A stretch of DNA of 64,000 bases from Clostridia bacterium (lineage in GTDB: Bacteria; Bacillota; Clostridia; TANB77; CAG-508): positions 10,661 to 74,660 of the forward strand of contig JAGAED010000002.1 of NCBI GenBank assembly GCA_017613275.1, given 5' to 3'. The position numbers and the translations under genes are program-made. Positions 1 through 64,000 of the stretch are shown piece after piece. How positions within the stretch are numbered: position 1 is the first letter of the stretch; every line of letters starts with the position of its first letter. A model generated the notes under the pieces. The model was not told where the DNA came from. It searched no databases and saw nothing but the letters and a program-made list of their open reading frames with translations.

Positions 1-1530
<1,530 letters not shown>

Positions 1531-1533
1531 TAA

Positions 1534-1564
1534 ATTGCCAAAAGGGCTTTGCCCTTTTGGCAAT
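1534..1564 (+). terminator. Perfect 14-bp hairpin between dnaK and dnaJ (partial terminator or processing site)
   Basis: attgccaaaagggc-ttt-gcccttttggcaat. Only a short ttgt tail follows; the dnaJ RBS aaggag lies at 1569-1574. Confidence 0.45.
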
Positions 1565-1580
1565 TTGTAAGGAGAAAACA

Positions 1581-2744
1581 ATGGCAGGAAAGAAAGATTA
1601 TTATGAAATATTGGGTGTTAGTAAATCTGCAACAGATGATGAGCTAAAAAAAGCATATCGTAAACTTGCAAAAAAATATCACCCAGATGCTAATCCAGAT
1701 AATAAAGCAGAAGCGGAAGCAAAATTTAAAGAAGTAAATGAAGCTTATGAAGTGCTTTCTGATTCTCAAAAAAGAAAAATGTATGACCAATTTGGAACCG
1801 CAGATCCATCAGGCTTTGGCGGAGGGCAAGGACCATTTGGACAAGGTGGATATTATTCATATACAGGTGGTTCTGGATTCGATGGCTTTGGCGACTTTGG
1901 AGATTTAGGAGACATCTTTTCTTCATTCTTTGGTGGAGGATTTGGCAGCCGTTCAAGAAGACAAAGCAATGGTCCACGTAAAGGTTCAGACATAAATTTA
2001 CATATGGAAATAACATTTGAAGAAGCATTTTTAGGAGTAGAAAAAGAAGTATTAGTAACTAGAAATGAAGAATGTTCAACTTGCCATGGAACAGGCGCAA
2101 AACCAGGAACAAGTCCAATGAAATGTCCAGAATGTAATGGAACAGGTCAAGTTCGTCAAGTTCAAAATACAATATTAGGGCAAATGCAAACAACAAGAAC
2201 ATGTTCAGCATGCCATGGTACTGGAGAAATAATAAAAGAACCTTGCGAAACTTGTAAAGGTAAAGGAACAGTAAGAAAACAACCAAAAATAAAAGTTAAA
2301 ATTCCAGCAGGAATAGATGATGGTCAAACAGTAGTATTAAGAGGAGAAGGAGAGCCTGGCGTAAAAGGCGGACCAAAAGGAGATTTATACATTACTGTAA
2401 AAGTTAAAAAACATAGCATATTTACAAGAAAAGGAAACAATGTAATATGTGAAATACCTATTACAATGACACAAGCAGCCTTAGGTGCAGAACTTGAAAT
2501 TCCAATGGTTGACGGAAGCAAAGAAAAATATAAAATTGCAGAAGCAACACAAACAGGAAGCAAATTCACAATAAGAAACAAAGGCTTCAAATATGTAAAT
2601 TCAAATATGCAAGGTGATTTTGTATTTACAGTAGTAGTACAAACGCCTAAAAAATTGACAAAAGAACAAAGAGACTTATTAACACAATTAGCAAAAACAA
2701 TGAACGAACAACCGCCAATAAAGAAAAAGGGATTGTTTGGGTAA
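1581..2744 (+). CDS. dnaJ: Co-chaperone DnaJ
   Basis: J-domain (DYYEILGV...KYHPD), G/F-rich linker, four CxxCxGxG zinc-finger repeats ([32 protein letters not shown]). ATG 1581 preferred over ORF-track start 1557 because aaggag lies just upstream. Confidence 0.96.
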
Positions 2745-2748
2745 AATA

Positions 2749-2782
2749 AAAACTCTGTATTTAAGCAAAATACAGAGTTTTT
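2749..2782 (+). terminator. Intrinsic terminator after dnaJ
   Basis: aaaactctgtatt (2749-2761) pairs with aatacagagtttt (2769-2781), 7-nt loop, U-rich 3' side. Confidence 0.8.
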
Positions 2783-2812
2783 GCTTATTTGAAAAAAATT
2801 TTAAATAACTAC

Positions 2813-2841
2813 TTGACAGCGAACATAAATTCATATATAAT
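2813..2841 (+). promoter_or_regulatory. Sigma-A type promoter of the LysM gene
   Basis: TTGACA 2813-2818, 17-nt spacer, TATAAT 2836-2841. Confidence 0.65.
2820..2833. promoter_or_regulatory. LexA-box-like operator 1 (CGAACATAAATTCA), inside the promoter spacer
   Basis: Matches the Firmicute SOS box CGAAC-N4-GTTCG apart from A for G in the right half. Lies between the -35 and -10 elements. Confidence 0.5.
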
Positions 2842-2850
2842 ATAAATATA

Positions 2851-2864
2851 CGAACAAGAATTCA
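2851..2864. promoter_or_regulatory. LexA-box-like operator 2 (CGAACAAGAATTCA), just downstream of -10
   Basis: Near-identical copy of box 1 (CGAACA-N3-ATTCAT in both), 31 nt downstream, covering the predicted transcription start. Confidence 0.5.
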
Positions 2865-2897
2865 TAAAACAAATATTTCAAAAGGATGTGGTTATAT

Positions 2898-3203
2898 ATG
2901 AAAAAAATAAATGTAAAAAGAAGGACCAATATTAAGGCTATAATTGCTATAGTTCTAGCAATATTAGCAATAAATTTAATAACATCAGTAAATAAATCAT
3001 ATTCAAAAGTTGAGATAAGCTATAAGACAGAATATGTAAGTTGTGGAGATACATTGTGGTCAATTGCAAAGAGAGAAAGCAAAAACAACAAATATTATCA
3101 AGATAAAGATGTTAGAGAAATAATATACGATTTAAAGAAAATAAATAACTTATCAAATTCGGATTTAAGTGAAGGGCAAGAAATAAAGATACCAAAGATG
3201 TAA
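2898..3203 (+). CDS. Small membrane-anchored LysM protein, YneA-like candidate SOS cell-division inhibitor
   Basis: N-terminal basic stretch plus TM helix (AIIAIVLAILAINLI), C-terminal LysM (YVSCGDTLWSIAKRE...LSEGQEIKIP). Size and architecture resemble B. subtilis YneA. ATG 2898 is preferred (aaagga 11 nt upstream); the ORF track starts at 2886. Confidence 0.6.
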   Translation: MKKINVKRRTNIKAIIAIVLAILAINLITSVNKSYSKVEISYKTEYVSCGDTLWSIAKRESKNNKYYQDKDVREIIYDLKKINNLSNSDLSEGQEIKIPKM

Positions 3204-3256
3204 ATAAAAAAAATAGTTTTAGGTTAAACTAATCAAAAAGAAAAGGCGGAAAGAAA

Positions 3257-4255
3257 ATGTTTAAACCTAAAACTATTTTTTATGAAAAAGAAATTATAAA
3301 TTATGAGCTTGGAAAAGAATTAATGGAAAAATACAAAGCAATTCCTAAAATAGAAATTGAAAATCACAACAACATAGAAGAGTTAAGAAAAAGCGAGAAC
3401 AAGGAGTTTTTAAATCTAAAAAACAATCTAATAATTGGAGTTAGAAAAACACATAACTTTGTGGAAAACCACAAAGTTTCAGATTATTTAGTTCCATATA
3501 CTTCTTCTGGTTGTAGTGCTGCATGCATGTATTGCTATTTGGTTTGTAATTACAACAAATGTAGCTATTTAAGGCTATTTGTAAATAGAGAGCACATGCT
3601 AGATAAAATCATAAAAACGGCAGAAAAGTCAGAAAGAAATTTAACTTTCGAAATTGGTAGCAATAGTGATTTAATACTAGAAAATACGATAACAGGAAAT
3701 TTGCCATGGACAATAGAAAACTTTAAAAATACATCAAAAGGAATGCTTACATTTCCAACAAAATTTGACATGGTAGATGACATTTTAAATGTAGACCATA
3801 AAGGAAAAGTAATTGCAAGAATGAGTGTAAATCCAGATGAAATAATAAAACAGGTAGAGTTTGGGACTTCAAGGTTAAAAGGTAGGATAGAGGCAATAAA
3901 TAAATTAAAAGAAGCGGGGTATAAAGTAGGAATTCTAATTGCACCAGTAATAATGGTAGATAACTGGAAAGAACTCTATTTAGAACTAATTAAGCAGTTG
4001 GAAAGATGTTTAAGCCCACAAGTAAAAAAAGAAGTATTTTTTGAAGTAATTTTTATGACATATAGCTATGTTCACACAAAAATAAATGAGGAGGCATTCC
4101 CAAATGCAATAAATCTATACAGCAAAGACCAAATGACAGGGCGTGGTAGAGGAAAATACATGTATAGAAATGAATTAAGAAAAGATGGCGAAGCCTTTAT
4201 GCGTGAACAACTTGGCAAATATTTTTCTAATAATAAAATCTTATATGTAGTGTGA
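3257..4255 (+). CDS. splB: Spore photoproduct lyase family radical SAM enzyme
   Basis: 332 aa. CxxxCxxC radical-SAM cluster motif in SSGCSAACMYCYL. Length and N-terminal layout are typical of SplB. RBS aaaaggcgg upstream. Confidence 0.7.
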   Translation: MFKPKTIFYEKEIINYELGKELMEKYKAIPKIEIENHNNIEELRKSENKEFLNLKNNLIIGVRKTHNFVENHKVSDYLVPYTSSGCSAACMYCYLVCNYNKCSYLRLFVNREHMLDKIIKTAEKSERNLTFEIGSNSDLILENTITGNLPWTIENFKNTSKGMLTFPTKFDMVDDILNVDHKGKVIARMSVNPDEIIKQVEFGTSRLKGRIEAINKLKEAGYKVGILIAPVIMVDNWKELYLELIKQLERCLSPQVKKEVFFEVIFMTYSYVHTKINEEAFPNAINLYSKDQMTGRGRGKYMYRNELRKDGEAFMREQLGKYFSNNKILYVV

Positions 4256-4271
4256 TTTTTGCATTATAATG

Positions 4272-4300
4272 TTGACAAATAAACTAGATTAACATATAAT
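4272..4300 (+). promoter_or_regulatory. Sigma-A type promoter of the cysS leader
   Basis: TTGACA 4272-4277, 17-nt spacer, TATAAT 4295-4300. Begins 17 nt after the splB stop. Confidence 0.7.
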
Positions 4301-4328
4301 ATTACTAAATAAAAAAGGAGAAAACAAA

Positions 4329-4370
4329 ATGAAAAATAAAAATATAATCTTTAATTGTTGTTGTAGATAA
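4329..4370 (+). CDS. 13-codon leader peptide MKNKNIIFNCCCR with three consecutive Cys codons
   Basis: AAGGAG at 4315-4320, 8 nt before ATG 4329. TGT TGT TGT at 4356-4364, then AGA TAA. Lies between the promoter and a terminator upstream of cysS. Confidence 0.6.
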   Translation: MKNKNIIFNCCCR

Positions 4371-4449
4371 AATGCTCTATCTATTGTAGATAAGAGTATT
4401 AGTTAGTGTACCCCTACAATAGAGATTATATTTATAAATAAAGTATAAG

Positions 4450-4478
4450 AACTATGTGGGGAAAACACATAGTTTTTT
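4450..4478 (+). terminator. Leader terminator (attenuator) in front of cysS
   Basis: aactatgtg (4450-4458) / cacatagtt (4466-4474), loop gggaaaa; the right arm ends in tt and four further T follow (T run 4473-4478). The cysS RBS aggagg follows at 4485-4490. Confidence 0.75.
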
Positions 4479-4498
4479 GAATATTAGGAGGTATTATT

Positions 4499-5968
4499 AT
4501 GAAAATTCATAATTCAATAACAGGAAAAAAAGAAGAATTTATACCAATAGATGGAAAAAATGTTAGAATGTACGCATGTGGTGTTACAGTTTACGATTTA
4601 AGCCACATAGGTCATGCAAGACAAGCGATTGTATATGCAATGATGGCAGATTATTTAAGATATAGAGGATATAATGTAAAATATGTCAGAAACTATACAG
4701 ATGTAGATGACAAAATTATAAAAAGAGCAAATGAACGTGGAAAAGACGCGCTAGAATTTTCAAAAGAACAAATAGAAGAATCAGAAAAAGATATGGCTGC
4801 TTTACATGTAACAGAAGCAGATGAGAAGCCAAAAGCATCTGAATACATAGGCAAAATAATAGAATTTGTTCAAGGCCTAATAGAAAAAGGATATGCATAC
4901 CCAGCACCAAATGGAGATGTATATTATAGAGTTAGAAAATTCAATGGTTATGGAAAATTGTCACATAGAAATGTTGATGAATTATTAAATGGAGTTCGTA
5001 AAGAGCTAGAAGAAGGAAAAGAAGATCCATTAGATTTTGCACTTTGGAAATCAGCAAAACCGGGAGAAATATCTTGGGATTCACCATGGGGAAAAGGTAG
5101 ACCAGGTTGGCATATCGAATGTTCTGTTATGGCAAAAGATACATTGGGCGAATCAATAGATATCCATGGTGGTGGAAGAGATTTGGTATTCCCACATCAT
5201 GAAAATGAAATTGCACAAAGTGAAGCCTTAACAGGAAAGCCATTTGCAAAATATTGGTCACATTGTGGTTTGATAAAAATAAATGGCGAAAAAATGAGTA
5301 AATCTTTAGGAAATTCTATAACAATTAGAGATGCTCTAGAAATGTATAATTATGAAGTCTTAAAATATGTATTTTTTGAAAAACACTATGCTTCAGATGT
5401 GGATATTTACGATAAAGATTACAAACAAGCTGAAAATCATATGTATTATTTTTACAATTCAATCAAAAACATGGAAAATTACGTAAAAGAAAATAATGGG
5501 GATAAAGATGGGCAAAAAGTTGAAGATGACATATCAGCTTCAATAAAAGAAAAATTCATTGAAGTAATGGATGATGATTTCAACACATCAGCTGCAATAG
5601 CTCAATTACATGTAATATTTAAATATGTAAATAACCTAATGAAAACAGCAAAAAAAGCAAATAAAATACTTGCAGCAAACACAATTGCAAACATATTAGC
5701 TGAAGTAAAAGAAGTTTATGGAGTTCTAGGATTTTTCAAACAAGAGCCAGATGAATTTATAAACAATATGCAAGAGAAATATTTAAAAGAGTTAAATATA
5801 GAAAAACAATACATAATTGATGAAATAGGTAAAAGAAAAGAAGCAAAACAAAATAAAGATTATCAATTAGCAGATGAAATAAGAAGCAATCTAGATGAAA
5901 AAGGAATTATTTTAAATGATACACCAGAAGGAACAACATGGGATATAAAATCACTATATCAAATTTAA
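4499..5968 (+). CDS. cysS: Cysteine--tRNA ligase
   Basis: Class I aaRS motifs HIGHAR and KMSKSLGN; 489 aa; strong RBS. Confidence 0.96.
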   Translation: MKIHNSITGKKEEFIPIDGKNVRMYACGVTVYDLSHIGHARQAIVYAMMADYLRYRGYNVKYVRNYTDVDDKIIKRANERGKDALEFSKEQIEESEKDMAALHVTEADEKPKASEYIGKIIEFVQGLIEKGYAYPAPNGDVYYRVRKFNGYGKLSHRNVDELLNGVRKELEEGKEDPLDFALWKSAKPGEISWDSPWGKGRPGWHIECSVMAKDTLGESIDIHGGGRDLVFPHHENEIAQSEALTGKPFAKYWSHCGLIKINGEKMSKSLGNSITIRDALEMYNYEVLKYVFFEKHYASDVDIYDKDYKQAENHMYYFYNSIKNMENYVKENNGDKDGQKVEDDISASIKEKFIEVMDDDFNTSAAIAQLHVIFKYVNNLMKTAKKANKILAANTIANILAEVKEVYGVLGFFKQEPDEFINNMQEKYLKELNIEKQYIIDEIGKRKEAKQNKDYQLADEIRSNLDEKGIILNDTPEGTTWDIKSLYQI

Positions 5969-5974
5969 AATGGA

Positions 5975-6018
5975 AAAAAATGAAATATAATAATTTTAAT
6001 TATTATATTTCATTTTTT
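5975..6018 (+). terminator. Long AT-rich hairpin terminator after cysS
   Basis: aaaaaatgaaatataataatt ... aattattatatttcatttttt, a near-perfect palindrome followed by a T-run. Confidence 0.7.
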
Positions 6019-6058
6019 AATTAAATATGATAAAATATGCAAAAAGGAAACGAGAAAT

Positions 6059-6934
6059 ATGGTAAAAAGAATAATATTAGAAATAATTTTAATTGTAATA
6101 ACTGTACTTGTAGTTATATGTGGTTACTTTTTAATATTAGACATTGAAAGCAATGTACCACAGGAATTGCGAGACAAAGTAGAAATTGATACAAAAGAAT
6201 TTATGGAAAGAAAGGTTTTTGAAATATCACCAAAAAATAAAGAAGATAAAAGCAATAAAACAATTCTTTATTTCCATGGGGGAGCATATGTGGCAGAGGC
6301 AACTGATGAACATTGGAATTTCTTAGCAAAATTAGTAAATGATACAAAGGCAACAGTAATAATGCCAGATTACCCATTAACACCAAAATACACATACAAA
6401 GATGTTTTAAAAATGATAGAACCTGTTTATAAAGAGACACTTGCAAAAGTTGGTGCAAAAAACCTAATAGTAATGGGAGATTCAGCAGGTGGAGGAATGG
6501 CGCTTGGTTTATTAGAAAAACTAAGCCAAAGCAATGTTGAAATGCCAGCAAAAACAATACTAATTTCACCATGGCTAGATACAACAATGTCAAATTCAAA
6601 AATCGACGAAGTTCAAAAAAATGATAAAGACTTAAACAAAGAAAAACTATATTTAGCAGGAACTTCATATTCAAGAGATTTAAAACAAGAAGAAGAATAT
6701 TTTGTGAATCCAATAAATGGTAAATTTTCTAAATTAAAGAATCTAGTAATTTACACAGGAACTTATGATATATTAAATCCTGATTGCCATTTATTAAAAG
6801 AAAAGGCAGAAAAAGAGGGAGTTGACATTACAATAAAAGAATATGAAACAGCTCCACATATTTGGATAGTAAATAATGAAGACGAGTTGGCCATTTCGGC
6901 TTACAATGATTTGATTTCATCTTTATTAAATTAA
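6059..6934 (+). CDS. Membrane-anchored alpha/beta hydrolase (esterase/lipase, HSL-like family)
   Basis: N-terminal TM helix, oxyanion-hole motif HGGAY and nucleophile elbow GDSAGG. Confidence 0.8.
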   Translation: MVKRIILEIILIVITVLVVICGYFLILDIESNVPQELRDKVEIDTKEFMERKVFEISPKNKEDKSNKTILYFHGGAYVAEATDEHWNFLAKLVNDTKATVIMPDYPLTPKYTYKDVLKMIEPVYKETLAKVGAKNLIVMGDSAGGGMALGLLEKLSQSNVEMPAKTILISPWLDTTMSNSKIDEVQKNDKDLNKEKLYLAGTSYSRDLKQEEEYFVNPINGKFSKLKNLVIYTGTYDILNPDCHLLKEKAEKEGVDITIKEYETAPHIWIVNNEDELAISAYNDLISSLLN

Positions 6935-6944
6935 AACTAATTAT

Positions 6945-7104
6945 GAATTTATATTATTTTTTATGCCTTGTCGTCGCAACTTCCGTTGTTGTACAGAAAA
7001 ATTGTTATACAATTTTTCGCACAACTAGTCTGTCAGTTGCTCCAGGTCGCACTCGCCAAAGGCTCGTTTGGCGCTTTCGCGGCATTTAAAAATAATATAA
7101 ATTT
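6945..7104. repeat. GC-rich about 113-bp insert (6968-7080) enclosed by a locus-specific AT-rich inverted repeat; copy 1 of a two-member repeat family
   Basis: Arms gaatttatattattttttatgcc (6945-6967) and ggcatttaaaaataatataaattt (7081-7104) are complementary. The core shares blocks with 40158-40250 (21/26 identical in ccttgtcgtcgcaacttccgttgttg). Nested hairpins gcaact/agttgc, gttgt/acaac, gaaaaattg/caatttttc. Confidence 0.7.
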
Positions 7105-7134
7105 ACATAGTAAAATGAATAGGAGTAATATAAA

Positions 7135-8160
7135 ATGAAAAATATAAAAGATTATAATTTAGATGCTTTAAAAGCAGAAATGGCTGAGCTTGGCGAAAAG
7201 CCATTTAGGGCAGAGCAAATTTTTAAATGGTTATATCAAGACAAAGTAGAGTCATTTGACGAAATGCTAAATCTATCTTTAGAACTAAGAGAAAAATTAA
7301 AACAAAACTACACAATATGCAATTTTGAAATAATAAGAAAACAAGAATCATCAGATGGAACAATAAAATACTTATTTGACGTGCTAGATGGAAATGCAAT
7401 AGAAACAGTTTTAATGAGTTATCATCATGGGTATAGCGTTTGTGTTTCAACACAAATAGGATGCAAAATGGGATGCAAATTTTGTGCTTCAACAGGTATA
7501 AAATTTATTAGAAGTTTAACTTCTGGAGAAATTGTTGAGCAAATTATAAAAATAGAACAAGATACAGGAGTAAGAGTATCAAATGTAGTATTTATGGGGA
7601 TTGGAGAACCATTGGATAATTATGAAAATGTTGTAAATGCTATAAGAATATTAAATAATCCTAAAGGAATAAATATTGGTGCAAGACATATAAGCGTTTC
7701 TACAAGTGGTTTAGTTCCAATGATTTATAAATTAGCAGAAGAAAACATTCAATGTACACTTTCAATCTCACTTCATGCAACAACAGACGAAAAGCGTAGT
7801 TCAATGATGCCAGTAAACAAGCTATACAATATAGAACAATTATTGCAAGCATGTAAAGACTATATAAAAGTTACAAATAGAAGAGTTTCTTTTGAATATG
7901 CTTTAGCAAAAGATAACAATGATAATTTAGAAGATGCTGCAAGGCTTGTAAAACTTTTAAAGGGAATGAATTGTCATGTAAATTTAATTCCAATTAACAA
8001 AATAGAAAATGGTAAATTTGATAAAAGTACAAATGAAAATATAATGAAATTTAGGGATTACCTAAATGACCATGGAATTGTTGCAACAATTAGACGTGAA
8101 CTTGGTTCAGATATTGATGCAGCATGTGGTCAATTACGTAGAAAAAACTTAAAAGATTAA
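7135..8160 (+). CDS. rlmN: 23S rRNA/tRNA adenine-C2 methyltransferase RlmN (radical SAM)
   Basis: GCKMGCKFCAST CxxxCxxC motif. N-terminal FRAEQIFKWLY motif typical of RlmN/Cfr family; 341 aa. Confidence 0.92.
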   Translation: MKNIKDYNLDALKAEMAELGEKPFRAEQIFKWLYQDKVESFDEMLNLSLELREKLKQNYTICNFEIIRKQESSDGTIKYLFDVLDGNAIETVLMSYHHGYSVCVSTQIGCKMGCKFCASTGIKFIRSLTSGEIVEQIIKIEQDTGVRVSNVVFMGIGEPLDNYENVVNAIRILNNPKGINIGARHISVSTSGLVPMIYKLAEENIQCTLSISLHATTDEKRSSMMPVNKLYNIEQLLQACKDYIKVTNRRVSFEYALAKDNNDNLEDAARLVKLLKGMNCHVNLIPINKIENGKFDKSTNENIMKFRDYLNDHGIVATIRRELGSDIDAACGQLRRKNLKD

Positions 8161-8179
8161 AAATTAAAAGGTGAAAAAA

Positions 8180-9475
8180 ATGAAAAAAGAAAGTAGATTA
8201 TATTGGAGAAGATTAGATAATTCTGCTAAAATTTTTCCAATTCAAGCTGGGAAAAAATATAGTACAGTATTTAGATTTTCTGCTGTATTGAAAGAAGAAA
8301 TAGATCCTGAAAGCTTGAAACAAGCTGTAATTCTAGCTTTAAGAAAATACAAATCATTTAGAGTTAGAATGAAACAAGGTGTATTTTGGAACTATTTCGA
8401 ACATAACCCAAAAGAACCAATAATAGAAGAAGAAAAGGATTATCCTTGTAAATATATAGATTACAAAAGAAATAATAATTATCTATTCAAAGTAACATAT
8501 TTTGATCAAAAAATAAACATAGATATATTCCATTCATTAACAGATGGAAACAATGGAAATTTGTTTTTTAGAGAAATAATATATTCATACATAGAATTAA
8601 CTCATCCAAAAGAATTTGAAGATGAGTTAAGAACAACAAGGAAAGTTGAATATACCACAGAAGATGGTTATATGCAGAATTATGATAAGCAAGCTAAATC
8701 GAATAATTCTTCTAAGAAAGCTTATGTTTTAAAAGGGGATAAAATTAATCTTGGTGCTGTATCTGCAATACATGAAATTATAGATACAAACGAATTAAAG
8801 GCTATATGCAAATTAAATGACTGCACAGTAACACAATATTTAACAGCTGTTTTAATATATTCAATTTATGAAGAAAACTACAAGAAAAATAATGGGGAAA
8901 AGCCAATTAAAGTTTGTATTCCGGTCAATTTAAAAAAATATTTTCCAAATTCTAAAACAATTTCAAACTTCTTTACATATATCACATTAGAAGCGGAGAT
9001 GAAGAAGGACAATTTAAATACTTTTGAAAAAATATTAGAGTTTGTAAAAAAAGACTTCAAAAAGAGATTAACAGAAGAAGAAATAATAAAAACAATGTCT
9101 GGAAATGTAAAACTTGGAAACAATCCATTTATAAAAGTTGTACCACTTTTCTTAAAAAAGGCATTAGTTAGATTAAGTTATATAGAAATTAGAAAATATA
9201 CAACAATAACATTTTCAAATGTGGGAAGAATAGGTATAATAGGTAAATATAAGCCATATATAGAAAGCTTTTTAATGCTTATTGCGCCTGAACCTGTTGA
9301 AAAAATAAAATGCTCATCATGTACATTTGAAGATAAAATGGTATTTACATTTACATCAATTTTAAATGATAATAAAATAGAAAAAAGATTTTACGAGTTT
9401 TTAACAGGACAAGGAATAAAGGTAGAAATAGAAAGTAATGGGGTTTTAGATGATGTTATATCCACAAAAAATTAA
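8180..9475 (+). CDS. Condensation-domain-like / alcohol acetyltransferase-like acyltransferase (HxxxD)
   Basis: Catalytic-type motif HSLTDGNNG (HxxxDG); about 430 aa. ATG 8180 is preferred to GTG 8171, which lies inside the aaaggtg RBS. Confidence 0.6.
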   Translation: MKKESRLYWRRLDNSAKIFPIQAGKKYSTVFRFSAVLKEEIDPESLKQAVILALRKYKSFRVRMKQGVFWNYFEHNPKEPIIEEEKDYPCKYIDYKRNNNYLFKVTYFDQKINIDIFHSLTDGNNGNLFFREIIYSYIELTHPKEFEDELRTTRKVEYTTEDGYMQNYDKQAKSNNSSKKAYVLKGDKINLGAVSAIHEIIDTNELKAICKLNDCTVTQYLTAVLIYSIYEENYKKNNGEKPIKVCIPVNLKKYFPNSKTISNFFTYITLEAEMKKDNLNTFEKILEFVKKDFKKRLTEEEIIKTMSGNVKLGNNPFIKVVPLFLKKALVRLSYIEIRKYTTITFSNVGRIGIIGKYKPYIESFLMLIAPEPVEKIKCSSCTFEDKMVFTFTSILNDNKIEKRFYEFLTGQGIKVEIESNGVLDDVISTKN

Positions 9476-10016
9476 CGCAAGAAAAACAAATTTTATAATA
9501 AAAATGGCAATACTAATATCATTTGCTGTAGGAGTTGGTTTAGTCTTAATAAATCAATTTACAACACCAGATATTAAGTGGGCAGGATATTGTAATGCAG
9601 GAATTGTATATGTTTGGATAACCGTTTTGTATGCATTAAACAAAAATGTAAATATCGCAAGCCATTTGTTTATTCAAATGGTTGCATTATCTGCATTATG
9701 TGTATACTTTGATATACGATTAGGATTTCAAGCGTGGTCAATAAACCTTGCAATACCAATGATTGTAATAGTTATAAATGTTACAATGATGATACTTTCA
9801 ATTGCAAGTTATAAAAACTACATGAGATACGCATTTTTTCAACTTTTAATAGTTTTAGCAAGCTTGGTGCCAATATTCTTAGTATATGAACATTTGGTAA
9901 ATGATAAGACATTAAGCATAGTAGCATCAGGAATTTCAGGATTCAACCTATTGATGAGCTTAATATTTCATTTTAAAGATATAAAAGAAGAAGTAATAAG
10001 AAAGTTTCATATCTAA
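9450..10016 (+). CDS. Polytopic membrane protein of unknown function, translationally coupled to the acyltransferase
   Basis: Five to six hydrophobic helices. Start overlaps the upstream gene by 26 nt. Confidence 0.65.
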   Translation: MMLYPQKINARKTNFIIKMAILISFAVGVGLVLINQFTTPDIKWAGYCNAGIVYVWITVLYALNKNVNIASHLFIQMVALSALCVYFDIRLGFQAWSINLAIPMIVIVINVTMMILSIASYKNYMRYAFFQLLIVLASLVPIFLVYEHLVNDKTLSIVASGISGFNLLMSLIFHFKDIKEEVIRKFHI

Positions 10017-10042
10017 TAAATTATTAGATATGAAATTTTTTT
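10005..10042 (+). terminator. Intrinsic terminator overlapping the stop codon of 9450..10016
   Basis: tttcatatctaat (10005-10017) / attagatatgaaa (10023-10035) followed by seven T. Confidence 0.8.
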
Positions 10043-10099
10043 GACATTTTAAAAAATTATATATATAATAAAACCGAAAATAAAAAAAGGAGGGTAAAT

Positions 10100-10777
10100 A
10101 TGAAAAAGTATGTATGTGAATTTTTAGGTACATTTATTTTAGTACTTATGGGATGTGGAAGTGCCGTTTTAGCAGGAAGTTATATTGGAGTTGTAGGAGT
10201 AGCCTTGGCTTTTGGTTTATCAATTGTTGCAATAGCATATTCTGTTGGTAGAATATCTGGAGGACATGTTAATCCAGCTGTATCTCTTGCAATGTTAATT
10301 AACGGAAAAATTACTGTAAAAGATTTTTGCGGATATGTTGTAGCTCAAATTGCTGGTGCATTTGCAGGAAGCGGAATTTTATCTTTAATAGTAAGTATGA
10401 CTGAATTAAAAAATGTTGGATTAGGAGCTAACGGATTTGGAGAAGCATCTGCAGTAGGATTAACAATGGCAGGAGCTATAGTTGTTGAAATAATTGCAAC
10501 ATGTATATTTGTTTTAACAATATTAGGAGTAACACATAATGAAAAGTTATCTTCTAAAGCAGGTCTTGTTATAGGATTAGTTCTTACATTAGTTCATATT
10601 GTATGTATTCCTTTAACAGGTACATCTGTAAACCCAGCAAGAAGTTTAGCTCCAGCTGTAATTCTTGGCGGAGAAGCTCTTTCTCAAGGATGGGTATTCA
10701 TAGTAGGACCACTTGTAGGAGCTGCAATTGCAGGAGTGATTTGGAAATTCTTAGCTAAAAATGAAGAAGAAATTTAA
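10100..10777 (+). CDS. aqpZ: Aquaporin / MIP family channel
   Basis: Two NPA boxes (HVNPAVS, SVNPARS), six TM segments, 225 aa, RBS aaggaggg. Confidence 0.9.
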   Translation: MKKYVCEFLGTFILVLMGCGSAVLAGSYIGVVGVALAFGLSIVAIAYSVGRISGGHVNPAVSLAMLINGKITVKDFCGYVVAQIAGAFAGSGILSLIVSMTELKNVGLGANGFGEASAVGLTMAGAIVVEIIATCIFVLTILGVTHNEKLSSKAGLVIGLVLTLVHIVCIPLTGTSVNPARSLAPAVILGGEALSQGWVFIVGPLVGAAIAGVIWKFLAKNEEEI

Positions 10778-10796
10778 TGAACAATTAAAAAGAGAA

Positions 10797-10831
10797 AAAA
10801 GATAAAATGTATGCACATTTTATCTTTTTTT
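10797..10831 (+). terminator. Intrinsic terminator after the aquaporin gene
   Basis: aaaagataaaatgt / acattttatctttt perfect 14-bp stem, T-run. Confidence 0.85.
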
Positions 10832-10887
10832 AGTTAGTGCTTTATTTTTCTTTGAAAATATGATAAAATATATAAGATTTTTGAAAA

Positions 10888-11769
10888 ATGGAGAAAAAAA
10901 TGGAAAAGAAAATGGAAAGATATCAAGAGATAGAGAGAAGTATTATAACTAAATATAGAAAAACAATTTGGACAAAGTTCATAAGAGGAATTCAAGAATA
11001 TGATATGATACAAGACGGAGATAAAATTGCTGTTTGTATATCTGGTGGAAAAGATTCAATGCTTTTGGCTAAGTGTTTTCAAGAACTATTAAGACATGGC
11101 AAAATGAATTTTGAATTAGTATTTATGTGTATGAATCCAGGCTACAATGAAGAAAATAAACAAAAAATAATCGAAAACGCTGAGATTTTAAATATTCCGT
11201 TAACAATGTTCGAAACAAAAATATTTGATACAGTTGTTAATATAGATGACCACCCATGTTATATATGTGCAAGAATGAGAAGGGGACACCTATATAAAAA
11301 AGCAAGAGAATTAGGATGCAACAAAATAGCATTGGGACATCATTTTGACGATGTAATAGAAACAATTCTAATGGGAATGATCTATGGAGCACAAATGCAA
11401 ACAATGATGCCAAAATTACATAGTTCATTCCATGAAGGAATGGAATTGATTAGACCATTATGTTTTGTTAAAGAACAAGATATAATAAATTGGAGAGATA
11501 GAAATGGTCTAGAATTCATTCAATGTGCATGCAGATTTACAGAACAAGAAGCAAAAGCAAATGATGATGAAATTGGCAAAAGGGAAGAGATGAAACGCTT
11601 AATAAAAGAATTAAGACTAAAATATAAAAATGCAGATATGAATATCTACAGAAGTGCACAAAATGTTAATTTAAATACACTTTTATCATATACTAAAAAT
11701 GGAGAAACACATACATTTTTAGAAGATTTTAATAAAAGGAAAAAAGAAATTCAAGATAAGTTAAATTAA
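10888..11769 (+). CDS. PP-loop ATPase, tRNA 2-thiocytidine synthase TtcA-like
   Basis: PP-loop SGGKDS (CISGGKDSMLL) and paired CxxC-type cysteines (PCYICARMRRG, IQCACRF). Start ambiguous among ATGs at 10888, 10900 and 10912. Confidence 0.8.
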   Translation: MEKKMEKKMERYQEIERSIITKYRKTIWTKFIRGIQEYDMIQDGDKIAVCISGGKDSMLLAKCFQELLRHGKMNFELVFMCMNPGYNEENKQKIIENAEILNIPLTMFETKIFDTVVNIDDHPCYICARMRRGHLYKKARELGCNKIALGHHFDDVIETILMGMIYGAQMQTMMPKLHSSFHEGMELIRPLCFVKEQDIINWRDRNGLEFIQCACRFTEQEAKANDDEIGKREEMKRLIKELRLKYKNADMNIYRSAQNVNLNTLLSYTKNGETHTFLEDFNKRKKEIQDKLN

Positions 11770-11778
11770 TATATATTA

Positions 11779-11808
11779 TTGACATATTTGGTATTTAAAT
11801 ATTATAAT
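11779..11808 (+). promoter_or_regulatory. Promoter of the solitary tRNA-Gly gene
   Basis: TTGACA 11779-11784, 18-nt spacer, TATAAT 11803-11808, about 12 nt before the tRNA 5' end. Confidence 0.6.
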
Positions 11809-11820
11809 ATATAGAGACAA

Positions 11821-11894
11821 GCGGGTATAGTTTAATGGTAGAATCCCATGCTTCCGACCTGGTGGTGAGGGTTCGATTCCCTCTACCCGCTCCA
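11821..11894 (+). tRNA. tRNA-Gly (anticodon UCC), CCA encoded
   Basis: Cloverleaf by hand: acceptor gcgggta/tacccgc, D arm gttt-aatggta-gaat, anticodon arm ccatg-cttccga-cctgg, T arm gaggg-ttcgatt-ccctc. One U-C mismatch in the anticodon stem and G at position 37. Confidence 0.85.
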
Positions 11895-11901
11895 AAATAT
11901 A

Positions 11902-11942
11902 AAAACTTGTAAGCCTTTATAAGGTAAGCTTACAAGTTTTTT
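11902..11942. terminator. Bidirectional terminator between tRNA-Gly and the convergent island genes
   Basis: aaaacttgtaagc (11902-11914) / gcttacaagtttt (11928-11940), A-run on one side and T-run on the other. Confidence 0.8.
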
Positions 11943-11957
11943 ATTTAATATATAATT

Positions 11958-12257
11958 CTAATTATTATTCTTCAAGTACATATCCCTATAATATTTCTGT
12001 TCTTCTTTGGTTTCACACCAATACTTTAAATTTAAATATGCAATAACAGTAAGGGCTTCTTTAGAATAATCTTTTTCAAGAAAATCAGTTTTATCTGACA
12101 AAAGGGTATCTAGGTATTCTTTATTACATTCGTCCCTAAATATATTAAATAGTTCTCTAGGTACTTTTTCTGTATATTCTGGTTCGATATGTTTTAAAAT
12201 ATCTAACACTTCTGAATAGGCATTTGCCATATTTTTATCCATTTTCATTCCTTTCAA
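11958..12257 (-). CDS. Hypothetical 94-99 aa helical protein, downstream partner of the HExxH gene
   Basis: ORF begins 6 nt after the upstream stop. Likely start is ATG 12242 (MDKNMANAY...) behind aaagga. No motif recognised. Confidence 0.6.
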   Translation of the reverse strand: MKGMKMDKNMANAYSEVLDILKHIEPEYTEKVPRELFNIFRDECNKEYLDTLLSDKTDFLEKDYSKEALTVIAYLNLKYWCETKEEQKYYRDMYLKNNN

Positions 12258-12262
12258 ATATA

Positions 12263-13790
12263 TTATCTTGATTGATCATTACTTATTTTTTGTGTTTTAT
12301 TTTGTAATTTAGTTTCTAGCATTTTTCCGACTTCTAAAATATCCATAGAAGCAAAGCCTTTTAATTTTTCTAAGAACAATGCTCTTTTAGAACTCTTTGC
12401 TAATTGTTTATCTATATCAGCTAATATATCATTTCCAATTTTATTATATTTAGCATTGTCTGGGAATAAAATATTAGTATAATTAGAAGTAATATTTGCT
12501 AAATATTTAGATGATACAGGTTCAATATTATTATCATTTGTACAAAAATTAGCAGTTTGCGCTAATAAAGCAAAGTTTTGTGTTCCTATTTTTCTTTTAA
12601 ATTTCTTTACTGATAAATTACCATTATTGATATCTTGGATATCTTTTTTTAAATTTAAATCTGAAACAAATCTCTTTGTTGTACCATCAAATAATTCGTT
12701 TTGATGTACAGTTATAGATTTTTCTCTATTTACATATGGTAGATTTAACAAATTGATTAAATCTTTATTTTTAGTAATTTTTTCTAAAACCTCACGAGTT
12801 TGATAGTGATGAATTACTTCTTCTGCACAAATTGTTCCGTTGGACAGTATTACTACTTTGGGATTTAAGACCTTCTTTTTTGGCCTTCCTTGACCATCTG
12901 AAATTTATCCAACTATCAACAAATTTATTATGCATTGACATTAATCCCGAAGCATTTTGATTTTTTGGTAACTCTCTTACTAAAAGACCAGTTTTATATT
13001 GTTTTTTAGTTATTTGTTCTTTAGATATATGCATAACTTCATGTAAAGCATTTTTTAAATATTCTGTTTTGTTTGGATATTTAAATACTGGTAAAAAGAT
13101 ATATCTTATGTTTTTATCATTTAGCTTACCAATTTTTTGAACAACAAATTGCCCTTCATTTGAAATCCCTTCTAGAATATCCGTATAATATTTGCCTTTT
13201 GGTACATCTGATAAATGTTTATAAAAAGAACTTGTTTCCATTAATATTTTTTCATCCGAAAGCTTTTTATATTTTTCAATAATTTTTTCAACCTTAGTTT
13301 TCTTAAATTTAGTGAAAAGTTTATTTTTATCTTTTAAAAGTTCATCTTTTATAAAATTAGCATTTTCTTCAAAACTATTATTTGAACAATTATTTAATAA
13401 TCTTGAATATTCAGCCATAGATAATTTAGGGAATAATTGTTCTAAATCATCTAACATAAAAGAAGAATATCTTTTAATTATTTCTTTTTTTTCTGCATGT
13501 ATTTTTTTTGATAAATATAATTCTTTACTAAAATTGTCCTTTAAATATTTATCACCATATAAATTTCTTTGTTGTATAAGCATATTGTCTAAGTCATCTA
13601 ATGTTATGTAAGGGATAAATAATGTGTTATCTATTATAGAATTATATTTTTCTAGATAATCTTTTTTGGTTTCATCATTATAATTATCAGAACCAAATTG
13701 CTCTGTATAAATTAAGTCAATTACTTCTTCATTTCTAAAAAAACTATTAAGGTTTTCTTTATAAATATTTGAAATATCTCCTAAATCCAT
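12263..13790 (-). pseudogene. About 500-aa HExxH (putative zinc metallopeptidase-like) protein split by a +1 frame change
   Basis: ORF 12792..13790 carries ALHEVMH. The frame of ORF 12263..12751 stays open upstream to 12904 (..SDGQGRPKKKVLNPKVVILSNGTICAEEVIHHYQTREVLEKITKNKDLINLLNLPYVNREK..). Both frames therefore overlap across 12795-12904, which contains an A6/T6 run at 12876-12881. Confidence 0.6.
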
Positions 13791-14069
13791 ATTTTCTCCT
13801 TTTTAATACTATATTTTATAGTATAACATAAATCGGTCAATGTATCAATAGTTTTAAACATATTTTATTATTGGTGCTTGCTTTATTTGTTAGAATTTTA
13901 CAGAAGTTGACATATTACCAAAAATATGGTACCATTAAATCATACACCGTAGGTCAGGTTAGTTATGGGTGTAATAGGTGGTCTTTATAAAACACAATTG
14001 TGTGTATAAAGAACTATCTATCCAAATTAGCATTTAGCTAAAAGATCTAGCAGAAGGGAGTGAAATGTA

Positions 14070-14318
14070 ATGCTGATTTGGTTACTGGTATTGCTTATTG
14101 CTATTGCCTGGAAGTATTTCGGGTGCAATCCAATAGGAATAGCATACCAAGAATCAAAGGTCATCAAAATGTCAATTACCGAGAGCGAAAGGGAAACGGT
14201 TTTGAAAAAAATTGCAAAATACTTTGTTCGGGAAAAAACAAAGCAAATTCTTTTCAATTCCGAGCGGTTAAAATCGCTTATGATCTCCATTTGGCTCCAG
14301 GTGGTTGACTATCAGTGA
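14070..14318 (+). CDS. Hypothetical 82-aa protein with N-terminal TM helix (first gene of the GC-richer cassette)
   Basis: aagggag 10 nt upstream of ATG 14070. Most protein-like of three overlapping frames. N-terminal LIWLLVLLIAIAW helix. Confidence 0.4.
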   Translation: MLIWLLVLLIAIAWKYFGCNPIGIAYQESKVIKMSITESERETVLKKIAKYFVREKTKQILFNSERLKSLMISIWLQVVDYQ

Positions 14319-14355
14319 ATCCTAAAAAAACAACGAATTTTTAGGAGGAAAAAAA

Positions 14356-15081
14356 ATGGCAATTATAATCTTATGTGTAACAGTAGTTATCATTCTAGGT
14401 GTCCTTGCTTTGGGCAACACCAAAATGTCTGAAACTGCAAATACACAGAACAATGTTGTCAAAACAATAATTCCGGACGAAACTACTCAGAAGATTTCTG
14501 AAGGTTCTGAGGAAGAGTGCATAAAAGCACTGAAACAAACTCATGACAGAGTTATTGACAACAGAACCTGTAGCATACCAAAGTGTGTAGAAAGAGACCT
14601 TATAAACGCGCTGGACAAGCGTGTCAAGATTCAGTTCACTGGACTCTGCTCAGCGAGGTATGTCTATAGAGAGTGTTTCGAAAAAGCAAAGGCGTCTTTA
14701 GCCAAGTTAGAAGAAAACATGGATAATCTCCTGGAAGACCGCTCTACTAACAAGTACTTGAAGGGGAGCAATGATGGGAGGACAATAATAAACAAGATCT
14801 ATAGAGATTTTGATATTTGTTGTGAAAATCCACAAGTGTTTTTCAGAAACGTAAAATACGATATGTTCACTGCATTTGAGATGTATGATTATGTTGTGTT
14901 TGGACGGGTGAAGAATCCCGCGCTTTTAGAAAAATCCAATGCTGTTATTTCAGAAGCAGCAACGGATATGATAAACTTCGAAGTAGCCTATAAAAATAAA
15001 AAGGCGGCTGAGGAGTCGTATGAAAAAGCCGTAGAAATACGTGCTGCGTACGAAGATCTGATTTCGTTCATGAAAGGATAG
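14356..15081 (+). CDS. Hypothetical 241-aa membrane-anchored protein, foreign composition
   Basis: RBS taggagg, N-terminal TM helix (IIILCVTVVIILGVLAL). Uses GC-rich codons (CTG, GCG, CGC). Hand count for line 14581-14640 is 26/60 G+C versus 18/60 for line 12301-12360. Confidence 0.75.
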   Translation: MAIIILCVTVVIILGVLALGNTKMSETANTQNNVVKTIIPDETTQKISEGSEEECIKALKQTHDRVIDNRTCSIPKCVERDLINALDKRVKIQFTGLCSARYVYRECFEKAKASLAKLEENMDNLLEDRSTNKYLKGSNDGRTIINKIYRDFDICCENPQVFFRNVKYDMFTAFEMYDYVVFGRVKNPALLEKSNAVISEAATDMINFEVAYKNKKAAEESYEKAVEIRAAYEDLISFMKG

Positions 15082-15097
15082 TTGACCTTTGTGGTCT

Positions 15098-15130
15098 CCC
15101 CCCCATTTCCCAGGGGGGGTTTTCTTTTTT
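15098..15130 (+). terminator. C7/G7 hairpin terminator ending the GC-richer cassette
   Basis: ccccccc (15098-15104) - atttccca - ggggggg (15113-15119) followed by ttttctttttt. Confidence 0.85.
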
Positions 15131-15168
15131 AGAATAAAAATAAAATATAAAAAAATTCCTGAAAACTA

Positions 15169-15197
15169 TTGACAAACTTGACTTTTTGTAATAAAAT
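15169..15197 (+). promoter_or_regulatory. Promoter of rplM-rpsI
   Basis: TTGACA 15169-15174, 17-nt spacer, TAAAAT 15192-15197. Confidence 0.55.
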
Positions 15198-15223
15198 ATT
15201 TCAGACAAATTAGCATATGAATT

Positions 15224-15257
15224 AAATTTAAAACTTCTCCCCGGTAGTTTTGAATTT
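15224..15257 (+). promoter_or_regulatory. Structured 5' leader hairpin of rplM (possible L13 autoregulatory leader)
   Basis: aaatttaaaact (15224-15235) / agttttgaattt (15246-15257), one G-U pair, GC-rich loop tctccccggt. Lies between the promoter and the rplM RBS. Confidence 0.35.
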
Positions 15258-15320
15258 ATATACATATATATTAATATTAAAAATCAAAATTCAAAGAATT
15301 AAGAAAGGAAGTTAGTTACC

Positions 15321-15761
15321 ATGAATAACGTAACATATAGCGCTAAAAAAGGCGAAGTAGAAAGCAAATGGTATATAATTGATGCAGCTAACAAACCATT
15401 AGGTAGAGTTGCAACAGAAGCTGCAAAATTATTAAGAGGAAAACACAAACCAACATTTACACCAAATATTGATACAGGTGATCACGTAATTATTATTAAT
15501 GCAAAAGATGTTATTTTAACAGGAAATAAAATGGACCAAAAAGTTTACAGACATCATTCAGGATACATTGGAGGAATGAAAGAAGTTTCTGCAAGAGTAA
15601 TGATTGAAAATAATCCAGAAAAAGCTATTACATTAGCAGTTAAAGGAATGTTACCACACAATTCTTTAGGTAGACAAAGTCTTAAAAAATTAAGAGTTTA
15701 TGCAGGTAGCGAACATGAAAATGCAGCACAAAAACCAGAAGTTTGGGAGGTAAATAAATAA
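15321..15761 (+). CDS. rplM: 50S ribosomal protein L13
   Basis: [33 protein letters not shown] is a canonical L13 N-terminus; 146 aa. Confidence 0.97.
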
Positions 15762-16162
15762 TGGCTAATAAAGATAATATAGTATATTATGGAACAGGTA
15801 GAAGAAAATCTTCTATCGCTAGAGTTAGAATAGTAGAAGGTTCTGGAAAAATCACAATCAATGGAAAAGATATTGATGAATTTTTCGGATTAGAAACTTT
15901 AAAAGTTATAGTTAGACAACCATTAACAGTTACAGATACATCAACAAAATATGATGTAATTGCTAATGTTAAAGGTGGCGGAATTACAGGTCAAGCAGGA
16001 GCTGTAAGACACGGATTAGCTAGAGCTTTAAATGAAGCAAATGCTGAATTTAGACCAGCTTTAAAAACAAACGGATTCTTAACAAGAGATCCTCGTATGA
16101 AAGAAAGAAAAAAATACGGTCTTAAAAAAGCAAGAAAAGCTCCACAATTCTCAAAGAGATAA
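15761..16162 (+). CDS. rpsI: 30S ribosomal protein S9
   Basis: [14 protein letters not shown]... and C-terminal [20 protein letters not shown] overlap with rplM. Confidence 0.97.
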
Positions 16163-16174
16163 TATTTTACATAA

Positions 16175-16207
16175 AAAACCCTTTGGACTTTATCCAAAGG
16201 GTTTTTT
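16175..16207 (+). terminator. Intrinsic terminator after rpsI
   Basis: aaaaccctttgga / tccaaagggtttt with T-run. Confidence 0.85.
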
Positions 16208-16281
16208 GTAACTAAAACTAAAAAATTTGAATAATTTATTCAATTACCTTATAATTATTAAGTATAAGAGTAGGTGGAAAA

Positions 16282-17914
16282 GTGAGAAAAAATAATAAAA
16301 AAACAAAAAATAAAAAAGAAAGTTTTGGTCAGGCAGTAGTAACCTTGATATTTTCACAAATATTAATCAAAATCCTTGGCTTGGTTTATACATTATATTT
16401 GACAAATAGGGAAGGTTTTGGTGATAGAGGCAATGGTATACTTGCAAGTGGATATCAGATATATGCTATGTTGCTTACACTTTCTTCAATAGGAGTTCCA
16501 AGTGCAATTGCAAAACTAGTTTCAGAAAGAGTAGCTATAGGAGATCATAAGGGAGCGCACAGAATTTTTAAAATTGCATTTGCAACATTTGCTGTGATAG
16601 GGGCAGTAGGAAGTTTATTGCTATTTTTCGGGGCAGGATTAATTGCAAAAAAATGGCTTCAAATTCCAGAGGCAGAAATGACATTGGTTGCATTGGCACC
16701 TGCAATATTTTTTGTATCAATAGCAAGTGTTATGAGAGGATATTTCAATGGAAGACAAAACATGAAAACAACTGCAAGATCACAAACACTAGAGCAGATA
16801 TTAAAAACATTGCTTACAATTATAATAGTAGAGATAGTTGCAATGCTCTCAAATATTTCAACAGAGTGGATGGCAGCAGGGGCAAATTTGGCAACAACAT
16901 TAGCAATATTCTTGGGATATGGATACTTACATTTATATTACAAAACACAAAGAAAAATAATAGCACAAGAAATAAAGGAAACTGTCAATTATAAACATGA
17001 AAGAGTAAAAACAATAATAAAGAAAATTTTGTTGGTCTCTGCACCAATAGCATTAACAGCAGTGCTTTCATCAATAAATAAAAATATAGATTCATTTACC
17101 GTAGTTAGGGCATTAAGAGAATTTATGACAGAAGATATGGCAACAGCACAATATGGAATACTTGGTGGAAAAGTAGATACCTTAACAAACTTGCCATTGG
17201 CAATAAATGTAGCATTTTCAACAGCACTTGTTCCAGCAATTGCAGCTGCGAAAGCTAGAAAAGACCACCAAACAATAACGGAAAAAACAACATTTTCTTT
17301 ATTGGTTTCAATGTTAATAGCTTTGCCATGTACAGTTGGAATGTGCATATTTGCTGAACCGATTTTAAACTTGCTATTTCCAAAAGCAAGTGCAGGAGCA
17401 GTAATATTACAAATAAGTTCAATAACAATGTTATTTACAATTTTAGACCAAACAATAAATGGAGCTCTTCAGGGATTTGGAAAGCTGATGATTCCAACAA
17501 TTTCGCTTGGAGTGCGGAGTGGTTGTGAAATTAATATTGAATTTAATATTAGTTCCAATTCCGGAAATAGGTGTAAACGGAGCGGCATGGGCATCAGTTG
17601 CATGCCATACTGTGGCGTTTTTAATAGCTATAACATTTCTAATTAAATATATGAAAATAAAAATTGGTATAATTAAATTCGTTATAAAACCAGCTTTAGC
17701 AACAACGATTATGGCATTTTGTTCATTATTTATATATAATTCAATAAATGGTATAATTCCTGGAAGATTGGCTACAATAATTGCAATATTGGTAGCTGTA
17801 GTGATGTATCTAGTGGCAATTGTATGTTTGAAGATTTTTAGCAAAAAAGAAATTTTGGCATTACCAATGGGAGAAAAAATTTGTAAAGTCCTTGAAAAAA
17901 CTAAAATATATTAA
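16282..17914 (+). pseudogene. spoVB: SpoVB-like MOP/MurJ-family flippase, reading frame broken by a 7-nt near-duplication
   Basis: ORFs 16282..17646 and 17507..17914 are consecutive parts of one polytopic protein in different frames. The junction reads ggagtg-c-ggagtg (17509-17521). Deleting 7 nt gives ..PTISLGVVVKLILNLILVPIPEIGVNGAAWASV.. Confidence 0.7.
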
Positions 17915-18036
17915 ATTTTTTGAAAAAAAAAGAAGGATTTTATCTTATTTTGGCGAATATTATTATTGTAGTTATAAAAAAGGCTTTAAATTAGCACTTT
18001 TGCTACATAGTTTAAATCTTATAGGAGGTAATTTAA

Positions 18037-18315
18037 ATGAACAAAGCTGAATTAATCGCAGCAGTAGCTGCAAAAACAGGTGACACAAAAAAAGCAGCTG
18101 AAGCATCAATCAACGCTGTTGTTGAAGTTATCACAGAAACATTAAAGAAAGGTGATAAAGTTCAATTAGTTGGATTTGGATCTTTCGAAGTTAGAAAAAG
18201 AGCAGCTAGAAAAGGAAGAAACCCACAAACTAAAGAAGAAATCAAAATACCTGCATCAAAAGCTCCAGTATTCAAAGCTGGTAAAGCATTAAAAGATTTA
18301 GTAAACAAAAAATAA
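18037..18315 (+). CDS. hup: Histone-like DNA-binding protein HU
   Basis: [11 protein letters not shown]...[20 protein letters not shown]...; 92 aa. Confidence 0.96.
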
Positions 18316-18353
18316 GAATTTATTATAAATGATATAAATATATGAATTCATAT

Positions 18354-18385
18354 AAAGAGACTTGAGAAAAAGTCTCTTTTTTTTG
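18354..18385 (+). terminator. Intrinsic terminator after hup
   Basis: aaagagact / agtctcttt with 7-nt loop and a T8 run. Confidence 0.85.
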
Positions 18386-18460
18386 CCAAAACACTTGACA
18401 AATTGGAAAAAATGGTGTAAAGTAATATAGCATTACAAAAAATCGAAAGGTAGTATATTT

Positions 18461-18808
18461 ATGGAAGAAAAAGTAAAAATAAGTATGTTGATAGAAACAT
18501 ATGGCAAACTTCTAACTGAAAAGCAAAATCAGATTTTAAATGACTACTACAACAACGATTTATCTCTATCAGAAATAGCAGAAAATGAAAAAATCACAAG
18601 GCAAGCTGTTAGAGATATCATAAAGAAAGGGGAGAAAAAACTTTTCGAGTACGAGGAAAAGCTATTATTTATGAAAAGGACAACGGAAACAAATAGAAAA
18701 ATAGAAAAAGCATTAAATGAACTAACGAAAATTCAAAAAGATTACTCAGACAAGCAAATAGCAATAGTGCTAGAGCACATAAAAAAAGAATTAAACTGCT
18801 TAGTTTAG
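18461..18808 (+). CDS. ylxM: YlxM-like (UPF0122) helix-turn-helix protein preceding ffh
   Basis: Sigma-70 region-4-like HTH (LSLSEIAENEKITRQAVRDIIKKGEKKL) and the conserved position immediately upstream of ffh. Confidence 0.8.
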   Translation: MEEKVKISMLIETYGKLLTEKQNQILNDYYNNDLSLSEIAENEKITRQAVRDIIKKGEKKLFEYEEKLLFMKRTTETNRKIEKALNELTKIQKDYSDKQIAIVLEHIKKELNCLV

Positions 18809-18840
18809 AAAAGTAAAAAATACGAATGGGGGAATAAATC

Positions 18841-20199
18841 ATGGCATTTGAAGGTTTATCATCAAGATTACAAGAAATCACAAGAAAAATGAGAGGAAAA
18901 GCAAGAATAACAGAAGGCGATTTAAAAGAAATGCTAAGAGAAGTAAAACTTGCTTTGCTAGAAGCAGATGTAAACTACAAAATTGTTAAAGAATTTATCG
19001 CAACCATTCAGGAAAAAGCACTTGGGCAAGATGTTATGAAATCTTTAACACCTGGTCAACAAGTTGTAAAAATAGTAAAAGATGAATTAGTGAATTTACT
19101 TGGTGAAAAAGAAGCAAAGGTTAATTTTACTCCAAACCCACCTACAATAGTAATGCTTGTGGGATTACAAGGTTCAGGTAAAACAACCACAGCAGGTAAA
19201 TTGGCAAATTTATTTAGAAAACAAGGAAAAAAACCACTATTAGTTGCATGCGATGTGTACAGACCAGCAGCTATAAAACAACTTCAAGTAGTTGGAGCAC
19301 AGCTAAATATACCAGTATATAGCAATGAGTCAACAAAAGATGTTGTTGCAATAAGCAAACAAGCAATAAATGTTGCTTATTCAAAACTAAATGATGTAAT
19401 AATACTAGATACAGCAGGACGTCTACATATAGACGAAGCTTTGATGGACGAACTTAAAAATGTAAAAAATGGAGTTCACCCACATGAAATATTACTTGTA
19501 GTAGATAGTATGACAGGTCAAGATGCAGTAAACGTATCAGAAAAATTCAATGATGCTCTAGGAATAGATGGAGTTATCTTAACAAAATTAGATGGTGATA
19601 CACGTGGTGGTGCTGCACTTTCAGTTAAGAAAGTTACAGGAAAACCAATAAAATTTGCTGCAACAGGTGAAAAATTAAGCGATATAGAAGTATTTCATCC
19701 AGAAAGAATGGCACAAAGAATTCTTGGCATGGGAGACATCTTATCAATAATCGAAAAAGCAGAAGAAAGTTTTGATTTAGAACAAGCTGAAAAATTAGAA
19801 AAACAATTAAAGAAAAAAGAATTGGACTTAGATGATTATTTAGTACAACTAAGGCAAATGAAAAAAATGGGTTCATTCTCATCAATATTAAAAATGATAC
19901 CAGGAATGAACAAATTTAAAGACTTAAAAGTTGACGATAAAGAATTCACAAAAGTTGAAGCTATAATCTGTTCAATGACTAAAAAAGAGAAACAAAATAC
20001 AAAACTTTTAAATGCAAGTAGAAGACAAAGAATCGCAAAAGGTAGTGGAACAAGCGTGCAAGAAATAAATAAATTCATAAAATCATTTGAAATGACACAA
20101 AAAATGATGAAACAAGTTCAAGGAAATAAAGGTGGACTTAGAAAAATGATGAAAGGTATGAATTTAGACGAAAACGCACTTAAAAATTTTAAGATGTAA
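18841..20199 (+). CDS. ffh: Signal recognition particle protein Ffh (SRP54)
   Basis: GTPase motifs GLQGSGKTTT, DTAGR, TKLDGD and a Met-rich M domain. Confidence 0.97.
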   Translation: MAFEGLSSRLQEITRKMRGKARITEGDLKEMLREVKLALLEADVNYKIVKEFIATIQEKALGQDVMKSLTPGQQVVKIVKDELVNLLGEKEAKVNFTPNPPTIVMLVGLQGSGKTTTAGKLANLFRKQGKKPLLVACDVYRPAAIKQLQVVGAQLNIPVYSNESTKDVVAISKQAINVAYSKLNDVIILDTAGRLHIDEALMDELKNVKNGVHPHEILLVVDSMTGQDAVNVSEKFNDALGIDGVILTKLDGDTRGGAALSVKKVTGKPIKFAATGEKLSDIEVFHPERMAQRILGMGDILSIIEKAEESFDLEQAEKLEKQLKKKELDLDDYLVQLRQMKKMGSFSSILKMIPGMNKFKDLKVDDKEFTKVEAIICSMTKKEKQNTKLLNASRRQRIAKGSGTSVQEINKFIKSFEMTQKMMKQVQGNKGGLRKMMKGMNLDENALKNFKM

Positions 20200-20288
20200 T
20201 TAAATGTTTTTAACTTTTTAGGTTTAGAAAATAATTTTCTAATCTTAAAGATTTATATAAATAATTATTATTCGGAGGTGAATTTAAA

Positions 20289-20519
20289 ATGGTAAAAATT
20301 AGATTACAAAGACAAGGAAAGAAAAAAGCTCCATTCTATCACATAGTAGTAGCTGATTCTAAAGCTCCAAGAGATGGTAAAATAATCGAACAACTTGGAA
20401 CTTATGATCCAATGACAGAACCTGCTACAATCAAATTAGACAAAGAAAAAGTTGAAAAATGGATAAAAAATGGTGCTAAACCAACAGATACTGTTAAATT
20501 TTTAATTGAAAAAGCATAA
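20289..20519 (+). CDS. rpsP: 30S ribosomal protein S16
   Basis: [31 protein letters not shown]... Confidence 0.96.
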
Positions 20520-20541
20520 GAAAAGAAAGGAAATGCATAAA

Positions 20542-20772
20542 ATGAAAGACATACTAGAAATAATAATAAAAAACTTAGTAGACAATAAAGAAGCAGTAGA
20601 AATCAACGAAGTAAATGGAGAAAAATCTGTAGTTTATGAAGTTAAAGTTGCAGATGGAGACATGGGAAAAATTATAGGTAAACAAGGAAGACTTGCAAAA
20701 TCTATAAGAACAGTTATAAAGGCTGTAGCAAATAAAGAAAATAAAAGAGTTGCAGTTGAATTTATTGGATAA
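20542..20772 (+). CDS. KH-domain RNA-binding protein (YlqC family)
   Basis: GKIIGKQGRLAKSIRTV KH motif; conserved position between rpsP and rimM. ATG 20542 is chosen because the ORF-track start overlaps rpsP. Confidence 0.85.
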   Translation: MKDILEIIIKNLVDNKEAVEINEVNGEKSVVYEVKVADGDMGKIIGKQGRLAKSIRTVIKAVANKENKRVAVEFIG

Positions 20773-20784
20773 TTGGAGTTAGTT

Positions 20785-21288
20785 ATGCAATATTTAGAAA
20801 TAGGTCAAATTGTTAATACATTTGGTATAAAGGGACAAGTTAAAGTAGTTCCATTTACAAATGATATAGAACGATTTGAAGAATTAAAAAATGTATATAT
20901 TGTTAATAAAAAACTTCGTAAAGAAGTTGAAATTGAAAATGTAAAATACCACAAAAACATGGTATTACTTAAATTTAAAGGTTTAGAAAAAATAGAGGAT
21001 GTAGAAATTTATAAAAACTGTTATTTAGAAATAGACCGTAAAGATGGTAAACCATTAGAAGAAGGTGAATATTACATAGTAGATTTAATTGGTTTAGATG
21101 TTTATACAGATGATGGTAAACATTTAGGAAAAGTAGATGATATCTACAACACAGGAAGTAATGATATATATGTTGTAAAAGATGAACTAGGTAAACAAGT
21201 TCTATTACCTTATATTGATGAGGTAATAAAAGAGATTAACCTAGAAAGTAAAAAGATAACCGTTCATATTATTGAAGGGTTGATGTAA
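20785..21288 (+). CDS. rimM: 16S rRNA processing protein RimM
   Basis: IGQIVNTFGIKGQVKV... plus a PRC-barrel C-terminus. ATG 20785 sits 6 nt after ggag. Confidence 0.9.
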   Translation: MQYLEIGQIVNTFGIKGQVKVVPFTNDIERFEELKNVYIVNKKLRKEVEIENVKYHKNMVLLKFKGLEKIEDVEIYKNCYLEIDRKDGKPLEEGEYYIVDLIGLDVYTDDGKHLGKVDDIYNTGSNDIYVVKDELGKQVLLPYIDEVIKEINLESKKITVHIIEGLM

Positions 21289-21344
21289 GAAAATGAAGTG
21301 CCTAAAGGGCACCGCTCAAAAAGAAAGAAGGAGGAAATTCTAAA

Positions 21345-21890
21345 ATGGATATTATAAAATCTATTGAACACGAACAATTAAAATCTAAAATACCAGAATT
21401 AAGAGTTGGTAATACAGTTAAAGTTCACGTAAGAATAAAAGAAGGAAATAAAGAAAGAATCCAAGTATTTGAAGGAATAATAATTAAAAAACAAGGTGGA
21501 GGATTAAACGCTACATTCACAGTAAGAAAAATTTCTTATGGTGTAGGTGTTGAAAAAACATTCTTAGTTCACTCACCATTAGTTGAAAAAGTTGAATTAG
21601 TAAGAGTAGGAAAAGCAAGAAGAGCAAAACTTTACTACTTAAGAGACAGAGTTGGTAAATCTGCAAAAACTAAAGAACAAATTGGTGCTAGAATTGAAAA
21701 CAGAGAAATAACAGTTAAAGAAGAATTAGTAGAAGAACCAGTTGCTGAAGAAGTAGTTGAAGCTCCAGTAGCAGAAGAAGTTGCTACAGAAGTTGTTGAA
21801 ACTCCAGCTGTAGAAGAAAAAGTTGAAGAAGTTAAAGAAGAAGCACCTGTTGCTGAAGAAAAAACAGAAGAAACAGAAAGTGCTGAATAA
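21345..21890 (+). CDS. rplS: 50S ribosomal protein L19 with about 65-aa acidic repeat C-terminal extension
   Basis: Canonical L19 core ([37 protein letters not shown]...[14 protein letters not shown]) followed by PVAEE-type repeats. 181 aa, against about 115 aa in B. subtilis and E. coli from memory. Confidence 0.93.
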
Positions 21891-21901
21891 TATTAAAACT
21901 A

Positions 21902-21930
21902 AAAAATCTCAATTTATATTGAGATTTTTT
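21902..21930 (+). terminator. Intrinsic terminator after rplS, separating it from trmD
   Basis: aaaaatctcaat / attgagattttt, 4-nt loop, T-run. Confidence 0.85.
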
Positions 21931-21972
21931 GATTTTTACGATATAATTAGTGCAAAAGAAAGGACGAATTAT

Positions 21973-22635
21973 ATGAAATTTGATGTATTAACCCTATTTC
22001 CTGAAATGTTTAAACCATTAGAAGAAAGCATAATTGGTAGAGCAAAGGAAAATAAACAAATAGAAATTAATTTAATAAACATAAGAGATTTTTCAAAGGA
22101 TAAACATAAACATGTAGATGATACACCTTATGGTGGCGGTGCAGGAATGGTTATGAAACCAGACGTAGTATATGACGCTTTTAAATCAGTTAATAAGCCA
22201 AATGCTAAAGTGATATATTTAACACCACAAGGTAAAACATTAAATCAACAAAAAGTGGAAGAATTATCAAAAGAAGAACATTTAATTTTGTTATGTGGTC
22301 ATTACGAAGGAATAGACCAAAGAGCAATAGATGTGATTCAGCCAGAAGAAATATCAGTTGGAGATTATGTTTTGACTGGTGGGGAGCTTCCAGCAATGAT
22401 TTTAATAGATGCAGTAAGTAGATATGTTGATGGCGTGCTAAATAAAGAATCAATTCAAGAAGAATCATTTTCTAATGGATTGTTAGAATATCCACAATAT
22501 ACAAGACCAGAGACATTTGAGGGTTTAAAAGTTCCAGAAGTGCTTCTTTCTGGAAATCATCAAAATATAGAAAAATGGCGTAAGGAACAATCATTAATAA
22601 TTACTCAAAGAAAAAGGGAAGATTTATTAAAATAG
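21973..22635 (+). CDS. trmD: tRNA (guanine37-N1)-methyltransferase TrmD
   Basis: [13 protein letters not shown]..., [10 protein letters not shown] and [12 protein letters not shown] motifs. The upstream part of the ORF-track ORF overlaps rplS in another frame and is rejected. Confidence 0.95.
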
Positions 22636-22720
22636 TGCATATTTTGCTGAAATTTACTTGTTTTTTTAGAGTATACATTGTATAATAGAAAGCAAATTGT
22701 GTTTAAAGGAGAAGATAAAC

Positions 22721-23008
22721 ATGCAAGTTAGTAAAGAAGAAATTTTACATATTGCAAATTTAGCAATGCTAGATTTAAATGAAAATGAAATAGAGAAATA
22801 TAGAGAAAATTTAAATGACATTTTGGATTTTTCAGAAACAATAAAAAATGCTCATACTGAAGATTTAGATGTTACAATAGGGGCAAACGAAGCTAAAAAC
22901 ATATTTAGAAAAGATGAAGTGAAAAAATTTGAGGATACAGAAAGTTTATTGCAAAATGCACCATCACAAGCTCAAAATATGTTTAAAATACCAAAAGTAA
23001 TACAGTAA
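22721..23008 (+). CDS. gatC: Asp/Glu-tRNA amidotransferase subunit C
   Basis: MQVSKEEILHIANLAMLDLNENEIEKY...; about 95 aa; aaggag RBS; precedes gatA and gatB. Confidence 0.9.
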   Translation: MQVSKEEILHIANLAMLDLNENEIEKYRENLNDILDFSETIKNAHTEDLDVTIGANEAKNIFRKDEVKKFEDTESLLQNAPSQAQNMFKIPKVIQ

Positions 23009-23028
23009 TTTTTAATTAATTTATATTT

Positions 23029-23062
23029 ATGTAATATGTAAAATTTTTTACATATTACATTG
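23029..23062. repeat. Perfect 15-bp-arm palindrome between gatC and gatA
   Basis: atgtaatatgtaaaa-tttt-ttttacatattacat (four loop nt at 23044-23047, no T-tail follows). Shares the core aatatgtaaaa / ttttacatatt with the arms that enclose the GC-rich insert at 40144-40264. Confidence 0.8.
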
Positions 23063-23089
23063 TAACAATAAATAATAGGAGGAAGATTA

Positions 23090-24571
23090 ATGAATAAAAT
23101 AACAGACTTAACTGTTCATGAATTGATCGAAAAATTAGCCAATAAAGAGCTAACAATAACAGAAATAACACAAGCATATATAGATAGAATAAATGAAAAA
23201 GAAAAAGATGTAAAAGCGTTTATTACACCATTAACAGATGAAGCATTAGAAAAAGCAAAGGAAATACAAGCAAAAGTAGAAGCGGGAGAGCTAAATGGTG
23301 CTTTTGCTGGTATTCCAATAGGAATAAAAGACAACCTATGCACAAAAGGTGTTAAAACAACATGTGCATCTAAAATGTTAGAAAACTTTGTATCACCATA
23401 CAGTGCAACAATTGTGGAAAACATAGAAAAAGAAAACATTATAAACCTTGGAAAATTGAACATGGACGAGTTTGCAATGGGGAGTTCAACAGAAAATTCA
23501 TACTTTGCAAAAACAAGAAATCCATGGAATTTGAATAAAGTACCAGGTGGGTCATCTGGTGGGTCTGCAGCTGCAGTTGCAGCAAATTTAGTTCCTTGGG
23601 CGCTTGGGTCAGATACAGGTGGATCAATTCGTCAACCTGCAAGCTTATGCGGAGTTGTAGGGCTAAAACCAACTTATGGATTAGTTTCAAGATTTGGATT
23701 AGTAGCATTTGCTTCATCATTAGACCAAATAGGTCCAATTACAAAAGACGTAAAAGATGCAGCAATGTTATTAAATTTAATTGCAGGACATGATGAAAAA
23801 GATACAACATCAGTAGATGTTGAGAAAAAAGATTATGTACAAGCATTAAAAAATGATGTAAAAGGTTTAAAAATAGCTGTTCCAAAAGAATTCTTTGGAG
23901 AAGGAATAAATGAAGAAGTAAAAGCTTCATTAGAAAAGGCAATAGAAAAATACAAAGAATTAGGTGCAGAAGTTGAAGAAGTTTCATTAGATATTGCAAA
24001 ATATGCCTTAGCAACATATTACATAATAGCATGTGCAGAAGCAAGCTCAAACTTAGGTAGATTTGATGGAATTCGTTACGGATATAGGGCTCCTGAGGCT
24101 AAAGACTTAAAAGAAATATTTAAAAAATCAAGAAGTGAAGGATTTGGACCAGAAGTAAAGAGAAGAATTATTTTGGGCACTTATGTACTATCTTCTGGAT
24201 ATTATGATGCATATTATAAAAAAGCTCAACAAGCTCGTACACTTGTAATGAAGGAATTTAATAAAGTATTTGAAAATTATGATGTTATATTAACACCAAC
24301 ATCACCAGTAACAGCATTTGATATTGGTTCAAAATCAGAAAACCCATTAGAAATGTACTTGGCAGATATATGCACTGTTTCCGTAAATATTGCAGGTCTT
24401 CCAGGAATATCAATTCCATGCGGAGTGGATAGCGAAGGGTTACCAATTGGAATGCAATTAATCGGAAACAAATTCCAAGAAGAAACAATTCTAAATGCTG
24501 CATATACATATGAACAAGCAACAAATTTCAGAAATACATATAAACCAGAATTTAAAGGAGGTGCTAACTAA
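23090..24571 (+). CDS. gatA: Glutamyl-tRNA(Gln) amidotransferase subunit A
   Basis: Amidase signature [13 protein letters not shown]...[13 protein letters not shown]; 493 aa. Confidence 0.96.
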
Positions 24572-26007
24572 TGTCAAGAGAAGACTATGAACTAGTAGTA
24601 GGAGTAGAAGTCCATGCAGAATTAAGTACAAAAACAAAAATATTCTGCTCATGTCCAACAACATTTGGTGCAGCGCCTAATACACAAACATGCCCAATCT
24701 GTATGGCAATGCCAGGAACATTACCAGTATTAAACGAAAAAGTTGTAGAATATGCTGTAAAAGCAGGTTTAGCAACAAATTGTACAATATCACAAGATAG
24801 TAAAAATGATAGAAAAAATTATTTCTATCCAGACTTACCAAAAGCATATCAAATTTCTCAATATGACAAACCACTTTGCAAAGAAGGGTATGTGGAAATT
24901 GATACTAAAGAAGGTAAGAAAAAGATTGGAATTGAAAGAATTCATATAGAAGAAGATACAGGAAAACTAAATCATGATGATTTTAGTGGTGGTTCATTGT
25001 TAGATTTAAATAGAGCTGGAGTTCCACTAATAGAAACAGTTTCAAAACCAGATATGAGAAGTATAGAAGAAGTTGATAGTTATCTAAGAAAATTAAAATC
25101 AATTTTTGAATATATCGAAGTATCAGACTGTAAAATGCAAGAAGCATCATTTAGAGCAGATGTCAACGTTTCTGTACATAAACCAGGAGAACCATTTGGA
25201 ACTCGTACAGAAATGAAAGGAATGGACTCTTTTAGAAGTATTGCAAGAGCTATTGAATATGAAAAAAATAGACAAATAGATGTAATAGAAGAAGGCGGTA
25301 CAGTATATCAAGAAACATTAAGATGGGATGATGTATCTGGAAAAACTTTCCCGATGAGAGATAAGGAAGATGCTGAAGATTATAGATATTTCCCAGAACC
25401 AGATCTTGTTGCAATTAAACTTTCAGAAGAATATATAGAAAATATCAAAAATAATTTACCAGAGCTTCCTGAAAGCAGAAAACAAAGATATTTAGAAGAA
25501 TATAAATTATCTGAAAAAGATGCAAATATTATAACATCTTCAAAATACTTATCAGAATTATTTGAAGGTTCAATAAAAGTTTGCAACAATCCAAAAGCAG
25601 TAAATAACTGGATAATATCAGATATTTCAAGAATTCTAAACGAAACAGAAATGGATCCAATAGAAATACCATTTGATTGCAACCAACTTGGAAAATTAGT
25701 AATTTTAATAGACAAAGGAACAATAAGTTCAAGCATTGGTAAAAAAGTTTTGGAAGAATTATTTGAAAATCCAAGAGATCCAGAAGAAATAATCAAAGAA
25801 AAAGGTTGGATTCAAATTTCAGATGAAGGTGCAATAAAAGAAGTTGTAACAAAAATTTTAGAGGCAAATCCACAATCAATTGCAGACTTCAAAGCCGGAA
25901 AAGATAGAGCATTAGGATTTTTAGTTGGACAAGCAATGAAAGAAACAAAAGGAAAAGCAAATCCTCAAATGCTTAATAAAATGTTTTTAGAAGAATTAAA
26001 TAAATAA
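24571..26007 (+). CDS. gatB: Asp/Glu-tRNA amidotransferase subunit B
   Basis: VVGVEVHAELSTKTKIFCSC..., NRAGVPLIE and a C-terminal YqeY-like tail. Start overlaps the gatA stop (taatg). Confidence 0.96.
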   Translation: MSREDYELVVGVEVHAELSTKTKIFCSCPTTFGAAPNTQTCPICMAMPGTLPVLNEKVVEYAVKAGLATNCTISQDSKNDRKNYFYPDLPKAYQISQYDKPLCKEGYVEIDTKEGKKKIGIERIHIEEDTGKLNHDDFSGGSLLDLNRAGVPLIETVSKPDMRSIEEVDSYLRKLKSIFEYIEVSDCKMQEASFRADVNVSVHKPGEPFGTRTEMKGMDSFRSIARAIEYEKNRQIDVIEEGGTVYQETLRWDDVSGKTFPMRDKEDAEDYRYFPEPDLVAIKLSEEYIENIKNNLPELPESRKQRYLEEYKLSEKDANIITSSKYLSELFEGSIKVCNNPKAVNNWIISDISRILNETEMDPIEIPFDCNQLGKLVILIDKGTISSSIGKKVLEELFENPRDPEEIIKEKGWIQISDEGAIKEVVTKILEANPQSIADFKAGKDRALGFLVGQAMKETKGKANPQMLNKMFLEELNK

Positions 26008-26094
26008 TTTCAACTAAAATATAGACATATTAAAATAAATGTGTTAATATATTAAAGTGTTATAAATAATTTGATTATTATAACACTTAAATAT

Positions 26095-26181
26095 GCCGGT
26101 GTGCTGGAATTGGTAGACGGGGCAGACTCAAAATCTGTTGTCAGCAATGGCGTGTGGGTTCGAGTCCCACCACCGGCACCA
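26095..26181 (+). tRNA. tRNA-Leu (anticodon CAA), long variable arm, CCA encoded
   Basis: Acceptor gccggtg/caccggc, anticodon arm gcaga-ctcaaaa-tctgt, long variable arm gtcagcaatggcgt, T arm gtggg-ttcgagt-cccac. Confidence 0.9.
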
Positions 26182-26263
26182 GAATTATGTGTTGCAATTT
26201 TGAAAAAAATGTGGTACAATAATGAAGTAAAATTTTGGAAAATAATCTTAGGAGGAATAAAAA

Positions 26264-26515
26264 ATGGAAACAATTAGAACAATATTAACTGTAATATATT
26301 TTATAGTTGCATTTATGGTAACATTATTAGCATTTTTGCAATCAAAAGAAGATGAAGGATTATCTTCAACATTAACAGGCTCATCAACAGGAAATTTTTA
26401 TGAAAAAAATAAAACAAGAACAAAAACTGGAAAATTAAAAAAATGGACAATTATTTTATCTGTTTTCTTTGCAGTTTTAACAATCGTTCTTGGAATTTTA
26501 TACATGGCTAAATAG
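26264..26515 (+). CDS. secG: Preprotein translocase subunit SecG
   Basis: 83 aa, two TM helices separated by a G/S/T-rich loop (SSTLTGSSTGNFY). Position before rnr is typical. Confidence 0.85.
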   Translation: METIRTILTVIYFIVAFMVTLLAFLQSKEDEGLSSTLTGSSTGNFYEKNKTRTKTGKLKKWTIILSVFFAVLTIVLGILYMAK

Positions 26516-26524
26516 TGATAGTAG

Positions 26525-26549
26525 AAGAGCTTTATAAAAGCTCTTTTTT
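26525..26549 (+). terminator. Intrinsic terminator after secG
   Basis: aagagcttt / aaagctctt, 3-nt loop, T-run. Confidence 0.75.
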
Positions 26550-26611
26550 GCTTATTTGAAAAATAATTGGCAAATTTATGTGAAAAGAGAGAAAAAAAGG
26601 GGAGTGAGAAA

Positions 26612-28390
26612 ATGAATGAGAATATTGAATATAAAGAAACTTATGTAGGTCTTTTTCAAAACAATAAAAGCTTTGGATTTGTTGTTCCTGACGAAAAAAA
26701 GGGAATAGGAGACATTTTTATTTCAAAAAAGAACTTTGGAAAAGCAAGAAACAACCATAAAGTAGTAGTCAAAATATTAAAATATCCAGAAGATGGAAAA
26801 AAGGCAGAAGGAAAGGTAATAGAAGTAATTGGTGGAGTAAACGAAGCAGGAGTTGATATGCTATCACTAATTAAAGAATACAATTTGCCTGCAGAATTTC
26901 CAAAACCAGTAGTTTTAGAAGCTAAAAGTAAACCACAAAAAGTAAATGAAAAAGATTTAAGATATAGAAAAGATTTAAGAAAAGACATTGTATTCACAGT
27001 GGATGGTGAGGATGCAAAAGACTTAGATGATGCAGTATGTGTAAAGAAAAAAGAGAATGGAAACTATATTTTGGATGTTCACATAGCAGATGTAAGCCAT
27101 TATGTGAGCGAAAACAGTCTTCTAGATAAAGAAGCCTTGATTCGTGGTACAAGCATATATATGCTAGGAAGAGTAATTCCGATGCTTCCAAGAGAATTGT
27201 CAAATGGAATATGCAGTTTAAATCAAGGACAAGATAGGCTAACACTTTCTTGTACAATGGAAATAGATCCAAATGGAAAAGTTGTAGATAGCGATATTTA
27301 CAAAGGTGTAATAAATGTAACAAGAAGAATGAGTTATCATGATGTTCAAAAAATATTAGACAATTCAGATAAAGAAGTTGTAGAAAAATATAAAGATTAT
27401 ATTGATGATTTTAAACTAATGGAAGAACTTGCTCTAATCTTAAAAGAAAGAAGAAAAGAACAAGGTTACCTAAATTTAGACATTCCAGAAAGCAATATAG
27501 AATTAGACGTTAATGGTAGAGTTACAAACATTTCAAAATATGAAACATCATTTGCAAATGAAATAATAGAACAATTCATGTTGATTGCAAACGAAACAGT
27601 TGCAGAAAGATTTTATTGGTTGCAAGCACCATTTATATACAGAGTGCATGAAGAACCAGAATTAGACAAGGTAAAGGACCTAAATAAATTTTTATATAAT
27701 TTTGGAATGAAAATAAAAATTTCAGATGGTAAAGTATATCCGAAAGAATTTGCAAAGGCATTGGAAAAAGTAAAAGGAACAGAGGAAGAAGTTGTTGTTT
27801 CAAACTTAATACTAAGAACATTAAAAGTTGCAAGATATGAATCACAAAACAAAGGACATTTTGGAATAGCAAGTAAATACTATTGTCATTTTACATCTCC
27901 AATAAGAAGATATCCAGATTTATTCATTCATAGAATAATTACAAAATACTTAAAATCAAATTATGCTGTAAAACAAGGCTATGTAGAAGAAAATAGAGAA
28001 AAAGCAGAACATTGCGCTAACCAGTCTTCAGAAAGAGAAAAAATTGCTACAAAAGTAGAAAGAGCAAGCGAAGACTTGAAAATGGCAGAATTCATGGAAA
28101 AGAAAATCGGCGAAGTATATGAAGGAATTATATCTTCAGTTACAAAATTTGGAATATTTGTGCAATTAGAAAATACTGTAGAAGGCTTAGTTAGATTTGA
28201 ACACATGGGACATGAATATTTTATATATGATGAAGAAAGAAAAATGTTAATAGGTGAAAGAACAAATAAGGTATTCAAAATTGGCGACAAGGTTACTGTA
28301 CGAGTAATTTCAGCAAGTAAACTATTGAGACAAGTGGATTTTGAGATTTATGAAGAAAATGAAGATGAAGAAATAGAAAATGATAAATAA
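26612..28390 (+). CDS. rnr: Ribonuclease R / RNase II family 3'-5' exoribonuclease
   Basis: RNB domain motifs (DGEDAKDLDDAV, HFGIASKYYCHFTSPIRRYPDL) and a C-terminal S1 domain (GEVYEGIISSVTKFGIFVQL). ATG 26612 lies behind aggggag. Confidence 0.93.
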   Translation: MNENIEYKETYVGLFQNNKSFGFVVPDEKKGIGDIFISKKNFGKARNNHKVVVKILKYPEDGKKAEGKVIEVIGGVNEAGVDMLSLIKEYNLPAEFPKPVVLEAKSKPQKVNEKDLRYRKDLRKDIVFTVDGEDAKDLDDAVCVKKKENGNYILDVHIADVSHYVSENSLLDKEALIRGTSIYMLGRVIPMLPRELSNGICSLNQGQDRLTLSCTMEIDPNGKVVDSDIYKGVINVTRRMSYHDVQKILDNSDKEVVEKYKDYIDDFKLMEELALILKERRKEQGYLNLDIPESNIELDVNGRVTNISKYETSFANEIIEQFMLIANETVAERFYWLQAPFIYRVHEEPELDKVKDLNKFLYNFGMKIKISDGKVYPKEFAKALEKVKGTEEEVVVSNLILRTLKVARYESQNKGHFGIASKYYCHFTSPIRRYPDLFIHRIITKYLKSNYAVKQGYVEENREKAEHCANQSSEREKIATKVERASEDLKMAEFMEKKIGEVYEGIISSVTKFGIFVQLENTVEGLVRFEHMGHEYFIYDEERKMLIGERTNKVFKIGDKVTVRVISASKLLRQVDFEIYEENEDEEIENDK

Positions 28391-28419
28391 AATTCGAAAG
28401 CTTAGCTTTCGAATTTTAT
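28391..28419. terminator. Bidirectional terminator between rnr and spoVM
   Basis: aattcgaaagc / gctttcgaatt, 3-nt loop, T-rich on both outer sides. Confidence 0.8.
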
Positions 28420-28422
28420 TTA

Positions 28423-28500
28423 TCATTTTTCTTTTATTCCAAAAATAAGCTTCACAAAACCCCTTAAAAATCTAGGAACTTTTTTTACAACAACTTGCAT
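28423..28500 (-). CDS. spoVM: Stage V sporulation protein M (25-aa amphipathic peptide), below the ORF-track length cut-off
   Basis: aaggagg 8 nt upstream. Peptide MQVVVKKVPRFLRGFVKLIFGIKEK aligns with B. subtilis SpoVM MKFYTIKLPKFLGGIVRAMLGSFRKD (recalled from memory). It lies 471 nt from rpmB, separated by two small ORFs; I recall the two genes being close in B. subtilis. Confidence 0.75.
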   Translation of the reverse strand: MQVVVKKVPRFLRGFVKLIFGIKEK

Positions 28501-28516
28501 ATGTATCTCCTCCTTT

Positions 28517-28669
28517 TTAACAAGCTAACCAAATTAACCCCACAATTATTATGGTTGCACCAATTAAAAATAGCCAACCAGTTAATGGAAGTAGCAATAC
28601 TAATAAAATGCCTAATCCTAAACCAATTAAAACTACGCCAAATGCTTTTTTTAACAAAAACTTTATCAT
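28517..28669 (-). CDS. Hypothetical 50-aa two-helix membrane peptide, just upstream of spoVM
   Basis: aaggag 5 nt upstream of the ATG. MIKFLLKKAFGVVLIGLGLGILLVLLLPLTGWLFLIGATIIIVGLIWLAC. Its stop lies 16 nt before the spoVM ATG. Confidence 0.55.
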   Translation of the reverse strand: MIKFLLKKAFGVVLIGLGLGILLVLLLPLTGWLFLIGATIIIVGLIWLAC

Positions 28670-28787
28670 AATTTCTCCTTCCATTTTGTATATTATATTA
28701 TGTGAGCGCTTTATTTGTTACCTTTATGTAAATTTTTGTGAAAATGAATAAAAAATGAAATTCAGAAGACACTAATTGTAAGAGGTG

Positions 28788-28928
28788 ATGTTTTTGACAA
28801 ACATAAATTGTTCTAGCAATTGTTTTTATCAAAAAGACGGAAAATGCCAATACTCTCAAATTTCAGTTTCAAGTTTATGTACAAATTCAAAATGTGCATA
28901 TTACAAACAAAAAAATCCAGAACATTAA
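28788..28928 (+). CDS. Small Cys-rich protein (46 aa), DUF1540-like pattern
   Basis: aagaggtg RBS. MFLTNINCSSNCFYQKDGKCQYSQISVSSLCTNSKCAYYKQKNPEH has five Cys in the I.C....C.Y...G.C spacing recalled for DUF1540. The start could instead be TTG 28794. Confidence 0.45.
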   Translation: MFLTNINCSSNCFYQKDGKCQYSQISVSSLCTNSKCAYYKQKNPEH

Positions 28929-28957
28929 TAAGTTCTGGAAAGGGAATAAGAAAATCA

Positions 28958-28983
28958 AAAAGAGCGTTTAATTACGCTCTTTT
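28958..28983 (-). terminator. Terminator of rpmB (hairpin spans the stop codon)
   Basis: aaaagagcgt / acgctctttt, 6-nt loop, T-run on the minus strand. Confidence 0.7.
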
Positions 28984-29169
28984 AACTTTACCATCTTTTA
29001 AACATTTAGCACATACATAAATTCTTTTTGTTTCTCCATTTATTTCAGCTTTAACTCTTCTTAAATTTGGTTCCCATGTTCTAGGTGATCTTTTACTTAT
29101 ATGTGAACGAGTAATGCTAAGTTTATTTCCATGATGACCTGATTTTTCACAAATTGCGCATTTTGCCAT
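28972..29169 (-). CDS. rpmB: 50S ribosomal protein L28
   Basis: MAKCAICEKSGHHGNKLSITRSHISKRSPRTWEPNLRRVK...; 65 aa. The N-terminal extension in the ORF track is rejected. Confidence 0.93.
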   Translation of the reverse strand: MAKCAICEKSGHHGNKLSITRSHISKRSPRTWEPNLRRVKAEINGETKRIYVCAKCLKDGKVKRA

Positions 29170-29392
29170 ATCTACTGCACCTCCTAAAATCTTAAATAAT
29201 AAATTGACTAACAATAAGTTTAACACATTATTTGAAAAAAAACAAGTATTTTTTGAAAAATTCCTTGCAAATTCGTAAAATTATGGTATAATAATTACGT
29301 TATGCGTATATATTGGTTGCTTACGTGGATATAAAAATTAATATATTATATCTATAATTTGCAATCAATTGTTAAAAGAAAGGATGAAGAAA

Positions 29393-30676
29393 ATGAGTAG
29401 TAAAGTTGAAAAAACTAAAAATGCAAATGAAGTAAAAATAGAAGTAACAGTAGAGGCTTCAAAATTTGATGAGGCTATAAAAAAAGTATATTTCCAAAGT
29501 GCGAAATATTTCAATATACCTGGATTTAGAAAAGGTAAAGCACCACTTCAAATAGTAGAAAAATATTATGGAAAAGAAATTTTCTATGAAGATGCTTTTA
29601 ACGAAATAGCACCAGCTGCATTAGAAGAAGCAGTTAAAGAAAACAATTTGGAAGTTGTAAGCAGACCAGATATCGATATAACACAAATCGAAAAAGGAAA
29701 AGATGTTATATTTACAGCTGTATTACAAACAAAACCAGAAGTTGAACTTGAAAAATATAAAGGTATAGAAATTAAAAAAGTTGAGTATAATGTAACAGAT
29801 AAAGATATTGAAGAAGAATTAAAACATATGCAAGAACACAATTCAAGATTAGTTACAGTAGAAGATAGAGCTGTTGAAAGCGGAGATATAGCTGTAATTG
29901 ATTTCGAAGGATTTGTAGATGACAAAGCATTTGAAGGTGGAAAAGGCGAAAACTATGAATTAGAAATAGGAAGCAACACATTTATTCCAGGATTTGAAGA
30001 CCAAGTTATTGGAATGAAAGTTGATGAAGGAAGAGATGTAAAAGTTACATTCCCAGAAGAATATTTCTCAAAAGATTTAGCAGGAAAACCAGCTGTATTC
30101 AAAGTAACATTACATGAAATTAAGAAAAAAGAATTACCAACATTAGATGACGAATTCGCTAAAGATGTAAGTGAATTTGATACATTGGAAGAACTTAAAA
30201 AAGACATCAAAGAAAAGAAAGAAAAAGAAAATGCAGACAAAACAAAATATGAAACAGAAGATGCTGTTATCAAAGCTGTTTGCAAAAATTTAAAGGTTGA
30301 AATTCCATCAGGAATGATAGAAACAGAAACAGAAAACATGTTAAAAGACATTGAACAAAGACTATCATACCAAGGTTTAAAATTAGACCAATACCTAAAA
30401 ATGATGGGTAAAACTCAAGACGAAATGAAAAAAGAATATGAACCTCAAGCTATAGATGCAATAAAATCTAGATTAGCATTGGAAAAAGTAATTGAATTAG
30501 AAAAAATAGAAGCAACAGATAAAGAAGTTGAAGAAAAATTAGAAGAAATGGCTAAAAACTATGGAAAAACTGCAGCTGATTTTAAAGACAATGAAAACAT
30601 AAAAGCATATTTAAAACAAGGAATATTAAATGAAAAAGCAGTTGATTTATTAGTTAAAAGTGCTAAAATGAAATAA
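29393..30676 (+). CDS. tig: Trigger factor
   Basis: N-terminal ribosome-binding motif GFRKGKAP, central FKBP-type PPIase region (IAVIDFEGFVDDKAFEGGKG), position upstream of clpP-clpX. Confidence 0.95.
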   Translation: MSSKVEKTKNANEVKIEVTVEASKFDEAIKKVYFQSAKYFNIPGFRKGKAPLQIVEKYYGKEIFYEDAFNEIAPAALEEAVKENNLEVVSRPDIDITQIEKGKDVIFTAVLQTKPEVELEKYKGIEIKKVEYNVTDKDIEEELKHMQEHNSRLVTVEDRAVESGDIAVIDFEGFVDDKAFEGGKGENYELEIGSNTFIPGFEDQVIGMKVDEGRDVKVTFPEEYFSKDLAGKPAVFKVTLHEIKKKELPTLDDEFAKDVSEFDTLEELKKDIKEKKEKENADKTKYETEDAVIKAVCKNLKVEIPSGMIETETENMLKDIEQRLSYQGLKLDQYLKMMGKTQDEMKKEYEPQAIDAIKSRLALEKVIELEKIEATDKEVEEKLEEMAKNYGKTAADFKDNENIKAYLKQGILNEKAVDLLVKSAKMK

Positions 30677-30709
30677 AAAAATGGGGAAATATTCTATTTC
30701 CCCATTTTT
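30677..30709 (+). terminator. Intrinsic terminator after tig
   Basis: aaaatggggaaat / atttccccatttt. Confidence 0.85.
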
Positions 30710-30770
30710 GTTATTGACAAATTTATTTGTTAGTATATAATAAAACTAATTTTTATAGGAGGAATTTTTT

Positions 30771-31376
30771 ATGTTAGAAAAAAATAGTTTAGTACCTTAT
30801 GTTATTGAACAAACAAGCAAGGGAGAAAGATCTTACGATATATTCTCAAGATTGCTTAAAGATAGAATTATATTTTTAGGAGAAGATGTAAATCCTACAA
30901 CATCAAGCCTAATCATAGCACAATTATTATTCTTAGAATCAGAAGATCCAGATAAAGAAATTTATTTATATATTAACTCACCAGGAGGATCAATTACAGA
31001 TGGAATGGGAATTATAGATACAATGAACTATATAAAATGCCCAGTTTCTACAATTTGTATAGGAATGGCAGCAAGTATGGGAGCAGCTCTTTTAGCAGCT
31101 GGTGAAAAAGGAAAAAGATTTGCAACACCAAATGCAGAAATTTTAATTCATCAACCATTAATCGGTGGTGGCGGAATTTCTGGCCAAGCAACAGAAGTAA
31201 AAATTCATGCAGATCATTTAGTAAAAACAAGAGAAAAATTAAATAAATTCTTAAGTGAAAGAACAGGTCAATCTATCGAAACAATTGAAAAAGATACAGA
31301 AAGAGACAATTACATGACTGCAGAAGAAGCTCTAAAATATGGACTTATTGATGGAATAATGGAAAAAAGAATATAA
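30771..31376 (+). CDS. clpP: ATP-dependent Clp protease proteolytic subunit
   Basis: [16 protein letters not shown] and the catalytic Ser context GMAASMGA. Confidence 0.97.
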
Positions 31377-31395
31377 ATAAAGGAGATATTTATAT

Positions 31396-32715
31396 ATGGC
31401 AAAAAATGATATCCCAAGAAGCGTAAGATGCTCATTTTGTGGAAAAGCTCAAGAAAATGTAAGAAAAATAGTAGCAGGACCAGGAGTATATATATGTGAT
31501 GAATGTGTGGATCTATGTAATAGTATAATTGAAGCTGAATTATATGATGAAGATCCAGGTTATGAATTAGCAGAACATATACCAAGTCCACAAGAAATAA
31601 AAAATATATTAGATGAATATGTAATAGGACAAGAAGATGCTAAAAAATCATTGTCTGTTGCGGTTTACAACCATTATAAAAGAATAATGCACGAAGAAGA
31701 TGGAATAAACAAAAAAGATGATGTAGAAATCCAAAAAAGTAATATCTTGCTTTTAGGACCAACAGGTTGTGGAAAAACATTGTTAGCAAAAACATTGGCA
31801 AAAATTCTAAATGTGCCATTTGCAATAGCAGATGCTACAACACTTACAGAAGCAGGCTATGTTGGAGAAGACGTTGAAAACATTCTTTTAAAACTAATTC
31901 AAGCAGCAGATGGAGATGTTCAAAAAGCTCAAAAAGGAATTATTTACATTGACGAAATAGACAAAATAACAAGAAAATCTGAAAATACATCTATAACAAG
32001 AGATGTAAGCGGAGAAGGTGTGCAACAAGCATTACTAAAAATAGTAGAAGGAACAGTTGCATCAGTTCCACCACAAGGTGGTAGAAAACATCCAAATCAA
32101 GAGTTAATACAAATAAATACAGAGAATATTCTGTTTATTTGTGGTGGGGCTTTTGAAGGACTAGAAAATATCATAAAAGATAGAACTGGTGAAAAAGCTA
32201 TTGGATTTGGAACAAAAATCCAAAGTAAAAAAGAAATAGACAAATATGAAGTATTTAAAGAATTATTACCACAAGACTTATTAAAATTTGGTTTGATTCC
32301 AGAATTTATAGGAAGATTACCAATAATCGCAACATTAAAAGATTTAGATAAAGAAGCTTTAATTAAAATTCTAGTAGAACCTAAAAATGCCTTAGTAAAA
32401 CAATATACTAAATTATTCGAAATTGATGGAGTTCAGTTAGAATTTAAAGAAGAAGCTCTAGAAGCAATTGTAGAAAAAGCAATTGAAAGAAAAACAGGAG
32501 CAAGAGGATTAAGGTCAATTATTGAAGAAATAATGAGAGATATAATGTTTGATATTCCATCAAATCCAAACATTGTAAAATGCATTATAACAAAAGAAAC
32601 TGTAATTGAGCAAAAAGAACCAGAGGTAGTTATAAGTGAACTATCACAAGAAAAAAATCTTCTTAAAAAACCAAGAAGAATAGCCCCTGAAAAAGATAAA
32701 CAAGAAACAGCATAA
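31396..32715 (+). CDS. clpX: ATP-dependent Clp protease ATP-binding subunit ClpX
   Basis: N-terminal zinc finger CSFCGK...CDECV, Walker A GPTGCGKT, Walker [10 protein letters not shown]. Confidence 0.97.
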
Positions 32716-32720
32716 ATTCG

Positions 32721-32752
32721 AAAGGTTATTTCAAGAAGAAATAACCTTTTTT
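32721..32752 (+). terminator. Intrinsic terminator after clpX
   Basis: aaaggttatttc / gaaataaccttt plus T-run. Confidence 0.85.
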
Positions 32753-32831
32753 GTTCAAAAATTACTTGTAAAAACCCATATTTTGGTGTAAAATACATAA
32801 TGTAAAAAGAAAATAGGAGGAAGGTTAACAA

Positions 32832-33887
32832 ATGAGATTTGTAACAGACGAAGAATCAAAAAAAGAATATAAAAAATTTTTAGAAGGACATGAGAGATGC
32901 AACTTCCAACAATCATTAGAATGGGCAAAAGTAAAAGATAACTGGAAAAATGAAGTAATACTTGCCGAAGATAATAATGGAAAAATAATAGGTTCAATGA
33001 GCGTTTTGATTAGAAAAATACCTATCTTTGGAAATATAATGTATTCTTCTAGAGGACCAGTATGTGATATACATGATTTAAATGCTATGAAACAACTTAC
33101 AGAAGGAGCAAAAGAATTAGCGAAAAAATATAAAGCAATAGTATTAAGAATCGAGCCAGATATAGAAAGTAGCGACAACGAATTTAGAGAATTAGCTATA
33201 AATCTAGGCTATAAAATAAAAGACGATGCAAAAGACTTTAAGGATGAAATACAACCAAGATATGTATTTAGACTTGATATAAAAGGGAAAACAGAAGAAG
33301 AGGTAATGGCAGGATTTCACCAAAAATGGAGATATAATATAAGACTAGCAACTAAAAAAGGTGTAGAAGTAAAAGAAGGAACAAGGGAAGATATAAAAGA
33401 CTTCCATAAAATAATGGTGGAAACAGGAGCAAGAGATGATTTTATAATAAGACCATTAGAATATTTTGAAAAGATGTATGATAATCTAGCACCAGATCAC
33501 ATGAAAGTATTAATGGCATATTACGAAGGAAAGCCAATTTCAGGAGTTATACCAATCTTCTATGGAAACAAAACATGGTATTTATATGGTGCAAGTAGTA
33601 ACCAACATAGAAACTTAATGCCAAATTACCTATTACAATGGGAAATGATAAAAATGGCATTAGCAAGAAAAGACGATGTTTACGATTTTAGAGGTGTTTC
33701 TGGAGTTGTAGATGAAAGTCACCCACAATATGGATTATATAGATTTAAAAAAGGATTTGGAGCAACATTTACAGAATTTATCGGAGAAGTATATATGCCT
33801 TATAAACCATTAACATATAAGATGTATAGATTTTCAGAGAAAATGTTTAGAACAATGAGAGAACTAAAAAGAAAAATAAAAAAATAA
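32832..33887 (+). CDS. FemAB-family peptidoglycan interpeptide-bridge aminoacyltransferase
   Basis: 351 aa. FQQSLEWAKVK..., WRYNIRLATKKGV and YLLQWEMIKMA are typical of lipid II:aminoacyl-tRNA transferases. Confidence 0.85.
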   Translation: MRFVTDEESKKEYKKFLEGHERCNFQQSLEWAKVKDNWKNEVILAEDNNGKIIGSMSVLIRKIPIFGNIMYSSRGPVCDIHDLNAMKQLTEGAKELAKKYKAIVLRIEPDIESSDNEFRELAINLGYKIKDDAKDFKDEIQPRYVFRLDIKGKTEEEVMAGFHQKWRYNIRLATKKGVEVKEGTREDIKDFHKIMVETGARDDFIIRPLEYFEKMYDNLAPDHMKVLMAYYEGKPISGVIPIFYGNKTWYLYGASSNQHRNLMPNYLLQWEMIKMALARKDDVYDFRGVSGVVDESHPQYGLYRFKKGFGATFTEFIGEVYMPYKPLTYKMYRFSEKMFRTMRELKRKIKK

Positions 33888-33944
33888 AATATAATACAAT
33901 TTTCACACAATAGACATAATTTAATTTTATAATGTTAAAAATAT

Positions 33945-33963
33945 CGGAGCACTATGTGCTCCG
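33945..33963. other. GC-rich 8-bp hairpin without U-tail upstream of the response regulator gene
   Basis: cggagcac-tat-gtgctccg. Followed by taaaaaat on + and preceded by aaaaatat. Confidence 0.5.
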
Positions 33964-33999
33964 TAAAAAATAACCATAAAAATCGCAGGAGATGGTGGA

Positions 34000-34668
34000 A
34001 TGAATATTTTGGTAGTTGATGATGAACAAAGAATGAGAAAATTAGTAAAAGACTTTCTTGTATCTAGTGGTTATAGCGTATTAGAAGCAGAAGACGGAGA
34101 AAAAGCTTTAGATGTTTTTCAAGAAAATAAAAATAAAATAGATTTAATTTTATTAGATGTTATGATGCCCAAATTAGATGGCTGGTCAGTTTTAAGACAA
34201 ATTAGACAAGAATCCAAAGTACCAATAATAATGCTTACAGCAAGAGGAGAAGAACAAGACGAGCTATTTGGGTTTGAGCTAGGTGTAGATGAATATATTT
34301 CAAAACCATTCAGCCCTAAAATTCTAGTTGCAAGAGTACAAGCAATATTAAAAAGAACATCAGATGAAGGAAATGAAGCAACAGATTATGGTGGAATTGA
34401 AATAGACAAAAGTGGTAGAACAGTCAAAATTGAAGGAAAAACAATAGAATTAAGTTTGAGAGAATACGAACTATTGTTATATTTGGTAGAAAACCAAAAC
34501 ATTGCATTATCTCGAGATAAAATCCTAAATAATGTCTGGAATTATGACTATTATGGTGATTCAAGAACAATAGATAGTCATATAAAAAAGATTAGACATA
34601 AACTAGGAAAAAAAGGAAAATTTATAAAAACAATAAGAGGGATAGGGTATAAATTTGAAGTTAAATAA
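34000..34668 (+). CDS. OmpR/PhoB-family response regulator
   Basis: Receiver domain (ILVVDDE...DLILLDVMMPKLDG) and winged-helix output domain (IRGIGYKF). Confidence 0.93.
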   Translation: MNILVVDDEQRMRKLVKDFLVSSGYSVLEAEDGEKALDVFQENKNKIDLILLDVMMPKLDGWSVLRQIRQESKVPIIMLTARGEEQDELFGFELGVDEYISKPFSPKILVARVQAILKRTSDEGNEATDYGGIEIDKSGRTVKIEGKTIELSLREYELLLYLVENQNIALSRDKILNNVWNYDYYGDSRTIDSHIKKIRHKLGKKGKFIKTIRGIGYKFEVK

Positions 34669-36160
34669 TATAAAGGAATCGTTAAAATCAGTTAGAGTAA
34701 AGCTATTTTTAACATTAAGCATAACCGTATTAGTAATAATATTTTTTCTAATAATACTAAATAATTTCGTATTAGAATCTTATTATTTGTTAACAAAACA
34801 AAAAGCTTTAAAAACTGTATATGATCAAATAAATACATTCTATAAAAATAATGTATCTGAACAATATATTGAAAACGAATTAGAGAGACTTTCTGTAATG
34901 CACAATTTTGATATCTTGATAAGGAATCAAAATAATGATAATATATACAATTCGGGAAAAAACTTTTTTATTTCACCAGATGAGATAACAGGAACTAAGA
35001 GTATAATTCCGAAAAATGTAGAAGAAAATCTTGAACAAACCGAAAATTATTCAATAAAGAAAATGACAGATTACAGAAATGGCTTTACATACATAATTCT
35101 TTCAGGGAAGCTAGATAATGGATGTTGGGTATATTTAAGAATACCAATAACCGCAATTCAAGATAGTGTTAAGATTTCTAACAATTTCTTATACTTAATT
35201 GCTGGTTTTACAATTGCAATTGGAGCAATAATTATAATAGTTGTTTCAAGAAAATTTACAGACCCAATATTGGAATTAAATGACATAGCCAAGAAAATGT
35301 CAAAATTAGATTTTAGCCAAAAATATAGGGTTAATGATGACGAAGATGAAATAAATACCCTTGGAAAAAGTATAAATATAATGTCAGACAAACTAGAAAA
35401 GACAATTAAGCAATTAAAACAAACTAATATGGAACTTGAAAAAGATATAGAAGAAAAATCTAAAATTGATGAAATGAGAAAAAGTTTTATATCAGATGTT
35501 TCACATGAATTAAAAACACCAATTGCTTTAATACAAGGATACAGCGAAGGGTTAATTGAAAATGTAAATACAGATGAGGAAAATAGAAAATTTTATGCAG
35601 AAGTTATTTTAGATGAAATAAACAAAATGGATAAACTAGTAAAACAATTGCTAGAACTAATGAAACTTGAATATGGAAAGCGAGAATTTGATAATAAAGA
35701 GTTTAACATAGTTGAGTTAGAGAAGGAAATAATTAGAAAATCTAAGGTAATGCTTGAAGAAAAAAATATAAAAATAAAATTTAAAGAAGATAAAAAAGTA
35801 AATGTATTTGCAGACGAATTTTATATTGAACAGATACTTACAAATTATTTCACAAATGCCGTAAAAAATGTAAAAGAAGTAAATAAGAAAAAATATATAG
35901 AAATTTCAAATTATATCGATTTAGAGAAAAAACTGGTAAGAATTAAAGTATTTAATACTGGAGAAAATATAAAAGAAGAAGATATGTTTAGAATTTGGAA
36001 TAGATTCTATAAAGCAGATGAATCAAGAAATAGACAAGATGGGGGAACAGGAATTGGACTTTCAATTGTTAAAGCTATAATGAACAATTATGAGCAAGAC
36101 TATGGTATTGTAAATAAAGAAAACGGAGTTGAATTCTATTTTGAACTAAAAATGAATTAA
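34655..36160 (+). CDS. Sensor histidine kinase (2 TM, HAMP, HisKA, HATPase_c)
   Basis: H-box SDVSHELKTPI, N/G boxes (NAVKN, DGGTGIGLSIV). Overlaps the regulator gene by 14 nt. Confidence 0.92.
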   Translation: MKLNNIKESLKSVRVKLFLTLSITVLVIIFFLIILNNFVLESYYLLTKQKALKTVYDQINTFYKNNVSEQYIENELERLSVMHNFDILIRNQNNDNIYNSGKNFFISPDEITGTKSIIPKNVEENLEQTENYSIKKMTDYRNGFTYIILSGKLDNGCWVYLRIPITAIQDSVKISNNFLYLIAGFTIAIGAIIIIVVSRKFTDPILELNDIAKKMSKLDFSQKYRVNDDEDEINTLGKSINIMSDKLEKTIKQLKQTNMELEKDIEEKSKIDEMRKSFISDVSHELKTPIALIQGYSEGLIENVNTDEENRKFYAEVILDEINKMDKLVKQLLELMKLEYGKREFDNKEFNIVELEKEIIRKSKVMLEEKNIKIKFKEDKKVNVFADEFYIEQILTNYFTNAVKNVKEVNKKKYIEISNYIDLEKKLVRIKVFNTGENIKEEDMFRIWNRFYKADESRNRQDGGTGIGLSIVKAIMNNYEQDYGIVNKENGVEFYFELKMN

Positions 36161-36167
36161 ATAAACT

Positions 36168-36192
36168 AAAAAGGCTGTATTACAGCCTTTTT
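36168..36192. terminator. Bidirectional terminator between the kinase gene and the convergent U32 gene
   Basis: aaggctg-tatta-cagcctt flanked by an A-run and a T-run. Confidence 0.8.
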
Positions 36193-38614
36193 AAATTTCT
36201 CTATTTAAATTTCCGTTAGTAAATTCTTTTCCTTCAAATCTTTCATTATTCTTAACTTTATTGATTATTTCATTTATTTTAGAAATATCTTCATGTAAAA
36301 TATCAATTCTTGCAAAATCTAAATTGAATTCAGAAGGCAAGATAGAAAAGATTTTACTGTTATAAATTGTTGTAACAGTTTGAATATTATCCGGCAAAAT
36401 TTCAAAATCCATATTCATTCTATCTTTTAAATAGTAAGTTTCATCGCTATTTAAACATTCTGCCTCACACTTTGGATAACATTTATTAGTTTTTCCCAGC
36501 AAACAATAATTAGTATTTATAACAGGTATTTTACCATAAACAATCAATTCTTTTTTGCAATAATTTCCCAAGCTTAAAATAGCATTTTTATCTAGTTCTG
36601 GGCTAACATTATATTTAGTAATACCAAGGGATTTAAGCTCTTTTATAGTAAAATTGTTGTAAATATTAAATGTATAATTTGCAATAAGTTCTAAATTATT
36701 ATATTTTTCTAGTAAATCTTTAATTAAAACAAAATTAGAAATATTAGAAACCACAAACCCTTTGATTTTATATAAATCCATGGCTTTTTCAATATTATTA
36801 TAAAAAAGATTTCTATAATTTGCCTTTATTATTGTAGGTAAATAGATATATAAATTAAACTTATTACATAATATGTTTAAAATATTACTATATTTCTTAT
36901 CTGAAAAATATTTTAATGGAATATATAAATTATCAATATTTTCCAATTTTGAATAGTCATAATTTTCATTCAAGATATTTAAAAGTACTGAAATTTTTGG
37001 ATTTCCTTTTTTAGTAATATTAATTTTCGACATCAATATGGCTTTATTAATAGGTTTGCGAGCTATTTTTTGGATTGCATAATCTTTAACCATTTCTAAA
37101 ATATTTCTTCTCAATTCATTTAACAAACTTAGCTTTGTTATAAAAACATTTTTATCAAGCTCAACAGTTATTTTAGAAAATTCATAAATAGTATTTCCGG
37201 TTTTATTAATTTTCTCTATAACAGTAGAAGTATCGAGTGGTTTATTTATAGCTTCAATAGGCATTTCATTTAAATAGAAAGTTAAATCTAAATTTTTGTA
37301 TAAATCTATTTCACTTGAACTTTTAACTCTAATAGAAATAGGCAATCCCTTTTTGATAGTAACTTTTGCTAGTAAAGGGATTTTTCTATTTTCTTGTTTT
37401 ATACTATTTAAAGCTGATAAATTGAGCTCTTTAGAAGACATTTTAAAAACTTTATCACCTAAATTTATATTGCCTTTCATCCTTCCAATTACTACAGTTT
37501 GATTAATTTTTCCAATTTCAATATTTTCTAATTTATTAAAATTTTCTTCCATTAACTCAGAAATTGTATAAGTTCCATTCTCTTTTTCCAAAGAAATTGT
37601 ATCACCAATTTGAACATTTTCTTTTAATTTTAAAGTGATATATCCTTTGTTTTTATTATAACTTTGAACAATTCCAAGAGGCAATCCCATATTATTTGGT
37701 TTTTCTTTATATATTAAATCAGTATTAGCATCTTTTTGTAAATGACCAGTAGAAGATAGACCACGGTTAAATACTTGCAATAGATCTTTTTTATCTTTAT
37801 TATCTATTACAAATTCCTTACCAGAAAGTGCTAAATCTATGTATTTTCTATAAATTCTCGTAACGATTGCAACATATTCCGGAGTTTTCATTCTTCCTTC
37901 AATTTTAAAAGAAGTAACACCAGCGTTAATTAGAAATGGTAAAAATTCTAATCCGCACAAATCTTTTGGGGAAATAATATATCCATTATCAATTTTAGTG
38001 CCTTCCTTATTGACAAGATTATATGGAAGTCTACAAGGTTGAGCACATTTTCCACGGTTACCAGATCTGCCACCAATCATGCTAGAAAATAGACATTGAC
38101 CAGAATAACAAAAGCATAAAGCACCGTGAATAAAACATTCTATTTCTACATCAGAATTCTTACAAATATACTCAATCTCTGGTGCAGATAACTCTCTTGC
38201 TAAAACAACACGCTTAAAGCCTAGTTCTTGTAATTGTAAAACACCGTGCAAATTATGAACAGACATCTGAGTACTTGCATGTACTGCTAAATCTGGAAAA
38301 TCTTTAATAAGTTTCAATCCTAATCCTAAATCTTGAACGATAATTGCATCAATTCCAAATTCATAAGCTTTTTTAGCAAGATTATAAGCATCTTCAAATT
38401 CTTCATCTTTAATTAAAGTGTTTAAAGTTAAGTTGGTACGAACACCTCTTAATTTTGCATATTCAATAGCTTTTGCTAAATTTTCTGAATTAAAATTAGA
38501 AGCAGAAGCTCTAGCACTAAAACTTGTAGCTCCAAAATAAACACAATTTGCACCATTTTGAACAGCAGCCTTTAAGCACTCAAAATCTCCTACAGGAGAA
38601 AGCAATTCTACCAT
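36191..38614 (-). CDS. Peptidase U32 family protein, long (807 aa) form
   Basis: N-terminus ELLSPVGDFECLKAAVQNGANCVYFG and the Cys-rich core E.FIHGALCFCYSGQCLFSS...GNRGKCAQPCR, characteristic of U32. Confidence 0.9.
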   Translation of the reverse strand: MVELLSPVGDFECLKAAVQNGANCVYFGATSFSARASASNFNSENLAKAIEYAKLRGVRTNLTLNTLIKDEEFEDAYNLAKKAYEFGIDAIIVQDLGLGLKLIKDFPDLAVHASTQMSVHNLHGVLQLQELGFKRVVLARELSAPEIEYICKNSDVEIECFIHGALCFCYSGQCLFSSMIGGRSGNRGKCAQPCRLPYNLVNKEGTKIDNGYIISPKDLCGLEFLPFLINAGVTSFKIEGRMKTPEYVAIVTRIYRKYIDLALSGKEFVIDNKDKKDLLQVFNRGLSSTGHLQKDANTDLIYKEKPNNMGLPLGIVQSYNKNKGYITLKLKENVQIGDTISLEKENGTYTISELMEENFNKLENIEIGKINQTVVIGRMKGNINLGDKVFKMSSKELNLSALNSIKQENRKIPLLAKVTIKKGLPISIRVKSSSEIDLYKNLDLTFYLNEMPIEAINKPLDTSTVIEKINKTGNTIYEFSKITVELDKNVFITKLSLLNELRRNILEMVKDYAIQKIARKPINKAILMSKINITKKGNPKISVLLNILNENYDYSKLENIDNLYIPLKYFSDKKYSNILNILCNKFNLYIYLPTIIKANYRNLFYNNIEKAMDLYKIKGFVVSNISNFVLIKDLLEKYNNLELIANYTFNIYNNFTIKELKSLGITKYNVSPELDKNAILSLGNYCKKELIVYGKIPVINTNYCLLGKTNKCYPKCEAECLNSDETYYLKDRMNMDFEILPDNIQTVTTIYNSKIFSILPSEFNLDFARIDILHEDISKINEIINKVKNNERFEGKEFTNGNLNREI

Positions 38615-38782
38615 AAAAAACTCCTTTAAATAAAATCACTATAATTCGAATAAATTATAACATAAATTTCAACAAATGCCAACATTCACATATAAAAATA
38701 CTTGACTTTTTATTTAAATGAAAATAAAATATATGTACATAAGCGGTAGGTTCAAACAAGTTACTTGAAGGAGGCATGCATA

Positions 38783-38995
38783 ATGAAATTGTTTGAAGTT
38801 TTTGAGAGATTCGCTAATCTCGATAAGTTCAAAGAAGGTTTTGAGAGGTTCGCTAATCCCAATAAATTTAGGGATGAACAGAAGCGAAAAGCTGAAGAAG
38901 CTAGGCATGCTGAAGAACAAGCGGAAGCTATGAGAAAGGCAGCCGAAGAAGCCGAACGTAAGAGAATCGAACAGAAAAGGGAAAAAAACAAATAA
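38783..38995 (+). CDS. Hypothetical 70-aa charged protein with tandem FERFAN motif
   Basis: aaggagg 8 nt upstream of ATG 38783. MKLFEVFERFANLDKFKEGFERFANPNKF followed by a K/E/A-rich predicted helix. DNA repeat tttgagagattcgctaatc / tttgagaggttcgctaatc. Confidence 0.6.
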   Translation: MKLFEVFERFANLDKFKEGFERFANPNKFRDEQKRKAEEARHAEEQAEAMRKAAEEAERKRIEQKREKNK

Positions 38996-39011
38996 TTTGA
39001 CCAAAAACTTT

Positions 39012-39037
39012 AAAAGAGCAGTAAATACTGCTCTTTT
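39012..39037 (+). terminator. Intrinsic terminator after the small charged protein gene
   Basis: aaaagagcagta / tactgctctttt, 2-nt loop. Confidence 0.8.
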
Positions 39038-39105
39038 AGTATGGACAAAAACGCTAAAATATGGTAAAATTTTAATATGATTTTTGGAAAAAGAAGGAAT
39101 AAAAG

Positions 39106-40128
39106 ATGGATGTAAAAGATTTTTACTATGATTTACCAGAAGAATTGATAGCTCAAACACCAATAGAAAAAAGAGACGAATCAAGATTGATGGTATTAAA
39201 TAGAAAAGAACAAACAATAGAACACAAAACATTTAAAGATATAATAGAATATTTAAAGCCAGGAGATGTGCTTGTTAGAAACAATACAAAGGTAATCCCA
39301 GCAAGACTTTATGGTAAAAAAGAAACAGGTGCAAATGTTGAATTCTTGTTATTAAATAATATAGAAGGAGACATTTGGGAAAGCATAGTAAGACCAGGAA
39401 ACAAACTCCATATTGGAACAAAAGTTATATTTGGAGATGGCCTATTACAAGCAGAAGTTTTAGATGTAATGGAAGGCGGAACAAGAAAGGTTAAATTCAC
39501 GTATAATGGCATTTTTAATGAAATACTTGACAAAATAGGTTTAATGCCATTACCACCATATATACATGAAGAATTAAAACAAAAAGATAGATATCAAACT
39601 GTTTATGCAAAATACGATGGTTCAGCAGCTGCACCAACAGCAGGTTTACACTTTACACCAGAACTATTTGAAAAATTAAAAGAAAAAGGTGTAGAAGTAG
39701 CAAATGTAACATTACATGTTGGAATAGGGACATTTAGACCAGTAAAAGTTGAAAAAGTTGAAGAACATCACATGCATTCAGAACACTTCTATATAAAACC
39801 AGAAGATGCAGAAATAATAAATAAAGCAAAACAAGAAGGAAGAAGAGTAATAGCGGTTGGAACAACATCATGTAGAGTTTTAGAATCAGTAGCAGATGAA
39901 AATGGTTTAGTAAAAGCAACAGAAGGAGATACGCAAATATTCATATATCCAGGTTATAAATTCAAAATATTAGATGGACTAATTACAAATTTTCACCTAC
40001 CAGAATCAACACTTCTAATGTTAGTTTCTAGTCTTGCAGGTAGAGAATTCATCATGAAAGCATACAAAGAAGCTGTAGCTCATAAATACAGATTCTTTAG
40101 CTTCGGAGATGCAATGTTTATTTATTAA
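39106..40128 (+). CDS. queA: S-adenosylmethionine:tRNA ribosyltransferase-isomerase
   Basis: [26 protein letters not shown]...[10 protein letters not shown]...[10 protein letters not shown]. Confidence 0.96.
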
Positions 40129-40143
40129 GTATTATGATTTAAT

Positions 40144-40264
40144 AGCAATATGTAAAACCCGCTCGTCCTTGTTGTCGCGACCTCCCTTATTGAAGAATGA
40201 CAGGTCGCTTCACCGCTCCGCTGCGCTACGCCTACGCGGACTCACTCACATTTTACATATTGCT
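40144..40264. repeat. GC-rich 93-bp insert (40158-40250) enclosed by a perfect 14-bp AT-rich inverted repeat; copy 2 of the repeat family
   Basis: Arms agcaatatgtaaaa (40144-40157) / ttttacatattgct (40251-40264). The core shares ccttgttgtcgcgacctcccttattg and caggtcgc blocks with copy 1. Internal hairpin gcgacct (40177-40183) / aggtcgc (40202-40208). Confidence 0.7.
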
Positions 40265-40281
40265 TATAAAAGTTAAAATAA

Positions 40282-41424
<1,143 letters not shown>

Positions 41425-41459
41425 AATTTCACTTGAAAATGTAAGGGGGACACACACGA

Positions 41460-42803
41460 ATGAATATATTTGATGAAGAATTAGTTAAACCAAAAAAAGA
41501 AAACAAATCTAAAAAAACAACAAAAATACTATTGGTTTTAATAATATTAGTAACAATAGCAATAATTGTTGTAATGTGTTTGATGGCTGCATTAAAGAAA
41601 AATCCATTGGTTGTAACATTAGATGAAAAAAATAATGCAGAATTAAAAAGTATTTTATTGATTGAAGATAATGATGTGAAAATTCCAATAAAAGAAATAG
41701 CACCTCTATTAGGTTATGATAGCTTTAATGGAGATTATATAAATAAGTCAGAAGAAACTGATAAATGCTATGTAGAGTCAAAAAATGAGATTGTAAACTT
41801 TGTAGCTAATTCAAACAAAATAGAAAAAATAGATCCTCAAACAATGGAGAGTTCATATTATGAAATAGATGAACCAGTAAAAAGCATTTCAGGTAAATTA
41901 TATATATCACCAAAAGGTATGACAAAAGCTTTTAACGTATATTATGAGTACGATGAAAAAAAGAATAAAATAATAATTCAAACAATGGAATATATCATAG
42001 GGTTATATAATAAAAAAGCCATAGAACTTGGATTTAAAGAGATTTCAAATGATTTTAATGATGCAAAGGCAAGTATAGATGACATTGTAATAACAATAGA
42101 TACCAAGGGAAAATATGGAATTTATGATATGGACAATAAAGAAGAACTATTAGAAGCTAAATATGATAAAATTTCATATATCCCAACTTCAAATGAATTC
42201 TTAATTACAAGTAATGGCAAAATGGGAATAAAAGATGCAAAAGGAAAAGATGTAATAAAAACAAAATATCAAGATATAGAATTGATAAGTCAAAGTTCTA
42301 AATTGTATATAATAAAACAAGATGATAGGTACGGAATAATTGATAAAAATGACAATGCAGTATTACCGGCAGTATTTGATAAAATTGGTATTGATTTAAA
42401 GAACTTTGATAAAAACAATTTAAAAAATAAATATATTTTATTAGATTATTTTATACCAGTTATGAGAGATAATAAGTGGGGACTATTTGATTTAACTGGA
42501 AAGCAACTTACAAAACTTTCTTATGATGGTTTTGGCTGCATAATCTCAAGTGGTAAAAATTCAAAAAGCACGATTGTAATATCAGATTATGATATAATAG
42601 TTGCAAAAAAAGATAAAAAATATTGCTTAATAGATAGAGAAGGAAAAGAACTGGGAAATGGAGTGGATTTTGAAGCTGTTTTTTTAGAAATAGAAGCCGG
42701 AAAAACCACATATTATGTTACAAGAAATGAACAAACAGTAGATTTTGAAAAAATAGCAGAAAAATTATTGAAAAAAATTACGAGCAATACAAATAATGAA
42801 TAA
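41460..42803 (+). CDS. Membrane-anchored WG-repeat (KWG-type beta-repeat) protein
   Basis: N-terminal TM helix followed by about 6 repeats of the type KGKYGIYDMDNKEELLEAKYDKI, DDRYGIIDKNDNAVLPAVFDKI, DNKWGLFDLTGKQLTKLSYD. Confidence 0.75.
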   Translation: MNIFDEELVKPKKENKSKKTTKILLVLIILVTIAIIVVMCLMAALKKNPLVVTLDEKNNAELKSILLIEDNDVKIPIKEIAPLLGYDSFNGDYINKSEETDKCYVESKNEIVNFVANSNKIEKIDPQTMESSYYEIDEPVKSISGKLYISPKGMTKAFNVYYEYDEKKNKIIIQTMEYIIGLYNKKAIELGFKEISNDFNDAKASIDDIVITIDTKGKYGIYDMDNKEELLEAKYDKISYIPTSNEFLITSNGKMGIKDAKGKDVIKTKYQDIELISQSSKLYIIKQDDRYGIIDKNDNAVLPAVFDKIGIDLKNFDKNNLKNKYILLDYFIPVMRDNKWGLFDLTGKQLTKLSYDGFGCIISSGKNSKSTIVISDYDIIVAKKDKKYCLIDREGKELGNGVDFEAVFLEIEAGKTTYYVTRNEQTVDFEKIAEKLLKKITSNTNNE

Positions 42804-42827
42804 AAAAAAGCACATAAGTGCTTTTTT
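42804..42827. terminator. Bidirectional terminator between convergent genes
   Basis: aaaaagcac-ataa-gtgcttttt. Confidence 0.8.
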
Positions 42828-43083
42828 AAATTGTCTGTTTTTTAATACCATCAACCACAAAACCACAGATAATAAAGTCTATCATAAAAGAAAGACTTAA
42901 TTTGAAAAGAGCTAAGCCAATATAATATGTAATAGGATTTGCAGAAGAAAATGTATATGTAAGTAAAATAATGCAGGAAATAACACAAAGCAAAAAACAA
43001 AACTTAAATCCATTTTTCATAATTTTATAAGTTTTCTTTTCCAAATTTTTAAAACTATCACAAAATAATTTAAAAAGATTCAT
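42826..43083 (-). CDS. Hypothetical 85-aa two-TM membrane protein
   Basis: ggaggg 6 nt upstream of ATG 43083. The longer ORF-track version (to 43332) would overlap the priA promoter and start, and is rejected. Confidence 0.5.
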   Translation of the reverse strand: MNLFKLFCDSFKNLEKKTYKIMKNGFKFCFLLCVISCIILLTYTFSSANPITYYIGLALFKLSLSFMIDFIICGFVVDGIKKQTI

Positions 43084-43148
43084 TGCAATCCCTCCAAAGA
43101 TAATAGTAACACCTTTAAGTAAAGAAAACAATGTAAATAAAATCCAAA

Positions 43149-43177
43149 TGACTTTTTGGGACACTTTCAAAAAGTCA
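43149..43177. repeat. Hairpin carrying the 15-mer actttttgggacact (copy 1, upstream of priA)
   Basis: tgactttttg (43149-43158) / caaaaagtca (43168-43177). The same 15-mer recurs at 45525-45539. Confidence 0.7.
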
Positions 43178-43203
43178 TTTGAAAGGTATAACCAAATTTC
43201 AGA

Positions 43204-43231
43204 TTGCATTTTTAAAAATATATGATAGAAT
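43204..43231 (+). promoter_or_regulatory. priA promoter (extended -10)
   Basis: TTGCAT 43204-43209, 16-nt spacer, TG-n-TAGAAT 43223-43231. Confidence 0.5.
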
Positions 43232-43251
43232 AAAGCAAGAAGGGGAGAAAG

Positions 43252-45516
43252 ATGGTAGCAGAAGTAATAATAAACAGATCGGCAAAAAAATTGAATAGAA
43301 CCTTTGATTATAACATACCAAAAGAAATGCAAGACTTTGTAATAATTGGTAGCAAAGTTTTAGTACCATTCGGAAAATCAAAAGAATTAGAAGAGGGCTA
43401 TGTTATTGGGATTAAAGAAAATTCAAATTATGAAATAAAAGATATTGCCAAAATAGAAGATAATTTAACAGATTTTCAAATAAAACTTGCTAAATGGATG
43501 GCAAGACATTATTTTTGCAATGTCTCAGACTGTATAAAACTAATGCTAACACCAGGGACAGGAAGAAAAGAAAACAAAGTTCAAGACAAAACAATCAATG
43601 TAGTTTATTTAAAAAAAGAGATAGAAGAAATAGAATTTGAAATTGAAACAAAAAAAATAAAATCAGAAAAACAAATAAGAATTTTAAAATTTGTAAAAGA
43701 CAATGAAGGATGTACAATACCTGAATTAGAAACATTTACAGACACATCAAGAGCAATAATAAATACATTGATAAAAAATGAATATTTAGAGTTAGTAGAA
43801 AAAATTATTGAAAGAAATCCACTAGAAAATAAAAAAATAGAATTAACTAAAAATTTAAAACTAACAGAAGAACAGCAACAAGCCTATGATAAAGTGGAAG
43901 AAAAAATCAATAATAATGAATTTAAAGAATTTTTGCTTTATGGTGTTACGGGTTCAGGAAAAACAGAAATATATCTTCAGTTAATAAAAAAAGTATTAGA
44001 GGTTGGAAAAACAGCAATAGTGCTAGTTCCAGAAATTTCATTAACACCACAAATGCTTGACAGATTTATTTCAAGGTTTGGAAAAGAAGAAATTGCAGTT
44101 TTACATAGCAAACTTTCAATAGGAGAAAGACATGATGAATGGAAAAAAATAAAAGAAGGTAAAATAAAAATAGTAATTGGAGCAAGATCAGCAATATTTG
44201 CGCCATTAGAAAACTTAGGGTTAGTAATAATAGATGAAGAACACGATAGTTCCTATAAATCTGAAACAACACCAAAATACAATGCAAAAGAAATAGCGGA
44301 AGTTATAGGAAAAGTGAATAAATGTCCGGTTGTATTAGGAAGTGCAACACCAGATTTAAACACATATTATAGAGCAACAATGGAGCCAAATCAAGATGAT
44401 AACAATACGGGAAAAAAAGAAACAATAGAACTTCTAAAACTAACCAAAAGAGCAAATGAATCAAGTTTACCAGAAGTTGAAGTTGTAGATTTAAAACAAG
44501 AACTTGCCAATGGAAATAGGTCAATGTTAAGCGTAGATTTATATTCAGCAATAGAAGAAAATTTGAAAAACAAACTTCAAACAATCTTATTTTTAAATAG
44601 GAGAGGCTACTCGACATTTATAATGTGTAGAGAATGTGGGTATACTGTAAAATGTCCAAATTGCAATATAAGCTTAACATACCATAGATTTGGGAATATT
44701 TTAAAATGTCATTATTGCGGGCATGAGGAAAAAGTAGTAACAACATGCCCAGAATGTGGAAGCTCAAAAATTAGATATTTTGGAACAGGAACTCAAAAGT
44801 TAGAACAAGAAATAAATAAATTATTTCCAAATGCATCAACAATAAGAATGGATGTAGATACAGTTACGAAAAAGAACTCACACGAAGAAATTCTTAACAA
44901 ATTTAAAAATGAAAATATTGATATACTAATTGGAACACAAATGGTAGTAAAAGGACACCATTTCCCCAATGTAACACTTGTAGGAGTAATAACAGCAGAT
45001 AGTTCTTTAAATATAGACGATTACAGAGCAAATGAAAGGACATTTCAAATACTAACGCAAGTTGCTGGACGAGCCGGAAGAGAAAACAAAAAAGGAAAAG
45101 TAATTATACAAAGCTACACTCCGGAAAACTTCAGTATAGAATGTAGCAAAAAACAAGATTATGAAATGTTTTATAAAACAGAAATTGCTTTAAGAAAACA
45201 GTTAAAATATCCGCCATTTTGTGATATATTATTAATCAGTTTTAATAGTACAAATGAAAAAGAAATACAAAATCTAAGTGCAAATATGTTTAATTACCTA
45301 AAACAGGAATTAAATGAGGAAGAGTTTAAAATTTTTAAACCAATGCCATGTCCGGTAGATAAAATACAGAATAGATTTAGATGGAGAATTATTGTTAAAG
45401 GGAACGTGGATGAAAAAACAAATGCGATACTTAACAAAGCTCTAAGAATTGTTTACAATCAAAATTTAAAAAACACAAGAGTAAGTATAGATGTAAATCC
45501 TAATAGTATGATGTAA
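43252..45516 (+). CDS. priA: Primosomal replication-restart helicase PriA
   Basis: Walker A GVTGSGKTE, DEEHD box, zinc-binding cysteine cluster CRECGYTVKCPNCNISLTYH...CHYCGH...CPECGS. Confidence 0.96.
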   Translation: MVAEVIINRSAKKLNRTFDYNIPKEMQDFVIIGSKVLVPFGKSKELEEGYVIGIKENSNYEIKDIAKIEDNLTDFQIKLAKWMARHYFCNVSDCIKLMLTPGTGRKENKVQDKTINVVYLKKEIEEIEFEIETKKIKSEKQIRILKFVKDNEGCTIPELETFTDTSRAIINTLIKNEYLELVEKIIERNPLENKKIELTKNLKLTEEQQQAYDKVEEKINNNEFKEFLLYGVTGSGKTEIYLQLIKKVLEVGKTAIVLVPEISLTPQMLDRFISRFGKEEIAVLHSKLSIGERHDEWKKIKEGKIKIVIGARSAIFAPLENLGLVIIDEEHDSSYKSETTPKYNAKEIAEVIGKVNKCPVVLGSATPDLNTYYRATMEPNQDDNNTGKKETIELLKLTKRANESSLPEVEVVDLKQELANGNRSMLSVDLYSAIEENLKNKLQTILFLNRRGYSTFIMCRECGYTVKCPNCNISLTYHRFGNILKCHYCGHEEKVVTTCPECGSSKIRYFGTGTQKLEQEINKLFPNASTIRMDVDTVTKKNSHEEILNKFKNENIDILIGTQMVVKGHHFPNVTLVGVITADSSLNIDDYRANERTFQILTQVAGRAGRENKKGKVIIQSYTPENFSIECSKKQDYEMFYKTEIALRKQLKYPPFCDILLISFNSTNEKEIQNLSANMFNYLKQELNEEEFKIFKPMPCPVDKIQNRFRWRIIVKGNVDEKTNAILNKALRIVYNQNLKNTRVSIDVNPNSMM

Positions 45517-45524
45517 TAATACAA

Positions 45525-45556
45525 ACTTTTTGGGACACTCCCCAAAAGTATTTTTA
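45525..45556 (+). terminator. priA terminator carrying the 15-mer actttttgggacact (copy 2)
   Basis: actttttggg-acact-ccccaaaagt (imperfect) followed by atttttat. Confidence 0.65.
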
Positions 45557-45665
45557 TGATTTTTAATATTACAATTATATTACATTTCTCATTAATTATT
45601 GAACAAGTTATATTTATTTGCTAAAATATAATAGTAAACCAACCAAAGAGAAAGAAGGTATAAAT

Positions 45666-47219
45666 ATGATAAATAATGTATCAAATAAAAAAACAAGTGG
45701 AATCACGCTAATTGCGCTAGTAATTACAATAATTGTTTTATTGATAATTGCGGGAATAACAATAAATGCAATTACAGGAAGTGAGTCTGCACCAGCTAAA
45801 GCTAACGAAGCAGAACAAAAAAATGATATAGGAATAGCAAAAGACCAAATTAGTTTAACAGCAGTAAATACTAAAACAGAAGCATATGAAACAGCATATG
45901 TAGGAGAAGGTATTTCAAGTACAGATGCTTCAAATTTAGTTGGAAGAACAGTAATAAAAGCAGTAGCAGAACATATACAATCAAAAAATCAATATGGTAA
46001 GGCAACAGTGGAAATAACAGGATTTGGAGATTTGAATGACATAACAAATGATGCATCAATAACAATAAGAACAAGAGATTTAAAAGTAACAGGTACAATA
46101 TTATTACAAGATGGCGTTTTGACATGGGGAGAAATAGGAGAAAGAACTGAAGAAGAACAATTGGAGTTGATTTCATCTAAAATAAATCAAGGAATTTTAT
46201 CTCCATTAACAGACGAAAATCCACACTCAATAAAATTGAAAGATGCTAAAGGAAATAAAATGGTTTTACCAGCTGGATTTGAAATATCAAGCTCAAATGG
46301 AGATGCGGCAAACGTAGCGGAAGGAATAATAATACAAGATGAAGCTGGAAACCAATTTGTATGGGTGCCAGTAGGAACAATAACCGAAGCAGATGGATCA
46401 AAAGTAACAATCCCATTAGGAAGGTATTCGAATTTTATATCAACTAATGGAAATTATACTCCGCTGCAGGGACTTACAAACGGAGGGTATACTCCAACTA
46501 CATCTGCACATTTAAGAGAGAGTTATTATTATGAATTTGCACAAAAACAACAAGGAGAAACAGGAGATAGTGAATCAATAACAATAACAAAAGCTATGAA
46601 TATCACTAATAAACCTGATGGATATGAAACAGAAAATACCAAGGCAAAGAATATCCGAAAATTTTTAGAATCTGCAAATAGAAATGGAGGCTTTTATATT
46701 GCAAGATATGAAGCTGGAATAAAGGGAACAGCTTCTTCAAATACAAGTGCATCACAAGGAGGATTAACCAAAAATAGTGCTACAAGTGGATATATAGTAT
46801 CACAGGCTGATAAAGGCGTATGGAACAAGATAAGTCAACTTAATGCTGCAACAGTTTGCCAAAACATGTATACAACTACAACGAACCCATATGTAACAAG
46901 TGATTTAGTGAATAGTTATGCTTGGGATACGGCAGTAATATTTATACAACAATGTGGTGGAGTAACTAATTATTATGTTAGTAGAGATTGTGATGGAATG
47001 TTAAAGAAAACAGGGAAAAAAGGAGATGATGTTTGTCATATAAACGATATGGCAAGTAATGTACGCGAGTGGACGACGGAGAGTTCTACCCTAAATAAAA
47101 ATCCTTGTGTAACCCGTGGCGGAAGTTACGGAAATGGTGCTGGAACATGTTCAATTGGAAACTCTGAAACAGGTTACAATGCTGAGAATATTGGATTTCG
47201 CCCAATTTTATATCTGTAG
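45666..47219 (+). CDS. Prepilin-like N-terminal helix fused to an FGE/SUMF1-like (formylglycine-generating-enzyme fold) C-terminal domain
   Basis: N-terminus MINNVSNKKTSG-ITLIALVITIIVLLIIAGIT resembles a class III (prepilin) signal but lacks Glu at +5. The C-terminus has GFYIARYEAG, NDMASNVREWTTE, VTRGGSYG and NIGFRPILY, typical of the FGE-sulfatase fold. Confidence 0.7.
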   Translation: MINNVSNKKTSGITLIALVITIIVLLIIAGITINAITGSESAPAKANEAEQKNDIGIAKDQISLTAVNTKTEAYETAYVGEGISSTDASNLVGRTVIKAVAEHIQSKNQYGKATVEITGFGDLNDITNDASITIRTRDLKVTGTILLQDGVLTWGEIGERTEEEQLELISSKINQGILSPLTDENPHSIKLKDAKGNKMVLPAGFEISSSNGDAANVAEGIIIQDEAGNQFVWVPVGTITEADGSKVTIPLGRYSNFISTNGNYTPLQGLTNGGYTPTTSAHLRESYYYEFAQKQQGETGDSESITITKAMNITNKPDGYETENTKAKNIRKFLESANRNGGFYIARYEAGIKGTASSNTSASQGGLTKNSATSGYIVSQADKGVWNKISQLNAATVCQNMYTTTTNPYVTSDLVNSYAWDTAVIFIQQCGGVTNYYVSRDCDGMLKKTGKKGDDVCHINDMASNVREWTTESSTLNKNPCVTRGGSYGNGAGTCSIGNSETGYNAENIGFRPILYL

Positions 47220-47272
47220 AGCTAAAGGTTTATTTTTCTGGACGTGTATAAAAAATACTAAAAACGTTAAGT

Positions 47273-47320
47273 AAACAACTGCCAATAATATTATATTTGT
47301 AGTTGTTTATTTTTTTATTT
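47273..47320 (+). terminator. Terminator after the pilin-like/FGE gene
   Basis: aaacaact (47273-47280) / agttgttt (47301-47308) around an AT-rich self-pairing loop, followed by atttttttattt. Confidence 0.6.
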
Positions 47321-47359
47321 AATCGAGCACTTGCAAAGTGCTCGATTTTATTATATAAT
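47321..47359 (+). promoter_or_regulatory. Hairpin aatcgagcac/gtgctcgatt whose loop carries the -35 of a def promoter
   Basis: Stem 47321-47330 / 47338-47347. TTGCAA 47331-47336, 17-nt spacer, TATAAT 47354-47359. Confidence 0.5.
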
Positions 47360-47399
47360 ATCTACTGGAAATAGTATTAAAAGAAGGAAGGAAATACAT

Positions 47400-47882
47400 A
47401 TGGCTATCAGACAAATACGCCAGGAGGGCGATCCGATTTTAAAAAAGAAATCTAGAATAGTAGAAAACATTGACGAGAAAATAATAGAACTAATTGACGA
47501 TATGATAGAAACAATGCACAAATACAACGGCGTAGGATTAGCTGCAGTACAAGTTGGAATTTTAAAACAAGTTCTTGTAATTGATATTGATGATGGAAAT
47601 GGTCCTGTTGCAATGATTAATCCTGTAATTATAAAAACAAAAGGAGCAGAAGAAATGGAAGAAGGCTGTTTGAGCTTTCCTAATAAATTTGCAAAAGTTA
47701 TAAGACCAACAGAAGTTACAGCAGAATATACAAATATAAAAGGAGAACGTATAAGAGTAAAAGCAAAAGAACTATTTGCACAGGCAATAGCGCATGAGGT
47801 TGATCATTTGAATGGAGAAGTTTTTGTAGACAAAATGGTGCCAGGGACGCTAGAATATGTGACACCAGAAGAGAATAAATAA
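47400..47882 (+). CDS. def: Peptide deformylase
   Basis: Motifs GVGLAAVQVG, EGCLSFP, HEVDHL. ATG 47400 lies behind aaggaagg; the ORF-track extension crosses a terminator. Confidence 0.96.
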   Translation: MAIRQIRQEGDPILKKKSRIVENIDEKIIELIDDMIETMHKYNGVGLAAVQVGILKQVLVIDIDDGNGPVAMINPVIIKTKGAEEMEEGCLSFPNKFAKVIRPTEVTAEYTNIKGERIRVKAKELFAQAIAHEVDHLNGEVFVDKMVPGTLEYVTPEENK

Positions 47883-47902
47883 AAAACAAAGGAGAAATAA
47901 AA

Positions 47903-48380
47903 ATGAATAATAATACTCAAAATAAACGGAATTACATTAATTGCCTTAATAGTAACAATTATTGTACTATTAATACTTGCGGGAGTAACATTAAATTCAT
48001 TAACAGGAGGCGATAATGCGCCAACAAAAGCAAATGAGGCAGACCAAAGAAATGATATAGGAACAGCAGCGGATCAAATAGGAATAGTAGTAGCAGATAC
48101 TAAAACTCAAAGCTATAGGAGAGTATATCAAGGAAATGAGATAAAAGTGGGAGAAGCGGAGGCAGTTGTTGGACAAGATGTCATAAATGCAGCTTTAGAA
48201 ATGGATGGAACAAGTATTGGAAAAGCTTCAATAGAAGTTAAACAATTAACGGAAAATGATAATCTTTATGATGCACAAATTAAAATTAGAACAAAGGATT
48301 TCTTACAAAGTGGTACAATATCACTAGATGGTGGAGTATTAACTTGGGGCGAGATTACAGAAATAACGACAGAAGATTAA
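47903..48380 (+). pseudogene. Short prepilin-like paralog of the 45666..47219 N-terminal module, with a 1-nt frame break after codon 8
   Basis: aaaggag RBS and ATG 47903 give MNNNTQNK. The +1 frame from 47928 then reads GITLIALIVTIIVLLILAGVTLNSLTGGDNAPTKANEADQRNDIG...DGGVLTWGEITEITTED, colinear with residues 12-175 of the upstream protein. That frame has no start codon before GTG 48147. Confidence 0.6.
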
Positions 48381-48425
48381 ATATAGAAATTATATTCAAA
48401 AAATTAAGAAATGAGGAAATAAAAT

Positions 48426-49370
48426 TTGAAAATTGTATTTATGGGGACGCCAGACTTTGCAAGAGAAAGTTTAGAAGCGTTATACAATAATGGACATGAA
48501 ATTCTGGCGGTTGTAACAAATCCAGATAAACCAAAAGGGAGAGGCATGAAAATGGTTGCCTCTCCTGTTAAAGAGTTTGCAATAGAAAAAGGATTAAAAA
48601 TATATCAACCAGAAAAAGTAAGAAAAAACGAAGAGTTTATAAATGAAATTAAATCATTAAATCCAGATGTAATCTGCGTTGTAGCTTACGGGAAAATCTT
48701 ACCACAAGAAATTTTAGATATTCCTAAAAAAGGTGCAATAAATGTACATGGTTCATTGCTACCAAAATACAGAGGAGCAGCGCCAATCCAATGGGCAGTT
48801 CTAAATGGAGATAAAACAACAGGTATAACTACAATGTACATGGGGGCTGGAATGGATACAGGAGACATGATTCTAAAGAAAGAAGTAGAAATTGGAGAAG
48901 ATGAAACAACAGGAGAATTATGGGAAAGACTTTCTAAAATTGGTGGTGAGCTTTTAGTTGAAACCTTAAAACAAATAGAAGATGGAACAGCACCAAGAAT
49001 ACCACAAGGTGAAGACTTTACAATGGCACCAATGCTAGATAAAGAAATGGCTAAAATTGATTGGGAAAATAAAACGGCTGAAGAAATTAAAAATCTAGTT
49101 CGTGGATTAAATCCAATAATGGGAGCATATACATTTCTAAATGGCAAAAAAATAAAATTCTGGAAGGTTCAAGTTGCAGGAGAGATAGAAGAAAATACTT
49201 CTTTGAAAAATGGAACGGTTGTGAAATCTGATTCAAAAGAGGGAATTTATATAAAAACAAAACAAGGAATTCTAAAAGTGTTAGAAATCCAGGGAGAAAA
49301 TGCTAAGAGAATGTCAATTCAAGATTATCTACGCGGGAATTCGATAAAACAATTCGAAGTTTTCGAATAA
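48426..49370 (+). CDS. fmt: Methionyl-tRNA formyltransferase (TTG start)
   Basis: KIVFMGTPDFA..., NVHGSLLPKYRGAAPIQWAV. Confidence 0.95.
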   Translation: MKIVFMGTPDFARESLEALYNNGHEILAVVTNPDKPKGRGMKMVASPVKEFAIEKGLKIYQPEKVRKNEEFINEIKSLNPDVICVVAYGKILPQEILDIPKKGAINVHGSLLPKYRGAAPIQWAVLNGDKTTGITTMYMGAGMDTGDMILKKEVEIGEDETTGELWERLSKIGGELLVETLKQIEDGTAPRIPQGEDFTMAPMLDKEMAKIDWENKTAEEIKNLVRGLNPIMGAYTFLNGKKIKFWKVQVAGEIEENTSLKNGTVVKSDSKEGIYIKTKQGILKVLEIQGENAKRMSIQDYLRGNSIKQFEVFE

Positions 49371-49414
49371 TAAAAAAAGATAATAAATATTCAAAAAAAT
49401 ATTGTAAAATCCAA

Positions 49415-49457
49415 CAAAAATTGATATACTTATAGCAAAATAAGTATATCATTTTTG
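49415..49457 (+). terminator. Intrinsic terminator after fmt
   Basis: tgatatacttat / ataagtatatca, 12-bp stem extended by A/T runs, then tttttg. Confidence 0.8.
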
Positions 49458-49518
49458 ATTTGCAAAAATTTTATAAATATGATATAACAATAAAAAAGAA
49501 AACGCATGAGGTGAAGTA

Positions 49519-50256
49519 ATGATACAAGCTTACGCTAAATCAGATGTAGGAAAAGTAAGAGAGCAAAACCAAGATAGCTACTATATATCAGAACCATTAG
49601 ACGAAGTTCAGTTATTCATAATAGCAGACGGAATGGGTGGTTACAATGGTGGAGAAATAGCAAGCAGTTTAGCAGTTCAATCAGCCAAAAATTATATAGA
49701 AAACAATTTTGCAAGCTCAGATAAAGATAAAGAAAGCATAATCCAGTTAGTAGGAAGTAGTTTAGAGTATGCAAACATGGTAGTATATGAAAAGTCTAAA
49801 GAAAGTGAAGAACTATCAGAAATGGGTACTACAATGGACATTTGCCTAATATATAATAATAAGGCATTTATTGGTCATGTCGGAGATAGTAGAGTTTATA
49901 GAGTTCGTAAAGAATTCATAAGAAAGCTAACACAAGACCATAGCTATGTACAAAAATTGGTAAAAGATGGAACAATAACACAAGAAGAGGCTATGCATCA
50001 TCCACAAAAAAATATGCTAATCAAAGCACTTGGATGTAATGCGTTTGTTGAGCCAGATGTAATGATAAAAGGTTTCCAAAAAGATGATATACTTTTAATG
50101 ACAACAGATGGACTAACAAACTTAGTAAGCAAAGACCACATATTTGAAACAGTAAAAACAGAAAACTTAGAACAAGTACCAAAAAAATTGGTAGAACAAG
50201 CTAATAACAATGGTGGTTATGATAATGTAACAGTAATAATAATAAAAAATATATAA
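49519..50256 (+). CDS. stp: PP2C-family Ser/Thr protein phosphatase
   Basis: SDVGKVREQNQDS, ADGMGG, TTDGLTN, GGYDNVTVII. Confidence 0.93.
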   Translation: MIQAYAKSDVGKVREQNQDSYYISEPLDEVQLFIIADGMGGYNGGEIASSLAVQSAKNYIENNFASSDKDKESIIQLVGSSLEYANMVVYEKSKESEELSEMGTTMDICLIYNNKAFIGHVGDSRVYRVRKEFIRKLTQDHSYVQKLVKDGTITQEEAMHHPQKNMLIKALGCNAFVEPDVMIKGFQKDDILLMTTDGLTNLVSKDHIFETVKTENLEQVPKKLVEQANNNGGYDNVTVIIIKNI

Positions 50257-50280
50257 ACCTTAGAAGGGGAAGGTAATAGT

Positions 50281-52281
50281 ATGAATTTAGAAGGAAAGTT
50301 ACTTGGAAATAGATATGAAATAATAGAAAAAATAGGTAACGGAGGAATGGCAACAGTATATAAAGCAACAGATAAAATACTAAAAAGACAAGTTGCAGTA
50401 AAAATACTAAGAGATGAATTTACAACAGATGAAGAATTTATAAGAAGATTTGAGGTAGAAGCCCAATCAGCTGCAAGACTTACACATCCTAATATCGTTT
50501 CAATATATGATGTAGGTGTAGATGGAAACTTGCACTTTATAGTAATGGAGTTAATCCAAGGCAAAACTCTAAAAGAAATAATAGTAGAAGAGCAAGGACC
50601 ACTTCCATGGAAATGGTCAGTAAATGTAGCAATACAAATTGCTCAAGCCCTTGAAATGGCTCATAGAAACAATATTATACATAGAGATATAAAACCACAT
50701 AATATAATAATTACAGAAGATGGAATTGCAAAAGTTACAGACTTTGGAATTGCAAAAGCTGTATCAAATTCAACAATTACAGCATTTGGAACAACAATAG
50801 GCTCTGTGCACTATTTTTCACCAGAACATGCAAGAGGTGGATTTACAGATGCAAAATCAGACATCTATTCATTAGGTGTTGTAATGTATGAAATGCTTAC
50901 AGGAAAAGTTCCATTTGATGCAGATACACCTGTTTCTGTTGCATTAAAACACATGCAAGAAGAACCAGTAGAACCAATAGAAAAAAACAAAAATATGCCA
51001 TCATCTGTAAATAAAATAATAATGAAAGCTTTGAAAAAAGATAGTACTTTAAGATATCAAACAAGTACAGAGATGTTGGTTGACCTAAAAGCGGCTTTAA
51101 AAGATCCATATGGTGATTTTGTTGAAGAAAAAGAATATGATCCAACAGCCAGAACTCAAAAATTAAATGCAGAAGAAATAGAAAGAGCAAGTAAAAGAAC
51201 AAACAAGAAAAAAGAAAATAAACTAATAGCATTTATAAAGAGTCATAAAGTAATAAGTGCTATGGCAGGAGTTGTATTATTATTTTTCATAACATTTGTA
51301 GCAACAATGTCAATGCTAAGTTCATCAAAACCTAAAGAAACTAAAGTTCCAAATGTAATAGGAATGACAGAGGAAGAAGCAAAAAAACAAGTAGAAGATG
51401 CAAAACTTGTATTTGAAAAAGAAAAAGAAGAATATGACAAAGAAGTTGAAGCAGGAAAAGTTATTTCTCAAAAAACTGAAATTGGTGAATACATGAAAGT
51501 AGTAGGAAATTTAACAGTAAAAGAAGGCAGCAAAATCTATGTTATAATAAGTAAAGGTCAAGAAAAAACAACAGTACCAAATGTTAAAGGAAAAGAAAAA
51601 GAAGAAGCAATAAAATTAATAGAAGAAGCAAAATTACAAGCAGAAATAGTAGAAGAAAACAGCAAAACAGTTAAAGAAGGATATATCATAAGCCAAGAAA
51701 CAGATGCAGATACAGAAGTACTTGCTGGAGATACAGTAAAAATACATGTAAGTACAGGTGCTGAAAAAGTTACAATGGTTAGCGTAATAGACAAAGATGA
51801 AGAAGAGGCTAAAAAAGCTTTAAATGCTATAGGAATTACTAATATAACTATTGCTTATGACGAAAATTCAAGCAAAGATTATGGAAAAGTAATAAAACAA
51901 AGTATAGTAGATGGAAGCACAGTGGAAAAAGATTCAAGTATAACACTTACTGTAAATAACTACAAAGCAACTAAAACAATTACATTATCAATAAATGTAA
52001 AGAAAATAACAGGTTATACTGATTCTAGTTCAAATAATGAAAAAGAAAATAATGGTTCAAATAATACTGAGTCAAAAAGTAAATCAACTCCAAAAAATGT
52101 TGAAGTTAAAACAATGTTAGATGGAAACGTTGTAGATACAAGAACTGAAAAAGAAAATGCTGAAAATGTAAAAGTAGATATATCTGGCACAGGAAGTCAT
52201 GAAGTAAAAATTCAAATTGGTAATGCTATTAGGACAAAAAACATTAATTTCGACTCAGATAAATCTATTACAATAGAATAA
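50281..52281 (+). CDS. prkC: PASTA-domain Ser/Thr protein kinase
   Basis: Kinase motifs GNGGMATVYKA, HRDIKPHN, DFGIA; one TM helix; repeated extracellular PASTA-like modules (VPNVIGMTEEEAKK, VPNVKGKEKEEAIK, VSVIDKDEEEAKK). Confidence 0.94.
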   Translation: MNLEGKLLGNRYEIIEKIGNGGMATVYKATDKILKRQVAVKILRDEFTTDEEFIRRFEVEAQSAARLTHPNIVSIYDVGVDGNLHFIVMELIQGKTLKEIIVEEQGPLPWKWSVNVAIQIAQALEMAHRNNIIHRDIKPHNIIITEDGIAKVTDFGIAKAVSNSTITAFGTTIGSVHYFSPEHARGGFTDAKSDIYSLGVVMYEMLTGKVPFDADTPVSVALKHMQEEPVEPIEKNKNMPSSVNKIIMKALKKDSTLRYQTSTEMLVDLKAALKDPYGDFVEEKEYDPTARTQKLNAEEIERASKRTNKKKENKLIAFIKSHKVISAMAGVVLLFFITFVATMSMLSSSKPKETKVPNVIGMTEEEAKKQVEDAKLVFEKEKEEYDKEVEAGKVISQKTEIGEYMKVVGNLTVKEGSKIYVIISKGQEKTTVPNVKGKEKEEAIKLIEEAKLQAEIVEENSKTVKEGYIISQETDADTEVLAGDTVKIHVSTGAEKVTMVSVIDKDEEEAKKALNAIGITNITIAYDENSSKDYGKVIKQSIVDGSTVEKDSSITLTVNNYKATKTITLSINVKKITGYTDSSSNNEKENNGSNNTESKSKSTPKNVEVKTMLDGNVVDTRTEKENAENVKVDISGTGSHEVKIQIGNAIRTKNINFDSDKSITIE

Positions 52282-52293
52282 AATTTTATAATA

Positions 52294-52328
52294 AAAAACT
52301 AAGTGTTTACTTAAAACACTTAGTTTTT
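52294..52328 (+). terminator. Intrinsic terminator after prkC
   Basis: aaaaactaagtgttt / aaacacttagttttt, 15-bp stem. Confidence 0.85.
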
Positions 52329-52394
52329 ATATATACATTCTTGTAAAAAAACAAAAATTGTGTTAAATTATAAATATAAGGAATTGGAGGAATA

Positions 52395-53276
52395 ATGCAA
52401 GGTCTAATTATAGAAAATATTTCAAATTTATATAAAGTTAAAAGTGGAGAAAATGTGTATACTACAACAGCAAGAGGCAAATTTAAAAAAGATGAAATTA
52501 TACCAGTTGTTGGAGATTTTGTCGAATTAGCTGAAGTAGACAACGAAAAAATGGAAGCGGTAATAGATGAAATTTTGCCAAGAAAAAACTATGTAAAAAG
52601 GCCCAAAGTAAGTAATATAACACAGCTTGTATTTGTACTTTCAAGCAAGCATCCAAAGCCAGATTTACTAATGTTAGATAAACAATTAGCATTTGCAGAA
52701 TTTTTAAATATAAAATCAATAATTGTTTTAAATAAAATAGATTTAGATGAAAAAACAGAATTTAAAACAATAAAAAAGATTTATGAAAACGTTGGATACA
52801 AAGTAATAGAAACACAAGCAAATGAAGGTAATGGAGTAAAAGAATTAGTTAAATTAATGAAAAACAATATAAATGTATTTTCGGGCAATTCTGGTGTGGG
52901 AAAATCTACACTTATAAATTCAATATTTAACGAAAATGTAACTCTAGAAGGTGAAATAAGCCAGAAAAATAAAAGAGGAAAAAATACAACAACATCAATT
53001 AAACTATACGAAATAGATAAAGATACATACATTGCAGATACACCAGGTTTTTCAACATTTGAGATATCAGAAATCGAATCAAATCAACTAGAAAACTGTT
53101 TTAAAGAATTTAAACAATATATTCCAAATTGTGAATTTGTTGGATGCACACATATAAAAGAGGGAAATTGTGGAATCAAGCAAGCAGTTGAAGAAGGAAA
53201 AATAAATTTAGAAAGATATAATAGATTTATAAAAATTTACAGCGAATTAAAAGATAAGGAGAGTAAAAAATGGTAG
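52395..53276 (+). CDS. rsgA: Ribosome small-subunit-dependent GTPase A
   Basis: Circularly permuted GTPase motifs LNKIDL, GNSGVGKST, DTPGF and the zinc site CEFVGCTHIKEGNC. Confidence 0.94.
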   Translation: MQGLIIENISNLYKVKSGENVYTTTARGKFKKDEIIPVVGDFVELAEVDNEKMEAVIDEILPRKNYVKRPKVSNITQLVFVLSSKHPKPDLLMLDKQLAFAEFLNIKSIIVLNKIDLDEKTEFKTIKKIYENVGYKVIETQANEGNGVKELVKLMKNNINVFSGNSGVGKSTLINSIFNENVTLEGEISQKNKRGKNTTTSIKLYEIDKDTYIADTPGFSTFEISEIESNQLENCFKEFKQYIPNCEFVGCTHIKEGNCGIKQAVEEGKINLERYNRFIKIYSELKDKESKKW

Positions 53277-53929
53277 AAATTTCAACATCAATATTATCAA
53301 CATTAAAAGGAAAAGAAGCAGATACTTTTTTTGCCTTGGAAAAAGCAAAAACAGATTATTTTCATATAGATGTAATGGATGGGAAATTTGTGGAAAACGA
53401 TACCTACGAAAAAATGCTAGAATATAGTTCATATATAAAAAGAATTTCAAATTTACCACAAGACGTGCATTTAATGGTAGAAGATGTAAAAAGCGCAATC
53501 GATGATTTTCTTGCAGTTGAACCTAATATAATAACATTCCATTATGAGGCATGCAAAAACAAAGAAGAAGTAATGGAATTGATAAACTATATAAAACAAA
53601 ACAATTGCAAAGTAGGGATTTCAGTAAAACCAAATACTCCTATAGAAAGTATTTACGAATTTTTACCATATGTACACTTAGTTTTAGTAATGACAGTTGA
53701 ACCAGGAAAAGGTGGACAAACATTACTGACAGATATGGTTACAAAAATTAAAACATTAAAAAAATATGTTGAAGAAAACAATATAGAAATAGATATAGAG
53801 GCAGATGGAGGAATAAACCTACAAACTGCTCCAGCTGTGAAAGAAGCAGGAGCTAATATACTTGTTGCAGGAACAGCAATAATAATTGCTAAAGATTATA
53901 AAGTGATAATAGATGAATTAAAGCAATAG
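53270..53929 (+). CDS. rpe: Ribulose-phosphate 3-epimerase
   Basis: FHIDVMDGKFV, VHLM, LVMTVEPG(K)GGQ, EADGGIN. Confidence 0.93.
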   Translation: MVEISTSILSTLKGKEADTFFALEKAKTDYFHIDVMDGKFVENDTYEKMLEYSSYIKRISNLPQDVHLMVEDVKSAIDDFLAVEPNIITFHYEACKNKEEVMELINYIKQNNCKVGISVKPNTPIESIYEFLPYVHLVLVMTVEPGKGGQTLLTDMVTKIKTLKKYVEENNIEIDIEADGGINLQTAPAVKEAGANILVAGTAIIIAKDYKVIIDELKQ

Positions 53930-53958
53930 AAAATTTAAAATTCTATTGCTTTTTTTTA
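53921..53958 (+). terminator. Intrinsic terminator overlapping the rpe stop
   Basis: aagcaatagaa / ttctattgctt followed by T7. Confidence 0.85.
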
Positions 53959-53982
53959 TGCTTAGTGATATCTTAAAGAGGC

Positions 53983-54025
53983 ATACAAAATTTGAAAAAA
54001 ATGTTAAAAAATCAAAATTTTGTAT
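53983..54025. promoter_or_regulatory. Inverted repeat in the adhE promoter region (candidate operator)
   Basis: atacaaaatttga (53983-53995) ... tcaaaattttgtat (54012-54025), ending 6 nt before TATAAT 54032-54037. Confidence 0.35.
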
Positions 54026-54086
54026 ATACTATATAATGGAAATATATTATTAACTATATTTCAAAAACAGATAGGAGTTGAAGAGT

Positions 54087-56693
54087 ATGGCAAATGATTA
54101 CAAAATTGTAGACAGCTTGGAGAGCTTGGAAGAAAAAATTAAACAAGTTAAAGAAGCACAAGCTAAATTTGCAAAATATTCACAAGAAGAAGTAGACAAA
54201 ATATTTTTAGCAGCTGCTTTAGCAGCAAATAAAGCAAGAGTTTCACTAGCTAAAATGGCTGTTGAAGAAACAGGAATGGGAGTTGTAGAAGACAAAGTTA
54301 TAAAAAATAACTATGCTGCAGAATACATCTACAACAAATATAAAAATACAAAAACTTGTGGTGTAATAGAAGAAGACAAAGCTTATGGGATAAAAAAAGT
54401 TGCAGAACCACTTGGTTTAATTGCAGCAGTTATACCAACAACAAACCCAACATCAACTGCAATTTTTAAAACTTTAATATGTTTAAAAACAAGAAATGGT
54501 ATAATAATAAGTCCACATCCAAGAGCTAAAAAGTCAACAATAGAAGCGGCTAGAATAGTGCTAGAAGCAGCTGTAAAAGCGGGAGCACCAGAGGGAATAA
54601 TTGGATGGATAGATGTTCCATCATTAGATATGACAAATATGTTAATGCAATCAGCAGATACAATATTAGCTACAGGTGGACCAGGAATGGTTAAATCAGC
54701 TTATTCAAGCGGAAAACCAGCACTTGGAGTAGGTGCAGGAAATGTACCAGCTGTAATAGATGAAAGTAGCGATATTACACTAGCTGTTAATTCAATAATA
54801 CATTCTAAAACATTTGATAATGGTATGATATGCGCTTCTGAACAATCAGTAATTGTGCCAGAAAAAATATATAAAGAAGTAAGAGATGAATTTGCAAAGA
54901 GAGGATGTTATTTCTTAAATCCAGAAGAAACAGAAAAAGTTCGTAAAACTATAATAATAAATGATGCCTTAAATGCAAAAATAGTTGGTCAAAAAGCTCA
55001 CACAATAGCAAAATTAGCAGATGTAGAAGTTCCAGAAGATACAAAAATTTTAATTGGAGAAGTAGAGTCAACAGAAGTTTCTGAAGAATTTGCACACGAA
55101 AAATTATCTCCAGTACTTGCAATGTATAAAGCAAAAGACTTTGAAGATAGCATAACAAAAGCATGCAAACTAATTGATGGCGGTGGATTAGGACATAGTT
55201 CATCACTTTATATAAATGCAGAAAAAGAACCAGAAAAATTAGAAAAATTCTATTCAGCAATGAGAACATGTAGAGTCTTAGTAAACACACCATCATCACA
55301 TGGAGGAATAGGAGATATATACAACTTTAAACTAGATCCATCATTAACACTAGGTTGTGGTTCATGGGGAGGAAACTCAGTTTCTGGAAATGTAGGAGTA
55401 AAAAATTTATTAAATGTAAAAACAGTAGCCGAAAGGAGAGAAAATATGCTTTGGTTTAGAGCGCCTGAAAAGGTTTATATTAAAAGAGGTTGCTTACCGG
55501 TTGCCTTAGAAGAATTAAAATATGTATTAAATAGAAAAAAAGTATTTATAGTAACAGACAAATTTTTATATGAAAATGGTTATACAAAAGGAATTACAGA
55601 CAAATTAGACGAATTAGGAATAACACACACAACATTCTCAAATGTAGCACCAGACCCAAGTCTAGCTTCTGCAAAAGAAGGAGCAGCTTTAATGGAAACA
55701 TTCAAACCAGACTGTATAATAGCACTTGGTGGTGGTTCTGCAATGGATGCTGCAAAAATTATGTGGGTTCTATATGAACACCCAGAAGCAGATTTTTATG
55801 ATATGGCAATGAGATTTATGGACATCAGAAAAAGAGTATACGAATTCCCTAAAATGGGAGAAAAAGCTTATTTTATAGCGGTTCCAACATCATCTGGAAC
55901 AGGTTCAGAAGTAACACCATTTGCAGTAATAACAGATGAAAAAACAGGAGCAAAATACCCATTAGCAGATTATGAGTTAATGCCAAAAATGGCAATAGTA
56001 GATACAGATTTAATGATGAATGCACCAAAAGGATTAACATCAGCATCTGGAATTGATGCATTAGTTCATTCATTAGAAGCATATGCATCAATGATGGCAA
56101 CAGAATTTACAGATGGTTTAGCAATGGAAGCTATTAAACTAATATTTGAATATTTACCAAGAGCATATGAGAAAGGTGCAGAAGATCCAGAAGCAAGAGA
56201 AAAAATGGCACATGCTGCAACAATGGCAGGTATGGCATTTGCAAATGCATTCTTAGGAATAGCACACTCAATGGGACACAAATTAGGAGCTTTCCATCAC
56301 TTACCACATGGTGTAACAGTTTCACTTGTTATTCCACAAGTTATGAGATTTAACGCGGCTGAAGTACCTACAAAAATGGGAACATTCCCACAATATGAAT
56401 ATCCTCATACATTAAGAAGATATGCTCAAATTGCAGAAAACTTGGGAATAGAAGGAAAAGATGACCAAGAAAAATTAGATAAGTTAATTGCAAAAATTGA
56501 AGAGTTAAAAGCGACAATAGGAATTAAACCTTCAATTAAAGAATACAACATTTCAGAAGAAGATTTTATGGCTACATTAGACGAAATGTCTGAGCAAGCA
56601 TTTGATGACCAATGTACTGGTGCAAACCCAAGATATCCGCTAATTTCTGAAATAAAAGATTTATATTTAAAAGCTTATCATGGAGAAAAATAA
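54087..56693 (+). CDS. adhE: Bifunctional acetaldehyde-CoA / alcohol dehydrogenase
   Basis: About 868 aa. N-terminal ALDH domain (catalytic FDNGMICASEQS) plus a C-terminal iron-ADH domain (GGGSAMDAAK, HSMGHKLGAFHHLPHG). Confidence 0.96.
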   Translation: MANDYKIVDSLESLEEKIKQVKEAQAKFAKYSQEEVDKIFLAAALAANKARVSLAKMAVEETGMGVVEDKVIKNNYAAEYIYNKYKNTKTCGVIEEDKAYGIKKVAEPLGLIAAVIPTTNPTSTAIFKTLICLKTRNGIIISPHPRAKKSTIEAARIVLEAAVKAGAPEGIIGWIDVPSLDMTNMLMQSADTILATGGPGMVKSAYSSGKPALGVGAGNVPAVIDESSDITLAVNSIIHSKTFDNGMICASEQSVIVPEKIYKEVRDEFAKRGCYFLNPEETEKVRKTIIINDALNAKIVGQKAHTIAKLADVEVPEDTKILIGEVESTEVSEEFAHEKLSPVLAMYKAKDFEDSITKACKLIDGGGLGHSSSLYINAEKEPEKLEKFYSAMRTCRVLVNTPSSHGGIGDIYNFKLDPSLTLGCGSWGGNSVSGNVGVKNLLNVKTVAERRENMLWFRAPEKVYIKRGCLPVALEELKYVLNRKKVFIVTDKFLYENGYTKGITDKLDELGITHTTFSNVAPDPSLASAKEGAALMETFKPDCIIALGGGSAMDAAKIMWVLYEHPEADFYDMAMRFMDIRKRVYEFPKMGEKAYFIAVPTSSGTGSEVTPFAVITDEKTGAKYPLADYELMPKMAIVDTDLMMNAPKGLTSASGIDALVHSLEAYASMMATEFTDGLAMEAIKLIFEYLPRAYEKGAEDPEAREKMAHAATMAGMAFANAFLGIAHSMGHKLGAFHHLPHGVTVSLVIPQVMRFNAAEVPTKMGTFPQYEYPHTLRRYAQIAENLGIEGKDDQEKLDKLIAKIEELKATIGIKPSIKEYNISEEDFMATLDEMSEQAFDDQCTGANPRYPLISEIKDLYLKAYHGEK

Positions 56694-56706
56694 AGGAGGA
56701 AAAGTC

Positions 56707-57465
56707 ATGTTTATAAGTTTAGATAATCCAATTGCAGAAAGAAAAACCAAAACAGTATATAGAGATGGAGATAAAACAATAAAATTATTTGTAGAAAATT
56801 ATTCTAAAGCAGATATTTTAAATGAAGCTTTAAATCAAGTAAGAGTAGAAGAAGGAACAGATTTAAATATTCCTAAATTAATTGAAGTAAGTAGAATAGA
56901 TAATAGATGGGGATTGATTTCTGAATTTGTAGAAGGAACAACTTTTGCAGAAAAATTAGAAAAAGAACCAGAAAATGAAGAAGAAATTCTAAATCAATTT
57001 GTAGATGTTCAATTAAATATATTATCAAAAACCGTTCCATTACTAAATAGAATGAAGGAAAAATATAAAAGAAAAATCAATTCTTTAGATATTACAGATA
57101 ATATTAGATATGAGTTATTACAAAGACTAGATGGAATGAAAGATCATGTTAAACTATGCCATGGAGATTTCAATCCAAGCAATGTTGTAATAAAAGAAAA
57201 TGGAGAAGTTTCAATATTAGACTGGTCACATGTTACAATAGGTAATGCTTCAAGCGATGCAGCAAATACTTATATGCAATTTATAATGGATGGAAAAGCT
57301 GATAGAGCAGAAAAATATTTAGAAATATTCTCTGTAAAAAGTGGAATAAATAAGAACTTAGTTCAAAGATGGATTCCAATAGTTGCAGCTTCTAGAAAGG
57401 CAAAAGGAAAAGAAGATGAACAAGAACTTCTAGATAGATGGTTAGATGTTCTTGATTACACTTAA
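56707..57465 (+). CDS. Aminoglycoside/choline-kinase-family phosphotransferase (APH fold)
   Basis: Catalytic loop LCHGDFNPSNVVI and SILDWSHV. aaaggagg RBS sits inside the adhE 3' end, implying co-transcription. Confidence 0.75.
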   Translation: MFISLDNPIAERKTKTVYRDGDKTIKLFVENYSKADILNEALNQVRVEEGTDLNIPKLIEVSRIDNRWGLISEFVEGTTFAEKLEKEPENEEEILNQFVDVQLNILSKTVPLLNRMKEKYKRKINSLDITDNIRYELLQRLDGMKDHVKLCHGDFNPSNVVIKENGEVSILDWSHVTIGNASSDAANTYMQFIMDGKADRAEKYLEIFSVKSGINKNLVQRWIPIVAASRKAKGKEDEQELLDRWLDVLDYT

Positions 57466-57503
57466 TTTGAAAAATACATGGCAAATTTAGTTATAATAAT
57501 TAG

Positions 57504-57550
57504 CAAAGTGCCAAATGGGTATGTCCCTTTTGGTACTTTGTTTGCGTTTT
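57504..57550 (+). terminator. Terminator after the phosphotransferase gene
   Basis: caaagtgccaaatggg / cccttttggtactttg (two mismatches) followed by tttgcgtttt. Confidence 0.65.
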
Positions 57551-57561
57551 AAAAAGAAAAA

Positions 57562-57589
57562 CCCCTAAACATATAGAAATGTTTAGGGG
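57562..57589 (-). terminator. Terminator of the convergent hydrolase gene
   Basis: cccctaaacat / atgtttagggg, 6-nt loop, T-run on the minus strand. Confidence 0.8.
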
Positions 57590-57599
57590 AAAAATGAAA

Positions 57600-58403
57600 T
57601 TAATACGGGCCTGAAGGAGAACCCGAGAAAATTACGAGTCTCTGAACTTCATCGCTCTCCCAATATATAAAGGAGTCAAATGCATATAGTTCAGAACTGA
57701 TTGGTTGTTCGTAGAGCCATTCTATAGCCTGATCAAGATTTCCAACTGCTGGAGTATCTTCACCAATATCAGTTGCTTCCTCAAGATTGGTATCCAAAGC
57801 AAATGAATGCTCAAAGAAAATGTCTGCCGGAATGGTATAATCGCACTTATATAAGGCTTTTATAACATTAACCTGTGTGTTCTCTTTGACCCGATGATGG
57901 TTGTTACAGATGTATTCCCAAACACCGGGATATTGACCTTCCTGATTTACAACCCTATAAAGATCATCAGGAAAAGCGGAAGAGCGCAACCTGTTGACCA
58001 CACTTTTGGCCATAAGTTGCTGGAGATAGTCGAAGTCGTAATAAGGGTAGTAACTTTCGTTATAACCTACTTCGTGCTCGACAATACTGCCTATGCTTTC
58101 GACAAGATTCCAATTTATCTCTTTGTCTAATGGAATGCCTGCCTTTTTTTGCATCAATTCTCTTGGGGAAAGTGGTTTTATTTCTATTTCTTCCATTTTC
58201 TCCTGAGAAGGAAGGTTGGAATCATTCGCAAGTGCATGTGCAGCATTCTTACGTTCATTGATTCCGTTTTCTCTTAAACGACCGTACTCTTTGATTCTAA
58301 CGTTAACGTTTACCAACGCCAAGGCTATCATTGATAAAATAATAACCCCAAATATAACGTAAGTTAACAGCGAATCCTTAACCCGTTTTTTAATCTTAGC
58401 CAT
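57600..58403 (-). CDS. Membrane-anchored SleB/CwlJ-like cell wall hydrolase (Hydrolase_2-like), GC-rich foreign composition
   Basis: N-terminal TM helix. IVEHEVGYNE...AKSVVNRLRSSAFPDDLYRVVNQEGQYPGV fits the SleB-family pattern (..E..G...VA.V..NR....FP......V...QF). Hand count for line 57961-58020 is 29/60 G+C. Confidence 0.6.
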   Translation of the reverse strand: MAKIKKRVKDSLLTYVIFGVIILSMIALALVNVNVRIKEYGRLRENGINERKNAAHALANDSNLPSQEKMEEIEIKPLSPRELMQKKAGIPLDKEINWNLVESIGSIVEHEVGYNESYYPYYDFDYLQQLMAKSVVNRLRSSAFPDDLYRVVNQEGQYPGVWEYICNNHHRVKENTQVNVIKALYKCDYTIPADIFFEHSFALDTNLEEATDIGEDTPAVGNLDQAIEWLYEQPISSELYAFDSFIYWESDEVQRLVIFSGSPSGPY

Positions 58404-58631
58404 ACATAACACCTGTCCTTTCCAAAATTTCATTTTTTTATAAAAAAGGGTATACTTTATTATATCATAATTTAGAAAAAAAGTAAAGAATTTATAAAAA
58501 GTAATTATATTTTTAAAAAGTTACCATAATACTGAAAAATAGATTGAAAAATTTAAAATAAAATGATATAATCTAGTAAGTTTGGTAATGGAAGGAGAAA
58601 TACTTGGAATTTATTCAAGTATAATATAGAA

Positions 58632-59861
58632 ATGAAAGAAGTAGAATTATTAGCCCCAGCGGGATCATTTGAAAAAGCAAAAGTAGCATTTTTGTATGGT
58701 GCAGATGCAGTATATTGTGGAACTTCATCACTTTCTTTAAGAACAAGAGCAGATATGAAAGATGATGACCTAGTAAACACAATAAAATATGCACATCAAA
58801 TCGGAAAAAAAGTATATGTAACAATAAACATTTTTGCATGGGACGAAAAATATGAAGAAATAATAGCAATGGCAAAAACATTGGAAGAATTAAAGCCAGA
58901 TGGTGTAATAATTGCAGATGGTGGAGTAATGGAGATATTCAAAAAATATGCTCCATCAATACCAATAAACGTAAGTACACAAGCCAATATAGTAAGCTTA
59001 CATGACTGTAATTTTTGGTACAAAAACGGTGGCAAAAGAATGATAATGGCTCGTGAGCTAAATAAAGAACAGCTAAAATACATAATGGAAAACAAACCTA
59101 AAGATATGGAAGTAGAAATCTTTATACATGGAGCTATTTGTTTTGCATTTTCAGGAAGATGCTTTTTGAGTGACTTTTTATCATGTAGAAGTGCAAACTT
59201 AGGAGATTGTGCTCAAAGTTGTAGATGGAGCTATAATCTATACGCTGAAGAAAAAAACAATCCAGGTGAGCTAATGCCAATAGAAACAAGCGAATATGGT
59301 ACAAGTATATTTTCATCAAAAGACTTATGCTTAATAAAAGAAATTCCAGAAATAATAGAAATGGGTGTAGATAGCTTAAAAATAGAAGGAAGATTAAAAA
59401 CAGAATATTACTTAGCAAGCATTGTAAATGCATATAGAAATGCAATAGACGATTATAAAAAAGATCCAGAAAATTATGATTTTGAAAAATACCTAAAGGA
59501 ATTAGAAAAAGTAAAAACAAGAGGATTAACAACATTCTACTTTAATGATAGAAAAAACAAAGATATTCAGGAATATGCAGGAAGACAATACAATGAACAA
59601 TACGAATATGGTGCAAAAGTTGTAGAATATAAAGAAGAAAAATCAATAGTAGAAATAAAAAATAAATTAATGGTTGGAGATTTAATGGAAATTATCGTTC
59701 CAAATAAAATAGAACCAGTACAATTTACAATAGAAAAATTATGGGATATAGATTCTGACGAAGAAATTACAGAAATCAGCCCAGGTGTAAAAGGTCAACA
59801 AGTAATGATGAATTTACCAATTGTTTGTGAGAAAGATTGGGTAATTAGGAGAAAGAAATAA
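58632..59861 (+). CDS. Peptidase U32 family protein, 409-aa form
   Basis: ELLAPAGSFEKAKVAFLYGADAVYCG, E.FIHGAICFAFSGRCFLS...SANLGDCAQSCR. Confidence 0.9.
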   Translation: MKEVELLAPAGSFEKAKVAFLYGADAVYCGTSSLSLRTRADMKDDDLVNTIKYAHQIGKKVYVTINIFAWDEKYEEIIAMAKTLEELKPDGVIIADGGVMEIFKKYAPSIPINVSTQANIVSLHDCNFWYKNGGKRMIMARELNKEQLKYIMENKPKDMEVEIFIHGAICFAFSGRCFLSDFLSCRSANLGDCAQSCRWSYNLYAEEKNNPGELMPIETSEYGTSIFSSKDLCLIKEIPEIIEMGVDSLKIEGRLKTEYYLASIVNAYRNAIDDYKKDPENYDFEKYLKELEKVKTRGLTTFYFNDRKNKDIQEYAGRQYNEQYEYGAKVVEYKEEKSIVEIKNKLMVGDLMEIIVPNKIEPVQFTIEKLWDIDSDEEITEISPGVKGQQVMMNLPIVCEKDWVIRRKK

Positions 59862-59868
59862 ACTTAAT

Positions 59869-59927
59869 AAACTAAATATATATTCTTTCCGGGTTTACAC
59901 ATTCACAGAATATATATTTAGTTTTTT
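59869..59927. terminator. 18-bp-arm hairpin between convergent genes, with a GC-richer 20-nt loop
   Basis: aaactaaatatatattct (59869-59886) / agaatatatatttagttt (59907-59924), loop ttccgggtttacacattcac. Confidence 0.7.
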
Positions 59928-60709
59928 GTTTTTATAATTTCAACAACTGGCCCAATCAGCATACATAGAAAGGAAAAAACACCACTTAAATTAGGTGGAA
60001 ACTCTGGCCAAATTACTAAAATTGAGCCAAGTGTAAAACCAATTATTGTGTAAAAGGTCTCAGCGTAGAAATTGTCCAAACAATATTTAGTTAATTTCAT
60101 AAATACAAAGGAACCAAGTGCTAAACCAATCAAAATAGGGACAAGTATAGGAAAATACAAAGATGAAACAGATGTCAAATAAGCACTATAAACCCCAAGT
60201 AACATAAGTATTATTGTGCTACTAACACCAGGCACTACAATTCCAATAGACATCATAAAACCACAAAAAATCAAATAAAAATAATTAAAACCAGTGCTAT
60301 TAGCCACTGGTAATTTTTTTTCTAAAAATACAGTTGCTAAGCCCATAATTAGTGCTGCTACTAAGTATAACATATATCTCAATTTAAATTTTTTCTTTTT
60401 ATTTATATCTTTTAACAAGCTCGGAACGGTGGATAAAATTAGCCCAACAAAAGCAGATTTGGTTTGTAGAGGGTAAGCATAAAGCATGTAGTTTAAGACT
60501 TTACTAAAAATTAAAGCTCCTAAAATAATTCCTGTACCAATTGGAAATAAAAATTTAATATTCTTTTTTATATTTTTAAAAAATCCTAAAACACTATTTA
60601 AAAGATTTTCATATAACCCAAAAATAACACACAAAACTCCACTGCTAATACCAGGCAGAATAGCTCCTGCGCCAATTAAAATACCTTTAAAAAAATTGGA
60701 AAACATCAA
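59918..60709 (-). CDS. DUF368-family polytopic membrane protein
   Basis: N-terminus FFKGILIGAGAILPGISSGVL and internal repeat GIVVPGVSSTIILMLLG, typical of DUF368. Confidence 0.75.
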   Translation of the reverse strand: MMFSNFFKGILIGAGAILPGISSGVLCVIFGLYENLLNSVLGFFKNIKKNIKFLFPIGTGIILGALIFSKVLNYMLYAYPLQTKSAFVGLILSTVPSLLKDINKKKKFKLRYMLYLVAALIMGLATVFLEKKLPVANSTGFNYFYLIFCGFMMSIGIVVPGVSSTIILMLLGVYSAYLTSVSSLYFPILVPILIGLALGSFVFMKLTKYCLDNFYAETFYTIIGFTLGSILVIWPEFPPNLSGVFSFLCMLIGPVVEIIKTKN

Positions 60710-60855
60710 ATCACCTGTTTAAAAGTATTCAAAAAAATAATAAATATAATATTTTTTCTATTTTTGAACACACATAAAAAATAAAAAATAAAGTCCATGC
60801 ACTTTTAATTTTTAAGCACATATAATTGTGGTATAGAGAATTTGGAGGTGCATGT

Positions 60856-61573
60856 ATGTTATTAGCACTTTGTAGTACAGGAATAGTAGGGTTTTTACAG
60901 TTTTTAAAATCTGCAATTTTTGTAGTTGGTTACATATCTCGGGAGCAATTTGTTTCCAGAGCCGTTGACAAGGGAAGAAGAGCTGGAAGCATTACAAAGG
61001 TTAGCAGAAGGGGACGAAGATGCAAGAAATTTATTAATAGAAAGAAACTTAAGATTAGTGGCACATGTTGCAAAGAAATATACAAACACAAAGTCTGAAC
61101 AAGAAGATTTGATATCTATAGGGACAATTGGCTTAATAAAGGGGATAAATAGTTTTAGTATAGAGAAAGGCTCAAGGCTTTCTACCTATGCATCTCGATG
61201 TATAGATAATGAAATTCTTATGCATTTAAGGGCCACAAAAAAATTAAATGCTGAAGTTGCCTTAAATGACCCAATAGGCAAAGATAAAGATGATAATGTG
61301 GTTACTTTAGAAGAGGTATTGGAAAACAATGATAGAAGTATAGAAGAAGAAGTTGATTTAAAAATGAAAGTAAAACTTTTATATGAAAAAATGAAAAATG
61401 TTTTAAAAGATAGAGAAAAAACAATATTAGAGCTTCGTTTTGGACTTGGGGGGCATAAGCCTAAAACTCAACATGAAATTGCAGAAGACATGGGAATTTC
61501 TCGTTCTTATGTATCGCGTATTGAAACAAAGGCTATCAGCAAACTATCAAATGAATTTCGTTCGTTTGAATAA
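60856..61573 (+). pseudogene. sigK: Sporulation sigma factor K (pro-sigma-K) with a frame break between the pro-sequence and the mature part
   Basis: GGAGGTG plus ATG 60856 encodes MLLALCSTGIVGFLQFLKSAIFVVGYIS, resembling the B. subtilis pro-sigK leader. The mature region (GSNLFPEPLT...LIERNLRLVAHVAKKY...ISIGTIGLIKGI...STYASRCIDNEILMHLRA...ISRSYVSRIE) is in the +1 frame. The switch falls at tctcggg, 60937-60943. Confidence 0.7.
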
Positions 61574-61626
61574 CCACCCATTGCATTATACTGAAAAAAG
61601 TGTATAATACTTGTAAGGGTGAAAAA

Positions 61627-62520
61627 ATGAAAGAATTAGAAAAATGTGAAATTTGTCCACATAAATGTAAAGTAAATAGATTAGAAAAAAAGCTTGGGTT
61701 TTGCAAATCAAGTGATAAAGTTAAGATTGCATTATACTCAACTCATAATTTTGAAGAACCTTGTATTAGCGGAGAAAAAGGTTCAGGAACAGTATTCTTT
61801 TCAAATTGCACAATGAAGTGTATCTATTGTCAAAATTATGAAATCAGTCAATTGGGCAAAGGAAGAGAAATATCAATAGAAGAACTTGCAAATATTTTTA
61901 TGCTCCAACAAGAAAAAGGAGTGGAAAACATAAATCTTGTAACACCTACAAGTTATGTGCCACAAATAATAGAGGCTATAAAAATTGCCAAGGGAAAAGG
62001 ACTAAAAATACCAATAGTGTATAATACAAATGGTTATGAGAATATAGAAACTTTAAAAATGCTAGAAGGCTATATTGATATATATTTGCCAGATTTAAAA
62101 TACTACTACAATGAACTTGGAAAGAAATATTCAGGTGTAAATAACTATTTTGAAATTACTACTAATGCAATAAAAGAAATGTATAGGCAAGTTGGGGAGC
62201 CAGTTTTAAATAAAGATGGAATTATGCAGAAAGGCTTGATGGTTAGGCATTTGGTGTTACCAGGAGAAATTGATAATTCTAAAAAAATTCTAAAATGGAT
62301 AAAAGAAAATTTAAGTAAAAAAATCTTTGTAAGCATTATGGCTCAATACTTTCCAACATATTTAGCAAAAAATGTGGATAATTTAAACAGAAAACTTACA
62401 AAAGAGGAATATGAAGAGATTGAGAATTTTGTGTATGAACTAGATATCGAAAATGGCTATATGCAAGACTTAGGAGAACATGAAGAAGAATATGTTCCAG
62501 ATTGGAATAAAAAATACTAG
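61627..62520 (+). CDS. Radical SAM protein, PflX-like (pyruvate formate-lyase activase homolog family)
   Basis: N-terminal CEICPHKCKV...GFC cluster and radical-SAM motif CTMKCIYCQN. Confidence 0.8.
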   Translation: MKELEKCEICPHKCKVNRLEKKLGFCKSSDKVKIALYSTHNFEEPCISGEKGSGTVFFSNCTMKCIYCQNYEISQLGKGREISIEELANIFMLQQEKGVENINLVTPTSYVPQIIEAIKIAKGKGLKIPIVYNTNGYENIETLKMLEGYIDIYLPDLKYYYNELGKKYSGVNNYFEITTNAIKEMYRQVGEPVLNKDGIMQKGLMVRHLVLPGEIDNSKKILKWIKENLSKKIFVSIMAQYFPTYLAKNVDNLNRKLTKEEYEEIENFVYELDIENGYMQDLGEHEEEYVPDWNKKY

Positions 62521-62525
62521 AAAAT

Positions 62526-64000
62526 TTATGAATTTTCTAGTATTTTTATTGCACATTTTATTCCGTCAATTGCGGCTGTCATAATTCCTCCAGCATAACC
62601 TGCACCTTCGCCACAAGGGTATAGTCCATCAATATTTGAAACCAAATTATCATCTCTTAAAATACGAACAGGGGAAGAAGTTCTTGTTTCAACACCTGTC
62701 ATAATACTATCTGGGTGAGCAAAGCCTTTTAATTTGGTATCAAAATGAATAAGTCCCTCTTTTAAAGTTTGGTTAACAAATTCAGGGAATAGGTCATTCA
62801 AATTACATAGAGTAATGCCAGGCTTATAGCTTGGTTCGACAATTCCTATTTGACTAGATACCTTGTTTTCTAAAAAGTCTTCTACTCTTTGGGCAGGTGC
62901 ATTATAGTTGTTTCCACCAAGTTTAAAGGCTTTCTCTTCCAAATTCTTTTGAAAATATATTCCATCAAGTGGGGAAGAACCGCCAAAATCTTCAGGAGTA
63001 ATTCCAACTAAAAGTGCTGAGTTAGCATTTTTACCATCTCTTAAAAAATTGCTCATACCATTTGTAACAATTGTGTTTTCTTCACTAGAAGAAGCAACAA
63101 CTTGTCCACCTGGGCACATGCAAAAAGTGTAGCAAGAATGACCATTAGGTGAGTGGTAAGCTAGCTTATATTCAGCAGGTGGAAGTTTCAATTTTGTAAT
63201 TGTGCCATATTGAGCTTTGTTAATTTCGCTTTGTAAATGTTCAATTCTTACGCCAACAGAGAAGTCCTTTTGTTCCATTTTCACGCCTTTTTCATAAAGC
63301 TTTTCAAATGTATCTCTACTACTGTGGCCAATTGCAAGAATTACACAGTCTGTTTCAATCTTTTTACTACAATAAACAGCTGTAATCTTATTATTAGTAA
63401 ATTCAAAATCTGTAACTTTTTCATTAAATAAAAATTCTCCACCTTGCGAAATAATATAATTTCTCATATTTCTAACAATATTTATTAAATTATCTGTTCC
63501 AATGTGTGGCTTACTTAAATACAAAATTTGACTTGGAGCTCCAAAATTTACAAATTCTTGAAGGACTTTTTTGCTATATGGACTATTAACTCCTGTTGTT
63601 AGCTTTCCATCTGAAAAAGTTCCAGCACCACCTTCACCAAATTGAACATTACTCATAGTATTAAGTCTTCCATTTTTTTTGAACTCTTCAACGTCTTTGA
63701 TTCGAGCTTCAACAGGCTTGCCTTGTTCAATAACAATAGGCTTAAAGCCATTCTGTACAAAAGTAAGAGCAGCAAAAAGACCAGCAGGACCAGCACCGAC
63801 AATAACTGGACGAATTTGTGAAGTTCTATTTATACTTGTTTTGGGCAATTTAAGTTCTTTGACTTTATCTAGTTTTTTATACTTATTCTCATCTTTCACT
63901 TCAATATCAATTGAATAAGAATAATGAACATCATCCTTTTTTCTAGCATCAATAGACTTTTTAGAAATAAAAGAATTTAAAACATCATTTTTATTTATAT
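62526..64000 (-). CDS. FAD-dependent oxidoreductase (COG2509-like), 5' end beyond the window
   Basis: Dinucleotide fold VIVGAGPAGLFAAL. The frame stays open upstream of the ORF-track GTG (63899) to nt 64000 (..NSFISKKSIDARKKDDVHYSYSIDIEVKDENKY..), so the gene is truncated by the window edge. Confidence 0.8.
   Translation of the reverse strand, partial: INKNDVLNSFISKKSIDARKKDDVHYSYSIDIEVKDENKYKKLDKVKELKLPKTSINRTSQIRPVIVGAGPAGLFAALTFVQNGFKPIVIEQGKPVEARIKDVEEFKKNGRLNTMSNVQFGEGGAGTFSDGKLTTGVNSPYSKKVLQEFVNFGAPSQILYLSKPHIGTDNLINIVRNMRNYIISQGGEFLFNEKVTDFEFTNNKITAVYCSKKIETDCVILAIGHSSRDTFEKLYEKGVKMEQKDFSVGVRIEHLQSEINKAQYGTITKLKLPPAEYKLAYHSPNGHSCYTFCMCPGGQVVASSSEENTIVTNGMSNFLRDGKNANSALLVGITPEDFGGSSPLDGIYFQKNLEEKAFKLGGNNYNAPAQRVEDFLENKVSSQIGIVEPSYKPGITLCNLNDLFPEFVNQTLKEGLIHFDTKLKGFAHPDSIMTGVETRTSSPVRILRDDNLVSNIDGLYPCGEGAGYAGGIMTAAIDGIKCAIKILENS

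Follow-up and report, generated by a model that had tools for sequence, protein, structure and literature searches.

A predicted leader-peptide attenuator with a run of cysteine codons ahead of cysS in Clostridia

Introduction

What controls the cysteine--tRNA ligase gene cysS in a Clostridia bacterium, and does a translating ribosome take part in this control? Synthetase genes of Firmicutes are usually regulated by the T-box riboswitch (RF00230), which reads uncharged tRNA directly via a specifier codon and the T-box sequence, without translation. A sequence-only reading of a stretch of 64,000 nucleotides (the whole stretch is called the window here) had noticed, where it expected a T-box, a short open reading frame (ORF) with three consecutive Cys codons followed by competing helices and a terminator. 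It had proposed that a ribosome over the Cys codons selects between terminator and antiterminator, and it had left the polarity of the switch unsettled. Here we follow up this proposal by RNA folding, covariance-model scans, alignment of orthologous leaders and folding under a modelled ribosome. With good though not complete confidence, we predict that the leader controls cysS by ribosome-mediated (leader-peptide) transcription attenuation, with charged tRNA-Cys as the signal it senses.

Results

Architecture of the cysS leader

The product of cysS matches its NCBIfam model with E=5.7e-160 and 533 bits (cut-off 340). The host is low-GC (29.6%), spore-forming and Clostridia-like. The other genes identified in the window are gatA/gatB, RNase R, adhE, pknB, priA, ffh and spoVB, and gene identification revealed no further synthetase gene there. 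The features of the leader are collected in Table 1. Its promoter matches the consensus at 12/12 positions, the sole such match between 3000 and 7500, and the transcript of the leader and cysS would start near 4307. The leader ORF (uORF) has a 5' UTR of ~22 nt and encodes MKNKNIIFNCCCR; it is the only small ORF within the leader preceded by a Shine-Dalgarno sequence (SD), which is unpaired in the predicted fold. The 10-mer ttgtagataa is present twice, at the end of the ORF (4361-4370) and again at 4384-4393. A base-by-base check agreed with the sequence-only reading on the promoter, the mini-ORF with its SD, the three TGT codons near the ORF end, the repeated 10-mer, the perfect 10-bp pairing of tctattgtag with ctacaataga, and the terminator and T run ahead of the cysS ribosome-binding site.

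Table 1 Features of the cysS leader (positions are those of the window)
Feature	Position	Strand	Description
Sigma-70-type promoter	4272-4300	+	TTGACA 4272-4277, 17-nt spacer, TATAAT 4295-4300
SD of leader ORF	4315-4320	+	AAGGAG, 8 nt ahead of ATG
Leader ORF (uORF)	4329-4370	+	ATG 4329, TAA 4368-4370; 13 codons and stop
Helix P1, 5' arm	4340-4358	+	inside leader ORF, codons 4-10 including first Cys codon; partner 4416-4433
Cys codons, proposed sensing codons	4356-4364	+	TGT x3, codons 10-12 of uORF
Hairpin P2, local	4371-4400	+	4371-4383 with 4387-4400; begins right after stop codon
H23, left arm	4380-4389	+	tctattgtag; pairs with ctacaataga 4414-4423, perfect 10 bp
Segment 3, shared switching strand	4412-4433	+	P1 3' arm 4416-4433; H23 3' arm 4414-4423; antiterminator 5' arm 4412-4422
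Intrinsic terminator (predicted)	4450-4478	+	stem 4450-4458/4466-4474, loop GGGAAAA, T run 4473-4478
Antiterminator, right arm	4452-4461	+	also terminator left arm and part of loop; partner 4412-4418 and 4420-4422
SD of cysS	4486-4491	+	AGGAGG; outside every leader helix
cysS, cysteine--tRNA ligase, 489 aa (regulated gene)	4499-5968	+	NCBIfam TIGR00435

Folding of the leader gave z = -4.55. The helices named by the sequence-only reading are all present, but the set was incomplete, as P1 and P2 had been overlooked. P1 consists of 18 pairs and is found in the MFE fold. P2 (-11.1 kcal/mol, z = -4.55) would sequester the left arm of H23 and is a possible pause hairpin; once P2 is opened, H23 could form in the model as an alternative anti-antiterminator. 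The terminator is predicted at -13.3 kcal/mol (z = -6.98). It was reported on the minus strand only by a pattern scanner, in our reading because the plus-strand stem can extend into the T run. As a competitor of the terminator, the earlier reading had proposed the pairing of cccctacaatag (4411-4422) with ctatgtgggg; this pairing exists, but its register was off and is better one base over, where it comprises 10 bp with one bulged A. The resulting antiterminator structure (4412-4461) has -16.5 kcal/mol, and the two structures are thus predicted to be mutually exclusive and energetically balanced. We detected no promoter between the terminator and cysS, a gap of 20 nt from terminator end to gene start, so the expression of cysS depends on read-through. 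Because the cysS SD is in no leader helix, control would be exerted at transcription and not by masking of the ribosome-binding site.

Conservation in orthologous leaders

We aligned seven distinct, closely related leaders, namely this one and six orthologues whose CysS proteins are 84-93% identical, gathered by exact-protein look-ups. Searches of genome and metagenome collections for CysS homologues gave only loci of 42-49% identity, because the universally conserved peptide pattern WHIECSVM swamped the searches; these loci later served as controls. The promoter, SD, reading frame, Cys-Cys-Cys-[R/K]-stop end, all helices and the terminator are preserved in the six further leaders. Upstream of the leaders lie four different genes, and two of these are followed by a terminator of their own directly ahead of the promoter. 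This suggests that promoter, uORF, hairpins and terminator travel together with cysS.

Both promoter hexamers are invariant in 7/7 leaders and the spacer at 7/17 positions only. The SD of the leader ORF is AAGGAG, AAGGGG or AAGAGG in every orthologue, within a 5' UTR that is invariant at only 7/28 positions. The orthologous peptides are MSNKNIIFNCCCR, MNNKNIIFNCCCR, MKNINIIFNCCCR, M(E)MKMKMKRINIIVNCCCR and MDKVNIITNCCCK, with a conserved C-terminal motif N-I-I-x-N-C-C-C-[RK]. A 12-nt insertion in one leader (L164) leaves the frame intact. All seven leaders keep Cys-Cys-Cys, and the sole substitution in these codons, TGT to TGC in L161, is synonymous.

At the RNA level, 84-94% of the columns are invariant in helices, 25-56% in linkers and 23% at four-fold degenerate sites of cysS, and the RNAalifold consensus independently consists of P1, P2 and the terminator. 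P2 is invariant at 27/30 positions, loop and bulge included, and shows G-U/A-U alternation at one pair. H23 is a perfect 10 bp in six of the seven leaders and has one U-U mismatch in the other (L168). The antiterminator pairing is preserved in 7/7 leaders, with a change from C-G to U-G at one pair and no compensatory double change. Of the terminator stem, 17/18 positions do not vary, and all seven leaders have a U-rich tract behind it. Segment 3 is invariant at 19/22 positions, and the three variable ones include the partners of covarying P1 pairs. The Cys run lies partly inside P1, so its conservation is not a purely coding signal.

P1 is the only helix with compensatory changes. Its pairing-preserving changes are CG to UA in two sequences, UA to AU in one and UG to CG in one; the compensatory ones fall on two pairs (three cells), and 99.3% of the cells are paired versus 29-52% in slid controls. 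With only seven closely related sequences and three compensatory cells, this covariation is thin, and its score was reached by 17/500 column shuffles. The mini-ORF, the Cys run and the helices proposed from the single sequence are kept in all seven cysS leaders.

The strict conservation of the RNA invites another explanation, that an RNA-binding protein or another trans-acting factor acts on P2 or segment 3 and that the ORF is incidental or modulating. The invariance of P2 goes beyond what pairing needs, and terminator and antiterminator would be real alternatives whatever flips them. However, the invariance is already explained by overlapping pairing, since 4380-4389 takes part in P2 and H23 and 4412-4433 in P1, H23 and the antiterminator. 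A factor would leave unexplained the conserved SD, start, frame, Cys-Cys-Cys, stop and synonymous TGC, and also why covariation is seen only in the helix that translation of the ORF would open; moreover, the leader has no match to a known protein-binding leader family. We consider control by such a factor improbable.

The unit could also be an independent small gene, a Cys-rich micropeptide or a small RNA unit, with cysS expressed via constitutive leak-through. It does have its own promoter, SD, ORF and terminator, and its peptide motif is conserved. Yet cysS begins only 20 nt past the terminator with no promoter of its own, the unit accompanies cysS in every one of the differing genomic contexts, and the conserved, energetically matched antiterminator would be purposeless. 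Where the peptide varies (F/V/T), the change covaries with the partner strand of the RNA. Finally, the cognate match of the Cys run to cysS would have to be chance, about 2e-5 given the Cys codon frequency. In the genes of the window Cys makes up 1.29% of the codons, and two adjacent Cys residues occur just once in 14,147 codons. We judge a free-standing small gene slightly less probable than control by a factor. Two further ideas about the Cys run and the uORF were discarded. The nonamer TGYTGYTGY is found 12 times in the window versus 4.5 expected, mostly as the reverse complement of other codons; the nonamer alone is not rare there, and we do not take its enrichment as evidence. An origin of the uORF from a duplicated cysS start was rejected, as the alignment score lies at the median of shuffles.

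Ribosome position and the predicted switch

The preferred reading is that a ribosome on the leader ORF operates the switch. We examined it by constraint folding with a modelled ribosome footprint, an equilibrium model whose outcome depends on the footprint size. Free RNA folds as P1, P2 and the terminator, with a terminator probability of >=0.99 in 7/7 leaders. When the A site was placed on the codons just before and on Cys1-Cys2, the terminator probability fell to 0.00-0.09 in six of the seven leaders; in the seventh (L174) it was 0.1 just before the Cys codons and 0.5-0.8 on them. Once the ribosome was placed on Arg or stop, a +12 footprint brought the probability back to 0.95-1.0 in 6/7 leaders. 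The exception here was L168, in which it stayed low with the ribosome on Lys or stop and the terminator recovered in free RNA only. A +15 footprint made the third Cys codon already yield the terminator. H23 appeared in the model only when the ribosome masked the RNA up to ~4377-4380. None of 200 dinucleotide shuffles of 4371-4449 reproduced the ribosome-dependent switch.

The modelled position of the ribosome thus flips the leader between two mutually exclusive structures, terminator and antiterminator, as had been proposed. It also gives the switch a polarity, in which a stall on the Cys codons leads to read-through; this is the physiologically sensible direction. In the model, cysS would most likely be switched on when charged tRNA-Cys runs short.

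The mechanism can be pictured as follows. Transcription would start at the consensus promoter, and a ribosome would load on the strong SD and translate the 13-codon leader ORF. When the ribosome is absent or gone, the 5' arm of P1 would pair with its partner in segment 3 and P2 would form, leaving the terminator free to fold, so that transcription would end 20 nt before cysS. When Cys-tRNA(Cys) is scarce, the ribosome would stall as Cys codon 1 or 2 enters the A site and would hide the P1 5' arm, while P2 would stay intact and keep 4380-4389 from segment 3. Because both other possible partners are lost, the 5' part of segment 3 (4412-4422) would then pair with 4452-4461, no terminator would form and RNA polymerase would read into cysS.

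One observation in the model could suggest a different or opposite logic, in which P2 is opened by a ribosome at the stop codon, to the advantage of the antiterminator, and read-through would follow from Cys sufficiency or general translation capacity. When the ribosome was kept at the stop codon and its footprint extended to 4383-4385, the terminator probability was only 0.07-0.13, and the behaviour of L168 on Lys or stop points the same way. The return of the antiterminator with a stop-parked ribosome, when its footprint extends beyond 4383, means that the OFF state needs ribosome release. However, a ribosome does not normally stay at a stop codon, and in the model each of the seven leaders terminates as free RNA; the standard +12 footprint likewise restores the terminator at Arg or stop in all but one leader. 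Induction of a synthetase amid plentiful product would be physiologically senseless, and it would be unexplained why the read-through zone is bordered by Cys codons in particular. Such a logic appears a little less probable even than a small gene.

Absence of a T-box and distribution of the leader

No match to RF00230 was obtained at the gathering score in the window or at E<=10 in 4150-4600, so that no T-box hit with a Cys specifier speaks against stalling on the Cys codons as the signal. In the alignment, the ~170-nt leader has no Stem I, specifier loop or T-box sequence. The same covariance-model scan found no T-box at 9/9 cysS loci of this clade and its sisters, and it found T-boxes ahead of cysS operons in 6/20 other Firmicute loci. 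The expectation of a T-box is therefore justified for Firmicutes in general but not for this clade and its sisters. A divergent T-box that binds uncharged tRNA-Cys has, despite those 6/20 loci, a practically negligible chance, since the covariance-model scans rule it out within the reach of sequence analysis. No other Rfam family scored above chance in 4150-4600; the best Rfam match, to FsrA (23.8 bits against an 80-bit cut-off, minus strand), was rejected as the palindrome of the terminator.

Among 173 cysS upstream regions, convincing Cys-run uORFs were seen only in this clade. In other lineages of this set, there were two weak TTG-start matches versus ten in the reverse-complement control. 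The element is limited to one monophyletic CysS clade, and the sister lineages keep a homologous promoter without the leader and without a T-box. A search with a conserved 25-mer, allowing up to 3 mismatches, found no second copy of the element in the window, and none was found in viral contigs.

Discussion

The proposal that a ribosome over the Cys codons selects between terminator and antiterminator is supported by the absence of a T-box, the conservation of the leader, the synonymous TGC, the frame-preserving insertion, the compensatory changes in P1 and the constraint folding. In the cell, we infer that the leader ORF is translated, that the hairpin at 4450-4478 ends transcription and that cysteine limitation leads to read-through. 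RNA polymerase and ribosome would have to be synchronised, perhaps by pausing at P2. RNA polymerase of Bacillus subtilis is known to outrun ribosomes (reviewed in PMC7858274), and if this is true in the present organism, ribosome-dependent attenuation would be harder.

The closest counterpart is the uORFC-8-2 motif, a predicted Cys-uORF attenuator of cysS in Rhodobacterales (Brewer et al. 2021, PMC8632094). Both lie directly ahead of cysS, have tandem Cys codons in a uORF and an intrinsic terminator at the end, and place Cys codons inside the first stem (here the first Cys codon, in P1). The proposed logic, read-through upon a stall on Cys codons, is also the same and is a prediction in both. 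The hosts of uORFC-8-2 are Alphaproteobacteria, whereas the present host belongs to Clostridia; the Cys codons number two in uORFC-8-2, mostly UGC and at positions 14-15 of the uORF, and three in the present leader, UGU at codons 10-12. uORFC-8-2 is described as two stems, and our leader has five pairing segments that form P1, P2, H23, the antiterminator and the terminator. Compared by published description, the two show no evident sequence relationship and look like independent inventions; common descent is unlikely because the host is a low-GC, spore-forming, Clostridia-like bacterium.

The classical enterobacterial leader-peptide attenuators are trpL, hisL, leuL and pheM of the pheST synthetase operon (PMC4007540, PMC9413887), and pheM is a precedent for a synthetase gene under leader-peptide control. 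Like the present leader, they have a short ORF behind an SD, in which cognate codons form a run towards the end, and overlapping anti-antiterminator, antiterminator and terminator, with termination as the default of an untranslated leader. They belong to another phylum and share no homology with it. What differs here is that the terminator-protecting strand pairs over 18 bp with the coding sequence of the ORF in P1, and that a separate hairpin, P2, guards the second possible partner, which provides two ways to switch off.

Leader peptides are also known within the phylum. Paralogues of hisS in bacilli carry leaders with His codons (Naville and Gautheret 2010, PMC2965389), Peptostreptococcaceae and Erysipelotrichales likewise have His leaders (PMC9413887), and S. 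aureus and L. monocytogenes have leaders for branched-chain amino acids (PMC6123439). These leaders resemble the cysS leader in phylum, mechanism and narrow, lineage-specific spread, and they too replace a T-box or a protein regulator of other Firmicutes; they sense other amino acids and control other genes. The T-box itself has in common with the cysS leader its position, the class of regulated gene, the terminator/antiterminator output and tRNA-Cys charging as the signal. It differs in reading uncharged tRNA directly, and its defining elements are missing here.

Cys codons in short upstream ORFs have been described in mycobacteria, as polycysteine leaderless short ORFs (Canestrari et al., bioRxiv 10.1101/834739), in Actinobacteria (Seliverstov et al. 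2005, PMC1262725) and in Deinococcus deserti, where a predicted attenuator with a leaderless peptide of 10 aa and two Cys precedes cysS (PMC4007540), the same gene as here. In all of these, as predicted for the present leader, ribosome stalling on Cys codons would report the cysteine supply. The mycobacterial and Deinococcus ORFs are leaderless, whereas the present one has an SD and a 5' UTR. The mycobacterial ORFs unmask a downstream ribosome-binding site; here the output would be a terminator and the cysS SD is free.

Our literature search brought up no Firmicute cysS described as having a Cys leader peptide, and a 2005 survey reported no Firmicute synthetase gene under classical attenuation (PMC1262725). 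The present locus is a comparatively supported counter-example for cysS and joins the later-found His and branched-chain leaders of the phylum. If working, it would give Bacillota their first leader-peptide attenuator of cysS. The mechanism would be classical and only its location new; the locus is a well-supported predicted addition to the known leader-peptide attenuators.

A Cys-codon uORF with a terminator would have arisen independently in Clostridia, Rhodobacterales and Deinococcus. For the Clostridia case, we are inclined, with some reserve, to think that a Cys-sensing leader-peptide attenuator was born recently on this aminoacyl-tRNA synthetase gene and in this lineage alone, by a single gain between cysS and a promoter that was already there. 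The sister lineages, with the homologous promoter and without the leader, would then catch the gain at a short evolutionary distance and make this locus a case for studying the birth of an attenuator. If the prediction is true, ribosome and RNA polymerase are synchronised well enough for classical attenuation in a group where transcription is thought to outrun translation, and the invariant P2 may be the pause element for this synchrony. The locus would thereby bear on how general uncoupled, "runaway" transcription is across Firmicutes.

Results

Direct reading of 3900-4800 confirmed the promoter, Shine-Dalgarno sequence (SD), short leader ORF (uORF) and triple TGT that the sequence-only reading had described ahead of cysS, as well as its helices, terminator hairpin, T run and repeated 10-mer. 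The promoter is the sole 12/12 match in 3000-7500. The uncultured source bacterium has 29.6% GC and carries sporulation genes. The 10-mer ttgtagataa lies at 4361-4370 and 4384-4393, that is, at the uORF end and in the loop and 3' arm of hairpin P2, and both copies can pair with CUACAA (4414-4419); the repeat may be a trace of the attenuator's origin. No significant similarity was found between the uORF and the 5' end of cysS.

Features of the cysS leader (plus strand) and positions invariant across seven leader versions
Feature	Position	Description	Invariant
Promoter hexamers	4272-4277, 4295-4300	TTGACA, 17 nt, TATAAT; read directly	12/12
5' UTR			7/28
Leader ORF SD	4315-4320	AAGGAG; read directly	
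Leader ORF	ATG 4329 to TAA 4368-4370	MKNKNIIFNCCCR; read directly	
Cys codons	4356-4364	TGT TGT TGT; read directly	
P1	4340-4353/4420-4433, 4355-4358/4416-4419	fold	16/19 (5' arm)
P2	4371-4383/4387-4400	local hairpin; fold	27/30
Helix H23	4380-4389/4414-4423	perfect 10-bp complement	
Linker	4401-4411		4/11
Segment 3	4412-4433	switching strand	19/22
Interrupted complement	4411-4422/4452-4461	read directly	
Terminator hairpin	4450-4458/4466-4474	T at 4473-4478; read directly	17/18 (stem)
Spacer after terminator			2/9
cysS	4499-5968	TIGR00435, E=5.7e-160	

The leader (4305-4500) folds with z = -4.55, and the fold contains two helices that the sequence-only reading had not seen: P2 and P1, which joins uORF codons 4-10 to the segment that immediately precedes the terminator. 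The terminator has a folding energy of -13.3 kcal/mol, the antiterminator structure -16.5 and P2 -11.1. The complement proposed earlier as the antiterminator is present, but its register (4411-4422) is not optimal; the best register pairs 4412-4418 and 4420-4422 with 4452-4461, leaving one bulged A, and is kept where the leaders vary from CCCC to CCC to UCC. A pattern scanner listed the terminator hairpin on the minus strand only, in our reading because the T run can lengthen the stem on the plus strand, and no minus-strand gene is placed to use it.

Relatives were collected by a protein search that gave a tight CysS family, including proteins at 77% identity labelled 'Clostridia bacterium', and the DNA was then fetched by exact-protein look-ups; among the matches listed in broader collection scans, CysS loci were only 42-49% identical. 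At the fetched loci the leader accompanies every CysS with 84-100% identity (489 or 491 aa), in seven distinct versions (the window and loci L161, L162, L163, L174, L164 and L168). The SD, start, frame, Cys-Cys-Cys, one basic codon and stop are kept in 7/7, as are the helices, and the sole change in the Cys run is synonymous (TGT to TGC). Orthologous peptides read MSNKNIIFNCCCR, MNNKNIIFNCCCR, MKNINIIFNCCCR, MDKVNIITNCCCK and, with a 12-nt in-frame insertion, M(E)MKMKMKRINIIVNCCCR. As a background for the invariance in the table, only 23% of the four-fold degenerate columns of cysS show no variation in the seven-sequence set.

RNAalifold independently returned P1, P2 and the terminator from the seven leaders, and 99.3% of alignment cells were paired, versus 29-52% with slid partners. 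Compensatory variation is confined to P1 (C-G to U-A in L164 and L168; U-A to A-U and U-G to C-G in L168), which has one G-A mismatch, in L164; the substitutions also replace F by V or T in the peptide. With only 3 compensatory cells, and the observed score reached by 17/500 column shuffles, the covariation is real but thin. A factor binding P2 could drive the switch, as the invariance of P2 would suggest; however, overlapping pairing duties already account for this invariance, and the conserved ORF and its cognate Cys codons would be left unaccounted for.

To model the ribosome, pairing was disallowed over a footprint that starts 15 nt before the P-site codon and ends 12 (or 15) nt past the first A-site base; terminator-helix probability was then read out from this equilibrium model. 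The free RNA formed P1, P2 and the terminator (probability at least 0.99 in 7/7 leaders). A ribosome whose A site lay on Cys1-Cys2 or on the codons leading up to the Cys run lowered the probability to 0.00-0.09 in six leaders: the P1 5' arm was masked, P2 stayed intact and segment 3 paired with the terminator's left arm. The exception was L174, with 0.5-0.8 on the run and 0.1 immediately ahead of it. Once the A site had reached the basic codon or the stop (+12 footprint), P2 was opened, 4380-4389 captured 4414-4423 (H23) and the probability was 0.95-1.0 in six leaders, the exception being L168, where it stayed low until the ribosome left. The third-Cys-codon and stop-codon states flipped with the larger footprint, so that in this model the universally conserved OFF route is release of the ribosome and then P1 formation, not H23.

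In this profile the Cys codons thus occupy the 3' border of the region in which a stall leads to read-through, a position that the regulatory codons of classical attenuators share. When 4371-4449 was shuffled with the ORF and terminator kept, 0/200 sequences reproduced the switch, and 2/200 lost the terminator at a Cys1 stall. The sequence-only reading had proposed that a ribosome on the Cys codons selects between terminator and antiterminator; folding gave these as mutually exclusive structures selected by the modelled ribosome position, which together with the seven-leader conservation supports the proposal. The polarity, left unsettled there, is resolved in the model by the ribosome-position folding and the shuffles, which argue for read-through on Cys-tRNA shortage. 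Scarce Cys-tRNA would stall a ribosome translating the uORF on its Cys codons, and the antiterminator would then allow cysS transcription in vivo; otherwise transcripts would end at 4478. That a pause at P2 sets the timing is a guess. The reverse polarity arose in the model only when the ribosome was kept on the stop codon with a long footprint.

Upstream of the leader lies the spore photoproduct lyase gene in the window, L161 and L162, a CTP_transf_like gene with its own terminator in L163, a gene on the opposite strand in L164 and a GlyRS gene with its own terminator in L174. Because these neighbours differ, the promoter-to-terminator block belongs to cysS. If the unit were an independent gene for a micropeptide or sRNA, there would be no explanation for the antiterminator, for its invariable association with cysS or for cysS having no promoter of its own. 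L164 has ~60 extra nt between terminator and cysS, with TTGATA, a 15-nt spacer and TATAAT (2442-2468) overlapping the end of the T run, a putative bypass promoter that could free cysS from attenuation.

The Cys leader is absent at the fetched CysS loci of 76-83% identity: L165 and L167 have a homologous promoter ~25 nt before the start codon, L166 a homologous promoter and an unrelated hairpin, and L171 a long unrelated spacer. Leader-bearing CysS are monophyletic in a neighbour-joining tree, consistent with a single gain. The L166 CysS is the closest outside the leader clade (83% identical); its promoter (1457-1485) precedes a ~100-nt leader (region 1457-1590) with a perfect 16-bp hairpin (1508-1523/1535-1550) and neither U tract nor Cys uORF, which may have been inserted there independently. 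Another homologue, P0117 (76% identical), has 660 aa versus 487 and an extra Pfam match, PF13958, beyond the synthetase domains.

A T-box, expected at such a gene in Firmicutes at large, is excluded by covariance-model scans: at gathering score the window held no Rfam family except two tRNAs, RF00230 gave no match in 4150-4600 even at E<=10, where all matches were at chance level, and none of the nine loci of the leader clade and its sisters had a T-box, while the same model matched within 2.5 kb upstream of cysS in 6/20 other Firmicute loci. The best permissive match in 4150-4600, FsrA, is the terminator palindrome on the wrong strand. In L174 the GlyRS gene (829-2211; region 740-2257) lies directly upstream of the cysS leader and ~90 nt from folD, and no T-box was found upstream of it at gathering score. 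In Bacillus, glyQS is a model T-box gene. The L174 gene hints that T-box absence may be more general in the lineage.

Elsewhere in the window, a small LysM-type ORF (2886-3203) flanked by dnaJ and the spore photoproduct lyase gene, its position kept in related loci, matched cell-division suppressor YneA below threshold (49.9 bits; cut-off 60). Directly 3' of the RNase R stop codon lies a long perfect palindrome (28391-28431) that probably serves as a bidirectional terminator; under permissive Rfam settings it drew clustered, spurious matches to miRNAs of plants and animals. Downstream of rnr no tmRNA was found.

Discussion

The cysS leader is real, and apparently an independently evolved instance of a known attenuator mechanism, not a new one. 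In Rhodobacterales, the uORFC-8-2 motif upstream of cysS combines a terminator with a uORF that carries two Cys codons in tandem, and has received the same interpretation (PMC8632094); in Deinococcus deserti, cysS is preceded by a leaderless peptide of 10 aa with two Cys (PMC4007540). Cys-run leaders occur at cysteine biosynthesis operons of Actinobacteria (PMC1262725), and in mycobacteria they were experimentally shown to unmask a ribosome-binding site (bioRxiv 10.1101/834739). Among Firmicutes, leader peptides have been described for hisS paralogues of bacilli (PMC2965389), his operons of Peptostreptococcaceae and Erysipelotrichales (PMC9413887) and ilv-leu of S. aureus and Listeria (PMC6123439). 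We found no literature report of a Cys leader at cysS in Firmicutes, and convincing Cys-run uORFs were confined to the leader clade among 173 cysS upstream regions scanned.

The value of this leader lies in being a clean Firmicute synthetase example whose recent origin is traceable. Transcription and translation are reported to be uncoupled in B. subtilis (PMC7858274), and the leader bears on how far such uncoupling extends across the phylum.
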